From contig CAWDOY010000003.1 in NCBI GenBank assembly GCA_963803975.1, forward strand, positions 192,001-256,000: a DNA stretch of 64,000 nucleotides, written 5' to 3'. This DNA is from an uncultured delta proteobacterium (GTDB lineage Bacteria; Desulfobacterota; WTBG01; CAIYCZ01). The position numbers and the translations under genes were made by a program. Below are positions 1 to 64,000 of the stretch, in pieces. The notes beneath the pieces were generated by a model. It was given only the letters and a program-made list of their open reading frames with translations. It ran no database searches and was not told where the DNA came from. The first letter of the stretch is position 1, and each line of letters begins with the position of its first letter.

Positions 1-1532
1 AGCAAAACCTACATGGCTGTTGCAGCAAGTAAATTCAAAACACCAGCTGAGATGGTTGCGGATGAAATTTCAAATCCTCTTCTTCAGTCACCTCGAACGG
101 ACATCGACTATATTATAATAACACACGAATTGTTTTTTGATGCCGTACAGGATTTGAAACAGTACCGGGAAGATAAAGGACACCGAGTTGAAGTCGTCAA
201 AATCCAGGATATCTATGATGAATTCTCCTATGGGATAAAAGACGCTCGCGCCATAAAGGACTTCTTAACGTACGCCTACAATAACTGGAACAGTACCGGT
301 CATCCCACCTATGTACTGCTGGTGGGTGATGCCAGTATTGACTACCGTGATGATACTGGTAATTTTGCCAAGGGTAATGTTGATTTTGTACCTACGTATC
401 TTATTCAGACTTTTACGCTCGGGGATACACCCACTGATAACTGGTTTGTTTGCGTAAATGGAACGGACCTTCTTCCTGATATGTTTATTGGGAGGATGTG
501 TGTCAAGACGGTAACTGATGTTACCAGTATTGTAAATAAGATAAAAGCATATGAGCAGGGCACTGCCGGCACGTGGACTAAAAAAGTTATTTTAGCATCA
601 GATAATGACACCGCTTTTGTTCAAGCTTCTGATGATCTAATAAAATTGCTGCCAGCCAATTATTCTGCAGAAAAGGTATATTTGAATGACTATGCTAATG
701 TAGAAGCTGCAACCAAGGATTTAGTGAACAAGATAAATGACGGCAGCCTGCTGACTAATTATACCGGTCATGGCTCTGTTGACAATTGGGCTGGAGAGTT
801 CCTTTTTCACACAACCGATGACAAGGATCAACTACCCCGCAATGATGTTGAACTGCTAACCAATGGGGACAAACTTACCTTCGTTATGACCCTGAACTGT
901 TTGAACGGGTTTTTCCCTAATTTTCTTGACAAATATTCACTTGCGGAGGAATTTGTACGGGCAGAAAATAAAGGCGCTGTTGCCTGTTTTGCTCCTACGG
1001 GCCTGGGTTTTACTTCTGAACATGAGGTGTTGGCTAACAAGATGTTTAACCTCCTGTTCACAGAGGGGATAAATGTCGCCGGTAATCTTGTTACGTCGGC
1101 GAAAATTGCCGCGTATACAGAGATACAAGCCTCTGATCTCGTTGAGACCTTCGTTCTTTTTGGTGACCCGGCCACGGAACTACAGACAACGTCTGTTTCA
1201 TCTGCAATTAAACTGCTCAGCCCCGAAGATGAAGCTGTGCTGCAAAGGTTTACCCGGTATACATTTACCTGGGACGATACCAAGAACATGGACAAGTATA
1301 AGCTGGAGTTTTCATCAGACCCGGCATTTCCGGTCAATAAGATTATGAGTGCTCCGTTATTAAAGGCCCAGTTTATCACCGCGAAGGAATATACGCCAAA
1401 CTTTTTATCAGGTTTATCCTCAACATTATGGGCATGCAGAATGAAAAATTATACTGGCGTGTCGTGAGTTACGGTAACGGAAACGAAATTCTGGAGTATT
1501 CTCAATACCGCTCATTCTCCATTAAAAAATAG
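1..1532 (+). CDS. Peptidase C25 (gingipain-family) cysteine peptidase, 5'-truncated by the window edge, probable frameshift near 1405
   Basis: Motifs DYIIIT, IYDEFS, YVLLVGD, IGR, catalytic His (YTGHGS) and Cys (TLNCLNG), and LFGDP. The frame is open back to base 1. A shifted frame after ctttttatc reads ...EKLYWRVVSYGNGNEILEYSQYRSFSIKK* to 1532. Confidence 0.85.
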
Positions 1533-1538
1533 ATTGCT

Positions 1539-2081
1539 ATGCAGGACGTTAAAGAGCAGTTCATAGAATTGTGGAAGAAAAGCGGCCAGGAGAAGATTTT
1601 TAAAATACGCGGAACCAGCATGCTGCCGCTTATCCGGGAAACAGATGCCATTGGCGTTATACCCATTCGGCAGACTGAAGAACTGTGCATCGGTGACATT
1701 GCCCTCTTTCAGAGGCCTACCGGGATGGTCGCACACAGAATTGTTGGTAAATTCAGGAAAGACAATATTACGTATCTCTACGAGAAAGGAGATCGAGGCG
1801 TCGTACCAACAACTATTTCCGGCGAGATGTTGATAGGAAAGGTGGTGCGGATTTACCGGCCGGGGAATACGATAGACTTGACCAGCAGTCTATGGCTGAT
1901 TACCAATCGCAGCGCCGGATATTACTGGTACTATCTTAATGCTGTTTTTAAGCTCTTCTCTATTAGTAAGAAAAAACTGTTCGGATCTAAAAAATTTCCG
2001 CACATGAGCTCTGCCTTCAGTAAAATCTACCTCTTGCTCAGCGCCCTCCCAAACTGGATGTTTCGCCGCAATAATAGGTAA
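1539..2081 (+). CDS. S24/S26 (signal-peptidase-like) family peptidase
   Basis: GTSMLP serine motif, VAHRIV and EKGD motifs. Confidence 0.75.
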   Translation: MQDVKEQFIELWKKSGQEKIFKIRGTSMLPLIRETDAIGVIPIRQTEELCIGDIALFQRPTGMVAHRIVGKFRKDNITYLYEKGDRGVVPTTISGEMLIGKVVRIYRPGNTIDLTSSLWLITNRSAGYYWYYLNAVFKLFSISKKKLFGSKKFPHMSSAFSKIYLLLSALPNWMFRRNNR

Positions 2082-2098
2082 CGGGTAACTTTAAATAA

Positions 2099-2923
2099 TT
2101 AATAGTGGGTAAGACTGCCATCACGCTTTGCCAGACGAATGGCATACTGGAAAGAATAGATGCTGACGGGCATGAGTATTGCGGTAAAAAGGAGCAAAGA
2201 AAATATGCTGGGTAGAAGATTGTAAAACGACGCGCCTTTGATCAGGGCAAGGCGCATCCCTTCCAATGAATACGTGATGGGAAGAAAATACGAAAAGGGT
2301 TTAAGCCAGGATGGAAGGATACTGACCGGATAATAGACGCCGCCCAGCAGCCAGCTGATACCATTAAAAATACTCGCCACCGGATCCCCCTTCTTCAACA
2401 CCATGACAAAACTCGCGGACAAAATTCCAAAGCTGCTGAAGGCTATTATTGATATTAATAAAATTACCACAGCGCCTGCATAATTAGCGCGGGAGAGATC
2501 AAGGCCATAGACAAAGACGCCTATAATAATGAAAATAATAACGCGCAGCGTGGTGAACAAAAAGCTGTAGACTGATGAAGAGATGATGATCGTTGGAATT
2601 TCAGTCTGTGTGACCAGCAGGGCTTCCAGCGTTCCCATAATCTGTCCCTCGCGAATGCTTTGTGACAGGCTGTTCAGAGACACGCTGAGATAATAATTGA
2701 AAGCTATCCCAATCAGCACAAAGGCAAAATAATCGCCCCCGTACTCGGCAAGCTGCGGCATCTGTGCAGTGCCGAGCAGTTTTGAAAGGAAAAAGAAAAC
2801 GCTGACATTGATGAAAATGCCGAAAACCTGCAGCAGAAAGGAAATCCGGTAGCTTATCTCGGTCTGAAAATCACGTTTTACAAAGGCAAAAAGCTTTTTT
2901 AAAAAAAGTATCATCTCCTGCAT
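2099..2923 (-). CDS. ABC-2 type exporter permease
   Basis: About six hydrophobic segments, GTLEALLVT, GVYYPVSILP, LPITY; follows the ABC ATPase. Confidence 0.85.
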   Translation of the reverse strand: MQEMILFLKKLFAFVKRDFQTEISYRISFLLQVFGIFINVSVFFFLSKLLGTAQMPQLAEYGGDYFAFVLIGIAFNYYLSVSLNSLSQSIREGQIMGTLEALLVTQTEIPTIIISSSVYSFLFTTLRVIIFIIIGVFVYGLDLSRANYAGAVVILLISIIAFSSFGILSASFVMVLKKGDPVASIFNGISWLLGGVYYPVSILPSWLKPFSYFLPITYSLEGMRLALIKGASFYNLLPSIFSLLLFTAILMPVSIYSFQYAIRLAKRDGSLTHY

Positions 2924-2926
2924 TGC

Positions 2927-3913
2927 TCACCTATCCTGAGTATCTTCGATTACCCGTGTAAATACGTCATCAAGAGAAATTGTTTGCAGCGTGCATTCTT
3001 CAACAGCTCCCTCGTGGCTGATAATGTCATGTATGACGTGCGCGATGTTTGTGGATTCTATGTAAAATGCAAGCGGTTCATCAGGAACCGGCAGTATGCG
3101 GTCGGCACTGGTAAGTGAGCCAAGATCAGTAAACCTTGAATTTCTGCTGAGCCGCAGGATATAGCTCCGGTCCGACTTTATCTGGGCCTTAATTGAATCG
3201 ATAGGTCCGCAGGTTTTAATTATCCCGTTATTGATAATGGCTACGTGGGTACAGAAATCTTCCGCCTCATAGAGATTATGTGTCGCCAGCAGGGCGGTCC
3301 GGTTGTGCTTGCAGACAATCTCTTCTTTTATGAATTTTCTCAAATGCCGTGCAGAAAGCGGGTCCAGGCTGCGGGTGGGCTCGTCCAGAAATATAATGGT
3401 AGGGTCAGACAGGAGCCCGCGGGCGATTGCCAGGCGCTGTTTCATCCCGGTAGAAAAGTCGCTGAACCGCATGTTTGGGTCATTATCAAGCTCGGTAATA
3501 TGCAGTACTTCATCAATACGTCGTTCCTTCTCAGGGGAGGAAAGATTATTAAGAGTGGCAAAGAATGCAAGATTCTGCCGGGCGGTAAGTCGCCAGTAAA
3601 AGCTGCGCTCGTCATTGACAACAAGGCCGATTGACTGCCGCACCTGCCGGTGCTGATGGACTACATCAAACCCATTGACGCAGGCTTTACCCGCTGTCGG
3701 CAGGACCAGCGTGGATAATATTTTAATGAGGGTTGTTTTGCCTGCCCCATTCGGCCCGAGCAGTCCAAAAAAGCTGCCCTGTTCAATTTTAAGATTAACA
3801 TCCTCCAGCGCTACGGTATACTGCTTTCTGAACGGGTGCAGCGCTAAATCCTTATAACCCTTAATCTTCGGATAGTGTTTCGTCAGATTGAAAGTTTCAA
3901 TTACAGCCGTCAT
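2927..3913 (-). CDS. ABC exporter ATP-binding protein
   Basis: Walker A GPNGAGKT, signature FSTGMKQR, Walker B IIFLDEP. Confidence 0.92.
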   Translation of the reverse strand: MTAVIETFNLTKHYPKIKGYKDLALHPFRKQYTVALEDVNLKIEQGSFFGLLGPNGAGKTTLIKILSTLVLPTAGKACVNGFDVVHQHRQVRQSIGLVVNDERSFYWRLTARQNLAFFATLNNLSSPEKERRIDEVLHITELDNDPNMRFSDFSTGMKQRLAIARGLLSDPTIIFLDEPTRSLDPLSARHLRKFIKEEIVCKHNRTALLATHNLYEAEDFCTHVAIINNGIIKTCGPIDSIKAQIKSDRSYILRLSRNSRFTDLGSLTSADRILPVPDEPLAFYIESTNIAHVIHDIISHEGAVEECTLQTISLDDVFTRVIEDTQDR

Positions 3914-4150
3914 AAAGCGAAATGCTGTACAGGTTAATAAAAAGGGGATAAATTAAATTCGTATATCAGGAACTAACGGAGGAAATGGTTATGCTCATCT
4001 GTTTGTCTTTGCACTATTGTATGTAAAACTATCATGTTTTCAAGCAAAATTATAGAAATATCTTGCAGTTAGTAGGTTATTTCGTTATATATTTTTAGCT
4101 GTTGAACAGATCTGCCGGATAAAAACTTATTTTCTGCAACTAAACCACTT

Positions 4151-6454
4151 ATGAACAGTGAAGTGACACCAGGACCAATACTTCCCCAGGGCAGCAACGG
4201 GCAGCTCAGGGAACAGACGCGGCGCAAACGCGAGCGCCTGATTATTTTAATAGTGGTGGTTCTTGTGGTGCTGCTCACTTTTTTACTCACCTATGTTTCG
4301 GGCCTTGAAGGAGAGATTCTGAAGCTGCAGAACTTTCTGGTGTTTGGCCTCATTAACATCAATGCAATTCTGCTGCTGCTGCTGGTGTTCCTGGTTGTCA
4401 GAAATATCGTAAAACTTTTTTTTGAACGCAGGCGGGGAATTCTCGGCTCTAAGCTGAGGACCAAGCTGGTCGCATCATTTGTGGGGCTGTCGCTGGTACC
4501 GACGCTGCTGCTGTTCTGGGTTGCCATCGGTTTTATTACCAACACCATTGAAAACTGGTTCAGCTTTGAAGTGGAGAGTTCCCTTGAAGAGTCGCTCGAT
4601 GTCACCCAGGTCTATTATAAACGCGCTGCCGACAATGCCCTCCATCTGGCCAGGCAGATAAGTAAGACCATAAATGAAGAGGGGCTGCTGAACGATAAAA
4701 AGCTCGGCGATCTTAAACGCAAAGTAGCTGAGAAGCAGTATGAATACAACCTGGCGATGGTAGAGGTTTATTCAGCACAGGGCAGGGAACTGGCACGCTC
4801 AGCTGATCCGAATATACCGGAACTTAAATACCTTGATCCGGATGCTGCGTTTGCCCAGGAGTCTGCCCAGGGAAAGGAATTGACGCGCATTCAGCCGGTG
4901 GGCGCAGGGGATATCATCCGGGGAATTGTCCCCGTCTATGCAGCAAGCACCCCCGGGTATGTCAACGGTATACTAGCCGTCAGCTATTACGTACCGGAGA
5001 GCCTGGTGTCACGGGTCGAGAAGATATCCTCAGCATTCCAGGAGTACAAGCAGCTCAAGCTTTATAAAAAACCCATAAAGCTTATTTACATCATTATGCT
5101 TTCGGTCATTACCCTGCTGATTATTTTTTCCGCAACCTGGTTTGGATTTCACCTTTCAAAAGTGCTTACCGGCCCCATAGGTGCGCTTGCCGAAGCAACC
5201 GAACAAATTGCTCATGGAAATCTCGATGTGCAGATTGTCCCGACGACAGATGATGAAATGGGAAGTTTAGTAAAGTCTTTTAACAAGATGACCATAGACC
5301 TTAAGGTGAGTAAAGAGCAGATTGAAACTGCAAACATAGACTTGAAGGATAAAAACCAGGAGCTTGACCAGCGTCGCAGCTATATGGAAATTGTCCTCAA
5401 TAATGTAGCTGCCGGTGTATTGTCAGTGAACCGGGAGAATATTATTACCACCTTTAATAAATCGGCAGGGAAAATATTAAATCTGCATATGCAGAACGCT
5501 ATCGGGAGCCCCTATCAGCAGGTTCTGGCCCCGGAGCCGCTCAAGGAACTCCGCAGTCTTATACAGGAAATAAACCGCTCTGGTCTGAGCACGACCGTGC
5601 AACAGATACGTCTTTCTTTTCCCGATAAGGCCACTCATCTGCTGGTTCGGGCCACTATTCTGCGGGATGAAACAGGGGATTACCTGGGAGTGGTTCTGGT
5701 GGCTGAAGATGTCACCGATCTGCAGCTTGCTCAGCGTGCCTACGCCTGGAAAGAGGTTGCCCGCAGAATAGCCCACGAAGTAAAAAATCCGCTCACGCCG
5801 ATAAAGCTGTCTGCCCAGCGGCTGCGCAAAAAGTTTCTCGCGCACATACCGGCTGATGATACGGTGTTTGATGAATGCACCAGGACCATTATAAATCAGG
5901 TGGATGAATTAAAAACGCTGGTAAATGAATTTTCAAACTTTGCCCGTATGCCGGCGACCAACCCGGTGCCGAATGACCTGCATCTGATCATTGATGAAAC
6001 CATGATGCTGTATAAGGAGGCACATAAGAAGATAACCTTTGAGATTACCCGGGATCCTGCAGTTCCGCTTCTCATCATCGATCGAGAGCAGATGAAGCGG
6101 GCACTAATCAATATCCTTGACAATGCCATACACGCAATGGAAAATGAAGGGCGGATTACTATTATCACCGCCTACAACAAAATTCTTGAGATGGTGACCC
6201 TGGAAATTGCCGATACCGGCTGCGGTATACCGCCCGAAATCAAGCACAAGCTGTTTGAGCCCTATTTTTCAACCAAAAAGAGCGGCACCGGCCTGGGCTT
6301 GGCAATTGTTAATACCATCATCTCAGACCATAACGGGTATATAAGGATTCGCGATAACGAGCCGCGGGGTACCCGCTTTATTATTGAACTGCCGGCCCAT
6401 ATCGATGAAACTGCCGTTTATCCTGATTCCGAGAGACTTCATCCGGAGATATGA
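4151..6454 (+). CDS. ntrY: NtrY-like membrane sensor histidine kinase (TM, periplasmic, HAMP, PAS, HisKA, HATPase)
   Basis: H-box WKEVARRIAHEVKNPLTPIKLSAQRL typical of NtrY, N-box NILDNA, G-boxes DTGCGI, FSTK and GTGLGL, N-terminal TM helices. Confidence 0.88.
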   Translation: MNSEVTPGPILPQGSNGQLREQTRRKRERLIILIVVVLVVLLTFLLTYVSGLEGEILKLQNFLVFGLININAILLLLLVFLVVRNIVKLFFERRRGILGSKLRTKLVASFVGLSLVPTLLLFWVAIGFITNTIENWFSFEVESSLEESLDVTQVYYKRAADNALHLARQISKTINEEGLLNDKKLGDLKRKVAEKQYEYNLAMVEVYSAQGRELARSADPNIPELKYLDPDAAFAQESAQGKELTRIQPVGAGDIIRGIVPVYAASTPGYVNGILAVSYYVPESLVSRVEKISSAFQEYKQLKLYKKPIKLIYIIMLSVITLLIIFSATWFGFHLSKVLTGPIGALAEATEQIAHGNLDVQIVPTTDDEMGSLVKSFNKMTIDLKVSKEQIETANIDLKDKNQELDQRRSYMEIVLNNVAAGVLSVNRENIITTFNKSAGKILNLHMQNAIGSPYQQVLAPEPLKELRSLIQEINRSGLSTTVQQIRLSFPDKATHLLVRATILRDETGDYLGVVLVAEDVTDLQLAQRAYAWKEVARRIAHEVKNPLTPIKLSAQRLRKKFLAHIPADDTVFDECTRTIINQVDELKTLVNEFSNFARMPATNPVPNDLHLIIDETMMLYKEAHKKITFEITRDPAVPLLIIDREQMKRALINILDNAIHAMENEGRITIITAYNKILEMVTLEIADTGCGIPPEIKHKLFEPYFSTKKSGTGLGLAIVNTIISDHNGYIRIRDNEPRGTRFIIELPAHIDETAVYPDSERLHPEI

Positions 6455-6511
6455 TGTCAGGGATCGGAGACGGAAGACCGGCGGCACTAATGCAGTGAAG
6501 GATAATAAACG

Positions 6512-8701
6512 GTGAAAAAACCAACCATACTTCTGGTAGATGACGAAGAAGCAATCATAAAATCGCTGTCCGGCAGCCTTGAGGATGAAGGATATGCGCT
6601 GTTGACCGCACAGGACGGAAACGCTGCCATGGAGATAATTAAGACGCAGCCGGTGGACATAGTATTTCTTGATATATGGCTGCCCAGCATGGACGGCCTG
6701 GAAACGCTCAAGGCAATTAAAGAGTATGATCCGTCCCTGGAAATTATCATGATGACCGGTCACGGCACGGTCAATACAGCGGTGCAGGCGGTTAAGCTGG
6801 GAGCGTTTGACTTTCTGGAAAAGCCTTTTTCCCTGGACACTGCCCTGGACATAATAAAAAAAATACAGGGCAAGCGGCAGATTTCCATGAAGACCATGCG
6901 CTATTATGAATCCATTAAACCTGACCGCAGGAAAGTTTTAATCGGTGACAGTCCCGACGCGATTGCCATACGGGACCTCGTTACCTCGTGCGCTGCAACC
7001 GGTGAGCATATTTTAATCCAGGGGGAAACCGGGGCCGGAAAAGAACTTGTTGCGCGGCTTATTCACTTCTCTTCCAGCCGGAAAGAAAGCCCCCTGCTCA
7101 AGTTTAACTGCGCAGCATTCAATGCTGAAGAGATCGAGCGTGAATTGTTCGGTTTTAATGATCCAGAAAATACCGGGATACGGAAAGAAGGTGCTTTGCT
7201 CAGGGCCGGACAGGGGACTCTTTTTATAAAGGCAATCGATCTCATGCCAATGCCGGCACAGCTCAGATTGGCACAGGGTAGTAAGGACCGCTCTTCGCAG
7301 AGTTCAATGCCCCGGATTATTGCTTCTTCCATCAAAGACCCCGACGTTGAATGCAGTGAAGGCCGGCTGCACCGGGAGCTCCTTGCCTGCTTCAATGCGG
7401 AAATGCTCAGGATGCCCCCGCTGCGGAATCGCAGCGGGGATATAGCAGTGCTGCTTAAATATTTTCTGAAATATTTTTGCGAAGAGTACGGGCAGAAAGA
7501 AAAGGCGTTCGAGGATGAAGCTTTTGAGACGCTGATTAACTATGACTGGCCGGGAAATGTCAAGGAACTGAAAAACATGGTAGAAAAAATTGTTGTTTCG
7601 GTTCCTACCAAAAGCATTACCGTGAATGACCTGCCGCAATCGCTGCGCACGGAGATGGAAAACAGTGCTGATCAGCAGTACCTGCGGTACGATACGCTGC
7701 AGGAAGCAGAAAATGCCTGGCGCAAGAACTATCTGCTGTATCATCTGCGCAGAAATAACCGTAACATAGCTGCAACGGCACAGCATCTCCACCTCGGGGA
7801 AGACACCCTGCGCTCATATATTAAACAGTACGGCATTACCCTCATCAGCGGCAGACGGCGCGAGCATAACTATCAGCGCACCCTGAAGCGCAGCATGGTG
7901 CTCAGCGGCCGGGGTCTCCACTCAGGCATCAAGACCGGTCTCATACTGTCGCCGCTGCCTCCAAACAGCGGCATAGTATTCGGCAACATATCCGATGGTT
8001 CAACGATTCCGGCGCATCTTGATTTTGTTGAATCTACTGAGTATGCAACGTCCCTGCGCAAGGGAAACACGCGGGCCAGCACCATAGAGCATGTCCTTGC
8101 TACCCTGCACGCCTACCGCATCAGCAACCTGCTCATAAAAATTAACAATGAAGTGCCCATCATGGACGGCTCAGCGACTGATTTCTGCCAGCTGCTTGAG
8201 GATGCCGGCATTGAAGAACAGGATGCAGAGATTGATGAAATCATTATCTCAGACCGTTACACGATTGGCGAAGTTGCAGCGGACAGAAAGTTCATGGTTG
8301 TTGAACCCTGTGACACCCTGACCATACACTACACGCTTGACTATCCCAGCCCGGTTGGCCGCCAGGAATATACCTTTGTGCTGGAAAATGAGCAGGCATT
8401 CAAAGAACAGATTGCTCCTGCCCGGACCTTCGGCTTTTTAAAAGACATCGAGGCGCTGGAAAAGAAGGGGCTTGCCAGCGGCGGGCGTCTCAATAATTTT
8501 ATACTCATTGATGATGAAAAGATAATTAACACGGAGCTCCGGTTCCCCGATGAATTTGTGCGTCACAAAATACTGGACCTCATGGGAGACCTCTATCTGC
8601 TCGGTCATCCAATAAGAGGTAAAATTACCGCTAACATGACCGGACACACGCAGAACTGCGCGCTGCTTCACCTCCTCCGTGAAAATATCCAGCTCAATTA
8701 G
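6512..8701 (+). CDS. lpxC: Fusion of an NtrX-like response regulator (REC, degenerate sigma54-type AAA+, Fis-like HTH) with UDP-3-O-acyl-GlcNAc deacetylase LpxC
   Basis: REC with LVDDE, FLDIWLP (D54), TGHG, EKP. AAA+ with GETGAGKE and WPGNVKEL. From about 7874: QRTL, GRGLHSG, STIEHVL, EVPIMDGS, IAPARTFGF, RHKILD, GH, which are the LpxC zinc/catalytic motifs. One uninterrupted ORF. Confidence 0.9.
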   Translation: MKKPTILLVDDEEAIIKSLSGSLEDEGYALLTAQDGNAAMEIIKTQPVDIVFLDIWLPSMDGLETLKAIKEYDPSLEIIMMTGHGTVNTAVQAVKLGAFDFLEKPFSLDTALDIIKKIQGKRQISMKTMRYYESIKPDRRKVLIGDSPDAIAIRDLVTSCAATGEHILIQGETGAGKELVARLIHFSSSRKESPLLKFNCAAFNAEEIERELFGFNDPENTGIRKEGALLRAGQGTLFIKAIDLMPMPAQLRLAQGSKDRSSQSSMPRIIASSIKDPDVECSEGRLHRELLACFNAEMLRMPPLRNRSGDIAVLLKYFLKYFCEEYGQKEKAFEDEAFETLINYDWPGNVKELKNMVEKIVVSVPTKSITVNDLPQSLRTEMENSADQQYLRYDTLQEAENAWRKNYLLYHLRRNNRNIAATAQHLHLGEDTLRSYIKQYGITLISGRRREHNYQRTLKRSMVLSGRGLHSGIKTGLILSPLPPNSGIVFGNISDGSTIPAHLDFVESTEYATSLRKGNTRASTIEHVLATLHAYRISNLLIKINNEVPIMDGSATDFCQLLEDAGIEEQDAEIDEIIISDRYTIGEVAADRKFMVVEPCDTLTIHYTLDYPSPVGRQEYTFVLENEQAFKEQIAPARTFGFLKDIEALEKKGLASGGRLNNFILIDDEKIINTELRFPDEFVRHKILDLMGDLYLLGHPIRGKITANMTGHTQNCALLHLLRENIQLN

Positions 8702-8787
8702 AAAGCTCTTTAGAATCAGCTTTCAGTTTTCAGCACCTACTGTCGCATGATAAAAGAGCGCAAGCGCGTGAGGGTATTACGAATACT

Positions 8788-9315
8788 ATGAGCGAAAGAG
8801 GATACGTTCACGTATACACGGGAAACGGCAAGGGCAAAACGACCGCTGCCCTGGGGCTCGCATTCCGTGCCAGGGGACGGGGCATGCGCTCATATATAGC
8901 GCAGTTTATGAAAGGAGTTGCATACGGGGAGGTCGAGGCGGCAGCGCAGGTTGCCCCGTGGATCATCATTGAGCAGTTTGGCCGTGACATCCGGGACTGC
9001 GTCAATGCGCAGTATGCTGATACAGATGTCACGATGGCCCGCACTGGCTTGAAAAAGGCGGAGCAGGAAATGCTCTCAGGCACGTACCGGATTGTGATAC
9101 TTGATGAAATAAACGTTGCCCTGTACTATAACCTGGTTACCATTCAAGAGGTGCTGCATTTTATACGTAAAAAGCCCTGTGAGGTAGAACTCATACTGAC
9201 CGGGAGATATGCACCTGAAGAGGTACTGAAAGCTGCCGACCTGGTTTCAGAAGTTGTTGAGATCAAGCACTATTTTCAGCAGGGCATTCTGGCGCGGGAT
9301 GGAATAGAGCGTTAA
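8788..9315 (+). CDS. cobO: Cob(I)yrinic acid a,c-diamide adenosyltransferase (CobO/BtuR family)
   Basis: VYTGNGKGKTTAALG, QFMKG, ILDEI, LTGR, ADLVSE. Confidence 0.9.
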   Translation: MSERGYVHVYTGNGKGKTTAALGLAFRARGRGMRSYIAQFMKGVAYGEVEAAAQVAPWIIIEQFGRDIRDCVNAQYADTDVTMARTGLKKAEQEMLSGTYRIVILDEINVALYYNLVTIQEVLHFIRKKPCEVELILTGRYAPEEVLKAADLVSEVVEIKHYFQQGILARDGIER

Positions 9316-9380
9316 ATCCCTCCTGGCCTCCCCTTTAAAAAGGGAGGGAAATTATATTTCTTTGGAAAGGGGGGTTGAGG
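9316..9380. repeat. C-rich/G-rich REP-like hairpin element
   Basis: aatccctcctggcctcccctttaaaaagggaggg...ctttggaaaggggggttgagg; a similar element lies at 38621-38664. Confidence 0.55.
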
Positions 9381-9425
9381 AAAATTATCCATGTAACGAA
9401 TAATATTTTAAGAGAAGGGATTTTC

Positions 9426-10082
9426 ATGAAAGTTAACACGATTTTGAATACTGCCTCTCACCGTGAGCTGGAACAGCTTGAAAATAAAACACGCCTTCTC
9501 CTGGTACGCCATGGCGAGCTGGTAACCTCCCGTGAATGGCGGTACGTGGGACATCTTGATGTAGAGCTCAATGAGATTGGAATCGAGCAGATGCAGCGGG
9601 CAGGAGAGCGACTGAAGAGCGAGCAGGTTGACGTTCTTCTGTCAAGTGATCTTAAAAGGACCAGGAAAGGTGCTGAGATTATCGGGACCATGCTGGGACT
9701 TACTCCGCAGTCCCACAGAGAATTCAGGGAAATCAGTTTAGGACAGTGGGAGGGGTTGACCCGTGATGAGATTGCAGCACAGTTCCCTGAAGACTTTGAA
9801 GAGCGGTCAAAGGATCTCCCGCATTACCGAATTAAGAATGGAGAAAGTTTTACTGATTTAAAGAAGCGGGTCATAAAGAAACTGGAACAGACCCTGGATG
9901 AACACCAGGGGAAACGTATCGCTTTAATTGCGCACGGGGGAGTAAATAGAATTATTCTCACGCATGTTCTGGGCATGGACTTATCTCATCTCACGCGCCT
10001 TGACCAGGCATACGGCTGCCTCAATATCATCGACTACTTTGACGGCATGCCAGTGGTGCGGCTTGTCAACAGCACCCCCTAA
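9426..10082 (+). CDS. cobC: Histidine phosphatase, probable alpha-ribazole phosphatase
   Basis: LVRHGE, SSDLKR, GES, AHGGVNR motifs; directly after cobO; ATG at 9426 with a purine-rich RBS. Confidence 0.72.
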   Translation: MKVNTILNTASHRELEQLENKTRLLLVRHGELVTSREWRYVGHLDVELNEIGIEQMQRAGERLKSEQVDVLLSSDLKRTRKGAEIIGTMLGLTPQSHREFREISLGQWEGLTRDEIAAQFPEDFEERSKDLPHYRIKNGESFTDLKKRVIKKLEQTLDEHQGKRIALIAHGGVNRIILTHVLGMDLSHLTRLDQAYGCLNIIDYFDGMPVVRLVNSTP

Positions 10083-10461
10083 GCATCTTCATCACCACCG
10101 CCGTTATCGTCATCCTGCTTCACAATAGACAGCACCGGCCGTGTCCCCCTTTTTTTAGCGGCTGCTTCTGCAGACCCATATCAATGGCAATCATGAAATG
10201 CTCTTCTCCGTTGATAGTGAACAGCTCACCATTCATTTGTGGAGTGCGCAGAATCCAGGTAATGTCAACCGGCGGCATTACCAGGAGCTTAAAGCTTACA
10301 TCCCACCATTCCTTTTTAACATTTGGCTTAATGTCCAGCACCACCCCGTAGAACAGGCCGGGCTTCATCCCCACCAGAACGACATCACCAGCCGCAGTGC
10401 TTTCCTTGAACGTAATCTTCTTCCTCAGCTCAGCCAGCATTTCTTCAAGAGTCATATACAT
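10079..10461 (-). CDS. Hypothetical protein, probable frameshift near the C-terminus
   Basis: 113-aa ORF with RBS (aaagga). A shifted frame at the A/G homopolymers gives ...TRPVLSIVKQDDDNGGGDEDA* ending at 10079. Confidence 0.6.
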
Positions 10462-10547
10462 CCTTTAATAAATCAATTTATGCGGCACCAGCATATACTA
10501 TATGGTATACATAATCTATTTAAATAATATCAGAAGGAGCTACCCTA

Positions 10548-11936
10548 ATGCCAGAAAATATTTTCACCTTAGCTGACCTCATTAAATCAGGCTATCGCTC
10601 AAAGACCTCCCGGGACTGCCTGTTTCTCATGGTAAAGACAAAGCTTCAGGCAGGTGAAGAGCTGTTCCCTGATATATTCGGCGTTGAAGCGGAAAAGAGA
10701 CGCTTCATCGAAATTTTAATGAGCGGCAAAGGGGCGCTTCTCACCGGTGAATATGGTGTCGCAAAGACAGACCTGGCAAAGCATATCCAGCTTCTTCTGC
10801 ATGAATATCATACACGGGAAGAGATATATTATGTAGAACAGTGCCCGGTGCAGGAGGACCCGTTGATACTGGCCCGGTTCATGTCGTTGCTCCCGCAGGG
10901 GACCATGCCCTATAAGGCAGACCCCTGTCCGATATGCCGTGCGCAGATACGAGATGTAAACGGCGATCAGGAAAAGATTGCCGTGCGGCGGCTGGACGCA
11001 ATCGTTGAAGGCCGGGGATTTGCGCGTGTTCAGGGCGGGGGCGATGTGCTCCCCGAGGAGATCGTCGGCACCTATAATCTATTAAAGCTTGCGCAGATCG
11101 GCGATCCGTTCGACCCGCGGGTATTTGAGCCGGGGAAAATCGGCCAGGCAAGCAGGGGGCTTCTGTTTGTGGATGAAATCGGCAAGCTCTCTGAATCAGC
11201 CCAGCATGCCCTCATTCAGGCGGCTCAGGAGCACTGCATGACGCCGACCAAGAGCAGGGAGACATTCCCGGTTGACTTCATGCTGGTGGCGACCACCAAC
11301 TACGCTGATGAAGAATACATTTGCGGAGCTGTTCGCGACCGCATGGTGAGCCTGAAGATCCCTCTGGTCGGCATTGAGGATGAGATCCGCATTGTGCATA
11401 AGGAAGTAAGCATCTCTGAGCCGCAGATTTATATACCGCGACTGTTTATCCGGCTTGCCGTTGAAGTAATACGTGCTCTCCGGGGTGATGAACGGCTGGA
11501 GCTTGGCCCGCGCACAAGCATTAACGCGGGCCTCATTGCCCGAAGCTCGGCCCTCCTTGACGGCCGCACCATGGCTGACTATTGTGATGTCAAGGAAGGC
11601 ATATATACGGCAATCCTTGGCAAGGCTCTCTATGAAGACAAGCATGATGTGGAGCGAAAAATTGATGAACTATTCCCTGCTATCTCATCATACCTCGAGC
11701 AGCATATCCCGCAGGTGAAGTTCCAGGAAATTACCGGAGAGTACCGGGAGGAATGGGGAAATGATGCAGCCTGGAGCAAAGACCGGGTGGCAATGATTCT
11801 GCAAAAAAAGAGCGTTTCACAATCCTGGAAGCGGCTGCAACAGAACATTTCAGCCCTTGAGAACCGGGCGCAGGATGAAATTGCGGAAATCATATCCCTG
11901 TATCTGTCAGCCTTTGAGAGAGGGTGCGAAAAATGA
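10548..11936 (+). CDS. AAA+ ATPase, Mg-chelatase-ChlI-like/MoxR-related (Rv0958-like)
   Basis: Walker A GEYGVAKT, Walker B LFVDEI, sensor ATTN, N-terminal TLADLIKSGY...LQAGEELFP. Confidence 0.8.
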   Translation: MPENIFTLADLIKSGYRSKTSRDCLFLMVKTKLQAGEELFPDIFGVEAEKRRFIEILMSGKGALLTGEYGVAKTDLAKHIQLLLHEYHTREEIYYVEQCPVQEDPLILARFMSLLPQGTMPYKADPCPICRAQIRDVNGDQEKIAVRRLDAIVEGRGFARVQGGGDVLPEEIVGTYNLLKLAQIGDPFDPRVFEPGKIGQASRGLLFVDEIGKLSESAQHALIQAAQEHCMTPTKSRETFPVDFMLVATTNYADEEYICGAVRDRMVSLKIPLVGIEDEIRIVHKEVSISEPQIYIPRLFIRLAVEVIRALRGDERLELGPRTSINAGLIARSSALLDGRTMADYCDVKEGIYTAILGKALYEDKHDVERKIDELFPAISSYLEQHIPQVKFQEITGEYREEWGNDAAWSKDRVAMILQKKSVSQSWKRLQQNISALENRAQDEIAEIISLYLSAFERGCEK

Positions 11937-13710
11937 AGTGGGCTGCAGAGCTTGAAAAATGGTGCTGGAAGGAAAAAGCCCGCAAGGCCTCAAACAGCGA
12001 GCTGTTTTCCATGTCCCGGTCTTTAAGCAGCAGGCAGGAGATAAGTAAAGATGACATGGAAAAGGCTGTCAGGGACGCCGTATCCTCCCGGCCCGGAAAA
12101 CAGCAGGCGCAAAAGAATGCCGTGAAGGATAATCTGCGGAGATTTGATGAGCAGGCGCAGGAGGAACTGCTCAATGCTTTAAATGAACTTAAGCAGGGAA
12201 GCACCGGAAAAAAAGCAAAAGGCAAAAGCAGCGCTCACCATAGACCGGATGAGAAGGACACTGAACAGGCAGCTTCGGATAAGTCAGATACTGCCTCGCT
12301 GCGTCAGGTTGCTGCATCTATCCTGGATGAGTTACAGAAGCACTATCCGGAGAATGAGAACCTGAAAAAGCTCAAGAAGAAAATACGTTATATAAGAAAT
12401 ATAAAGCAATTATTCGAAAAGATAGAAGATGTTGCTGAGGAACTGGATGAGCATAATAGAGAGAGCACTGAGCAGCCGGAACTGGCACGGGGGCAGGGCA
12501 GAATTGGCGGGCTTTCGCTGCAGCAGGGAGGAAAAGATTCATTGCCCGCTGACGGCTTTGACCGGTTACCTCGCGCTGATGATGAGAAAGAATCCTTTGC
12601 CGGGATACTGACCGATGATGCGGCGGAAGACCTGAAGCATGAAGCACATAGCCCCTGGCTTAAAGATTATCCGTCATCATCGCTTCTTGATCAGGTCATG
12701 AACCTTGGCAGAAAACGGCGGGCTCTCGAGGGGAGAATCAGGCAGCAGTTCTCAAACGAAGTAAACAAGGCGGATATACAGAGCATGATTGACCAGCTCA
12801 TTGAGTCCAGCATCGTGAGCCCGACTTTTCAAGATACTTTTCTGGTCAACCGGGAGCGTGTCGCCATCCAGCTGGCAAAAGAAGCGTTTCTGCAATTATC
12901 AAAGATGTTTGTGCGAAAGCCTTTGGCTCAAACCGGTACCCATGATTACGGCCGCAGGGGAATAACCACCCTGCAGCTTGACCGGGTGGAGCGCTCGCGC
13001 TCCCTCACCTCAAGGATTTCTCCCATGCATACGCTGCGGCAGGGGCTCTCGCGCAGGGCGCTGTACCAGTCTTCGCCGCTGCTTGATGAAGAAGATTTGA
13101 TGAATTACGAAAGCAGGGCAAAAGTCGGCTATTCAATCGTTATTGCCATTGATATATCAGGAGCTGTGCAGTTCGGGGGAAGGATACAGGGGGTGAGGAA
13201 GGCGTGCATGGCATTCGGCTATTACCTGAAGAAGTACCATCCCAGAGACCGGGTCACCTATGTTGCCTATCATGAAAAGCCGCGGGAGGTAAGCCTGGCT
13301 GATGTATCACGGCTGAAGGCAATAAACGGCACGGGCAAAGACATCGGCGGCTGTCTGAGGCAGTGCCTGTCAATTCTGAAAAGAGACCCTGAGCGTGTGC
13401 CGGCGATTGTCCTTATCGGCGACGGGCTGCCGGTGAGCGGGGAGCCAGGCCGGCTTCTACAACTTCATGAATAACAACCGGGAAGTAATTGATAAAGCAT
13501 ATTATAACGCGCGGCTGCTGAGAAAGGAACAGGGTGCTCTTCACCTTTCTGCAGTTCCGTGAAGACCGCCACCTCTGGGAGGATTATGCGGACGAGGCAG
13601 CCGCCCGCATAGCAAGAGAAGCTAAAGGCCTGCTCTATCAGATAGATGACCCCACTACCATTGCTCCGTCACTCATCCGGTCGTTCAGACATCTACGAAC
13701 TATTCAATAG
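11933..13710 (+). CDS. VWA-domain partner protein, two frameshifts near the 3' end
   Basis: MIDAS-like IAIDISGA and IGDGLP. ATG overlaps the ATPase stop. Shifted frames continue ...FYNFMNNNREVIDKAYYNARLLRK... and ...LIRSFRHLRTIQ* to 13710. Confidence 0.75.
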
Positions 13711-13733
13711 CCACGATTCACAAGCATTAATCG

Positions 13734-14895
13734 TTACGCCATGCGCGGCAGCTTCCACACACCGGGGATGGGCTGGCCGCAGGAGCAGGTGCCGGCAGGG
13801 ATAGTGTTCTGGATAATGGCGTAGCTCATGCGCTGGATGAGCATTTTGCTGCAGCGCGGGCAGTAGGTGTTCTCCGCCTGGTGGCCGGGCATGTTGCCGA
13901 TATAGACAAAATGGAGACCGGCATCTCTGGCGGTCAGATAGCAGGTCTCAAGAGTGCTAACCGGCGTCGGCGGCAGATTCTTTATCTTATACATGGGATG
14001 AAACCGTGTAAAATGTACCGGGACATCCGGCCCCAGATTCTTATAAATCCAGTGTGCCATGTCCTTTATTTCTGCGGGGTTGTCATTAAGCGTCGGGATG
14101 ACAAGCACCACGATCTCAAACCACAGGCCGGTCTCTTTTAGTACCTGCAGGGTCTTTAATACCGGTGCCAGCTCGCCGCTGCAATAGTCTTTGTAGAATT
14201 TATCGCTGAATGATTTCAGGTCAATCTTGACAGCGGTCAACTTCCTGCAGAGCTTGCGCAGCGGCTCCTCATTGATGAAGCCGTTGGAAATCATCACGCT
14301 GCCGATACCAGCCTTCTGACCTTCCACTGCGCAGTCATACATATATTCATAAAAGACCGTGGGCTCGGAATAGGTATAGGCAATGGTCTGACAGTTCTGT
14401 TCCCGTGCCAGCCGAGCTGCTGCAGCGGGCGGCATAAAAGTGCTTTCAACCTGTTCGGGCCGGTACTGGGCAATGTTCCAGTTCTGGCAGAAACGGCACT
14501 CAAAGTTGCATCCTGCAGTGGCGATGGAGAAGGCAAGGGTTGAGGGCAGGCAGTGGAAGAGCGGCTTTTTCTCTATCGGATCGGTATGCACAGCGCAGGG
14601 TTTAGAATGAATGAGCGTGTAATAGGTGCCGCCGCGGTTTTCTTTGTTCCCGCAGTAGCCGCGCTCAAGGTCTGCAATCCTGCACTTCTTGGGGCAGATG
14701 CCGCACTCAACCTTTAAGTCAGGAAGCTTTTTATAGAACATGACTTCCTTTAAGCTGCTCGGCTCCGGCTGCCGGGGCCTGGCCGGAAGAGCAGGGAGGG
14801 GCTGATGATTGGCGCAGGGCATCAAGCCGAAGGCACACAGGCCGCATGAAAGGCATTTGAGGAAACTTGCGCCGGGAAACAGGTTGCTGCTGCAT
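13734..14895 (-). CDS. amrS: AmmeMemoRadiSam system radical SAM enzyme with a Tat-like leader (frameshift in the leader)
   Basis: CGICPKKC, DPIEKKPLFH, CNFECRFCQN (CxxxCxxC), AYTYSEP, HFTRFHP, YIGN. Upstream ATG at 14895 gives MQQQPVSRRKF(LK) after a one-base correction. Confidence 0.88.
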
Positions 14896-14901
14896 ACCCT
14901 C

Positions 14902-15894
14902 TTAAACCATGATCCTGGTTATTGTATGTATATCCGCAACTCCCAGGCCGCGCTGTGCTGCTGACAGGATATGTTTTGGAGACCTGCCGGCTTCTGCCAG
15001 GGTCTGCAGCCCTTTAACTTTTCTCTGCTCTTCTATGATTTGGCATCCTGTTCGGTCAATTGCCACCGGGTCGCGGCTGAACAGCAGGCCGCTGTAGGGC
15101 CATGCCCACTGAGGCTTGTAGCCGGGGCCGCCGCTGCACTGCGCAGTGAGGCCATCACAGATGATGAGCCGCAGTTTATTCTTAATGTAGGGGTGCGCGT
15201 TGAGATCAGCGATATACGGGTCGCAGCCGTTGTCGTGGTATTTATTGGGATTGTGGATAGCGCCGTAGAAGTTTTTGAGGTTGAGGGAGACTCCGGAAAG
15301 ATCGTGGTCCTTCAATACAGGGATACTGATGAGGGCATCGCATTGGCGGGACAGTATCGTGCTGAAGCAGCTGCCGATTGAGCCTGCAGCCTCCGGCTCT
15401 GGTTCATAGTCATTGTCTGTGCCAAAACAGAGCACGTCGTTATTTCCCCGGTTGATTTTATACCCGCCGCGTTCGAGCTCTTCAGTAAGCCGGTCCCAGA
15501 TAATGATCTGCTGTGGTTTAAAGCCCGCATTCACCAGGCTTCCGGCCACTGCATAGGCCACTTCCGTATGGGTGCAGATGTTTCTGCCGCCCATGGCATT
15601 TACTTTGATGCCGATGGTCTCTCCGGGATTAAATATGCTCTGCCATGCCCTGGTGCCATCAGCTACTCCGGTCAGTTTTATAATCCCCTGGTCAAGCATC
15701 TTGCGGATAATTTCAGAAGAAACCTGTCCCGGCCGCATATGGACTTCCGGCCTGCGCGCTATTATAACCGTTGAGCCGTGCTGGTTTGCTTACAGGGTTT
15801 TGTGCAAAAGCAAAGGACGAACGCATTATGCCCGAGGCAGAAAACTTAAACGGGCAGCCTGCTTTAAAAAATCTCTTCTGTTAAGAATTATCAT
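14902..15894 (-). CDS. DUF362 domain protein with a Tat signal (frameshifts in the N-terminus)
   Basis: IGIKVN, IWDR, PVLKDH...SLNLKN, DPVAID. Upstream ATG at 15894 reads MIILNRRDFLKQ. Confidence 0.75.
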
Positions 15895-16831
15895 TCTACT
15901 ATCACGTCAAATTCATCCTGAGGACAGGCGAAGGTAAGAAGCCTGCCGGCACGGTAGCCGCACAGGTCCGGCTCAGTGACACCTTCAAAACAGAATAAAG
16001 CCCGGGCCTGTCTGCGGGCATCGCATCAGAAATTACCTGCAGCAGGGAACTCCTGTCACAGGAGTAACAGGCGGGGCACTGCTGCGGCAGCACTGCCCCG
16101 GTTTTCTGCACCACGCGGGCGCGGCTCTCAGTCCAGAACTCCGGTGATTTACTCTGCCGTTATTTCTACCCCCTTGATACTGCGAATTATTATCATGCCA
16201 TTGCTGACCGTGAAATAGCCCCTGCAGTCAATGCTGTCATCCCTGGCATAATGCAGCCTGTTCTGTGCGCCGATGCTTATCGGGAGCATATACCAAATCT
16301 TGATAATGGGTAGAATTTAATGAAGCAATCATTGATAGTTAGGATAAAACCATCAAGCAGCACCTGATCACGCTTTATTACCTTTTTTCAAAATAAACTC
16401 AGGTTTAACGGAGGTGATTCTGCCGGACAGTTCAACCTGTTTGCCCTGCACGACTGTCCAGCCAGTTTTCAAAGTACTCGAAGCTCATCCTTAAACCGCT
16501 GCAACTCATTTTCACCGGGCAGGAACTCGGGACGATTGACCTCTTTAACATCATAAAAATGGCGGCAGGAAAAACAGAGCCGTCCCACATGCTGAAATTT
16601 CCTGTGACAGGGTTTGCCTTTATTCAGATTCCGGCATTTCCAGCGGAAGAAGGTGCACCCGTCAGGGAAACATTTTTTTACCTTAAGCACATGGTAAACA
16701 GAAACCGCATTATTAAAGCGGTCATGGGAGTCATGCATGCAGCGGAATACATCCTGGCGCTTATACTGGTTTATAAGCGCAGGTTTAGGGGGAAAGTGGC
16801 TGTCAAGAAGGCGCAGGAGGTTTTTGTTCAT
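15891..16831 (-). CDS. Cys/His-rich hypothetical protein, multiply frameshifted
   Basis: ORF 16469-16831 (FRCMHDSH, KCFPDGC, LCFSC) continues in shifted frames through GKQVELSGRITSVKPEF, FWTESRARVV and CPACYSC to ...DEFDVIVE*, whose TGA overlaps the DUF362 ATG. Confidence 0.55.
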
Positions 16832-16921
16832 AACAGGCCGGGCTATAACAAAGTAATAGAGTGCAGCTATATCTCAGTATAGCTCTATTTTAAAGAACAA
16901 TTGAAGACAGGCTGGTTCTGG

Positions 16922-19900
16922 TTAGGGACCTTTCTCCTGTTTTTTGCCGGGATTGAGGATTTCCTGCGGCAGATTATAAAACCTGTTGATAAGCGCTCGT
17001 AACACCCTGGCTGAGAGATTCCACCGGAACCGGTTTAACCGACGCATCTGCATAGGGGCCGCTGACCTGGAAATAACTGACGGTGATTGATTTATTCTCA
17101 CCGGTCAGAATTTTTCCGGCAATGGGGATGCTGCCCAGCAGTTTTCCCACGGTTTCCAAACGGCTGAACACCCACGATAAGATTAATCTCCTTGCGCGCA
17201 AAGTTAAGATCACCGACAGCAGAGAGATTCATGGCCGGGCTTTTCATGAACAGGTCGTCAGTATGCGCAGATCCCTTGTGCCATGACAAACCGTCCGTCT
17301 ACTGCCTCCAGCGGCATGCCCCGGGAAAGAAGGTCGGGCATGTGGAGCTTTACCATTTCAGTGAAGCTGAGCAGAGAAAGTATTTTTGAAACCACAGTAA
17401 ATTTACCCAGCTTCGCGTCTTTCATGCTGATCTTGAAATTGCCCTCCATGTTCGGAACAACTTCGTGGCCTTTTTTGAAGAGAGAGGTGAACATGCCGTC
17501 GAGGTTAATTTTTCCGGCAATTATCTTCTTTGCCTGCAGCTCGGGCAGAAACTCCTCAAACTGAATACCTGTTAGCATCGGGCAGGAAGGTCAGCCGGTA
17601 TGTGCCCGGCTGTGAAAAATCGTGTATAACAGTGCCAGTCAGTAATGCCCTGATACGCATGGAGATTTATATTTCCATAGGTCATGACCCCGTCCTTTAT
17701 GGTAATACGGGTAGTGCCATCCGTAAAATGCCAGCTCATGAATTTACCATTCTTAACGGTTGACGGAGCGTCCAGAACAAAGCGGCGGAAAAACGGTTTT
17801 TCTCCCGGAGCAGATATTGGCGGAGGCGCGGAAGAACCTTCCGGCGCGCTGAATGATTTTTTAATCTTGATTACGGTCTCGATGAAATCATCCAGATCAA
17901 GCCATGAGACATCAGCCTTGAACTGGCCCAGAGGATCACCACCATACATAAAATCTCCGCTGCAGCTTGCAGTGGTCAAGCCAAAGCTGCCAATCGCCTG
18001 GGTAACGTGCAGTTTGTCTCCATTAAAAAATCCTTTTGCATTCACGAAAAGAAGCGGCAGGGCTTCTCCTGGTTTTACGCATTTCAAGGCGGCTGGCATC
18101 AATGGCTCCCTGTATATCAGGCACTGCGGACTTGCTGAAGGGAACCGTAAGCGTACCTTTACCGTTAAGGATGCCCTGCAGTTTTATATCAGAGGGCATG
18201 AACAGAAGCCCCAGCGTGGTGATGTCCATGTCCTGCAGCTGATAGTCACCGGTGAACACTGGTGCCTTCCAGTCTTGCAGGGTGCCTGAGAGCGAAAAGC
18301 TGTTATTGTCAAGCGCATAGCTCACATCAACAGCAGCAGGCAGTGTGCCGGGAGAAAACACGGTTTTAATGGTTGCCATATTGTGCAGGCCGGACGACTT
18401 TTTCAGAAAATTTCCCAGTAGAATAGTTTAGCTGGGTGAGGTCAATGGCAGACGAAACTTCTGCCTGCCGTGCAGCCGCAATTGGATAGCGGATTTGTGT
18501 TGCAGTTTCCATGATGCCGCTGTCCGGAGAGAACAGTTTTTCAGCAGAACCGGGAGCAAAAGAGGCAAGGGCGCTTACCAGAGCATCAGAAGGAGCTGTT
18601 GTTTGTACCCTGACATCCAGAGAATAGCTCGCAAACGGCTGTGTAATAGTAGCGTTTATGACGTGAGCATCATGGGAGAACCACTGGGCGGCTATATTGG
18701 TCAGTGTCAATGTATCTTTCGTAAACGCAAATGAACCGCTTGCAGCTTTGAGCTGCGGCAGCGTATTATTAATCGACACAGTAACATTTGAGATTTCCCC
18801 ATTGCCATTGCACAGTTCCAGGGTGGGAGGCTGGGAAGCACTCAGGCAGCTTCTCACGTGAAGCGTTTTTATGCCGATTGTTGCATCCTGCAAATTGTTG
18901 ATATAATCCGGAAGATAGCGCTTGCGCACGGCTTCGGGGATAAGGTGTTTGACTGCTTTCCAGGTAACGGCATTAGTGCCGACGTGCGCATCAATGACCG
19001 GGGCCTGGGGCAGCCCGGTCGCGGAAAGCTCTCCCGTGATTACTATGCCGGGAAGAGTTATCTCGCAGTTTTTTATATGCACCGCATCACGGCCGCCGAC
19101 TGCATCCACTTTGACAAGAGCCTGTTTCAAGGTAACAGGAGTTTCGATGCCCACGGGGAGCGTGAGGGCTTCAGATTGCAGCCAGCCCCTGGCATTGAAA
19201 GAGGAATCGGATGCCAGACTGCACTCAAGGTGTGCGTCTATTAAACCTGCCGGAGCGGTGGCAGGCTGCCATTGTTTCACATAGGGCATCAGGGAGGAAA
19301 GAGCGACTTTTTGTAAATCAATAACACCCTGGGCCTGAAAGCCGGAGGATTGGCCGGAGAGAGGCTCATGTTTGATAGTCCCGGTGTAAGAAATCTGGCC
19401 TGACTCTATCCCCCTCTTCATCTCTGCCGAGCATGACAGCCGGTACGGTTCAAGAAGAAGCGGCTGGGCAATATCGAGATTGAGCTTTTGAAAATGTGTG
19501 AAGGCATTGCGCTGGTAGTCACGGAACTCCAGATATCCATCATTTATGATGCACCGTCGCATGGTTATTGAAAACGGGAACCAGGAAAGGCCGGCGCCCG
19601 CGTTTTCAGAAAGACCCGCAGGGAGAGAGAGGGCAAACGGCCATGTTCCATCCTGATTGCGGAATATATATAAGCGGGGGGTGTCAATGATGATTTTAGA
19701 CACAACGATCTGTTTGCGCAGGAGAGGAAACAGCCGCAGCAGAATGTAATTTTTATTACTTTCAAGAACAGTCGTGCTGGACGCGATATGCGTGATTTTA
19801 AGGTTTTTTATGGTTACCCCTATTCCCAGAGAAAAACGCCAGGCAATATCATCAAAACCGATACGAAAACCGGTACTCTCTTCAAGGGGTTTCAGGGCAC

Positions 19901-20009
19901 GCTCAGCGTAGTACGTCAGGTCTCTCATCACATAGTAGAGGCTGCCGGCAGTGAAGCAGAGCACGAAAAAGATGATCACGATAAATATGGTGAATGCCTT
20001 CCGGAACAT
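16922..20009 (-). CDS. AsmA-like/YhdP-like large envelope protein, fragmented by several frameshifts
   Basis: N-terminal TM anchor, LRLFPLLRKQIVVSKIIIDTP (AsmA-like N-term), beta-rich body, C-terminal VGKLLGSIPIAGKILTG...YFQVSGP. Six tiled same-strand ORF fragments. Confidence 0.72.
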
Positions 20010-20100
20010 GATAATAACAACCGCATTGATTTATTATTGCAGGAAGTTTATAACATAATAGCCGCGCTGATTAAAGTCCATAGTGTAACTTGTAAAAAGC

Positions 20101-20124
20101 GATGGTTTGACCGAGCTCACCACG
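20101..20124. repeat. Short REP-like palindrome
   Basis: gatggtttgaccgagctcaccacg; a related cgattcgactgggctcatcg lies at about 20226. Confidence 0.45.
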
Positions 20125-20151
20125 GGAGGTGGCTTTTACAATAGTATTAAC

Positions 20152-20306
20152 CTACCCCGGACAAGCCGGTACCAATGGTAACCGCAAAGACTAAAAAAGA
20201 AACAAAGAAGATTGAATTTGGAACTCGATTCGACTGGGCTCATCGCAGGCAGGAACTCACAAAGGTAAAAATAAAATAATTCTGATTTCTTGAGTTCCAG
20301 ATTATT
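20152..20306 (+). mobile_element. MITE-like dispersed repeat, copy 1 (about 155 bp)
   Basis: Near-identical reverse-complement copy at 47364-47516; begins with ccggacaagccggtaccaatg. Confidence 0.75.
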
Positions 20307-20382
20307 AATTATTCTTTCCATTTTTGCAAAATAGTAGTCTTAAAAGAATAACCATTACTTTTAAACGCAAATGGAGATAAGC

Positions 20383-21486
20383 ATGGAACACACGCTGTTA
20401 ACACCGCGCACTGCCGTCCTGAAGGGAGCAGGCATTCCCTACCGGTTGATACACCATCTCATGGAAGGAACCCATACCCAGGGACACTGCTACTGCGACG
20501 GTAATCTGCGCTCAGGAAGTTATTCGGGCCCGGATGAAGACATCGCGGAAATCAATGAGCTGGAACGAAGTCTGGGCAGGCTTTCGCCGGAGCAGCTCGA
20601 CATGAGGGTCATGGCGGATTTCTGCTGCATCTGGCGTTATGATTACCCCCGGAGAGTGCATGAACTCTGCGCTGCCATCGGCGGCAACCCGCACACGGCG
20701 TTCGGCCTGCACTACCAGATCGACACTGCGCGCAGGCAGGAGCTGATTGATTACGCGGAAGCATTGAAACAATGGCTGGGCGATCAAGAAACCTCAAAGC
20801 GGAACAACAGATCATCAGGGCAGGAAAGCATTGCACATAAAGTTTTTACCTTCCTCGGCAACCGGGACCCGCTTAAGGAATTGCTGGTGGAGCGTACCTA
20901 CCTGGGGCTTTCAAGCCGCGCGCTCAACTGCTCGTACTGGGGCAACAACGCCCGGGGAAAAGTATCGCTGGCTCCCTATACCGCGCAGGAGCTTGCCCCG
21001 GACTGGCATAAACGCATGGCTGCTTTAGAGCGGGCAATCCAAAAGGAGATGGGGTACCAGGCTCACGATTTTTTGTGCGACGTGGGTGGTACCGCGGAGC
21101 CTGCGTGTCATTTTAAATTTGTGCGGCGCGTCGATATTCTGGTGGCGAGCATCGGATGCCTTCGCTGGCGGGGTAACCTGCCGGCAAAAGATAGAACCAT
21201 CAGCGGCAGGAGAAACATAACTTCCCTGTACCTTACTGTACTGGAAGAATACTGGAGGGGAAGCGCAGAAGCAGAACTTGGCGGCAGCGGGGAAGAGGCA
21301 CAGAAAATACGCAGCGAGTTGTTTACTCTGTTAGGCGAGGGGACCGCATTCAAGCGCTGGCTGGTTGCATCGTTGTGGAAGAATATCAGGAACCAGACCA
21401 GGTTCCAGGCGTTCCCCATGAAGCGCTGGGTTGAGTTTGTGAGAACCGGGGAGGACTATTTAAATAACCGGACGCATCATGCATGA
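20383..21486 (+). CDS. Hypothetical protein with a two-fold internal repeat and a His/Cys-rich N-terminus
   Basis: Long ORF with RBS ggag before ATG 20383; no family recognised. Confidence 0.75.
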   Translation: MEHTLLTPRTAVLKGAGIPYRLIHHLMEGTHTQGHCYCDGNLRSGSYSGPDEDIAEINELERSLGRLSPEQLDMRVMADFCCIWRYDYPRRVHELCAAIGGNPHTAFGLHYQIDTARRQELIDYAEALKQWLGDQETSKRNNRSSGQESIAHKVFTFLGNRDPLKELLVERTYLGLSSRALNCSYWGNNARGKVSLAPYTAQELAPDWHKRMAALERAIQKEMGYQAHDFLCDVGGTAEPACHFKFVRRVDILVASIGCLRWRGNLPAKDRTISGRRNITSLYLTVLEEYWRGSAEAELGGSGEEAQKIRSELFTLLGEGTAFKRWLVASLWKNIRNQTRFQAFPMKRWVEFVRTGEDYLNNRTHHA

Positions 21487-21526
21487 CGGGTGCCGACAGC
21501 CGCTCTGAATAATGGATGCTTCTCTG

Positions 21527-22618
21527 CTACTGTTCCGGCTCCGGTTTTTTATCAGCCTTGAACAGCTTATCAAACAGAGACGGCTTTTTAGCGAACGTCG
21601 CGAAGTCCTGGCTGACTTCGAGGTCATTTGCCAGGTGGTAGACCACCTTGTGCTCAACACACTGCGCGGCCATTTTAACGGCATTTTTCATTGCTTCAGC
21701 AGTTGATCTGCCATGGCTGATGATAACCGGTCCTCTAACGCCGAGGAGCAAAGCCCCGCCGTACTGAGCGTAGTCAAATCTATTTTTGAAGTTGGTAAAC
21801 GCGGTGCGCGAAAACAGGTAGCCGATTTTTGACCACAGGCTGCTGCTCATCTCCTCCTTAAGCGCTTTACCCAGGCACTCTGCCACTCCCTCGGCCACTT
21901 TTAAAAGCACATTGCCGGTGAAGCCGTCGCACACAACAATATCCGCAGCGCCCTTGAAAACATCTTTGCCCTCTATATAGCCGATGTAATTAAGTTTGCT
22001 TTTGCGCAGGAGCGCATGGGCTTCGCGGGTAATATCAGTTCCCTTGGATTCTTCTTCTCCGTTGCTCAGGACTGCTATGCGAGGGCTTGCGCATGAAAGG
22101 TAATATTTACTGTAGACAGAGCCCATGACGGCAAACTGGGCGAGGTGATAGGGCTTGCAGCTGTTGTTGGCGCCTGCATCAAGAAGTATCACGCGACTTT
22201 TAAGAGCCGGCAGAATAGTGGCGATGGCAGGGCGGTCAATACCTTTGATGCGGTTCAGCACAAACAGGGCACCGGATGCGACAGCCCCGGAATTCCCGGC
22301 ACTGACAAAAGCGTCTGCCTTGTTCTCGAGCACAAGCTCGATTCCCACCCGGATTGATGAATCCTTCTTTTTGCGCACGACATCGAGGGGATTATCCTCC
22401 ATGCCGACGATTTCCGAGGCTTTGTGGATAGACAGGGGGAGTCCGGCTGTTTTATGCCGTTTCAATTCCATCCGTATGGCCTGCTCTTTTCCTACCAGAA
22501 TAATCTCTGCACCCAGTTCCCGGCATGCTTGTACGGAACCTTCAACAACAGCTCGCGGAGCAAAGTCTCCACCCATTGCATCAACAGCAATTTTAATTTT
22601 TCTGTTACTCATCTCCAA
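21527..22618 (-). CDS. plsX: Phosphate acyltransferase PlsX
   Basis: IAVDAMGGD, SAGNSGA, RPAI, LDAGAN, GEEESKG, VCDGFTGN, SHGRS. Confidence 0.95.
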   Translation of the reverse strand: MEMSNRKIKIAVDAMGGDFAPRAVVEGSVQACRELGAEIILVGKEQAIRMELKRHKTAGLPLSIHKASEIVGMEDNPLDVVRKKKDSSIRVGIELVLENKADAFVSAGNSGAVASGALFVLNRIKGIDRPAIATILPALKSRVILLDAGANNSCKPYHLAQFAVMGSVYSKYYLSCASPRIAVLSNGEEESKGTDITREAHALLRKSKLNYIGYIEGKDVFKGAADIVVCDGFTGNVLLKVAEGVAECLGKALKEEMSSSLWSKIGYLFSRTAFTNFKNRFDYAQYGGALLLGVRGPVIISHGRSTAEAMKNAVKMAAQCVEHKVVYHLANDLEVSQDFATFAKKPSLFDKLFKADKKPEPEQ

Positions 22619-22833
22619 TACCTGTCATAGGGGTACAAAAAATCTAACCACAGAGAATATGTTCATATAAATTCCCTGTGGTTATAATAAATATATATAG
22701 CTAATAAGAGCAGATGTCAACAGGGTTTCAGCAATCCCTTTAGCAGAGACTATACCGGATGCTGCTGCAGGAAGTCAGGGCACCTTGTTGTCAGGAGACA
22801 ATGCTGACAGCAGAGACAAGGGACAATAAAAAT

Positions 22834-22868
22834 AAAAAAGGCTGCGACCCATTGCGGCAGCAGCCTTT
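22834..22868 (-). terminator. Rho-independent terminator of hup
   Basis: Stem aaaggctgc/gcagccttt followed on the minus strand by a T-run, just after the hup stop. Confidence 0.75.
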
Positions 22869-22889
22869 CATAACATGCCCGGATGATGA

Positions 22890-23165
22890 TTACAGGCCGG
22901 ACTTAAGGGTTGGAGCAGGTTTAAAGCCGACCGTCTTGCTTGCTTTGATTTTAATTTTTTCCTTGGTGCGCGGATTAACACCGATGCGGGCTTTTCTTGA
23001 TTTTACCGTGAATACACCAAAGCCGGGAAAAGCAAACCGTTTTTCCTTCTTGATCGATTTGCCAATGATTTCAAATGCGCAATCAACAATCACTTCAACA
23101 GCTTTTTTGCTGACATCCTCTTTGCAGCCTTTTGCGACTGCGTCAATGAGTTCTGCCTTGGTCAT
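22890..23165 (-). CDS. hup: HU family DNA-binding protein
   Basis: MTKAELI, GFGVF, RKARIGVNPRT, FKPAPTLK. Confidence 0.93.
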   Translation of the reverse strand: MTKAELIDAVAKGCKEDVSKKAVEVIVDCAFEIIGKSIKKEKRFAFPGFGVFTVKSRKARIGVNPRTKEKIKIKASKTVGFKPAPTLKSGL

Positions 23166-23346
23166 ATAAATCTCCTCTCTTTTTTAAAATTGGGTTATAT
23201 TATTGAAGGTCACCAAATACTCTATTTTAAAGGCTCTAATAGTATAACAGTTAAACGATGTCAATAAAAATATATTAAATAATCTCTTTAATTTTGAAAT
23301 AATATGGCATGAAAAATGATTTAAAAAATTAATAAAACAATAGATC

Positions 23347-24198
23347 CTACCTCAGGCGGGGATCAAGGGAATCGCGAATACCTTCGCCGAGGAGATTGTA
23401 GCCAAGAACGGTAACCAAAATAGCAAGCCCCGGAAAGAGCGACAGCCACCAGGCAATTTCTATATTGTCTTTACCTGCGGTGAGAATATTGCCCCAGCTT
23501 GGCGTTGGCGGCTGGACGCCGATCCCAAGAAAGCTTAAGGCAGATTCAATCAGTATGGCGGATGCTATCCCCAGCGTGGCATAGACCAGAACCGGAGCGA
23601 GCGCGTTGGGGAGTATATGCATAAAGATTATCCGCAGATCGCCGGCACCGGCAGCACGCGCAGCCAGCACAAACTCGCGCTGCTTCAGGCTTAAAAATTC
23701 CGCCCTGATGAGGCGCGCCACTCCCATCCAGCTGGTTGCGCCGATGACGATCATGATGATCCAGATGCTCGGTTCAAACAGGGCAATTAATGTGATAATG
23801 AGAAAGAAAGACGGAATGCAGAGCATGGTGTCAACAAAACGCATAATTACCATGTCGATAATTTTTCCGTAATAGCCGGCAATAGAGCCCAGCAGCACAC
23901 CGATCAGCACCGAAATCCCCACGGCAAAAAAACCAACTTTGAGGGAGATACCGGCTCCCATCAATACCCGGCTCAATACATCCCTGCCCAGATCATCTGT
24001 TCCAAACAAATGTTCTGTGCTGGGCGCTGTCAGAACATGCCGGGCATCTATCGCCGTTGGGTCGCAGGGGGAAATATACGGCGCCAGAAACGACAGCATG
24101 AAAAGACTGATGACAATCAGCCCACCGGACACGGCAAGTTTATCCTGTGCAAACCGGTACCAGAAATCAGATTGTTGTGCGTGGAGGGGATTACTCAT
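23347..24198 (-). CDS. oppC: Oligopeptide/dipeptide ABC permease (OppC/DppC)
   Basis: HLFGTDDLGRD, EFVLAARAAG, HILPN, PPTPSWG. Confidence 0.88.
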   Translation of the reverse strand: MSNPLHAQQSDFWYRFAQDKLAVSGGLIVISLFMLSFLAPYISPCDPTAIDARHVLTAPSTEHLFGTDDLGRDVLSRVLMGAGISLKVGFFAVGISVLIGVLLGSIAGYYGKIIDMVIMRFVDTMLCIPSFFLIITLIALFEPSIWIIMIVIGATSWMGVARLIRAEFLSLKQREFVLAARAAGAGDLRIIFMHILPNALAPVLVYATLGIASAILIESALSFLGIGVQPPTPSWGNILTAGKDNIEIAWWLSLFPGLAILVTVLGYNLLGEGIRDSLDPRLR

Positions 24199-24202
24199 GG
24201 AA

Positions 24203-25177
24203 TTATTTTACTCTGATGCGCGGATCTGCCAGTGCGTATGACAGGTCTGCAATGAGATTACCCATAAGGGTCAGACCGGAACCTATGACCAGCATGCCCA
24301 TGATTAACGGGTAATCACGGGACATGGCGCTTGCCCAGAACAGCTGGCCCATACCGGGGATGGAAAATATGGTCTCAAAAATAACACTGCCGCCGATGAG
24401 GCCCGGAACTGAAAGGCCAAGCAGCGTAATGATCGGCAGCAGGGCATTGCGCAGGGCATGACGATATATGATGCTGCGCTCTTCAAGACCTTTGGCCCGG
24501 GCTGTTATGATGTAATCCTGCCGGATCACTTCAAGCATGCTGGAGCGCACATAGCGGGACATGCCTGCCAGCCCGCCGAACGCACTGACCAGCACCGGCA
24601 GCAGAAGATGCCGGCCGTAATCAGCTGCCATCCCCAGCACCGACAGCGTATCATGGTTGAGAGATGTCAGTCCTGAGATAGGAAGCCATCCCAGTTTTAC
24701 GCCAAACAGCATCATGAGCAGAAGCGCCAGCCAGAAAGACGGCCAGGCAAAGCCGAGAAAGACAAACACGGTAGCGCATTTATCCAGAAAGGAGTGCTGA
24801 TACATCGATGAAAGGATTCCCAGGGGCAGCGCAACCGCCATAATGAGCAGAAGCGAAAGAACATTAAGCGTGACCGTCACCGGCATGCGCTCAAATATTT
24901 TATCAGCAACTTTTCGGCCGTCAGGAGAGAATGAAAAGCCGAAATCAAGGACCGCTATTCGTTTGAGCCAGTAATAATATTGAACCGGAAGAGGTTTATC
25001 CAAACCGTAATAAGCGCGGAGCCGGGCTTTAGCATCTGGCGATGCCTTGGGATTCATCTGGATGAGGAGGTCCGCCGGAGACCCCGGGGCAATATGAATA
25101 ATGGCAAACGAAATCATGGTTATCCCGATGAGCATGGGAATCATCGCCATGATACGCTTTAGAAGATATTTGATCAT
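24203..25177 (-). CDS. oppB: Oligopeptide/dipeptide ABC permease (OppB/DppB)
   Basis: [33 protein letters not shown]. Confidence 0.88.
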
Positions 25178-25190
25178 ATCAGATATGCAG

Positions 25191-25281
25191 GAGGTTAAAA
25201 GGCGAAGAGGCTAAAAGGCAAACAACTGATAGAGACCGTACAAAAAACCTCTTAACCTTTTCACCTCTTAGCCTTTAGCCC
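25191..25281. repeat. Intergenic hairpin built from octamer repeats
   Basis: gaggttaa-aaggcgaa-gaggctaa-aaggcaaa ... acctctta-accttttc-acctctta-gccttt, with complementary arms. Confidence 0.7.
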
Positions 25282-25287
25282 TGAAAG

Positions 25288-26935
25288 TTACGGTACATAT
25301 TTCTGCTCTTGTTTTGGTACATACCATTTTATAAAGTTATAGTCTATTCCTATCGGAGCAGGCTCTATGCCGTGAAACCGGCTGCTGATAACGGGCAGCG
25401 CATCAGGAACGTAGAGAAAGGTGCAGGGCTGCTCTTCCGCCAGTATTTCCTGAATCCTGAAATAGTACTTCCTGCGCTCGTTCTGATCAAAGGTGTTGCG
25501 CGCTTTTATGAGCAGTCCGTCAACCTCGGCGTTGCTGTAGGAAATAAAGTTAAGCTCTTCCGGCTTGGTTTTACCTGAATACCAGATGTCATACAGATCC
25601 GGGTCCTGGGGAATAGTCCACCCCAGAATGACCGCTTCAAAGCGGCGCTGGTTTATAAACTGATTGATAAATGAGGCCCATTCTATGATGCGAATTTTTA
25701 CCCTGATGCCGACCTGGGCCAGGCGGTACTGGATAATTTCTGCGCATTTGGCACGCTCGTTATTGCCGATGTTGGTCAGTATGGTGAACTGAAAAGGCGT
25801 GCCGTCCCGGTCGATCACCCCGTCTCCGTCATGGTCCGCCCAGCCTGCCTTACTGAGAAGCTCCCGGGCCTGGTGCTGATTGAAGGGATACCTTTTGACC
25901 TGCGGGTTATATACCCACGTGCCGGGTTTATAGGGGCCGGTTGCAATCTGCCCCAGGCCCATATGCACTACATCTATCAGTTCCTGCTTATCAATTGCAC
26001 AGCTTATTGCCTGGCGCACCCGGCTGTCTTTAAAGAGCGGGTTTTTTAAATTATATCCCAGATAGGTATAGGAGAAGGAGAGGTAGCAATACTTTTTAAA
26101 ATATTGTCTGAAATAGGGTGTATCGGTCTGGCGGGTATATTGCATCGGGGTGAGGCCCATGCGATCTATGGTTCCGGATTTGAGTTCAAGAAACATCGTG
26201 GCACTGTCAGGAATTACCCGGTACACATACCGGTCAATGAAAGGTCTGCCTTCAAAGTAGCGGGGGTTTGCCTGCAGGGTAATTTTTGCGCCTGACTCCC
26301 AGCTTTGAAATATATAGGGCCCGGTGCCGACCGGATGCCGGGAGAGTTCACTTTTGACAATGTCTTTATCCCTTCAGCAGATGCTCGGGGAGCACGGACA
26401 GGCCCCAGCTTTCAAGCGCGGGAGCAAAGGGCTTTGCGTAGTGCACCTGGAAGGTAAAATCATCCAGTGCCCGGGCATCTTTTACCTGGAGAAACGGGTC
26501 AGCATAGGCGGTCGGCGTCTTCGGGTCGCACATGGTGCGGTAGGTAAAAAGAACATCCCGTGAGGTAAACGGCTGCCCGTCGTGCCATAACACGTTTTTC
26601 CTGAGGTGAAAGCGTATGGTCAGGCCCTTATCCAGTATTTCCCATGACTCAGCAAGGTCGCCAATGAGGTTCAGGTTTTTATCATATTTTACCAGGCCGT
26701 TATAAATGAGCCCGGCGACGCTGTGAGAGGCGCTGTCAGAGGCCAGGATGGGAATGAGGGTGCTGGCATCGCCAATGGAGCTGTCGATAAACGTGTCACC
26801 ATGCGCAGGGTCAGCGCTGTCCTCAGCCACCTGCCCGGCAGCGCCGGCGAAAGCAGTAATACCCGGCAGGAGCAGCAGCAGACATGCTAACACGGTTTGG
26901 GATATAGCTTGAGCTCTGGCGAATGCGTGTTTCAT
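25288..26935 (-). CDS. oppA: Peptide ABC transporter substrate-binding protein (family 5), frameshift near 26366
   Basis: Signal peptide, IYNGLVKYD, GDLAESW, WHDGQPFTSRDV, GTGPY, VRQAI, NFISYSN; two tiled ORFs. Confidence 0.85.
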
Positions 26936-27005
26936 GGTGCTGTGATTAAGATTACCGGGAGATGGTAAAAGTTGGCCGTGCCTTTTCCACGTCTGAGGCA
27001 CGCTG

Positions 27006-27572
27006 TCAGAAAATGTCTGCAGAAAAAATATAGATCTCTGTGTCCTGATCCATCCAGGCACTTTTGGGCAGCCCGGCCTTTTCGCAGGTATGCTCCAGAA
27101 AGGTTTTTTTATTCCAGGCGTAACTGCTTGCAACCTGCGGCAGAAGCAGGCCGTGATACGGACCATTAACTATATAAAGGCCATGCTTGCCTATTTCGAT
27201 TTCCTGTATGTGTTCAATTTTTATCATCGGCGTAAGAACAGAGATTTCAATTTCCAATTCTTCAAGCTCTTGCTGTGTTACCGGATCAAAGCGGGGATCC
27301 TGAAGCGCTGCTGCGATGGCCATATCCCGGACTGTTTTATACAGCGGTTTGGTGGGATGTATATACCCTATGCAGCCCCGCAGGTTTCCATGCAGATGGA
27401 GGGAAACAAAAGCCCCTCTCTTTTCCCGCAGTATGTCTGACGTTACTTCACCGGAAGGCGGGCTATTGCCGGCCAGAGAATTTTCAATAGCAGTGCGGGC
27501 TATGGCGTAGAGGGTTGCTTTATCATCTTTTGAGAGGCCCAGATCAATGCCGGTTTTTTTCTTTTTGTCCAT
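27006..27572 (-). CDS. amrA: AmmeMemoRadiSam system protein A (AMMECR1 domain)
   Basis: GAFVSL, LRGCIG, DPRF, EISVLTP, GLLLPQV, KAGL. Confidence 0.92.
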   Translation of the reverse strand: MDKKKKTGIDLGLSKDDKATLYAIARTAIENSLAGNSPPSGEVTSDILREKRGAFVSLHLHGNLRGCIGYIHPTKPLYKTVRDMAIAAALQDPRFDPVTQQELEELEIEISVLTPMIKIEHIQEIEIGKHGLYIVNGPYHGLLLPQVASSYAWNKKTFLEHTCEKAGLPKSAWMDQDTEIYIFSADIF

Positions 27573-27760
27573 GGCTTACATCCATAAGGGTAGTTTATGC
27601 ATTTAGCTGCACTGATGGGTGGATGAACGGTTAATGACCGTGCCCGGGTGCCGGAAAAAGGGTGATGCGGGTGCAGTGCTGCCAGGGGGATGGCTGTTTG
27701 ATACCGCTGCAGCGGCAATACCGGAATGGGTGACGGAAGCATTGTTCATTGGTGTACACC

Positions 27761-27784
27761 CTAGCCCGGACACGCAGGAATCAA
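27761..27784 (+). repeat. Degenerate copy of the MITE terminal motif
   Basis: ctagcccggacacgcaggaatcaa compared with taacccggacaagccggaaccaa at 57353. Confidence 0.5.
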
Positions 27785-27866
27785 GAATGTTCACGTGTTT
27801 TTATAAATTCGAAATCCGAAACAAATTCCAAGGACCAAAATGCTAAACAATGCAGATAGTATACCC

Positions 27867-28805
27867 CTAATCTTCAAAAAGTGCATCAACAAAATCCCGG
27901 GCATTAAATTCCCGCACATCATCCATCTTTTCGCCCACCCCTATAAAGCGAACGGGCAGTCTCAGTTCTTCACAGATGGCAACGATGACCCCGCCTTTGG
28001 CCGTACCGTCGAGTTTAGTGAGCGCAATACCGGAAATGTTAAGTGCCTCTTTGAAGATTTTTGCCTGGGCAATGGCGTTCTGTCCGGTCGTGGCATCAAG
28101 CACGAGCAATGTCTCGTGCGGTGCACCGGCAATCTCTTTGCTGATTACCCGGTGCACTTTTTTAATTTCCTCCATGAGCGTAATTTTGGTATGCAGCCTG
28201 CCGGCGGTATCGATGATAAGCACGTCAGTGCCCCGCGCCTGAGCTGCCTTGAGCGCGTCAAAAACCACGGCAGAAGGGTCTGCTCCGCTCGCGTGTTTTA
28301 TTACCTCACAGCCGGCACGGTGCCCCCATATTTCGAGCTGTTCAATGGCAGCGGCCCTGAAGGTGTCTGCGGCAGCAAGAAGCACGGTATGCCCCTGGCT
28401 TTTAAACAAATGCGCCATCTTGGCGATGGTAGTGGTCTTTCCCGTTCCGTTTACGCCGACGGTGAGAATCACAAACGGGCGCCGGGCAGGATCAACCAGC
28501 AGAGCTTTCTCGCCGTGGGCAAGCATGGACAGGATCTCTGTTTTAAGAGCATCTTTCAGCTTATCTGCTTCTTCAAGCTCCTTGCGCTGCACCTTCCAGC
28601 GAATCGAATCCATGAGGGTCTTAATGGTTGCTATCCCGATATCAGCCCCGATGAGGGCCTCTTCAAGCTGGTCCAGAAGGTCTTCGCTGATCTCACGCTT
28701 GCCGGCCGTTATTTCTTCTATGCGGCGAACGATGGCGGTATGGGTTTTGCTCAGCCCTGCCTTAAGCCGCTGAAAAAATCCTCGTCGTTCTTTTTTTTGT
28801 TCCAT
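27867..28805 (-). CDS. ftsY: Signal recognition particle receptor FtsY
   Basis: GVNGTGKTT, DTFRAAA, DTAGR, TKLDGTAKGG, GVGE. Confidence 0.97.
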   Translation of the reverse strand: MEQKKERRGFFQRLKAGLSKTHTAIVRRIEEITAGKREISEDLLDQLEEALIGADIGIATIKTLMDSIRWKVQRKELEEADKLKDALKTEILSMLAHGEKALLVDPARRPFVILTVGVNGTGKTTTIAKMAHLFKSQGHTVLLAAADTFRAAAIEQLEIWGHRAGCEVIKHASGADPSAVVFDALKAAQARGTDVLIIDTAGRLHTKITLMEEIKKVHRVISKEIAGAPHETLLVLDATTGQNAIAQAKIFKEALNISGIALTKLDGTAKGGVIVAICEELRLPVRFIGVGEKMDDVREFNARDFVDALFED

Positions 28806-28812
28806 GAATATG

Positions 28813-31800
28813 TCAGTGGAGGTCTACTGAAACTATTTTAGAGACACCCTGCTCCTGCATGGTGATGCCATAGAGGGTATTGGCTGCCTGCATTGATTGT
28901 TTGCTGTGCGTCACCATGATGAACTGGGAATAATCGCTCATCTTCTGCAGATGAACGTTGAACCGGTCTATATTGGTGTCATCAAGGGCAGCGTCGATTT
29001 CGTCAAGCAGGCAGAACGGACTGGGCTTGGTAAGGAATATGGCAAAGAGCAGTGCCACTACCGTCAATGAACGTTCACCGCCGGAAAGCAGATCAAGGCT
29101 CTGCAGCTTTTTACCCGGAGGCTGGGCAAAAATCTCAATCCCGGTTTCCAGCATGTCGGTCTCATCGGTCAGGAAGAGATAGGCTTTGCCCCCCTGGAAG
29201 AGCAGGGGAAATACCTCCTGGAAATGAGTATTGACCTGATTAAAAGCATCTTGAAATTTTTCCCTGGTGGTACGGTTAATCTTGGCAATTACCCTCTGCA
29301 GGGAATCAAGCGACTGGGTGAGATCCTGCTCCTGCGCCTGCAGGAAGTCAAAACGGTTTTTATGCTCGTCGTATTCAGTTTCAGCACCGAGGTTAACTTC
29401 GCCCATATTTTCCAGACGCTGCTTCATTTTATCCAGTTTTTCCTGCTGCTCCTCCTGTATAAATTCTTCAGCAGCCGGCGGAGGCGGCAGCTCCTGGAGC
29501 GTGCAATGGTATTTTTCAGCAATCTCATCTTTTATGTGTTCACACCGGAGCGATACCTCCCTGAGATCAAGCTCAAGGGAATGGATTTGCGGTTCAATTT
29601 CGTCTCTCAGCGCCCGCAGCTTTTTCAGGGATTCTTCGCCCGCGCTGACGGCCTGGGCAATCTCCTGCTCCAGCTCTTTTTCTGCAGTGAGCCCGGCATC
29701 GATGGCACTATGGCGGACCAGCAGCTGCGCGAGGCTTTCCTGCCCCTGGGAAATCTCTGCGGCGAGTGATTCCTGGCGCTTTTTCAGCTCATCAAGCTCT
29801 CTGACCAGCGAATCTGTCTTGGCCTGGACAGCGGCCCGGGCACTCAGAAGGGCGCTGAGCCCCGCGGCGGCGCTTTCCTGCCGCTGCTGAATCACTTCAA
29901 GCTTCACCCGGGACTCAACTGCTATTGATTCAGCCTGCTTTACTTCTTCCTGCAGCGTGCTTTCATTTTGCTGGAAATTTTTCAAAGCCTGCTGCAGCTC
30001 ATCATCGCTGTATTTGAAAGAGCCTTCCTTAACAACGAGGTTTTTCAGTTCCTGCTGGTGCTTGAAAAGATCCTGTTCATACTCTTCCTGCTCCATAGCT
30101 ATAAGCTCTATTTTTTCCTGGCACTGACGCGCCTCTTCCGAGAGCTTCCGGTTTTCCGTTTCCTGCTGCATGAGCTGAAGATCAAGCTCGTGCTTGGCAT
30201 GTTTCAGCTGCTCCAGGACTTCAATAACAGTGCTCAGCTCAGCGGCAATCTGCTCGCGCTCAATTACCCGTGACGTGAGCTCTGCCTCAAGATGCCCGCG
30301 CTCTTCATCAAGCTGCCTGATCTCCCGGTTCCGCTGCAGGATGCCTGACGTAGCTGTGTTTTTGCTGCCGCCGGTCAGGACCCCTTCCGCTTCCAAAATA
30401 TCGCCATCAAGCGTTACCAGCGTGCAGGGGTCTGACGTGCGTTCCCAGACGGAAAAGGCCTGTGTCATGTTTTCAACAATAAACACATTATGAAATAATA
30501 TAGTAACCAGCTGCTGATAGGGGGGCGCGGTTTTGATGACTGAGGCCAGTGATTCTAACGGAGCAGGATCTGACGCAGAGGCGGTTTCCGGCAGCCGTGT
30601 GTCCCGCAGCTCGCGGGGCATAAAGGAAACCCGGCCGCCATCGCGCTGTTTCAGGTAATCGATGGAGGAAAAACAGTCCTGATGGGTAGTAACAATCACC
30701 GACTGCAGCCTCCTGCCAAGAAATGATTCAACGGCTGTCTCGTAGCGGGGTGACGTCTCGATAATGTCAGCCAGGAGGCTGATAATGCCGTGATCGCCCG
30801 CTGACTCATGATCGCGGCTGCTCATTATGGTCCGGACACCTTCATCAAATCCCTCTAAATTCCGCTGCAGCTCCTGGAGTGACACGAGTCGGGAGCGGAC
30901 CATTCCGGCGCGCTCCTTAAGCTCATGCAGCGCAGCATCTTTTAAGGTCAACGCTGCGGTGAGCTCATTAACCCGGTTTTTATGCTCGTCAATTGCTGTT
31001 TCTTTTTCCTGCCGGCTGACGGTCATGTCCTGAATCTGTACGCTCAGGAGCTGCGTGGTACTTGCAGCTTCCTGCAGCTTACTGTCACAGGCATCCTTTT
31101 CCGCTGTTATTCTATTTAATCTTTGAATGGTCTCCCGCTGCAGATTCAGGTTTAACTGCATGGCATTCTTTATCTGGGAGCGTGCCGTTACAATGGCAAT
31201 CAGCTCTGCCTTCTCTTTTTCTATGGTTCCCCGAAGTTCAGAAAGAGTTTCATTTAATTGTGCAACAGAAAGGGTGCTCTGGGAATACTCCTGCTGCAAA
31301 CCCTGAATTTCAGCATTGAAGGTTTCGACCTCATGCTGCCGCGCAGCTATGTCCCCGTCAAGCGTTGCGCGTTCACTGTAAAACTCCTCAAGCCGTAAGG
31401 CATATTTGTCAATAAGCTCAACGTTATTTACTACTTCCTTTTTGTTATACTCAAGCTTGCTTTCTTCTCCGCTGATGGTATGTTTTATCTGGTAAAGGTC
31501 ATTTTGCAGCTCACTGATCTTGCGGGTAGCATCTATGAGTGATAAGCGCTGTTCTTCAAGAGCAGCTTCACCGGCCTCCTTTTGTGCTGCAATGCGTATT
31601 TCTTCATCCTTTAATGCGGATAATTCCCGCAGCTTAAGCTTCTCAGATGCAGTCAGTGTTTGCAGTTTGGAGGCGGTGAGGAGCAGGTCAATCTGCTTTA
31701 TTTCACCCTTGATTTTTCTGTAGCGATGAAGCCGCTTAACCTGCTTTTCAAGTACCGTAAGCTGGTTCTGGATTTCGCTCAGGATATCACGGATGCGCAG

Positions 31801-32367
31801 CAGGTTTTGTTTGGTTGACTCCATTTTTGAAACAGCTTCTTTCTTGCGCGCCCGGTACTTGGCAATGCCTGCAACTTCTTCTATGAGAACCCTTCGCTCG
31901 GGGGGCTTAAGGCTTAAAATATGGTCAACTCTTCCCTGCTCCATTATAGAGTATGATTTTAAACCGACACCGGCGTCTAAAAATAGTTCAACGATATCTT
32001 TAAGCCTGCAGGGTATTCTATTTATTAAGTATTCACTTTCTCCTGATCTATAGAGCCTCCTGGTGACCATGATTTCCTGCACGTGAACCTCTGCAGAATG
32101 GCCATTTTCATTGCTCAGTATGAGTGAAACTTCAGCCATGCCCATAGGCTTCCTGGATTCACTGCCATTGAAAATCAGATCCTCCATGAGTTTGCCCCTC
32201 AGGTTGCGTGCATTCTGCTCACCCATAATCCATCTGAATGCATCTATGATATTGCTTTTGCCACAGCCATTGGGGCCTACCAGGGCAGTTATCCCCGGTT
32301 GAAAGCTCAGCTTCACTCTATCTACAAAAGTTTTGAAACCTGCTATCTCAAGTGCTTTAACTTGCAT
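28813..32367 (-). CDS. smc: Chromosome segregation protein SMC
   Basis: GPNGCGKSN, long coiled coils, hinge (GRVSF, LTGG), LSGGE, LDEIDAALD. Confidence 0.97.
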   Translation of the reverse strand: MQVKALEIAGFKTFVDRVKLSFQPGITALVGPNGCGKSNIIDAFRWIMGEQNARNLRGKLMEDLIFNGSESRKPMGMAEVSLILSNENGHSAEVHVQEIMVTRRLYRSGESEYLINRIPCRLKDIVELFLDAGVGLKSYSIMEQGRVDHILSLKPPERRVLIEEVAGIAKYRARKKEAVSKMESTKQNLLRIRDILSEIQNQLTVLEKQVKRLHRYRKIKGEIKQIDLLLTASKLQTLTASEKLKLRELSALKDEEIRIAAQKEAGEAALEEQRLSLIDATRKISELQNDLYQIKHTISGEESKLEYNKKEVVNNVELIDKYALRLEEFYSERATLDGDIAARQHEVETFNAEIQGLQQEYSQSTLSVAQLNETLSELRGTIEKEKAELIAIVTARSQIKNAMQLNLNLQRETIQRLNRITAEKDACDSKLQEAASTTQLLSVQIQDMTVSRQEKETAIDEHKNRVNELTAALTLKDAALHELKERAGMVRSRLVSLQELQRNLEGFDEGVRTIMSSRDHESAGDHGIISLLADIIETSPRYETAVESFLGRRLQSVIVTTHQDCFSSIDYLKQRDGGRVSFMPRELRDTRLPETASASDPAPLESLASVIKTAPPYQQLVTILFHNVFIVENMTQAFSVWERTSDPCTLVTLDGDILEAEGVLTGGSKNTATSGILQRNREIRQLDEERGHLEAELTSRVIEREQIAAELSTVIEVLEQLKHAKHELDLQLMQQETENRKLSEEARQCQEKIELIAMEQEEYEQDLFKHQQELKNLVVKEGSFKYSDDELQQALKNFQQNESTLQEEVKQAESIAVESRVKLEVIQQRQESAAAGLSALLSARAAVQAKTDSLVRELDELKKRQESLAAEISQGQESLAQLLVRHSAIDAGLTAEKELEQEIAQAVSAGEESLKKLRALRDEIEPQIHSLELDLREVSLRCEHIKDEIAEKYHCTLQELPPPPAAEEFIQEEQQEKLDKMKQRLENMGEVNLGAETEYDEHKNRFDFLQAQEQDLTQSLDSLQRVIAKINRTTREKFQDAFNQVNTHFQEVFPLLFQGGKAYLFLTDETDMLETGIEIFAQPPGKKLQSLDLLSGGERSLTVVALLFAIFLTKPSPFCLLDEIDAALDDTNIDRFNVHLQKMSDYSQFIMVTHSKQSMQAANTLYGITMQEQGVSKIVSVDLH

Positions 32368-32467
32368 TGGTTTCCCTCACCCCTCTTGATAATTTTTCAT
32401 AGTAGTTAGAGTTGATTGTTTGCATTGGTAAAATCTATCAAAGAAAAGTTTTCATGTAAAGGGAAAA

Positions 32468-32515
32468 ATACTATAACAGGTATATTTATATATATAGGGG
32501 CACTATATATTGTGC
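32468..32515. promoter_or_regulatory. Tandem NrdR-box-like operators upstream of smc
   Basis: gcactatatattgtgc (32500-32515) fits the NrdR consensus acaCwAtATaTwGtgt; a weaker atactataacaggtat (32468-32483) lies 32 bp away. Confidence 0.6.
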
Positions 32516-32599
32516 TATATATGGAATATTAAAGATACTGCGGGGGGAGCAATCAGGATGCTGTAAGAAAGAAGGAGCATTGCACGAAAAATGATACCT

Positions 32600-33887
32600 T
32601 TATTTCAGGTGTTGATCTAACATCTCGACAAGATGCAGCACTTGCGTATCTTTTCCTTTTTGATAAACCCCGTCCATAAACTGCAGCATACACCCCATGC
32701 AGCCGGTCACCAGTATTTTTGCCTGTGAATTTTCCAATGACGTTAATTTTTTTTCAAGAATTTTCAGGGACAGGTCATAGTGAGCAATATTAAAACTGCC
32801 TCCCATGCCGCAGCAGGTGCCGGCATTCTCCATCTCTACAAACTCAAACGCGGGCAGAGACCGTAAAAGCTCACGGGGCGGTTTTGAAATCCCCTGACTC
32901 CGGTGCAGATGGCAGGGATCATGATAGGTAACCAGTATTTTTTTATCCATCAGGGCCAGGAGTTTCTGAACCGGGCTGCTCCAATACCTTGAGCCTGTTT
33001 ATAAGGAAATCAGAAATATCTATGATTTTACTGCTGAAAGCTGCAACCTTATCCTGAATATCCTTACCCGCATTTTCAAACAGCATGGGATAGTATTTCT
33101 TCAAAGCAGCACCGCAGGAGGCACAGGTAGTGACAATGTGGTCAACATGTTCTCCGGAGAATGCTTCAATATTCTGCAGCGCCATCTTCCGCGAAGATTC
33201 CCAGTCCCCCGATCCAAAGGCCATGAGGCCGCAGCAGACCTGCTGCCGGGGGACGGTTAGGGTAACGCCGTATTTGTTTAGAATGTGGGCTGCTGCAGAG
33301 CCTACGCGGGGAAAAATATATTTTGTTGCACAGCCGACAAAATAAGCCGCACGCATGGTTTCCTGTGCTGCAGGTATCACCGGAGGATACAGTTCCATGA
33401 AATTTTTTTTCGGCAGGGCAGGGATGAACCTTTTTTTATCTAAAAGGGGAAAGGGAAATCTGAGCCTGAGGCCGCTATATTTTGGAATTTTCTTAAATAA
33501 AAAGCCCTGCACCAGCGAGCCTGCCTTCAGCAAAGCGGGCAGAAAACGCACACTGCTTAAAAGATAGCGAAAGATAAGTTTTTTCGGCAGCGGCAGCCCT
33601 TGTTGCGCGCAGAGCTCTTTTCGCGCTGTAAGAAAAATCTTTTCCGTCTTAACCTGATTGGGGCAGCCTTCGCCGCAGGTATTACAGACCAGGCACTGCG
33701 AAAGAATCTGACCGAGCCGTTTGGATGCGCTGATATCGCCCCCGGCAAAAGACTCTATAAGGGCAAGCTTTCCTCTCGAAGAGTTCTGTTCTAAAAAAGT
33801 TTCCGGATACAGCGGGCAGTTTAAAAGGCACGTGCCGCATTTAGCGCAGCGCGCTGCCTCATCCTTCAGTTCCTGCAGTTCATTCAT
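32600..33887 (-). CDS. glcF: GlcF-like Fe-S oxidoreductase (2x 4Fe-4S plus CCG domains), frameshift near 32945
   Basis: CAKCGTCLLNCP, CLVCNTCGEGCP, YFVGC, VCCG, TYHDPCHL, CCGMGG, TGCMGC. Confidence 0.82.
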
Positions 33888-33891
33888 GTAT

Positions 33892-35286
33892 TCATTCCAG
33901 GACAATCTTATTGGGATTCAAAATGTTGTTAGGGTCAAAGGCCTTCTTGATTCTTTTAATAATCTCAATGCCCGCGGCTCCAACTTCCATGTGGAGATAC
34001 GGGGCCTTGGCAATGCCTATGCCATGCTCTCCTGATATGGTTCCGCCATAGGCAACGGTGGCGCGGAATATCTCAGACACTGCCTGCTCGGCACGTTCCA
34101 GCTCGCCATGATCAGCGCGGTTGATCATGAAATTGGTGTGGATGTTACCATCACCGGCATGACCGAAATTCACATTTATCAGGTTATATTTCTTGGCGAT
34201 CTCCCTGATGGTTCTGATTATGTCCGGCACCCGGCTGCGGGGCACGGTAATGTCCTCGTTAATTTTATGGGGATTCAGCTTGAGAAGCGATGCTGAAATG
34301 GAACGCCTGACCTTCCACAGCTCATCCGCCTCTTGAGCAGTCTGTGCGATTTTGACTGTTTCAGCACCGCCCTGCATGCAGATGGCTTCAATTTTATGTG
34401 CATACTTGTCCACTACTTCGCTGTCGCCATCAACCTCGATGATAAGCAGTGCTTCTGCATGTACGGGAAGCCCTGCATGCAAATAATCTTCAACACAGCG
34501 GATTGCCGCCTGGTCAACAAATTCAAGGGTTGAAGGGATGATTTTTGCCTTGATAATCGCAGAAACCGTTTTTGCAGCCGCGTCCATGGAGGGAAAAATT
34601 GCCTGCATGGTTCTTCGTGCCTCAGGCAGCGGCAGCAGTTTCAGATAGATTCTGGTTATGACGCCCAGCGTCCCCTCAGATCCTACCAGAAAACTGGTAA
34701 GGTCATAGCCGGCAACACTCTTCATGGTTTTAGCGCCGGTCTTAACGATGTCACCACTGGGCAGGACCACTTCGAGCCCCAGAACATAGTCTTTGGTAAC
34801 ACCGTATTTTACGCAGCGCGGGCCTCCGGCGCATTCAGCGACATTGCCTCCAAGGGTAGAGAACTTGAGGCTTGCCGGATCCGGCGGGTAAAACAGGCCG
34901 AGTTTTTCAACGGCGTTTTGCAGCTCAGCGGTGATAACACCGGGCTCTACCTCTGCAACCAGGTTATCCGTATCAATGGCTATAATGTTGTTCATCCGCG
35001 TGAGGGAGAGTACCAGCCCTCCTTTGACCGGCACCGAGCCGCCGGTGAACCCGGACCCGGACCCGCGCGGAATGACCGGAAAGAGATGTTGGTTTGCCAG
35101 CCTGAGCAGTTCGGAAACCTGACCGGCAGTCCGGGCAAAAGCGACTGCCTCGGGAAGACATTTCTGATTCAACGCATCGTAGGAAAAACAGATGAGATCC
35201 TCAGTCTGGGTAAAAACTTCACCCTGAACGATATTTTTTATATCCTGTAATACTGCCGGTGTTATTTTGTTGTATGTCATCATCAA
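33892..35286 (-). CDS. glcD: GlcD-like FAD-linked oxidase (glycolate/D-lactate dehydrogenase)
   Basis: PRGSGSGFTGG, YPPDPAS, GGPRCVKYG, GSEGTLG, GHAGDGNIH, GEHGIG. Confidence 0.88.
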   Translation of the reverse strand: MMMTYNKITPAVLQDIKNIVQGEVFTQTEDLICFSYDALNQKCLPEAVAFARTAGQVSELLRLANQHLFPVIPRGSGSGFTGGSVPVKGGLVLSLTRMNNIIAIDTDNLVAEVEPGVITAELQNAVEKLGLFYPPDPASLKFSTLGGNVAECAGGPRCVKYGVTKDYVLGLEVVLPSGDIVKTGAKTMKSVAGYDLTSFLVGSEGTLGVITRIYLKLLPLPEARRTMQAIFPSMDAAAKTVSAIIKAKIIPSTLEFVDQAAIRCVEDYLHAGLPVHAEALLIIEVDGDSEVVDKYAHKIEAICMQGGAETVKIAQTAQEADELWKVRRSISASLLKLNPHKINEDITVPRSRVPDIIRTIREIAKKYNLINVNFGHAGDGNIHTNFMINRADHGELERAEQAVSEIFRATVAYGGTISGEHGIGIAKAPYLHMEVGAAGIEIIKRIKKAFDPNNILNPNKIVLE

Positions 35287-35449
35287 CCTGCCTTCTCAAT
35301 ATGGTACAATTACCTGGAGCTCGCTTCCCATAAGATTTATGCTATAGAAATAACATTTTAGTATTTACATGGCAAAGTATTTCTGTACAATAGGGGTAAC
35401 AGCAGTCTAAACGGCAGTTGCAATAACCACAGCAGGGAGGGGAGATACC

Positions 35450-36285
35450 ATGATAAAAAGCATTCTCATACCAACCGATGGTTCTGTTAACAGTAATACA
35501 GCACGGGACTGCGGCCTCCATCTGGCCGAACAGTTCGGGGCTGAACTTACCGGGCTCAATGTAATTGACATCAGGGCGCTGGAGGGACCATTCTTTAGTG
35601 ATATCTCAGGGTCCCTCGGGTTTATTCCCTATCAAAACTACCTTCCCAATTATCAGCGCGTTCTTGAAGAGCGCGCTGAGGTAATCCTGGAAGAGTTTAA
35701 AAAAATGTGCTCGGAGAAGGGTGCCCAGGTCAAAACCAGACGGCTGACCGGTATCATCTCCAATATTATAGCTGAAGAAGCAAAAAAGGTTGACCTGGTC
35801 ATCATGGCACAGCGCGGCGAGCATGCACAATGGTCATCGGGCCTGCTGGGATCAACCACAGAATCGGTCGTTCGTAAGTCGCCGCGGCCTGTTATGGTTA
35901 CGCCCCTGAAATTCCGGCCGATGCATAATGTTCTCAGTGCCTATGACGGCAGCAGCGAGTCGAATAAAGCGCTGAAGCTTGCATGCGAATTTGTCCACGC
36001 TATAAAGGGCGCGCTTACGGTACTCGTGGCGGTCACAACGAGGAGAGATGCCGGGAAATCACCGCAGAAGCTGAGGAATTCATCCGGCCCTATCATCTGA
36101 GTGCAACAGCCGCATGGGTGCTGGGTGAGGCGCACGAGGAAATTCTCAAACATGCCGAGCAGAACAATATTGATCTCATTGTTATGGGAGCTTTCGGCCA
36201 CAGCCGGGTACGAGAGCTCCTCCTGGGGGGTACTACTGCATATATCCTGAGAAAAGCTCAGATTCCGGTATTATTGCATCGTTAA
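35450..36285 (+). CDS. Universal stress protein with tandem USP domains, frameshift near 36030
   Basis: ILIPTDGS, LLGSTTESVVRKSPRPV, AYDGS, then DLIVMGAFGHSR...LLGGTT in the shifted frame. Confidence 0.85.
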
Positions 36286-36601
36286 TAGAGAGAGGAGGCT
36301 CCTCACGGGTGCTGAGCCAAGGGGCGGCACTGTATGTAACACGCCTAGCAGCAGCAGGTACATCACGTCCAGGCTGCTGTGTGGCAGCGTCGTATAAAAG
36401 CTCGCTTCCTTTATTCTTCCCCGTTACCATTGTCATACTACTGCACCCTGGCAAACGCACTATCCATTGCCATTTTTATTACACAATAACGAGACCGGCA
36501 GGCAGCTATTTTTTTACTTTACAACCCGTCATTTATACATAATAGTGTCTCACTTACCTGCGCTTGCATTTATATAATACTTCTACTGATAAGGAGCATG
36601 C

Positions 36602-37693
36602 ATGAATAAATATTTCTCGCGGAAGGCAAAAATAAATCCTGACCCCATTGCCCGGGAAATCACTGTGGCAGACCTGGTTGATAAAACATTTCTTGCCTAT
36701 AATGCGGGGCGGCTGCGCGAGGCCTGCCGGCTTTTCACTGATAAAATGATCAAGGAAGACGTGCTCGTCGGCATGAGCATAACCGGTGCGCTTACCCCTG
36801 CCGGGCTCGGCATATCGTGCCTCATCCCGCTGATGAAAAACGGCCTGATTGACTGGATCGTGAGCACCGGGGCAAACCTGTATCATGACCTGCATTTCAG
36901 CCTTGGCAAATCACTCTACCGGGGGTCTCCCCATTGTAATGATACGGTTTTGAGACAGGAGAAGATCGTGCGCATTTATGATATTCTCTTTGATTACGAT
37001 ATTCTCATGTCAACCGACACCTTCATTCGCACCGTGCTTGCAGCGCCTGAGTTTCAGAAAAAGATGAGTTCAGCAGAGCTGCACTATCTGCTGGGCAAAT
37101 ACAGCGCTGCGCGGGAGCGGAAACTCGGGCTTAAAGACCGGAGCATCCTGTCAGCAGCCTACACTAATAAAATCCCCATCTATACATCATCACCGGGTGA
37201 CAGCGGGATAGGCATGAATATAGCAGCGCTTTCGCTTATGGGCAGCGCGCTCAGCATTGATATGAGCCGTGATGTTAATGAAACAGCTGCATTAGTGTAT
37301 GACATTAAAAAGCGCCGCGGCAAAAGCGCCGTGATTATGCTGGGCGGCGGCTCGCCGAAAAATTTTATCCTGCAAACAGAGCCGCATATTCAGGAGATTT
37401 TAAACCTCAATGAAACAGGGCATGACTACTTTATTCAGATAACTGACGCCCGGCCGGACACCGGAGGACTTTCCGGCGCAACGCCGAACGAAGCAGTTAC
37501 CTGGGGCAAGATCAATCCGGGTTCACTTCCCGATACCGTGGTGGTGTATGCTGATACCACGATTGCGCTTCCCGTCATAACCGCATACGCCCTGGAGCGC
37601 GGCAGAAAACGGAAGCACAAAAAGCTCTATGACCGCAGGGATGAACTGCTGGCATCCATGAAACGTGATGCACAAGACAAAGCTAAAAAATGA
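36602..37693 (+). CDS. speY: Deoxyhypusine-synthase-like protein (probable homospermidine biosynthesis)
   Basis: STGANLYHD, RIYD, GGGSPKNF, DTGGLSGATPNEAVTWGK (catalytic Lys), DTTIALP. Confidence 0.8.
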   Translation: MNKYFSRKAKINPDPIAREITVADLVDKTFLAYNAGRLREACRLFTDKMIKEDVLVGMSITGALTPAGLGISCLIPLMKNGLIDWIVSTGANLYHDLHFSLGKSLYRGSPHCNDTVLRQEKIVRIYDILFDYDILMSTDTFIRTVLAAPEFQKKMSSAELHYLLGKYSAARERKLGLKDRSILSAAYTNKIPIYTSSPGDSGIGMNIAALSLMGSALSIDMSRDVNETAALVYDIKKRRGKSAVIMLGGGSPKNFILQTEPHIQEILNLNETGHDYFIQITDARPDTGGLSGATPNEAVTWGKINPGSLPDTVVVYADTTIALPVITAYALERGRKRKHKKLYDRRDELLASMKRDAQDKAKK

Positions 37694-38508
37694 ATAACCT
37701 CAAGAGTGACTATGCAATAGGTATTTTTGATTCAGGAATCGGCGGACTGACGGTGCTGCGGGCGGTTAAGAGGCTGCTGCCGCAGGAGCACATCATGTAT
37801 CTGGGAGACACCGCGCGGGTCCCCTATGGCACGCGCTCGGCTCAAACTGTTTTAAAATACTCCATTGCCAATACTGATTTTCTGCTCAGACAGAATATCA
37901 AACTGCTGGTTATTGCCTGTAATACGGCATCTGCAGTAGCTACGGATGCGCTGCGGGAGCGCTATGCTATCCCGATTATTGAGGTTATAACTCCCGGCGC
38001 ACGCGGGGCGGTCAGGTCAACCCGTTCCCGGAAGGTTGGTATCATCGGCACGGAAACAACAATAAAAAGCGGGGCCTATCAGAAAGCCATACAAGCTTTA
38101 AACCCGCAGATTGAAGTTTTCACCCGGCCCTGCCCGTTATTTGTGCCGCTTGCAGAAGAGGGCTGGTGCGACCCGCAGGATGAGATTGTCCGTTTAACCG
38201 CGCTGCGCTACCTCGAAGAGCTGCAGGGCCACGGCATCGATACGCTGGTGCTCGGATGCACGCACTATCCGCTGCTGAAAGGGGTAATTCAAAAGGTGAT
38301 GGGAGACCCTGTTACCCTCATAGATTCGGCAGAGGAGACAGCACGCGAGGTTGAGAAACTCCTTGAAGAAAACGGGCTGCTGCAGGCACCTACGGGTACA
38401 GGAACCTGTTCGTTCTTTGTTACTGATATTCCGCACCGCTTTATTGAAACCGGAAAATTATTTCTGGGAAAAGAAATAGAGACTGTTCAATTAATTGATA
38501 TTCTGTAA
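37690..38508 (+). CDS. murI: Glutamate racemase
   Basis: FDSGIGGLTV, PYG, ACNTAS, LGCTHYP. Confidence 0.96.
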   Translation: MNNLKSDYAIGIFDSGIGGLTVLRAVKRLLPQEHIMYLGDTARVPYGTRSAQTVLKYSIANTDFLLRQNIKLLVIACNTASAVATDALRERYAIPIIEVITPGARGAVRSTRSRKVGIIGTETTIKSGAYQKAIQALNPQIEVFTRPCPLFVPLAEEGWCDPQDEIVRLTALRYLEELQGHGIDTLVLGCTHYPLLKGVIQKVMGDPVTLIDSAEETAREVEKLLEENGLLQAPTGTGTCSFFVTDIPHRFIETGKLFLGKEIETVQLIDIL

Positions 38509-38513
38509 TAGTA

Positions 38514-38810
38514 GAGCAATTGCAAAAGTATTCAAGAAAAGGGATTGCTTCGCTTCCTAAGAAACTTCCGTTCATGCACAATTCAAAAACATTGTGCAGG
38601 TGGTTCATGCATGCAATGACACCCCCCTGTTTCCCCCCTTGCCAAGGGGGGATGTAAGAGGGGTCTCCCGAGACTTGTTTCTTTCATGAACAACCCCGAA
38701 GCGCAGCGCCGGGGTCAGATGCTCTGCAATGACAAATGGCTTATTTGCTGTCATTGCGAGGAGTGCAGCGACGAAGCAATCTTATAAAATATTATTTTTG
38801 CAATTGGCTC
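38514..38810. mobile_element. Composite MITE-like element with terminal inverted repeats and nested REP-like palindromes
   Basis: Ends gagcaattgcaaaa / ttttgcaattggctc; inner gattgcttcg / cgaagcaatc; inner ggtggttcatg / catgaacaacc; central ccccccttgccaagggggg hairpin. Confidence 0.65.
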
Positions 38811-38861
38811 AGTAGAAAAATAAATTCATGACCGGCTGCAGGAACAGGTATAGGCAGTAGT

Positions 38862-39449
38862 ATGGCAGAGGCAAAGCATAAAGAGAAAAAGCAGAAACAA
38901 AACAAACAGGGCGCTATGTTCTGGCCCGTTGTAATCATCTGCTGTGTAGCTATGGCTGCTGCAGCGCTCTATTTCTATAATAAAGAGCTGGTCGGCAAAA
39001 CCCGTTCCCTGTTCATGGACCAGTCGGGCACCTGGAATGCAACGCTCTATTTTGGTGATGAACGCGCTGATTTTCTTATAACGGAGTTTCGCCGGCTTAC
39101 CACCTCAGCTGATCCGGAAGAAAAGGCAAAAGCCCTGGTCAACGAGCTTATCCGGGGTCCGACAGCCCGGGGGGTGCGGACTTTGCCAAAGCAGACAAGG
39201 CTTATCGGGATAAAAACAGGAGATGACGGTTTATTGAGCATAAATTTCGGGTCGGAAATGGTTCAGTACCACCCGGGAGGAAGCACCGCAGAACTTCTTA
39301 CCGTATATGCCATTGTTAATACAATCACGGCAAATATACCGGAAGTAATAAAAGTTCAGCTGCTGTTTGATGGTATTGCGATAGAGACTATTGCAGGCCA
39401 CATTGATTGCAGCAACCCGATTTACCCAAAACGGGAACTGGTTCATTAA
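38862..39449 (+). CDS. GerMN domain-containing membrane protein
   Basis: N-terminal TM, LYF, ELIRGP, GGSTAELLTVYAIVNT, VQLLFDG, IAGHID; the murI-GerMN order is common. Confidence 0.82.
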   Translation: MAEAKHKEKKQKQNKQGAMFWPVVIICCVAMAAAALYFYNKELVGKTRSLFMDQSGTWNATLYFGDERADFLITEFRRLTTSADPEEKAKALVNELIRGPTARGVRTLPKQTRLIGIKTGDDGLLSINFGSEMVQYHPGGSTAELLTVYAIVNTITANIPEVIKVQLLFDGIAIETIAGHIDCSNPIYPKRELVH

Positions 39450-39489
39450 ATTAACATAACACGCTTGCTCGCGCGTACACACAACAGGT

Positions 39490-41531
<2,042 letters not shown>

Positions 41532-41739
41532 TAATCGTGACCGGTTTTAATACGTTATTATTTTATGTGGCTTTATAAAATCGATGGCAGAGGGATGGGG
41601 TGAGGGTGCAAACAAGTAATTACAGAATTCCAGTATATTATTGCCCCGCTTAATCCCCTTCGCCAGGGGCGGGACAAACTGACTTTTTACGGTTATCATT
41701 ACTATGTGAGTACCTTATTATCAAAGAGAGGAGAATTGA

Positions 41740-41958
41740 ATGAAAGAAAAAGTACAGGAAGTTCTGGATAGAATCCGGCCCGCGCTGCAGGCCGACGGTG
41801 GCAATATTGAACTGATTGACATTGTTGACGGCGTGGTGAAAGTGAAGCTGCTGGGGGCATGTCAAGGGTGCATGGGGGCACAGATGACCCTGAAGATGGG
41901 CGTTGAGAAAGTTCTTAAAGAAGCAATCCCTGAAGTAAAATGCGTGGAGGCTGTTTAA
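41740..41958 (+). CDS. NifU C-terminal/NfuA-type Fe-S carrier
   Basis: IRPALQADGG, GACQGC. Confidence 0.9.
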   Translation: MKEKVQEVLDRIRPALQADGGNIELIDIVDGVVKVKLLGACQGCMGAQMTLKMGVEKVLKEAIPEVKCVEAV

Positions 41959-41966
41959 TTATACGG

Positions 41967-42432
41967 TTACTGCCCTGACGCTTCCGCTTGTTTATCGTGT
42001 GCGGCAAAATAATCCTCAAGAATCTGCTTATGATCAAACACCAGGGGCTGAGGAAGAGAGTCCCTGGTGAATACCCGCGCATCAGAGGCGTCGTCACCGC
42101 CAGCGGGAACGCCGTGCGCTGCGGCACAAAATACCGTCGATATGGTATGAAACCGTGGGTCGCGGGCAGGATCAGAATAGGAATGAAGCTGGCCTTTCAG
42201 GATAACGTCAAGAGCAGTTTCTTCCTTTGCCTCTCTGACCGCAGCATTGTTCAAGCGTTTCTCCGTAATCTACAAAACCCCCCGGCAAGGCCCATCCGAG
42301 CGGGGGGTTTTTTCTCTTTATTAAAACAATCCCGTTGCCTTCAACCTCAATAATGATATCAACGGTAACCTGAGGACTTTTATATTCTTCAAATTCCCGC
42401 GAGCAATACGGACATATTTTACTAACCTTCAT
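41967..42432 (-). CDS. NUDIX hydrolase, frameshift near 42250
   Basis: [15 protein letters not shown] then [10 protein letters not shown] (Nudix box), RDPRFHT, AGGDDA, FDH. Confidence 0.85.
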
Positions 42433-42536
42433 GATTGCGCCTCCGCCTGATTCACATATCCCTTGACGGCCATACTACTGGCTGATAATATCCGTCCAAA
42501 CAGTACCATGTCAACCGTCATTTGTGGTGAGTTGTA

Positions 42537-42737
42537 GTGCGTATGGCATATTTTCTCAGTGTCTTAGGGTTGGCTCTTATTATTGAAGGGCTTCCTTATT
42601 TTGCGTTCCCCGAAAGAATGAAATCACTGCTTGAAAAACTGCCCGCATTTCCCGCCCGGTTTCTCAGAGTATTTGGTGTAGCAGCAATCAGTGTCGGGCT
42701 CTTATTAATTTATATCTCTCAGAACTATCTGCGATGA
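42537..42737 (+). CDS. DUF2065 family small membrane protein
   Basis: LGLALIIEGLPYFAFP...LRVFG. Confidence 0.75.
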   Translation: MRMAYFLSVLGLALIIEGLPYFAFPERMKSLLEKLPAFPARFLRVFGVAAISVGLLLIYISQNYLR

Positions 42738-42752
42738 AACGAGCTCAATACC

Positions 42753-43910
42753 ATGTCACGTCTCATCAGCATTGTTAATGGAACTATAATAATTTTGTTT
42801 TTGTTCTGTTGCCCTGACAGCGGCTGGCCATGCCGGGAAATACCCGGAAACAATCAGGCTGCTTATCGGCACGTATGGTAAAACTTTCTCAGTCGCCGGG
42901 AGCCGGATAAAACTTACATGCCTTGATACCGGCGCCAGACCGGTTTACTGTTCCGGCAATACCCTGTCAGTGAAGCGAAATAAAAAATGGTATAGAAATA
43001 AACAGGGAGCATTTCACCGGGCAGCACTTCAGGCTGGATTCACCCGGACACTGCGCTGACAATTGACGGAACCAGCTATGGCGGAACGGTCATTATTGAT
43101 TGCAGCAGCAAAAAAGAGATGCTGCTCATCAACGAGATAGACCTTGAACAGTATCTTGAAGGCCTCATCAGCATCGAGCTGTCTCCCCGCTGGGAGCTGA
43201 CTGCCATGAAAGTCCAGGCAGTTGTTGCCCGAACCTATGCACTCTATCAGAAAGCAAACAATAGTAATAATCCCTACCACCTCACAACCTCTGTCCTCCA
43301 TCAGCTCTACCGGGGCATTGAACACGCGACCGGGAAAACCAGGCAGGCAGTGAAAGAAACCAGGGGAGAAGTGCTGACCTATAACGGGCTGCCCATCATG
43401 GCAGTCTATCACAGCTGCTGCGGCGGAAGAACTGAAGATGCGGAGAATGTCTGGAACACGGATAAAGACCGGCCCTATTTAAAGGGGGTATTCTGCGGCG
43501 CATGCACGGGGTATGATAAATATTTCTGGAAGCTCACGGTTCCCCGCGGAACATTCTATCAAAAAATCAGTCAGGCCGGATACGCCGGGGATACGGAAGT
43601 GGAATCGTTAGGCATCAACAGGAGAAGCAGCACTAACCGGGTGCTTGAAATAACCATCCAGGGAAGAAGTGGCGGCAAAGCTATTCCGTGTAATGAGTTT
43701 CGTTCACTCTTTGGCTTCTCAGAAATGCGCAGCACCAATTTCATTATCAGGGAAACGGAAGACGGCTACCTCAACTTTTTAGGCATCGGTAATGGCCATG
43801 GAGTCGGCATGTGCCAGTGGGGAGCGCGCTTTCGTGCGCTGCGGGGAGAAACGTACCAGAATATCCTCCGCCACTATTATCCCGGCACGAAACTGGAGAG
43901 ATGGTACTGA
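42753..43910 (+). CDS. SpoIID/LytB domain protein, frameshifted N-terminus
   Basis: LEQYLEG, QAVVARTYA, YHSCCGGRTE, PYL, GNGHGVGMCQWGA, ILRHYYPG; signal-peptide-like start at 42753. Confidence 0.85.
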
Positions 43911-43924
43911 GACCGGATGGTTCT

Positions 43925-45283
43925 TCATGCGGTTATTCTGCATTCCAGTTTCAGTTTTTCAAGATCATGCAATGAAAATCTTTCCCACTGACAGGGTAGC
44001 AGACTGTTATTGTGAAACAGCGGCTCATCTGCTATGGGAAAGGATGATGCGGCAACTGCCCGGTCCCATAACGCAGTGCCCGGAATAGGGGAGTATTCTG
44101 CAATGATGGGCTTTAATCCCACTGCTTTTACCAGTTGAATGGTATCAGAAATCTCACGGGCCTCCTGTTCCGGAAGCCCGGCAAGTATATAGACGCCAAC
44201 CTCACGGGAAGTAAAACCCGCCATCCGGAGAAAGCCTGCTGTATTTATAAATTCTTCTGTTACTACTTTTCCTCCGGTCAGCTTCTGCCTGTTTGTGTCA
44301 GCGGTTTCAAGACCAAGCCTGATTGTTTTGCAGCCTGATTTCATCATCAGGTCTGCAATCTCCTGCGTAAAATACCTGATGTGCAGGCCATTGGGAAAAT
44401 GGAGCCTGATGGGTAAATTTCTTTTTATCAGCTCCTTTAAGAGAGGCAGAGCATGCGCTCCGGGGTCAAACATGAATGCATCATCGTAAAACGCAAAATC
44501 TGTAACGCCTTCATGCTGTGCCCAATGTTCAATCTCATCTGCAACTTTCAGGGGGGTTCTGCGGCTAAAACCGTTACATAGCAGGGAAGATGCGCAGTAG
44601 GTACAGCTGAACGGGCACCCTCTGGCTGTCATTATGGGCAGCGCAGCTTTTGATGACAGCAGTTCATACGCAGGGTAGGGGAGGCTGTCAGGATTATATA
44701 TATCAGGCAGGGCTGCAATTTCTTTGCGCGTGAGTTCTGCTACGATACGAAGAACTTCTGATTCTCCGGGACCGCGCACCACGATATCAGCACCTGATAA
44801 CTTCCGGGCATGCTCATGACAAATGGTTGCATAAACTCCTCCCAAAACAACCGGCACGTCAGGATAGCGCGCTTTTACACGGTTAATAACTTCAAACACG
44901 CCCGGATAACAGTAGGTCATCATGGAGGTTACGAGCACTGCCTGCGGTTTTGGCAGAGAAGAGACGCTATCTTCGAATATCTCGGGCGTTATGCCATAGC
45001 GTTTATAGCGTTTATTGATGATGGATTTTAATGCATCAGGTTTTGATACCTGCTGATTATAAAAGCGGCCCCTGCCGGTATCCTGCCGTGCAAGTATTTT
45101 AGTTCCAAACAGCTCATGCATGCGAGGATGGTTTGGGTCCAGGCAATCAATGAAATGAACGCCAAAACCATTAGATTTCAGAAGTGCTGCAATATACAAA
45201 AGACCCAGCGGCTTTGACCACAGGTCATAGGCGGCAAAATCATAGATCCAGGGATTAATTAATAAAATGAATGGCGTGCTCAC
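43925..45283 (-). CDS. B12-binding-domain radical SAM protein
   Basis: PLGLLYIA, VVLGGVYAT, GPGE, RGCPFSCTYC, FYDD, GLET, GLP. Confidence 0.85.
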   Translation of the reverse strand: MSTPFILLINPWIYDFAAYDLWSKPLGLLYIAALLKSNGFGVHFIDCLDPNHPRMHELFGTKILARQDTGRGRFYNQQVSKPDALKSIINKRYKRYGITPEIFEDSVSSLPKPQAVLVTSMMTYCYPGVFEVINRVKARYPDVPVVLGGVYATICHEHARKLSGADIVVRGPGESEVLRIVAELTRKEIAALPDIYNPDSLPYPAYELLSSKAALPIMTARGCPFSCTYCASSLLCNGFSRRTPLKVADEIEHWAQHEGVTDFAFYDDAFMFDPGAHALPLLKELIKRNLPIRLHFPNGLHIRYFTQEIADLMMKSGCKTIRLGLETADTNRQKLTGGKVVTEEFINTAGFLRMAGFTSREVGVYILAGLPEQEAREISDTIQLVKAVGLKPIIAEYSPIPGTALWDRAVAASSFPIADEPLFHNNSLLPCQWERFSLHDLEKLKLECRITA

Positions 45284-45437
45284 GGCGTTTAGGTTTAAGG
45301 CCAGTTTATTTCAGATTCAGGATGTGCTAAATAATAAATTTCCTCATTTACATAAGACTGATTAATTCTTGTTTCTTATCATAACTAATGCTAATTTAAC
45401 AACGAATGAAAATATTGTTTAATCATGTAATTATTAT

Positions 45438-46398
45438 ATGAACATATTAGTTTTAGGCGCAGGTGCAATCGGCTCGGTATTCGGGGGATTTCTTGCCAAA
45501 GCAGGGTCACCATGTGTGTCTCATAGCCCGGCATTCACACCTTGAAGCTATTAAAGAAAGAGGTCTTTTGATAGAAGGCATATGGGGAGAGCACGTAGTA
45601 GACAACTATAGCGGGGTATGAAAGTTTATCTGCTGTTAAGGAAAAAGAGAATCATAAGCTTTGACGTGATCCTTTTGACGGTAAAATCCTATGATACAGA
45701 GCCAATGCTTAAGGCATTGACTGCTTGCTTTCCTGACCCGCCGCCCATTGTCTCGCTGCAGAACGGACTGGGGAATATTGAGAACATAGAAACATATGCC
45801 GGAAGAGAAAAAACTATCGGCGGGCGGGTAATTTTTGGCGTGGAGTTTATAGAGCCCGGAAGAGTCAAGGTGACCGTATCAGCAGATAAAACCATGCTTG
45901 GCGGCCTGCCCGGAGGAATTGAAAGGGCGTTTGTTGAGAACTTTGCTCAGATGCTGACTGCTGCCGGTATACCGGCGGAGGCGACGGATTCGATAGAAAA
46001 ATATATTTGGGGCAAGGTTCTGTATAACTGCGCGTTGAACGGCCTTGCCACGGTTATGAAGGTGCATTACGGTGCATTGCTTGCGCATGAGGGGTCCCGG
46101 GAAATCATGCGTCAGATAGTTGACGGAGATATTCACGGTCATCAGGGCTAAGTCCATTGAACTCGACTGGAAGACCCCTGATGAATACACCGAGCAGCTG
46201 TTCTCAAAACTCATACCGCTTACCTTTGACCACCATCCTTCAATGCTGCAGGATATACTGCGGCATAAAAGAACTGAGATAGATGCCCTCAACGGGGCAG
46301 TAGTACAAAAGGGCATGGAAAGGGACATTGACCTGCCCTATAACTGGGCAATAACAAAGCTTATAAAAGCACGGGAAGCGCTGAACTGCCAGCCATGA
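45438..46398 (+). CDS. panE: 2-dehydropantoate 2-reductase, frameshifted
   Basis: MNILVLGAGAIGS, TVKSYDT, LQNG, WGKVLYN, SMLQD, TEIDALNG. Confidence 0.88.
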
Positions 46399-46407
46399 GC
46401 AACGCAC

Positions 46408-47308
46408 ATGAAACAAAAGTCTGATGAGCTTTTAGACCGCTTCTATAATTATCTGGCCGTAGAACGGAGGCTGTGCGGCAAACACCCTGGAATCATATGG
46501 CAGAGATCTTAAAAAATATTTAGTTTTTCTTGAATCAAAAAGCGCCAGGACCGTTATCACCAGCACCCGCCATGACCTGCTTTCATTTCTAAATCACGAA
46601 AAAAAACACGGACTTTCTTCCCGCTCTCGAGCGCGGGCACTCTCATGCATAAAAACATTTTTTAAGTTTCTGGTTCAGGATGGCATACTGAAAAGAAACC
46701 CAATGCAGGATGTGGAAACCCCGCGGCTGGAAAAGAAGCTTCCCAATGTCTTGAGTTTAGCAGAAGTTGAAGCACTGATTAATGCGCCTGACACGAAAAC
46801 AGGGCTTGGATTAAGAGACCGTGCACTCTTTGAGCTGTTATATGCCGCCGGACTCAGGGTTTCTGAACTAATGTCTCTTACGGTTAATGCTCTTAATGTC
46901 GAAGCTGGTTTTATACTCGTCATGGGCAAGGGCTCAAAAGAGCGGGTCATTCCGGTCGGAGAAGAAGCTCTGAAATGGATAAAACAGTATGTGCTGGAAG
47001 CACGGCAAAAAATATTGCGCAACAGAACAAGCCGGTATCTCTTTACTAACCGCTCCGGGGCACGGATGAGCAGGCAGGGATTCTGGAAGCTGATAAAAAA
47101 ATATTGCTTGAAAATCGGCATTGTAAGGAAAATATCGCCACACACAGTGCGGCACTCATTTGCCAGCCATCTGCTTGCAGGCGGAGCCGATCTTCGCTCA
47201 GTACAAACAATGCTCGGGCATGAGGATATCTCAACCACACAAATTTACACCCACGTTGAAAAGGAACGGCTTAAAACCATACATGATAAATACCATCCAC
47301 GGGGGTAG
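46408..47308 (+). CDS. xerD: Site-specific tyrosine recombinase XerD, frameshift near 46480
   Basis: YLAVERRL...TLESYGRDL, RDRALFELLYAAGLRVSEL, GKGSKER, SRQGFW, SPHTVRHSFASHLL, LGHEDISTTQIYTHV. Confidence 0.92.
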
Positions 47309-47315
47309 TGTATAA

Positions 47316-47617
47316 ATTAAGGTTAAGGTTTAAGGTTTGGAGTTTAAGGTTCAAGGTTTAAATAATAATCTGGAACTCAAGAAATCAGGAAAATAATGTT
47401 TTAACCTTTGTGAGTTCCTGCCAGCGATGAGCTCAGTCGAATCGAGTTTCAAATTCAATCTTCTTTGTTTCTTTTTTAGTCTTTGCGGTTACCATTGGTT
47501 CCAGCTTGTACGGGTTCGATTAGCAGGCTGATAGAATATTTGCGCAAGTCAAATATCAAGGGAATAAAGTATAAATAACCTGTAAAATTAAACATTAAAC
47601 ACGAAACCTTAAACTTT
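47316..47617. repeat. Heptamer-repeat inverted arms flanking MITE copy 2
   Basis: (aaggttt)n-like tract at 47316-47361 and a complementary ttaaac/accttaaac tract at about 47586-47617. Confidence 0.5.
47364..47516 (-). mobile_element. MITE-like dispersed repeat, copy 2 (inverted relative to 20152-20306)
   Basis: Reverse complement of copy 1 with a few substitutions. Confidence 0.75.
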
Positions 47618-47624
47618 TTATTTA

Positions 47625-50252
47625 ATGGAAGTTATTACAACGCACATCAATGCTGATTTTGACGGCCTGGCATCTATGCTTGCAGCCAAGAAGCTGTATC
47701 CTGACGCGGTGCTTGCATTTCCGGGTGGTCAGGAAAAAAATCTTCGGGATTTTTTTCTGCGCTCAACCATGTATCTATTTCAGACTGAAAAAGTTAAAAA
47801 CATTCCGCTCAATAAGATACGGCGGCTGATCCTGGTAGACATCCGGCAGCCGCACCGCATCGGAAAATTTGCCGCGCTCTGCAACCGGGACGATGTCGAA
47901 GTTCATATCTATGACCATCATCCTGCTTCTCCGGAGGATATAACCGGAGCAGTAGAAAAGATAAAGCCGGTCGGTGCCACCTCAACCATACATGTGCCAG
48001 ATTCTACAGGAAAGGGGCATTGATATCACCCCTGATGAGGCGACTGTTCTCATGCTGGGTATATATGAGGACACGGGAAACCTTACCTTTGCCTCCACCA
48101 CTGCGGAAGATTTCCAGGCAGCCGCGTACCTCCTTGCTAAAGGTGCCAGACTCAACATGGTGTCTGATTTGATTACCCGGGAGCTCACTGCAGACCAGGT
48201 TTCGCTGCTCAATCAGCTGGTGGAAAATGCGACAATCAGGAATATTAACGGTATCCAGGTGATGTTTGCTACCGCATCATACAGCAGCTATGTGGGGGAA
48301 TTCTCGGTACTGGTCCATAGATTAAAAGATATGCAGAATGCCAATGTGCTGTTTGCTATTGCCAATATGGATGACAGAATCTACCTGGTAGCCAGAAGCC
48401 GCATTCCTGAAGTCAATGCCGGGGAGTTGTATCTGAATTCGGCGGGGGAGGGCATCCGACGGCAGCTGCAGCAACCATACACAACATGACCCTGTCCCAG
48501 GTGGAACAGAAACTGCTGGAAGTGCTGCATAGCAAAATCAAACCGGTGAAGACAGCAAGGGATTTTATGGCTTCACCGGTAAAGGTCATTGCGGCAGATG
48601 AAACAGTGCAGAAAGCCGGCGAGCTGCTGACACGATATAATATAAACGTGCTTCCTGTCGTGGACAGAGAGAAACTGGTGGGTCTCATTTCGCGGCAGAT
48701 CGTTGAAAAGGCATCTTTTCACGGATTAAAACAGGTATCGGTGAGTGATTTCATGACCACTGAATTTATTACGGTTGCGCCGCATACGCAGCTTTCCGCC
48801 ATTCAGCGCGCTATCATAGAGAACAATCAGCGTTTTCTTCCGGTGGTCAAAGGACGAACACTCGTTGGCGCTATCACCCGCACCGATCTGCTGCGGGTGC
48901 TCCATGTTGATGTCAGCCCTGACAGCCTTGAGATTGAACCATCGGCACACCCTTCACGGAAACGGATTATCAACGCCAGTTTACGGGAGCGGCTGACAAA
49001 ACCGCTGGTAGCACTTTTAAAAGATATTGGCCGGGTAGCCGACGATCTGGGATATAATGTGTATGCAGTGGGGGGCTTTGTGCGGGATGTTTTTCTCCGG
49101 TTTGAAAATTATGATATTGATATAGTGGTGGAAGGTGACGGTATCAAATTTGCCCGTGCCTTTGCAGCCGCACGCCATGGTAAGTTGAAAGAGCATAAAA
49201 GATTCGGCACTGCAGTTTTGCAGCTCCCCGAAGGGCTGAAAATTGATGTTGCATCAGCGCGGCTTGAGTACTATGAGCATCCGGCTGCTCAACCGCAGGT
49301 TGAGTGGAGCTCTATTAAACTTGATCTGTATAGAAGGGATTTCACCATCAATACGCTTGCTATCCAGCTTAATCAGTCTTCATGGGGCAGCCTCATCGAT
49401 TTTTTCGGCGCCAGCCGTGATATAAAGGAAAAGTTTATCCGTATTCTTCACAACCTGAGCTTTGTTGAAGACCCTACACGGATATTTCGCGCACTGCGTT
49501 TTGAGCAGCGATTTTCATTCCGCCTGAGCAAGCTTACCAGAAGCCTGATAGAAAATGCCATTAAGATGGACTTTTTGAAGAACCTGAGCGGCAAGCGTAT
49601 AGATACCGAGCTGCAGCTTATATTAAAGGAGGAAAAGGCGCTTTCCATTATACGGCGCATGGCGGAATTCGGGTTGCTTACCTATATTCACCCGGCAATT
49701 CAATATACGGCAGGAATGAAAGCCCTGCTCAAAAACTGCAAAGATGTATGGTCCTGGTTTAAACTGCTCTTTCTTGACGATACGTGCGAGCAGTGGCTGG
49801 TCTACTTTATCGGGCTTATTGACCAGCTGACCATCGCTGAAACAGAGTCCCTGTGCACGTCTTTCCATATACATAAAAATGAAGCGGGGAAAATAATGAG
49901 CGCAAAAACTCAGGGGCTTGAGGTATTGAACTGGATGCTCACCAAACGCTCATTTAAAAACAGCGAACTGTATCGACATCTCAATGGCCTGCCGGTTGAG
50001 GTATGCCTCTACCTGATGGCAAAAACAAATCAGCAGGCGGTTAAAAAGGCTGTTTCCCTCTATTTTACTCATTTGCAGAATTGCACCATACACGTAACCG
50101 GAGATGATCTCATCCGCATGGGAATAAAACCGGGAAAGATCTATACGCAGATACTGGATGATCTGCATAATGCCGTCCTTGATGAAAAAGTAGCGGGCAG
50201 AAAGAATGAGCTTGAATATATCAGAAAAAAATTCACCAAAGAGGTCGCATAA
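47625..50252 (+). CDS. DHH-CBS-tRNA nucleotidyltransferase (CCA/A-adding type), two frameshifts
   Basis: THINADFDG, YDHH, GIYEDTG, CBS pair, VGGFVRD, DIDIVVEGD, DLYRRDFTIN, EDPTRIFRALRF. Confidence 0.88.
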
Positions 50253-50365
50253 CAGCGCTTTTTTGCTGAAGACAAAAGCATCCCTTTACTTTAGGATACG
50301 TTTGTATTAATAAAGATAACCTTTCCCAATGCATCTGCCATAAAGTTACAAACAGCATTAATATT

Positions 50366-51139
50366 ATGACCTACAAGGTAAAATTGGAAATATTTGAGGG
50401 TCCTCTCGATCTGCTGCTCTATCTTATAAGAAAGAATGAGATAGATATCTACGATATTCATATTATTACCATAACGCAGCAGTACCTGGAATATCTTGAC
50501 CTGATGAAGGCTCTCAACCTTGAAATTGCTGGAGAATTTCTGGTCATGGCGGCGACGCTTATGCATATCAAGTCAAGGTCCCTGCTGCCCAACCAGGACG
50601 ATGAAAGCGCTGAAGAGCAGGGGCCTGATCCCCTTGAGGAACTGCGCCGGCAGCTTATTGAATATCAGCAATACCGGGATGCCGCCCTCGTACTCAAAGA
50701 TAAAGAGATCCTTGAAAAAGATGTTTTCACCAGGAGCTATTTTGAAGAACGGAACTTAAAACTGGGCGACAGCGCTGAGCTGGGTGATCTCAGCCTTTTT
50801 GATCTGTTAAGCGCGCTGAAGACCGTCCTTAATAAAACCGGTAACAGCGAATCGCTCATGCAGTTGACTGCTGAGCAGATATCGGTAAAGGACAAGATTG
50901 CCTGGATTCTGGAAACGCTTAAGGATAAAAAATCGCTGACATTTGATTCCCTGTTCAAAGATCTGTGCAGCAAGATTGAGATTGTCAGCACCTTTCTTGC
51001 GCTGCTTGAATTAATACGCCTGCAGGCAGTAAAGGTATTACAGCAAACACTGTTCGGCACCATCCATATATATTCGATTGATGCCGGGGCTGATAACAGT
51101 GAAGCACTGGCAGCCACAGTCGATGAATCATACAGCTAA
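50366..51139 (+). CDS. scpA: Segregation and condensation protein A
   Basis: FEGPLDLLLYLI, FLVMAATL..IKSR.LLP, TFLALLEL. Confidence 0.95.
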   Translation: MTYKVKLEIFEGPLDLLLYLIRKNEIDIYDIHIITITQQYLEYLDLMKALNLEIAGEFLVMAATLMHIKSRSLLPNQDDESAEEQGPDPLEELRRQLIEYQQYRDAALVLKDKEILEKDVFTRSYFEERNLKLGDSAELGDLSLFDLLSALKTVLNKTGNSESLMQLTAEQISVKDKIAWILETLKDKKSLTFDSLFKDLCSKIEIVSTFLALLELIRLQAVKVLQQTLFGTIHIYSIDAGADNSEALAATVDESYS

Positions 51140-51211
51140 GTCTTCGATTTATAAATTCGATGACGAATTTTAAATCAGTGAGTTGGAATTTGATTTTTAG
51201 CAAGGAGCACC

Positions 51212-51958
51212 ATGGATAGAACGGAGCTTAAACCGATAATAGAAGCCCTCATTTTTGCATCTGATACGCCCTTGACCGTTGAAAAGATCAAGCAGATTCT
51301 GGAGAACGTTACTAAAAAAGAGATTGATGAGACAATTGAAGAATTACAAAAGGAATACCAGGAGCAGAACCGCGGCTTCCAGATGAAAGAAGTGGCTAAT
51401 GGCTATCAGCTGCGCACCCAGACCGCCTTTTCCCCGTGGCTGAAAAGGCTTAAAAAGACAAAACCATTCCGCCTGACCCAGCCAACGCTTGAGTCCCTGG
51501 CAATTATTGCCTACCGGCAGCCGATTACCAGAATGGAGGTTGAGAAAATAAGAGGCGTTGACACCGGCGGCGTACTGAAAACATTACTGGATAAAAAGCT
51601 GATCAGTATTGTCGGTAAAAAAGATGTTCCGGGGAAACCATTCCTGTTCGCTACAACAAAAACATTCCTTGAGGTGTTCGGGCTTGAAAATCTTGCCAGC
51701 CTGCCAACCTTGAAAGATATTGATGATCTGGATACTGCTCATCTGCCGACACTGGTGCGGGAGTCAAACCTGAATGAAATAGATGAGGTCTTTCTGCCGG
51801 AGACTGATGATGCAGAGGAAGGGCAGGGTACCGGTGAGCCTGAGCCACGGATTGAAGATGATAAGCCGTCATTGCCTGTAGCCAATGACGAATCAGATCC
51901 TAAACTGCCGGAAGATGAGGAAGATGATCACACCTCATGCTGTGGACGGATGACCTGA
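51212..51958 (+). CDS. scpB: Segregation and condensation protein B
   Basis: IEALIF, GYQLRT, LESLAIIAYRQPIT, IRGV, FLEVFGL...LP. Confidence 0.95.
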   Translation: MDRTELKPIIEALIFASDTPLTVEKIKQILENVTKKEIDETIEELQKEYQEQNRGFQMKEVANGYQLRTQTAFSPWLKRLKKTKPFRLTQPTLESLAIIAYRQPITRMEVEKIRGVDTGGVLKTLLDKKLISIVGKKDVPGKPFLFATTKTFLEVFGLENLASLPTLKDIDDLDTAHLPTLVRESNLNEIDEVFLPETDDAEEGQGTGEPEPRIEDDKPSLPVANDESDPKLPEDEEDDHTSCCGRMT

Positions 51959-52692
51959 TGAAAATACGTCTGCAAAAAATATTGTCACAGGCCGGGATTG
52001 CGTCACGCAGAAAGGCAGAGGAACTGATTCAGGAAGGGGCAATCCGCGTTAACGGTGTGGTGGTAAAGGAGATGGGCACAAAAGCAGATCCTCTGCGTGA
52101 CTGCATTGAAGTAGCAGGAAAGGTAATCCCGGAGCCTCAAAAAAAAGTCTATGTCATGTTACATAAGCCAAAGGGCTACGTAACAACGCTCCGCGATCCT
52201 GAAGGCCGGCCCACGGTTATTGATCTGGTTAATACCATAACGGAGCGGCTCTACCCGGTAGGGCGGCTTGATTATGATACGGAAGGACTGCTGGTACTCA
52301 CTAATGACGGTGACTGTGCCCAGGCGCTGCAGCATCCGCGCCACAATGTCGCACGCACCTATCTGGTTAAAGTACGGGGGCGGGCTCCTGAAACAGTATT
52401 GAGCCGGCTGCAAAGGGGGATTACTATTGATGGGGTTAAGACCGGCAAGGCCCGGATCACTGTTCACCGGGTATTAGGAAAAAACTCCTGGCTGCAGATG
52501 GCAATCTGGGAGGGGAAAAACCGCCAGATAAAAAATATGTTTGCAGCGGTAGGGTATCCGGTTATGAGAATCCTGAGAATTGGCTTCGGGCCGCTGCAAC
52601 TTGACCAGAATCTGGAGCCGGGCGAATACCGGAATTTACGTAAAGATGAAATAAAGCTTCTCATGAAGCTTATGGAACCATCTCCAGATTGA
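51958..52692 (+). CDS. rluB: 23S rRNA pseudouridine synthase (RluB/RsuA family)
   Basis: RLQKILSQAGIASRRKAE, KPKG, PVGRLDYDTEGLL, EGKNRQI. Confidence 0.88.
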   Translation: MKIRLQKILSQAGIASRRKAEELIQEGAIRVNGVVVKEMGTKADPLRDCIEVAGKVIPEPQKKVYVMLHKPKGYVTTLRDPEGRPTVIDLVNTITERLYPVGRLDYDTEGLLVLTNDGDCAQALQHPRHNVARTYLVKVRGRAPETVLSRLQRGITIDGVKTGKARITVHRVLGKNSWLQMAIWEGKNRQIKNMFAAVGYPVMRILRIGFGPLQLDQNLEPGEYRNLRKDEIKLLMKLMEPSPD

Positions 52693-54060
52693 GATAGTAC
52701 CCGTACGGCCCCCGTTGAATGAGAACCAGAATAGTTTCCCGCTGCGCATTGCGGGCTATGTTCTTCTTAAAATCTTCCATGTTCTTAATCTCGTTTTCAT
52801 TTATCTGCAGCATGATGTCTCCGGGTTTCAGACCCCGCTGCTCAGCCTGTCCATTATCCTGCGTACTTTTAATGACTACTCCCTGGTCGGCATAAAGACC
52901 GTATTTTTTCGCGACAGCAGCATTATTTTCCATGACCGCTATCCCCAGCACCTTCCAGCATACCTCATCAACCAGAGAGACAGGAAAAGCTATGGCCTTG
53001 ATGGCATACTCTTTCTGGCTACTGTCTCTGAAGACGGACAGTGCAATGGTATTATCTGCTGTGTAGGAATAGAGCATGGTGGCGAACGATTCCTTTGATT
53101 TGACCGGCTGTTGGTCAATGGCAGTAATGATATCACCGCGTCTTGAGTCCCGCTTGATAAGCAGGGCTCGCAGGAAGGACGGTTGTTATCATGACGCCAT
53201 GTTTACCCGGATAGCTGAACTGCTGAGCAATCTTTCTACTCAAATTCTGTACATATATGCCCAGCCACGGGGAGCGGACTTCTCCATAGCGCAGCAAATC
53301 GTTTATAATTCGCTTAGCGGTATTTACCGGGATGGCAAAGCCAATTCCCTGTGCTTCTCCATATATCGCCGTATTAATACCGATCAGCTCGCCTTTAATA
53401 TTCAGTAACGGGCCGCCGCTGTTGCCGGGATTAATGGAAGCATCAGTTTGAATAAAATTTTCATACCGTTCGTCGTCCTTTTTTATTGAGCGGTGAAGAG
53501 CGCTTACAACACCGGTGGTCACGGTATTAGAAAGTCCAAAGGGGTTGCCGATTGCAATGACGGTTTCACCGATCAGCAAGTTGTCGGAATCTCCGATTTT
53601 AACGCAAGGAAAAGGCTGGTTTGATTTTATCTTCAGGATTGCCAAATCGGATTTAGGATCTGAGCCGATTAAAAGGGCGTCATATTCTTTTTCATCCAGT
53701 GTCGCAACCTTGATGGTTGAGGAATTCTGAACTACATGCCAGTTTGTTATAAGGTAACCATTTTCGTCTATGATCACGCCCGAGCCCAGGCTGGTCCTGA
53801 ATTGATTTGTTCTCATACCGCGGTTCTGTAAAATCATCAAAAAACCTGTCGAAGTAGGGGTCTCCGGTATAACCGGTGAATGGGTTAACTCTCTCTTTTA
53901 CTTTTTCATAGGTGCTTACGTTTACCACAGCAGCTTTTGTTTCCTGGACAGCTTTCACCACCGGGGTTATTCTGATATCTTCACCATAAACACTGCCACA
54001 CGAAAAAATGAGCGCAAGTATAGCGAATAGGGCACCATAGAACCTGAAACTTGATTTCAT
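52670..54060 (-). CDS. HtrA/DegQ family serine protease with PDZ domains, frameshifted
   Basis: Signal peptide, SLGSGVII, TNWHVV, DLAILK, QTDASINPGNSGGPL, two PDZ fragments across three ORFs. Confidence 0.88.
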
Positions 54061-54088
54061 GTCAGAAAGCACCTTAGCAATAGCAATT

Positions 54089-54116
54089 AGTTAACATAAT
54101 ATATATTATCAGACAT
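54089..54116 (-). other. dif: dif site (XerC/XerD chromosome dimer resolution site)
   Basis: Minus strand ATGTCTGATAA-TATATA-TTATGTTAACT has the 11-6-11 layout. The XerD arm differs by one base from E. coli TTATGTTAAAT. Intergenic. Confidence 0.85.
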
Positions 54117-54271
54117 TATATAAAAACACTATGAACTGGAAACCTTCAGAGCATTTCTCATGTATTCGCTCAGCAAACGAAAAGAAAGCCCTTTCACATG
54201 CCTCTCATAAAGCTCTGAGGTAAAAGATATAACCACTTGAATTAAATTATTAGATAAATGCAGATAAACTA

Positions 54272-54308
54272 AAGGCACGGCTTTATATTATCAGATGTGC
54301 CGTGCCTT
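54272..54308 (-). terminator. Stem-loop, probable terminator after the liv SBP gene
   Basis: aaggcacggc ... gccgtgcctt, just downstream of the stop at 54332. Confidence 0.6.
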
Positions 54309-54331
54309 ATAGTTTAAAATATTTATAGCTG

Positions 54332-55480
54332 TTAATCAATCAATTTCCACTTACCGTCCTTCACGGTAATCATAACCATTGAATCAACACCCAGACCACA
54401 GTGGTCGGTTGGAGACATATTATAAATGCCGCTTATGCTCACAAAGCCCTTCGTATTCTCAATACCATCGCGCACTTTCTCTGGCAGTGTGCTGCCTGAT
54501 TTTTTCATGGCATTTACCACCAGCATGATGGCATCCCAGGCATAACCTGAGTGCGTGCTGACCTTGCCGTATTTTTTTACATTCTCATACTCATTTACAA
54601 ATTCCTGAATTAATTTTTTCTGCGGATCAGTGTCGGAAAGCTGATCAGGTACCATCAATTTAGTGGAAGGCATCATGGTTCCTTCTGCAGCACTGCCGGC
54701 GAGCTCAAGATATTTCGGATCAGGAAGACCATGGCACTGAATAAGGGGTATCTTGAAATCAAGCTGCTTGACATTTTTTGCTACAATAGAGCCTGGCGGC
54801 CCTATGGTCCAGCAGATCAGGGCCTGCGCGTCAGCTCCCTTAAGCTTGGTGAGCTGTACCGTCATGTCTGAATCAGTAATATCAAATTTCTCCTGAGCGA
54901 CTATCGTGATGCCGTATTTCTCAGAAAGCGCTTTTAATGATTTTTCACCTTCTTCGCCAAATTTGTCAGATGCAGTGATAAGAGCAACCTTTTTTATGCC
55001 CTGTTTCTGCAGATACTGATACACCTTTTCAACAGCTGTTATTGTTTTTTGCGGCGACTTAAATACCCATTTTCGGACCGGGTTAACCGGGGGAGTGCCG
55101 CCAACACAGGCAACAGTAGGAATACCGGCCTTGTCAACAATGTTTAAGATAGCCATTGCGCTTTCAGTCCTGGTCGGGCCAATAAGAGCAACAACCTTCT
55201 CTTTTTCAATTAACCGTTTCGCCTGCAGGGCAGCCTTGCCGGCATCACTTTCAGAATCGCCGAAGACCAGCAGTATCGGGCTGCCGTTGACCCCGCCTTC
55301 TTTATTGATCCTTTCAACAGCCATCTCTGCAACATGCTTAGACGGTGTTCCAATGTGTCCTGCCGGCCCTGACAGATCAAACAGGCAGCCGATCTTTATG
55401 GGTTCAGCAGCATTTGCATAGCCACCTACAGTAATTATAGATAGCGCAATAAGCAGTACAATAAATCCCCTCATCTTCAT
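54332..55480 (-). CDS. Branched-chain-amino-acid-type ABC substrate-binding protein (LivK-like, possibly for aromatic acids)
   Basis: Signal peptide, IKIGCLFDLSGP, INKEGGVNG, AWDA, DHCGL; ATG at 55480 with RBS ggaggg. Confidence 0.88.
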   Translation of the reverse strand: MKMRGFIVLLIALSIITVGGYANAAEPIKIGCLFDLSGPAGHIGTPSKHVAEMAVERINKEGGVNGSPILLVFGDSESDAGKAALQAKRLIEKEKVVALIGPTRTESAMAILNIVDKAGIPTVACVGGTPPVNPVRKWVFKSPQKTITAVEKVYQYLQKQGIKKVALITASDKFGEEGEKSLKALSEKYGITIVAQEKFDITDSDMTVQLTKLKGADAQALICWTIGPPGSIVAKNVKQLDFKIPLIQCHGLPDPKYLELAGSAAEGTMMPSTKLMVPDQLSDTDPQKKLIQEFVNEYENVKKYGKVSTHSGYAWDAIMLVVNAMKKSGSTLPEKVRDGIENTKGFVSISGIYNMSPTDHCGLGVDSMVMITVKDGKWKLID

Positions 55481-55512
55481 AATTCCCTCCCCTGGTGTGT
55501 TACATTGAGAGA

Positions 55513-55557
55513 AGGGCAAAGTACCGTGATTAATTAATGCATACGGTACCCCGCCCT
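55513..55557. repeat. Intergenic stem-loop upstream of the SBP gene
   Basis: agggc..gtaccgt gattaattaatgcat acggtac..gccct. Confidence 0.5.
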
Positions 55558-55574
55558 GCCCTGTTTATTTTACG

Positions 55575-56507
55575 TTAAAAATGAAGGACCAGGTCCGCAG
55601 TGTAGCGGTCATCCATTAATCCGTCATTCGGGTTAGTTAGAGGTAATTCATAGGCAAAGCCAAAATCCAGATTTTTAAAAACACCTGCCTGCTCAAATAT
55701 CCGGTAGCGGAAGCCGGCTGCCATGGTAACAAAATTGCGGTGATCAAGGCCATGCTGTCGATCCCAGGTTGATGACATCGCCGCCCTCAAATTTGGCAAT
55801 GCTTGCTACCAGTTCTTCCCTGCCAGCCTGCCGCGCGACACAGAAATGGTTCAGCTCAATGAGCGGAAAGAACCGCGGCGTGAGCGCATAGCTGACATGG
55901 TAGCTCTGATAAATTTCCATGCTTTCCTGTTTTGCATTAAACGGGATAATCATCCCCAGGGTTCCCATAAACTGCCATTTATCATAGCCTTTAAGAAACG
56001 TTACGGACGGGGCTGCGTTACCATCTCCATTGCCCTGAAAGACATCTCTGGCTGCCCTGTGAAAATTCAAAGAGCATTTTTCCTGAAACGATAAATTCTT
56101 CCTGCGGGCAATAATACAGGGCATACTTAAACCCGGCAGCTATGTCTCCCCAGCCGCTGGCATGCCCAAGAGTATGTTCTGGCTTGAAATCAATATACCC
56201 GTCTTTAGCAGCAATAAGTGAAAACTTCTCGTTAAACGCGTAGGTTGCTCTGACAGCCGTCAAATTTAAATGCCCGTTAAGAGGGACCCGTCCCAGCTTG
56301 GTGCTGATCCGTTTCGGCAAGGTTCTGATAGCCGTTTACTACATGAACATAGGACCTGTTCTGCGCCTCATCAAAATAGACTGGATTGGTAACCGGTTTA
56401 ATAAAGCGGGCAAACGGGTCTTCAGCGGCGGTGCAGATTCCGCTGGAGAACACAATGGCAGTTATTGTAAGCAGTAATATCGGTAATTTCAGTAGCATTC
56501 CTTTCAT
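55575..56507 (-). CDS. Putative outer-membrane beta-barrel protein, about three frameshifts
   Basis: Signal peptide, alternating aromatic/hydrophobic strands (GWGDIAAGFKYAL, GFRYR, FGFAYELP), C-terminal Phe; four tiled ORFs. Confidence 0.6.
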
Positions 56508-56606
56508 TCGTACCCCTTTCTTTGTTGATTAGCTCATGACAATAGGTTTTAGTTTAAACTGTGCATTACTGGCTGTTATCACCTCCCTGCGCTTATAAAT
56601 TTCAAA

Positions 56607-57329
56607 TCATAGACCCCGGGTCTTTCCCAGATAGGCTCTTTGAATCTCCTTGTTTTCAAGCAGCTCCTCGCGTGAACCCTGAAGCACTATTTTGCCCGTT
56701 TCCAGAACGTAGCCGCGATCGGCGATAGAAAGCGCCATTTTAGCGTTCTGCTCCACCAGCAGAATAGTGGTCCCCTTCTCTCTCAGCTTTTCAATCTTAT
56801 TGAATATCTCTTTTACCATCAGCGGCGACAGGCCCATAGATGGTTCATCGAGCAGAAGCAGCTGCGGTGCTGCCATGAGAGCCCGCCCGATGGCAAGCAT
56901 CTGCTGCTCTCCGCCGCTTAAGGTACCTGCCATCTGATTTTTTCTGTCCTTGAGGGCCGGGAATAGATCAAAAATATCATGCAGGTCTTCCTGAAACTCC
57001 GTATCCGCTCGCATAATGCGCTGATATGCGCCAAGCAGTAAATTGTCCATAACCGAAAGCGTGCCGAAGATCTGCCGTCCCTCAGGCACCAGTGAGATAC
57101 CGTGTGCTACAATTTTTGAAGGCTGCCAGGAAGCTATTTTTTTGCCGCGAAACAGTATGGCACCTGTTTTTTCAGGCAGCAAACCCAATATGGTTTTAAG
57201 CAGGGTTGTTTTCCCAGCGCCGTTGGCGCCAATTAATACGACAATCTCCTGTTCTTTAACATGCAGCGAGACATTTTTAAGCGCCTGGATGTGGCCGTAA
57301 AATGTGTTAATATTTATAATACGAATCAC
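56607..57329 (-). CDS. livF: Branched-chain amino acid ABC ATPase
   Basis: GANGAGKT, VPEGR, LSGGEQQM, DEPSMGL, VEQN. Confidence 0.92.
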   Translation of the reverse strand: MIRIININTFYGHIQALKNVSLHVKEQEIVVLIGANGAGKTTLLKTILGLLPEKTGAILFRGKKIASWQPSKIVAHGISLVPEGRQIFGTLSVMDNLLLGAYQRIMRADTEFQEDLHDIFDLFPALKDRKNQMAGTLSGGEQQMLAIGRALMAAPQLLLLDEPSMGLSPLMVKEIFNKIEKLREKGTTILLVEQNAKMALSIADRGYVLETGKIVLQGSREELLENKEIQRAYLGKTRGL

Positions 57330-57352
57330 GATATTTCAACTAAAATATAACG

Positions 57353-57377
57353 TAACCCGGACAAGCCGGAACCAATG
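57353..57377 (+). repeat. Solo MITE terminal motif between livG and livF
   Basis: taacccggacaagccggaaccaatg matches the ends of the 20152 and 47516 elements. Confidence 0.65.
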
Positions 57378-57388
57378 TTAAGAGACTA

Positions 57389-58150
57389 TTAACATTCTTC
57401 ACCCAGATAAGCGCCAATAACATTCTTATTGGTCTGAATAGCAAGCGGGCAGCCTTCAGCTATTTTGTTCCCCTGGTCAATGACGATGATGTTTTCCGAG
57501 ATTTCCATGACCAGTTCCATATCGTGCTCTATGATGACAATGGTTATGCCCTGCTGCTGCAGTTTTAAAATAAGCGTTGCCAGCTCTGCAGTCTCATGCG
57601 CGTTAAGCCCTGCTGCCGGTTCATCAAGCAGCAGAATTTCCGGGTCTCCGGCAAGGGCCCGGGCGATCTCCAGCAGCCGCTGCTGGCCAAAAGGCAGGTT
57701 CCCGGCCATTTCAGGCGCCCGTTTCTCAAGCCCCACCAGCTGCAGCACTGCCATTGATGTTTCGCTGATAGCAGCCTCTTCTTTTTTAAATGCTTTAGTT
57801 CGAAACGCTGCACCGAATATCTCGGTGCGGCCTTTTTTATGGCTCCCCACCTTTACATTGTCCAGTACGGTCATATTGTCAAACAGATTCACGTTCTGAA
57901 AGGTCCTGACCATGCCCCGCGCCGCGATAGCATGCGGCTTGAGCCCGAATATCGGCTCATTTTTGAAGATTATCTGCCCTTCATCAGCTTTGAGTACGCC
58001 GCTGATCAGATTAAAGGTGGTAGTCTTGCCGGCACCATTCGGCCCGATGATGGCTGCAATTTCGTTTTTCTTAACCTCAAAGGAGAGGTCATTAACGGCA
58101 ACAATGCCGTCAAACTTTTTCAGTAAATGTTTGACAACCAGAAACGGCAT
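57389..58150 (-). CDS. livG: Branched-chain amino acid ABC ATPase
   Basis: GPNGAGKTT, RTFQ, LEIARALA, DEPAAGL, EHDM, AYLG. Confidence 0.92.
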   Translation of the reverse strand: MPFLVVKHLLKKFDGIVAVNDLSFEVKKNEIAAIIGPNGAGKTTTFNLISGVLKADEGQIIFKNEPIFGLKPHAIAARGMVRTFQNVNLFDNMTVLDNVKVGSHKKGRTEIFGAAFRTKAFKKEEAAISETSMAVLQLVGLEKRAPEMAGNLPFGQQRLLEIARALAGDPEILLLDEPAAGLNAHETAELATLILKLQQQGITIVIIEHDMELVMEISENIIVIDQGNKIAEGCPLAIQTNKNVIGAYLGEEC

Positions 58151-58238
58151 ACGGTTACTTTTTCTCTGACATGAACGGTAACCTGAGCGTGAAGTAAACG
58201 TTTGCAGTGTTTGTCTTCAGCGACCGGCAGCACGCCAC

Positions 58239-59234
58239 TCAGACAACCGGCGCATTGCGCTCTTTTATGATGAGGTGTGAAAGGGCCTGCTTAATCTTCT
58301 GCGACTGGGTAAAAATCATTACCAGAATAAGGATAATCCCGTACAGTGCCATTTCGAGGTCCGAGGTATTGAGGCTGGGAGAAAAAGAACCAAGAACTCT
58401 CAGCAGCTCAGGCAAAACAGCCAGGCTCACAGCGCCTAACAGCGCTCCCCACATGGTATGCATGCCGCCAACCACCACCATGGTGACTAACTTTATTGAA
58501 AAAACAAAATGACATACATCGTCCGGGTTAACATAAAAAAGCGGTGAGGAATGGGCATACAAATACCCGGCAAACCCTGCATATACCGCACTGAGGACAA
58601 ATGTCTTGAGTTTGCAGCGATAGGTGTTGACACCAAGAACATTGGTCACCACCTCGCTCTTATGAATTGCCAGCAGCGCCCGGCCAAAACGGGAATTGAC
58701 CAGGTTATTACTCAATATGAAAATTATGAAGGTGAGCGCCCATATGAAATAGTATTGCGTAATATCATTATCAGTAACCAGCCCCAAAAAGTTGAGCGGG
58801 GGTATGTTCGGGATGCCGCCCGGGCCACCCGTGATATCAAAAGGATTGGCCCTGAGAATTGCATGGATGATGAGCCCGATGCCGAGCGTTGCCATGGCAA
58901 GATAGTGCTCTTTTAGTTTCAGGGTTGGTATGCCAATAAGAAAGGCGAGCCCCCCTGAAACCATAATAGCCGGCACCAAAGAGAGCAGCGGGGAGATGCT
59001 GAACTGTGTTGTCAATATTGCAGAGGTGTACGCACCGGCTGCAAAAAATGCGGCATGACCAAGTGAGATCTGCCCCGCATAGCCCATAAGCAGGTTGAGA
59101 CCTATGACCGCGATGGCATAGATGCCTGCTATAGACAGAATTGCAAGATAGTAGGAGAGCTCATTCTTAAAAAAGAACGGCAGTATTATTATTACCGCAA
59201 GCAGCACGGTGTAGCGAATGGCCTGAGATTTCAT
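58239..59234 (-). CDS. livM: Branched-chain amino acid ABC permease
   Basis: GYAGQISLGHAAF, YLAMATLG, TGGPGG, SRFGRAL, VGG. Confidence 0.9.
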   Translation of the reverse strand: MKSQAIRYTVLLAVIIILPFFFKNELSYYLAILSIAGIYAIAVIGLNLLMGYAGQISLGHAAFFAAGAYTSAILTTQFSISPLLSLVPAIMVSGGLAFLIGIPTLKLKEHYLAMATLGIGLIIHAILRANPFDITGGPGGIPNIPPLNFLGLVTDNDITQYYFIWALTFIIFILSNNLVNSRFGRALLAIHKSEVVTNVLGVNTYRCKLKTFVLSAVYAGFAGYLYAHSSPLFYVNPDDVCHFVFSIKLVTMVVVGGMHTMWGALLGAVSLAVLPELLRVLGSFSPSLNTSDLEMALYGIILILVMIFTQSQKIKQALSHLIIKERNAPVV

Positions 59235-59248
59235 AGCGAACAGTATCT

Positions 59249-60112
59249 TTATCCTCTGCCAATAATTCCCTGGGGCCGCAGATAGAGAACGATAAGGAGA
59301 ATGGAGAAGGCAATGGCGTCTTTGTATCCGGAAAAGACAATATTGCCGAATGTTTCCAGAAGCCCGAGGCTTATGCCGCCGAGTATGGCGCCCGGGCCGC
59401 TTCCCAGCCCTCCCAAAATAACTGCACAGAACCCTTTAAGGCCCAGTTCTGTTCCCCGGTTCCATGAAATCTGCGTTGTCGGTGTAACCATGATGCCTGC
59501 AACCGCCCCCATAAGTGCGCTCAGCCCGAAAGACAGCAAAGACATCCGGTCCACATCAATACCTACAATATGGGCTGCCTCTCTGTTTATGGAACAGGCG
59601 CGCATGGCCTTTCCCATCACCGTGCGGCGAAAAAAAATGGACAGACAGATCATGATAATGCAGGCCACGCCCATGATCCAGAGGCTCTGCACGGAAAGGG
59701 TGGCAGTAGATATTTTAATATAATCAGGCCCGGGAAATGACTGAAAGGTAAAGCTGTCTTTGGTGACAAAGGCGGCGCACGCTTTTATGAAAATTGAAAC
59801 CCCGATGGTAATAATGATGAGGGTAACAATATTTGCGTCTTTCACCGGCCTGATGGCGATGCGCTCGATGAGCAATCCTATGATTACAACCAGCCCGATG
59901 CTGATCAGTGCTCCGATGGGAAGCGGCAGATGATAGATGTTGCAGCAGGCTGCCATGAACATCCCGCCCAGCATGAGAAATTCGCCCTGGGCGAAGTTTA
60001 TTATGCCGGTGGTGTTATAGATGATATTATAACCGAGCGCCACGAGGGCATAGATGCTGCCGATAGTCAGTCCGCTCAGGATATACTGTACGATGGTATC
60101 AGATAGAGACAT
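59249..60112 (-). CDS. livH: Branched-chain amino acid ABC permease
   Basis: GSIYALVALG, INFAQG, GKAMRA, LGGLGS, RPQG. Confidence 0.9.
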   Translation of the reverse strand: MSLSDTIVQYILSGLTIGSIYALVALGYNIIYNTTGIINFAQGEFLMLGGMFMAACCNIYHLPLPIGALISIGLVVIIGLLIERIAIRPVKDANIVTLIIITIGVSIFIKACAAFVTKDSFTFQSFPGPDYIKISTATLSVQSLWIMGVACIIMICLSIFFRRTVMGKAMRACSINREAAHIVGIDVDRMSLLSFGLSALMGAVAGIMVTPTTQISWNRGTELGLKGFCAVILGGLGSGPGAILGGISLGLLETFGNIVFSGYKDAIAFSILLIVLYLRPQGIIGRG

Positions 60113-60314
60113 GGTACATAGCTCTTTAACTTTACGGGGCCTTCACCGGCATAACCGCTGTCTGAGAGCCAAAGGATATAACACTTTGATACTGGCAAAG
60201 CAATGATAAATGAAATTTTTGGATATTGATTATTTGCCGCATTTGTATTATGATGCGCTAATTTTGTTGACTGGAAATATAACAATACCCTGTTCCTATT
60301 CTCCGCACAAAGCC

Positions 60315-62150
60315 ATGAGCGACACAAGCAGATACCGCGTATTACTGGGCAACGAAGCAATTGCCCGGGCAATTATTGAAAGCGGCTGTACGGTTTCCAC
60401 CTCCTATCCCGGAACCCCTGCATCTGAAATCCTCGAGTCCATTGCCCGGTTCCGGGATGAGGAAAACCTGAAAATCCATGTTGAGTGGTCGGTGAATGAA
60501 AAAGCCGCCTTTGAGGTTGCCCTCTCCCACAGCTACATGGGCGGCAGGGCTTCGGTTTCCATGAAACAGGTAGGTCTTAACGTAGCATCCGACTCTCTGA
60601 TGAGTGCGGCATACACCGGGACTATGGGCGGGTTTCTTATCATTGCAGCTGATGATCCCGGCCCCCACAGCTCTCAAACCGAACAGGACAGCAGAATGCT
60701 GGCCATGCTGGCAAAGGTGCCGGTGCTTGACCCGATTTCACCCGAGAATGCCATGGAACTGGTTGCACTGGGTTATCAGCTTTCGGAAAAATACAGCGTA
60801 CCGGTTATGCTCCGGCCCACCACCCGCATCTGCCACGCGCGGCAGAAGGTTTCAATCGGCGCTATAGAAAACCTTAAGCGCAAATCAAAATTCTCACGCG
60901 ATCCTAACCGCTGGGCAGCAACGCCCCGCTTCAGGTTGAAACTGCACCGGGAACTTAATGAGAAGCTGGCTGTTATCAGCGCCGAAAAAGCGTTACTCCC
61001 CAAAAGTCATCTTAAGAACCCTTCCTCCTGTAAGCACTGTATAATTTCTTCAGGGGTAGCATACGCGTATCTGTATGATATCCTCGCCGACCTGAATCTG
61101 CTTGAAGAAGTTTCCCTGTACCAGGTGCCCATGCCCTACCCCCTTTCTCTGAAAGCCCTGAACCCCGTTCTTGACCGGTTTGAAAACATTCTCGTAATCG
61201 AGGAGTCATACCCGGTCATAGAGATGCAGATAGGAAACTATAAGAAAGTCCTGGGACGGGTGAATGGCCCGGTGCCGCAGCAGGGTGAGATAACTCCTGA
61301 TGTATTATTTCCCCTGGTAAATAACTTTTTAAAGCGTCCGCACAAATCGCTCAAAATAATGAAAGAAGGGGGGCAGCGGCCAACCCTTTGCCCGGGCTGC
61401 GGTCACCGGGCGGCATTTTTTGCCATTAAAAAAGCCCTGCCCAAAGCCCTGTATCCCAGCGATATCGGCTGCTACACCCTTGGGATCAACCTTGACGCCG
61501 TCGACACCTGCCTGTGCATGGGCGCTTCGATAAACCAGGCTGCTGGTTTCTATCATTCGTTTCATATCAGCGGCAGCGAAAGCAGGTCCATCATTGCCAC
61601 TATCGGCGATTCGACTTTCATTCACTCGGGCATTACCGCCCTTATTAATTCAGTCTATAACCAGGCACGGTTTATTCTCGTAATCCTTGATAACAGCACG
61701 ACCGCTATGACCGGCAATCAGCCGACCGCGGCAACCGGCATGCTGCCTGACCGCTCACCGGGCACAAGCATCGATCTCGAGGTAATGGTGCGCGGCTGCG
61801 GGGTAGAGTTCATCAGGGTCATTGATCCGTATGAGGTGCTTGACTTTATTGTCCTGCTCAAGGAAGCGGAGCAGTATACCCGGGCAGTAGACGGCGGCAT
61901 AGCCGTCATTATCGCACGCCATGACTGTCTCATGAACAGGGATAAACTGCAGCCCCCGGAGCGGCATCCCCTGGTTGTATCAGCGGAATGTACCGGATGC
62001 CAGTACTGCATCATTAATTTTGAATGTCCTGCGCTGCAGTATGAACCAGGCAAAAAGAAGGTGGTTATTGACAGTGCGCTCTGTACCGGCTGCGCAGTAT
62101 GCCTTCACGTATGTCCGGTGAATGCAATAAAGACTAAAGGAAAAAAATGA
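60315..62150 (+). CDS. iorA: Indolepyruvate:ferredoxin oxidoreductase alpha subunit
   Basis: LLGNEAIAR, YPGTP, NEK, KQVGLNVA, LCPGCGHR, DIGCY, GDSTF.HSG, DN.TTAMTG, C-terminal ferredoxin motifs. Confidence 0.92.
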   Translation: MSDTSRYRVLLGNEAIARAIIESGCTVSTSYPGTPASEILESIARFRDEENLKIHVEWSVNEKAAFEVALSHSYMGGRASVSMKQVGLNVASDSLMSAAYTGTMGGFLIIAADDPGPHSSQTEQDSRMLAMLAKVPVLDPISPENAMELVALGYQLSEKYSVPVMLRPTTRICHARQKVSIGAIENLKRKSKFSRDPNRWAATPRFRLKLHRELNEKLAVISAEKALLPKSHLKNPSSCKHCIISSGVAYAYLYDILADLNLLEEVSLYQVPMPYPLSLKALNPVLDRFENILVIEESYPVIEMQIGNYKKVLGRVNGPVPQQGEITPDVLFPLVNNFLKRPHKSLKIMKEGGQRPTLCPGCGHRAAFFAIKKALPKALYPSDIGCYTLGINLDAVDTCLCMGASINQAAGFYHSFHISGSESRSIIATIGDSTFIHSGITALINSVYNQARFILVILDNSTTAMTGNQPTAATGMLPDRSPGTSIDLEVMVRGCGVEFIRVIDPYEVLDFIVLLKEAEQYTRAVDGGIAVIIARHDCLMNRDKLQPPERHPLVVSAECTGCQYCIINFECPALQYEPGKKKVVIDSALCTGCAVCLHVCPVNAIKTKGKK

Positions 62151-62701
62151 AAGCTAAAAAATCTCTGCAGACGCAGATACTTATTTGCGGACTGGGCGGC
62201 CAGGGGGTCTTGTTTTTAACGCGCCTCATCAATGAGGCAGCAGTCCTTATGGGAGAAGACGTCATTTCTTCAGAAACACACGGCATGGCTATGAGAGGCG
62301 GGTCAGTGGTCTCCTATGTCCGCATCGGCAATTATAAATCACCCCTCATCAGGGCCGGCCAGGCTGATATCATTCTTTCGCTGGCAGAGCAGGAACTGGC
62401 ACTATATGCACATCTTCTGAAACAGAACTGCCAGATCTATGTTAATATGCCGCGCGGGAAAAAGTTCAATTCTATTCATGCCACCCGCATAGCAGAGGGG
62501 CTGGGGGCCCCGGTAATTACCAATCTGGTGCTCCTGGGATTTGCCGCGGCGCATGCGGGATTCCCTATAGACTATAACCTGCTCAAAAAAGTCCTGAAAA
62601 ATATCAGTCCGCCACGGGTCCTGGAGATTAACACCAGGGCACTGGAGGAAGGATTTAATGCCGCCCGAAACAGCCAGGGCAGCACTGCTCCTGGCTCATG
62701 A
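62147..62701 (+). CDS. iorB: Indolepyruvate:ferredoxin oxidoreductase beta subunit
   Basis: GLGGQG, SETHGMAMRGGSV, NLVLLG. Confidence 0.9.
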   Translation: MKAKKSLQTQILICGLGGQGVLFLTRLINEAAVLMGEDVISSETHGMAMRGGSVVSYVRIGNYKSPLIRAGQADIILSLAEQELALYAHLLKQNCQIYVNMPRGKKFNSIHATRIAEGLGAPVITNLVLLGFAAAHAGFPIDYNLLKKVLKNISPPRVLEINTRALEEGFNAARNSQGSTAPGS

Positions 62702-62754
62702 TTTCTGATACTGCTTCGCTACAACCGCTAACTGTGAGAGAAAGGTAAGACACC

Positions 62755-64000
62755 ATGTTTCAGCCAGAATTTGAGTCGATGCCCCGGCCAGAGCTGCGGA
62801 AACTTCAATTGCAGCGTCTTAAGGCAACACTGGACCGTATTACCGCGCACAATCCCTTCTATGCGGAGAAGCTTACCGGACTCTCATCCCGGGATATCAC
62901 CGCTCTTGAAGATATTCAGAAATTCCCCCTGATGACCAAAGATGATCTGCGCGTTGGCTATCCGTATAAATACGCGTGCGCTGATCAGCGGGAGTTCATG
63001 CGCATGCATATGAGTTCCGGCACCACCGGCACCCCGATCATAAACCCCTATACGCCGCACGATATCAGGCAGTGGGGAAACATCATGGCGCGCTGCTACG
63101 CAGCGGCAGGTATCGGCGAGCAGCGATGTAATACAGATTACCCCGTCATTCGGGCTTTTTAACGGCGGTTTTGGATTTCACTATGGTGCGGAGACGCTGA
63201 AGGCAATGATTATACCGATCGGCGCAGGCCGGACTCTGCTGCAGCTGCAGTTTATCAAAGACTTTAACGTCACTGCCATAACAGCAATTGCGTCCTACCC
63301 GCTGCGGCTGACCGAGGTGGCAAAAAAAGAGAATTTTGATTTCAGATCAACAAAACTCCGTGTCGGCATATTTGGCGCAGAGGTGTGGAGCGATGAGATG
63401 CGCAAACGCATCGAGGATGAGATGGGCATTGAGACCTTTGATATAATCGGCATGACCGAGACCGGCGGTGTCGGCCTCGGTATTGATTGCAAAGCGCACA
63501 GCGGCATCCACGTCTGGGAGGATGATTATTTAGTTGAGATAATTAATCCGGAAACCGGCGAGGTGCTTGGCGAGGGACAGGAAGGCGAAATGGTTGTGAC
63601 CACGCTGAACCGTGAGGGACTGCCGCTTATACGCTACCGGACGCGGGATGTCACCTCAGTCATAACTACCGGGAAATGCATTTGCGGCAGGACCTCGCTG
63701 CGCGTCAACCGGCTCAAAGGCAGAAATGATGATATGCTTAAAATAAAGGGCGTCAATTTTTATCCCCAGCAGCTTGAAAGCACCCTCATGAAGCACGCGG
63801 AAATCGGGAATCACTACCAGATAGTTCTTGAGAAGACCAAGGGCCGGGACACCATGACGGTTATGATTGAAACTAAGGCAGAAGTGAACTCCAACCTGTC
63901 AAAGGAAATTGATACTGAAATCTATGACCGGCTCGGGTTTCATGTGGACAAACTTGATTTTCTGCCTGAAGGAACGCTGCCTCGAACCCCCGGTAAAGCA
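62755..64000 (+). CDS. paaK: Phenylacetate-CoA ligase, frameshift near 63120, runs to the window end
   Basis: QLQRLK, TKDDLR, HMSSGTTG, then in the shifted frame GLFNGGFGFHYG, FGAEVW, GMTE, IRYRTRD, GRNDDM, GVN. Confidence 0.88.

Follow-up and report, generated by a model that had tools for sequence, protein, structure and literature searches.

Comparative evidence for an NtrX-LpxC fusion as a candidate phospho-regulated lipid A enzyme in uncultured Desulfobacterota

Introduction

LpxC commits cells to lipid A synthesis. In the available part of a 2025 review (PMC12444477), its control is described as proteolysis, binding of LapB or MurA, and broad transcriptional control; the word 'fusion' is absent from the text of that review. 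According to available excerpts, LapB/FtsH/YejM in E. coli and MurA in P. aeruginosa act post-translationally, in trans and without phosphorylation, and LapB and MurA can exert allosteric control over LpxC, bound protein either inhibiting or activating the enzyme (PMC12444477, PMC11046580). LpxC also occurs in a fused polypeptide in Bacteroidetes, Chlorobi and Verrucomicrobia, where LpxC-FabZ is described as a C-terminal enzyme-enzyme fusion in the accessible part of its report (PMC3087551).

Two-component systems have also been linked to lpxC. The alphaproteobacterial NtrX (B. abortus, PDB 5m7n/5m7o/5m7p; R. sphaeroides, C. crescentus) lacks GAFTGA, has an NtrY-type partner and is linked to lpxC transcript level (PMC7240162); in R. 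sphaeroides the effect is indirect, within a large regulon, and no enzyme is fused. In the phylum-level group of the present host, available excerpts on Desulfovibrio describe a kinase and an NtrX-named REC-AAA-HTH regulator dedicated to lpxC (DVU2931/DVU2934, Dde_3000/Dde_3003; PMC3333781, PMC4045070, PMC4641369). This regulator, a protein in its own right, carries GAFTGA and works at the lpxC promoter as a sigma54 activator; lpxC was reported as the single target of DVU2934 (named ntrX; PMC3333781), and loss of the cognate kinase in D. alaskensis up-regulated lpxC alone (PMC4045070). CheB methylesterase and c-di-GMP enzymes such as PdeR join an N-terminal receiver to a catalytic domain, with outputs that act on signalling molecules or receptors, as far as the source was available (PMC12471899).

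In the window, the whole 64,000-nucleotide stretch of deltaproteobacterial DNA analysed here, a sequence-only reading had pointed to an NtrX-LpxC fusion next to an NtrY-like kinase and knew of no characterised example. The literature searched likewise gave no description of a receiver-LpxC fusion; a listing in surveys of response regulator outputs or in InterPro is possible.

Results

Anatomy of the locus and authenticity of the fusion

Table 1. Features of the kinase and fusion genes (positions in the window; aa, residues of the fusion protein for its domains)
Feature	Position	Strand	Details
NtrY-type sensor histidine kinase	4151..6454	+	767 aa; Pfam NtrY_N, HAMP, PAS, HisKA, HATPase
NtrX-LpxC fusion gene	6512..8701	+	729 aa, GTG start; sole lpxC of the genome
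Receiver domain, NtrX-type	6518..6871	+	aa 3-120; D10, D11, D54 (codon 6671-6673), T82, K104
Degenerate AAA+ core	6932..7426	+	aa 141-305; Walker A (7022-7042) kept; GAFTGA loop, Walker B glutamate, arginine finger lost
AAA+ lid	7427..7666	+	aa 306-385; Lys351, not Arg, at the sensor-II position
Relic Fis-like helix-turn-helix	7685..7846	+	aa 392-445; conserved in its first helix, without the recognition-helix motif seen in free NtrX
LpxC deacetylase	7874..8698	+	aa 455-729; zinc ligands, catalytic residues, short C-terminus, fusion-specific V463, G476, I478, K543

The kinase and the single open reading frame beside it were both found as the sequence-only reading had described them (Table 1). 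In this one frame, with parts in the order receiver, AAA+, helix-turn-helix (HTH) and LpxC, Pfam recognised Response_reg (6-115), Sigma54_activat (143-291), AAA_lid_14 (305-388) and LpxC (455-722; PF03331, 285 bits against a cut-off of 27). The LpxC part alone scored 282.7 on TIGR00325, above the cut-off of 187.25; on the LpxC-FabZ family the protein reached 215 against 465. For the N-terminal 448 aa, the best NCBIfam family was NF051870 (NtrX), at 297.7 against an equivalog cut-off of 600, and the top Foldseek match was B. abortus NtrX. The proposed receiver and LpxC domains stand, while the AAA+ domain is sigma54-type by descent alone, because its catalytic and sigma54-contact motifs are gone, and the HTH obtains no score with Pfam HTH_8 (Fis).

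The fusion is genuine. Around the LpxC boundary, an in-frame start exists only at ATG 7895 and at GTG 7898, which lie seven and eight codons into LpxC, and inspection by eye found no Shine-Dalgarno-like run before either, in agreement with the earlier claim that the boundary has no ATG or ribosome-binding site. Apparent frameshifts in lpxB and lpxK elsewhere in the same assembly might suggest that an indel or a lost stop codon had merged two genes, but the probability of such an artefact is practically nil: positions 7800-7900, the interval for which read mapping had been proposed, are crossed in frame by one contig in each of four runs (three studies), and no indel is listed in that interval; among the best 120 protein matches, 118 cover 98-100% of the query (identity 51-98%); and in 20/20 other genomes of the host order LpxC lies within a frame of at least 623 aa. 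Together these results refute it.

Conserved ends of the protein

The complete residue set of a phosphorylatable receiver (D10, D11, D54, T82 and K104) is invariant in 112/112 aligned fusions, which substantiates the proposed intact receiver with D54. The claimed zinc ligands and catalytic residues are equally present: E526, H527, H685, D689 and H712 align to those of P. aeruginosa LpxC, and E526/H527, H685/K686/D689 and H712 are invariant in the same 112/112 sequences. Across 321 distinct fusions, the LpxC catalytic residues are kept in all 321 and the phospho-Asp in 319. Mean pairwise identity is 0.67 for the receiver, 0.70 for LpxC and 0.37 for the AAA+ core. In the receiver tree (119 columns), 64 fused and 14 free NtrX receivers fall on one side of a branch and 41 other receivers of the host genome on the opposite side (SH-aLRT 96); both this grouping and the position behind an NtrY kinase place the N-terminal part in the NtrX lineage by descent.

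The LpxC tree likewise separates 73 fused domains from 55 free ones (SH-aLRT 100). After the catalytic His, 13-23 residues follow in 72 fused rows against a median of 43 in 55 free LpxC, 11 of which also have a short C-terminus. A fusion-specific residue set on three LpxC strands occurs in 282/321 fused and 0/101 free enzymes; its surface exposure and adjacency were deduced from strand alternation, not coordinates, and descent alone can explain residues common to one clade. Three near-standalone LpxC representatives without a receiver carry fusion-type residues and are possibly truncated records.

Decay of the AAA+ and HTH modules

The motifs defining sigma54 activators include the Walker B Asp-Glu, the arginine finger and the sensor-II Arg; the role of Walker B is also described in bioRxiv 2023.06.06.543975. 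GAFTGA, Walker B glutamate, arginine finger and sensor-II arginine were each found in 0/112 fusion homologs, and the activator motifs likewise in 0/29 fusions. Lysine occupies the sensor-II position in 111/112 fusions and arginine in none (0/112), compared with arginine in 13/13 full-length free NtrX, and free NtrX carries Walker B DE in 13/14 and a GAFTGA-type loop in 14/14. The recognition-helix motif is present in 12/13 free NtrX versus 1/112 fusions; HTH_8 recognises 2/3 free NtrX HTH segments (free NtrX L115 does not score), and the HTH helices are seen in the predicted AF2 model of the fusion. Unlike alphaproteobacterial NtrX, the fusion has lost the Walker B glutamate, arginine finger, sensor-II arginine and recognition helix in addition to GAFTGA. 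Judged by these motifs, the AAA+ module is an inactive remnant, and the fusion family as a whole shows both AAA+ and HTH to be decayed and dispensable. The P-loop residues G171, G174, G176 and K177 are invariant, and the HTH region has 0.51 mean identity with basic residues kept. Since Walker A, lid and first HTH helix stay conserved in long forms, a second role is possible.

Spread and architectures of the fusion family

The search for homologous fusions gave 321 distinct proteins in five architectures that share only receiver and LpxC: 170 REC+LpxC, 137 full, 11 without HTH, 2 REC+HTH+LpxC and 1 other, counts that are not independent as the compared genomes are related. Linkers of short forms have 27-55 unconserved residues, and about 330 residues separate receiver and enzyme in long forms, 6/29 of which, among those examined, have the HTH deleted. 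Free trees suggest repeated loss of AAA+/HTH; a single split between short and long forms was not rejected by the AU test (p = 0.437; 28 against 20 rows after exclusion of 20 near-duplicate or redundant loci). In the host phylum, LpxC lies in a fusion-sized frame in 37/151 sampled genomes, with domains confirmed by scan in 14 of them. Among 43 distant fusion-bearing genomes, 40 have an NtrY ortholog, in many cases lacking a regulator gene within 1.5 kb, and 39 have no full-length lpxC other than the fusion. In 4/43, a free NtrX and a free lpxC that has a sigma54 box accompany the fusion; therefore, the fusion is not always a replacement of transcriptional control.

Gene content of the host genome

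The kinase is the only NtrY_N protein of the genome and has four hydrophobic stretches by hydropathy. By motif position, its H-box His is H542, with Asn four residues later, a motif for which a kinase/phosphatase role is described in PlrS (PMC13001219). The search for a second lpxC, a free ntrX, lapB and yejM in the host genome (98% complete) found none of the four, the best lapB score being 46.6 bits against a cut-off of 363. A Zn_ribbon_LapB match was rejected as LapB because it sits in a 466-aa frame that resembles RadA. Matches to lpxA, lpxB and lpxK are present, and the status of the fusion as sole lpxC beside them leads us to infer that it probably is an active deacetylase. A subset of NtrYX systems has a DUF4390/PlrP third component; no DUF4390 gene was found upstream of ntrY at the host locus, and such a gene is present in unfused relatives and some fused loci. 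In the host genome, DUF4390 gave no Pfam match (the Pfam model was silent on controls too) and none with an HMM from 16 relatives' genes. The sigma70 and terminator scans did no better than chance.

The ancestral transcriptional circuit

Unfused relatives show the gene order lpxC-DUF4390-ntrY-ntrX, with a canonical sigma54 activator. A sigma54 box lies upstream of 17/22 free lpxC genes (shuffle mean 0.05, max 1), and none was found at 61 fused loci (0/27 ntrY-headed, 0/34 other). In the host's class, free canonical NtrX occurs in 7/9 genomes of unfused families and 0/33 others. The best reading of this pattern is that ancestral control was sigma54-dependent transcription of lpxC. The Desulfovibrio system matches the unfused relatives in sigma54 box and lpxC-ntrYX synteny, DVU2934 being likened to their free NtrX by name and description, not sequence, and differs from the host locus, where the regulator is fused, the activator motifs are lost and no sigma54 box was found. 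As far as the excerpts go, these studies (PMC3333781, PMC4045070) lend published genetic support to an ntrY-ntrX-lpxC link; the sequence-only reading had cited a link of NtrYX to envelope regulation in Alphaproteobacteria. The module decay and the ancestral sigma54-dependent lpxC transcription, both missed there, strengthen the idea of direct control.

Structure prediction and coupling tests

The AF2 model of a short fusion had a pTM of 0.82, compared with a rough estimate of 0.62-0.70 for an unplaced receiver, and that of the window's own protein a pTM of 0.48, as expected for unplaced domains. Complex prediction of receiver (1-125) and LpxC (450-729), both as alignments, scored 0.00, which is evidence neither way. 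Mean-field covariation over 324 fusions (effective number 92, about 390 columns) was uninformative, inter-domain pairs being scattered without a cluster. Fold searches matched each domain separately and found no solved chain with both.

Discussion

Proposed mechanism and alternatives

On balance, comparative evidence favours a rewired NtrY-NtrX-lpxC transcription circuit in which the receiver now controls LpxC activity directly, and the fusion probably works as a response regulator that has LpxC itself for an output; as in CheB, a single chain holds a receiver and an intact catalytic domain. Ancestrally, NtrY would have phosphorylated or dephosphorylated NtrX, a sigma54 enhancer-binding protein switching on lpxC transcription. 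Then ntrX and lpxC would have fused, and the sigma54 promoter, activator motifs, DNA-recognition helix and LpxC C-terminal tail would have been lost with the receiver intact. At present, membrane-bound NtrY as kinase/phosphatase may set D54 phosphorylation on a periplasmic cue, probably envelope status; the D54 state most likely alters the receiver-LpxC contact, directly or via dimerisation, and this contact would determine how active the deacetylase is and, with it, lipid A flux. As for the AAA+/HTH block, it could serve as a spacer or dimer scaffold, one that does not hydrolyse nucleotide but perhaps still binds it. If ancestral polarity was kept, phosphorylation would somewhat more probably activate the enzyme than inhibit it. 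About an even chance is given to a fuller version: an envelope-sensing kinase sets lipid A flux through receiver docking on a newly evolved LpxC face, the first direct phospho-switch on LpxC; members of the family still record each stage in the merging of a transcription factor with its own target and in the passage from transcriptional to allosteric control (from canonical activator through dead ATPase and HTH loss to bare receiver-enzyme); and the dead AAA+ pocket of long forms may add nucleotide sensing.

Receiver phosphorylation might instead govern the amount or location of LpxC, through an exposed Lon, ClpXP or FtsH site or tethering to NtrY at the membrane, and not its intrinsic activity. 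Proteolysis and membrane localisation are known LpxC controls in E. coli and Neisseria in the available part of PMC12444477, short-form linkers are unconserved, and an N-terminal replacement signal is conceivable because the longer C-terminal tail that free relatives have has been lost from the fused enzyme; however, the fusion-specific LpxC residues and the high short-form pTM are easier to reconcile with a folded contact than with a simple tag, and neither LapB nor YejM was found in the 98% complete genome, so we consider this unlikely. Somewhat less probable still is a role of the long form as a bifunctional trigger enzyme, its NtrX part being a sigma54-independent DNA-binding regulator modulated by LpxC or its substrate. 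Alphaproteobacterial NtrX does without GAFTGA (bioRxiv 2023.06.06.543975) and binds DNA sites by ChIP-seq (PMC7240162), and the B. abortus structural match, the invariant Walker A lysine and the basic HTH region would fit; yet, in the alignment, Walker B DE and the recognition motif are both retained by B. abortus NtrX and neither by the fusion, the motif of free NtrX is confined to 1/112 fusions, and the HTH is gone in 6/29 long forms and AAA+ and HTH both in 170/321 fusions. A frozen accident, with lpxC under the ntrYX promoter and a decaying regulator whose receiver has no control over the enzyme, would agree with the decay of AAA+ core and HTH, the loss of phospho-Asp in 2/321 fusions and the three near-standalone LpxC records, but is improbable, given a receiver about as conserved as the essential enzyme while the middle module was lost stepwise, and the persistence of NtrY in 40/43 distant genomes.

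Comparison with described systems and significance

Within the limits of the excerpts available for these systems, the short REC-LpxC form has exactly the layout of CheB and PdeR; unlike them, the fusion came from a transcription factor joined to its own target gene, and its output is a committed, normally essential biosynthetic step. From LapB/FtsH/YejM and MurA control, which acts in trans, it differs in that LapB and YejM were not found in the host genome and the fused enzyme has no long C-terminal tail. The family, which extends over a considerable share of the host phylum, would represent a new, easily testable mode of LpxC control beyond enterobacteria and Pseudomonas, and it clearly exemplifies the merger of a regulator with its target. 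A sole lpxC joined to an intact phospho-switch suggests direct signal control of outer-membrane synthesis. Lipid A homeostasis is indicated as a dedicated job of NtrYX in fusion lineages; therefore, a search for the NtrY signal could use LpxC activity as its direct read-out.

Minor observations

RNA-library contigs, which are unable to show transcription, cover parts of the kinase and fusion genes. Very long lpxC frames in three GC-rich genomes, considered as kinase-receiver-LpxC triple fusions, proved to be ordinary short fusions with stop-free upstream frames. One fusion locus (L032) comes from a record labelled archaeal and groups inside the host's order, most likely as a result of a binning error.

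The fused gene and its locus

The gene that begins 57 bases behind the NtrY-type kinase gene encodes one 729-aa protein, as a sequence-only reading had claimed, and all four regions recognized by Pfam lie in a single frame (residue numbers below are those of this protein). As for the second lpxC or stand-alone ntrX that the reading had left to be checked, the fusion is the sole lpxC match of the host genome (98% complete), the kinase before it is the single NtrY_N protein, and no conspicuous free NtrX was found among the AAA+ regulators of the genome.

Since lpxB and lpxK each lie in two frames in the host assembly, an artefact at the fusion needed to be ruled out. These splits are probably indel errors of the assembly, and the cluster around them (bamA-skp-lpxD-fabZ-lpxA-lpxB-msbA-kdtA-lpxK-like; neighbour names partly by eye) is otherwise intact. 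Four runs, drawn from three studies, each hold one contig that spans the NtrX-LpxC junction without an indel, and of the top 120 database matches, 118 cover 98-100% of the query. These observations rule out an assembly artefact, and with it the merging of two genes by sequencing error against which the reading had argued; the fusion is real and conserved.

Features of the fusion locus and its surroundings
Feature	Position	Basis or remark
NtrY-type kinase gene	4151-6454	window
NtrX-LpxC fusion ORF, 729 aa, single frame	6512-8701	window
Receiver	aa 6-115 of fusion	Pfam
Sigma54-activator AAA+ core	aa 143-291 of fusion	Pfam, 87 bits
AAA+ lid	aa 305-388 of fusion	Pfam
LpxC	aa 455-722 of fusion	Pfam
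cobA-like gene	8788-9315	window
CobC-like histidine phosphatase gene	9426-10082	window; TIGR03162 158.9, cut-off 162.9
AAA+ (MoxR/ChlI-like) gene, then 516-aa ORF	10548-13474	window; weak VWA match in the ORF
lpxB, two frames	G000:C9:93183-94248	host genome, outside window; apparent frameshift
lpxK, two frames	G000:C9:97601-98517	host genome, outside window; apparent frameshift

The probable ancestral sigma54 circuit

In unfused relatives, the gene order lpxC, DUF4390 gene, ntrY, ntrX was found in 12 of 20 regions (two of the 12 end at a contig edge) and at four named loci. With a sigma54 -24/-12 box taken to require GG, GC and a match at 7 or more of the 8 other consensus positions within 250 bases upstream, a box was detected ahead of 17 of 22 free lpxC genes (L002-L024; one of 23 was left out, its start lying off the contig), compared with a mean of 0.05 and a maximum of 1 in shuffled sequence. 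The same stretch held no box at any of 27 ntrY genes that head fused loci, or at any of 34 other fusions, some of which may sit within operons whose head lies outside the scanned stretch. These counts come from related genomes; upstream of four DUF4390-headed fused loci, and in the window's own locus, no box was found either. A free canonical NtrX query (E <= 1e-120; 40 candidates scored per genome) had matches in 7 of the 9 genomes from unfused families of the host's class versus 0 of 33 others.

The boxed free lpxC genes come from many families of the host phylum, and the NtrX-lpxC regulon described in Desulfovibrio may thus be phylum-wide. In D. vulgaris, lpxC is the single target of DVU2934, which the supplement of PMC3333781 names ntrX, and in S. 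fumaroxidans lpxC lies directly upstream of the operon orthologous to that of DVU2934 (PMC3333781); DVU2934 carries GAFTGA (PMC4641369). In D. alaskensis, lpxC, which has a sigma54 site there, was strongly up-regulated in the mutant of the cognate kinase, as the only gene to respond in this way (PMC4045070). This published circuit is consistent with ancestral transcription of lpxC by NtrX, DVU2934 being matched by name and not by sequence. In Bordetella, the DUF4390 protein PlrP is described as a periplasmic third component restraining phosphatase activity (PMC13001219); no DUF4390 match was found in the host genome.

Distribution and evolution of the fusion family

Homologous fusions, whose absence from related genomes the reading had named as a refutation, are common: an LpxC frame of at least 623 aa was present in 20 of 20 other genomes of the host's order and in most genomes of one further family of its class, and free lpxC was found in two families (9 genomes) of that class. 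Homologs at 57-61% identity mostly bear source names of Thermodesulfobacteriota/Desulfobacterota or Deltaproteobacteria. A scan of named genomes, from which the best 80 loci were kept, was added. Among the matches listed, long fusions (receiver, AAA+, lid, HTH and LpxC) occur in records labelled Nitrospina, Desulfomonile and Syntrophaceae, and short fusions of receiver and LpxC in Syntrophorhabdus, Syntrophobacter, Desulfopila, Binatia, Thermoanaerobaculia, Nitrospirota and Bdellovibrionota. Pooled database matches and loci gave at least 321 distinct fusions with a full receiver, a lower bound because the searches return best matches only. They comprise 170 short and 137 long forms, 11 without the HTH, 2 with receiver, HTH and LpxC, and 1 with receiver, AAA+ and LpxC. 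Of 151 genomes sampled evenly across the host phylum, 37 had LpxC in a frame of at least 400 aa with a fusion-type score (14 checked by domain scan; G209, a genome whose lpxC turned out to be free, is left out). One long fusion (locus L032), from a 3.1-kb contig with an archaeal label, falls within the host's order, and the label is likely a binning error.

Of 43 distant genomes that bear a fusion, an NtrY ortholog is present in 40, and 39 lack a second full-length lpxC. The other four carry, in addition to a short fusion, a free lpxC, each sigma54-boxed, plus a strong free NtrX match, three of these directly behind ntrY (L185-L189 with L075, L076, L077 and L092; a named Desulfopila isolate is included). 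Fused and transcriptional modes can thus coexist, and these genomes offer a natural test case for two modes of control. Eight of the Acidobacteriota-labelled genomes have a sigma54 regulator, remote from ntrY, that matches free NtrX (E 1e-140 to 1e-146); in the four regulators examined the phospho-Asp is not followed by Trp, and they are probably paralogs.

In a quick LpxC tree, one branch (SH-aLRT 100) separated 73 fused domains from 55 free ones, the latter drawn by similarity and not as a census; this split is consistent with a single fusion that then spread. All 64 fused and 14 free NtrX receivers were separated from 41 other receivers of the host genome with a support of 96, and within that set the fused receivers form no single group. 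Long and short forms are intermixed in the trees, a single split not being rejected (p-AU 0.437). On the basis of the NtrX-type receiver and the intermediate architectures, we infer that the change ran from long to short. Three divergent receiver-LpxC fusions (P0301, P0305, P0309) have low family LpxC profile scores and only part of the fusion-specific residues, and could represent an independent fusion.

Residues kept and lost

Across 112 aligned long fusions, mean pairwise identity was highest in LpxC (0.70) and the receiver (0.67); it fell to 0.37 in the AAA+ core, with the lid (0.57) and the HTH region (0.51) in between. The phospho-receiver and LpxC catalytic residues, reported as intact by the reading, proved invariant (D10, D11, D54, T82 and K104; E526, H527, H685, K686, D689 and H712), as did Walker A K177. 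The sigma54-type AAA+ domain stood only in part: Pfam recognizes the activator core, but none of the 112 has a GAFTGA loop, a Walker B glutamate, an arginine finger or an arginine at sensor II, a position taken by lysine in 111. The motif definitions applied to the AAA+ module and HTH are those usual for the family. Free NtrX of unfused relatives retain a GAFTGA-type loop (14/14), Walker B DE (13/14), arginine finger (12/13), sensor-II arginine (13/13) and recognition-helix motif (12/13), whereas the first four are absent from all 29 long fusions compared with them. Judged from these losses, the fused AAA+ module cannot activate sigma54 and is very probably unable to hydrolyse ATP, though nucleotide binding may persist. 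In two 50%-cluster representatives (P0264 and P0270) the phospho-Asp is replaced (Asn, Ser); in P0270 the acidic pair and the lysine are gone as well, which makes it a pseudo-receiver fusion.

On the enzyme side, fusion-specific V463, G476, I478 and K543 lie on three domain-I strands, at positions that are otherwise polar, variable or acidic. Taken strictly, this pattern occurs in 282 of 321 listed fusions versus 0 of 101 free enzymes, most exceptions having Ala at 478. Strand alternation suggests that these residues face outward, where they would form a docking face; common descent alone could explain part of the set. A defined receiver-LpxC pose is hinted at by an AF2 model of a short fusion (pLDDT 88, pTM 0.82, linker disordered), whose pTM exceeds the 0.62-0.70 roughly estimated for an unplaced receiver. 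No such hint came from modelling the fusion of the window (pLDDT 84, pTM 0.48).

Proposed mechanism and alternatives

Ancestrally, NtrY would have acted through phosphorylated NtrX on sigma54 transcription of lpxC; after the fusion, the transcription parts would have decayed and the promoter box disappeared, with phospho-switch and kinase retained. This pattern of loss and retention makes the LpxC enzyme the most likely target of the switch. Direct allosteric control of LpxC by the receiver is the best estimate and reasonably probable, ahead of three alternatives; the evolutionary rationale for the rewiring is well supported, and the mechanism is proposed. LpxC is described as taking allosteric input from LapB and MurA (PMC11046580, PMC12444477). 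The Desulfovibrio data imply that LpxC is raised by the regulator in its phosphorylated form and that this is normally held in check by the kinase; if this polarity were retained, phosphorylation would activate the fused enzyme.

The receiver might instead control the stability or location of LpxC, which is rather unlikely. The tail after the catalytic His has 13-23 residues in fused LpxC (72 rows, one gapped row left out) versus a median of 43 in free LpxC, 11 of 55 of which are as short. In many free relatives the last residues are small and non-polar, as in the FtsH degron of E. coli LpxC (PMC12444477); that these tails are degrons is only a guess. Neither LapB nor YejM, which the reading had named for checking, had a match in the host genome, the E. 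coli control being positive. Action of the fusion as a DNA-binding trigger enzyme is less likely still, and the HTH is deleted in 6 of 29 long fusions. Least probable, given the retained switch and kinase, is that the NtrX part is a passive relic.

Comparison with known systems

No description of a receiver-LpxC fusion was found in the openly available full-text literature, and the fusion is apparently so far undescribed. Section 10 of a 2025 review (PMC12444477) covers only transcriptional effects of two-component systems on lpxC, and LpxC-FabZ is the sole LpxC fusion mentioned in passages of a lipid A evolution paper; the passages covered also came from bioRxiv 2021.04.17.440287, 2023.06.06.543975 and 2021.11.05.467447, PMC7240162 and PMC12471899. 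In databases, the fusion proteins go by the name of NtrX or LpxC alone. An enzyme output is already known for other response regulators, which share the layout of receiver and enzyme; the fusion differs in that its output is an essential biosynthetic gatekeeper, which is unusual.

Other genes near the fusion

The CobC-like phosphatase gene, which lies just downstream of the fusion, has a homolog close to the fusion in 12 further genomes of the host's order. The cobA-like gene has matches only in the host family (3 relatives) and, as a weak match, at one distant locus. The ORF with the VWA match stops within the domain, and may be frameshifted.
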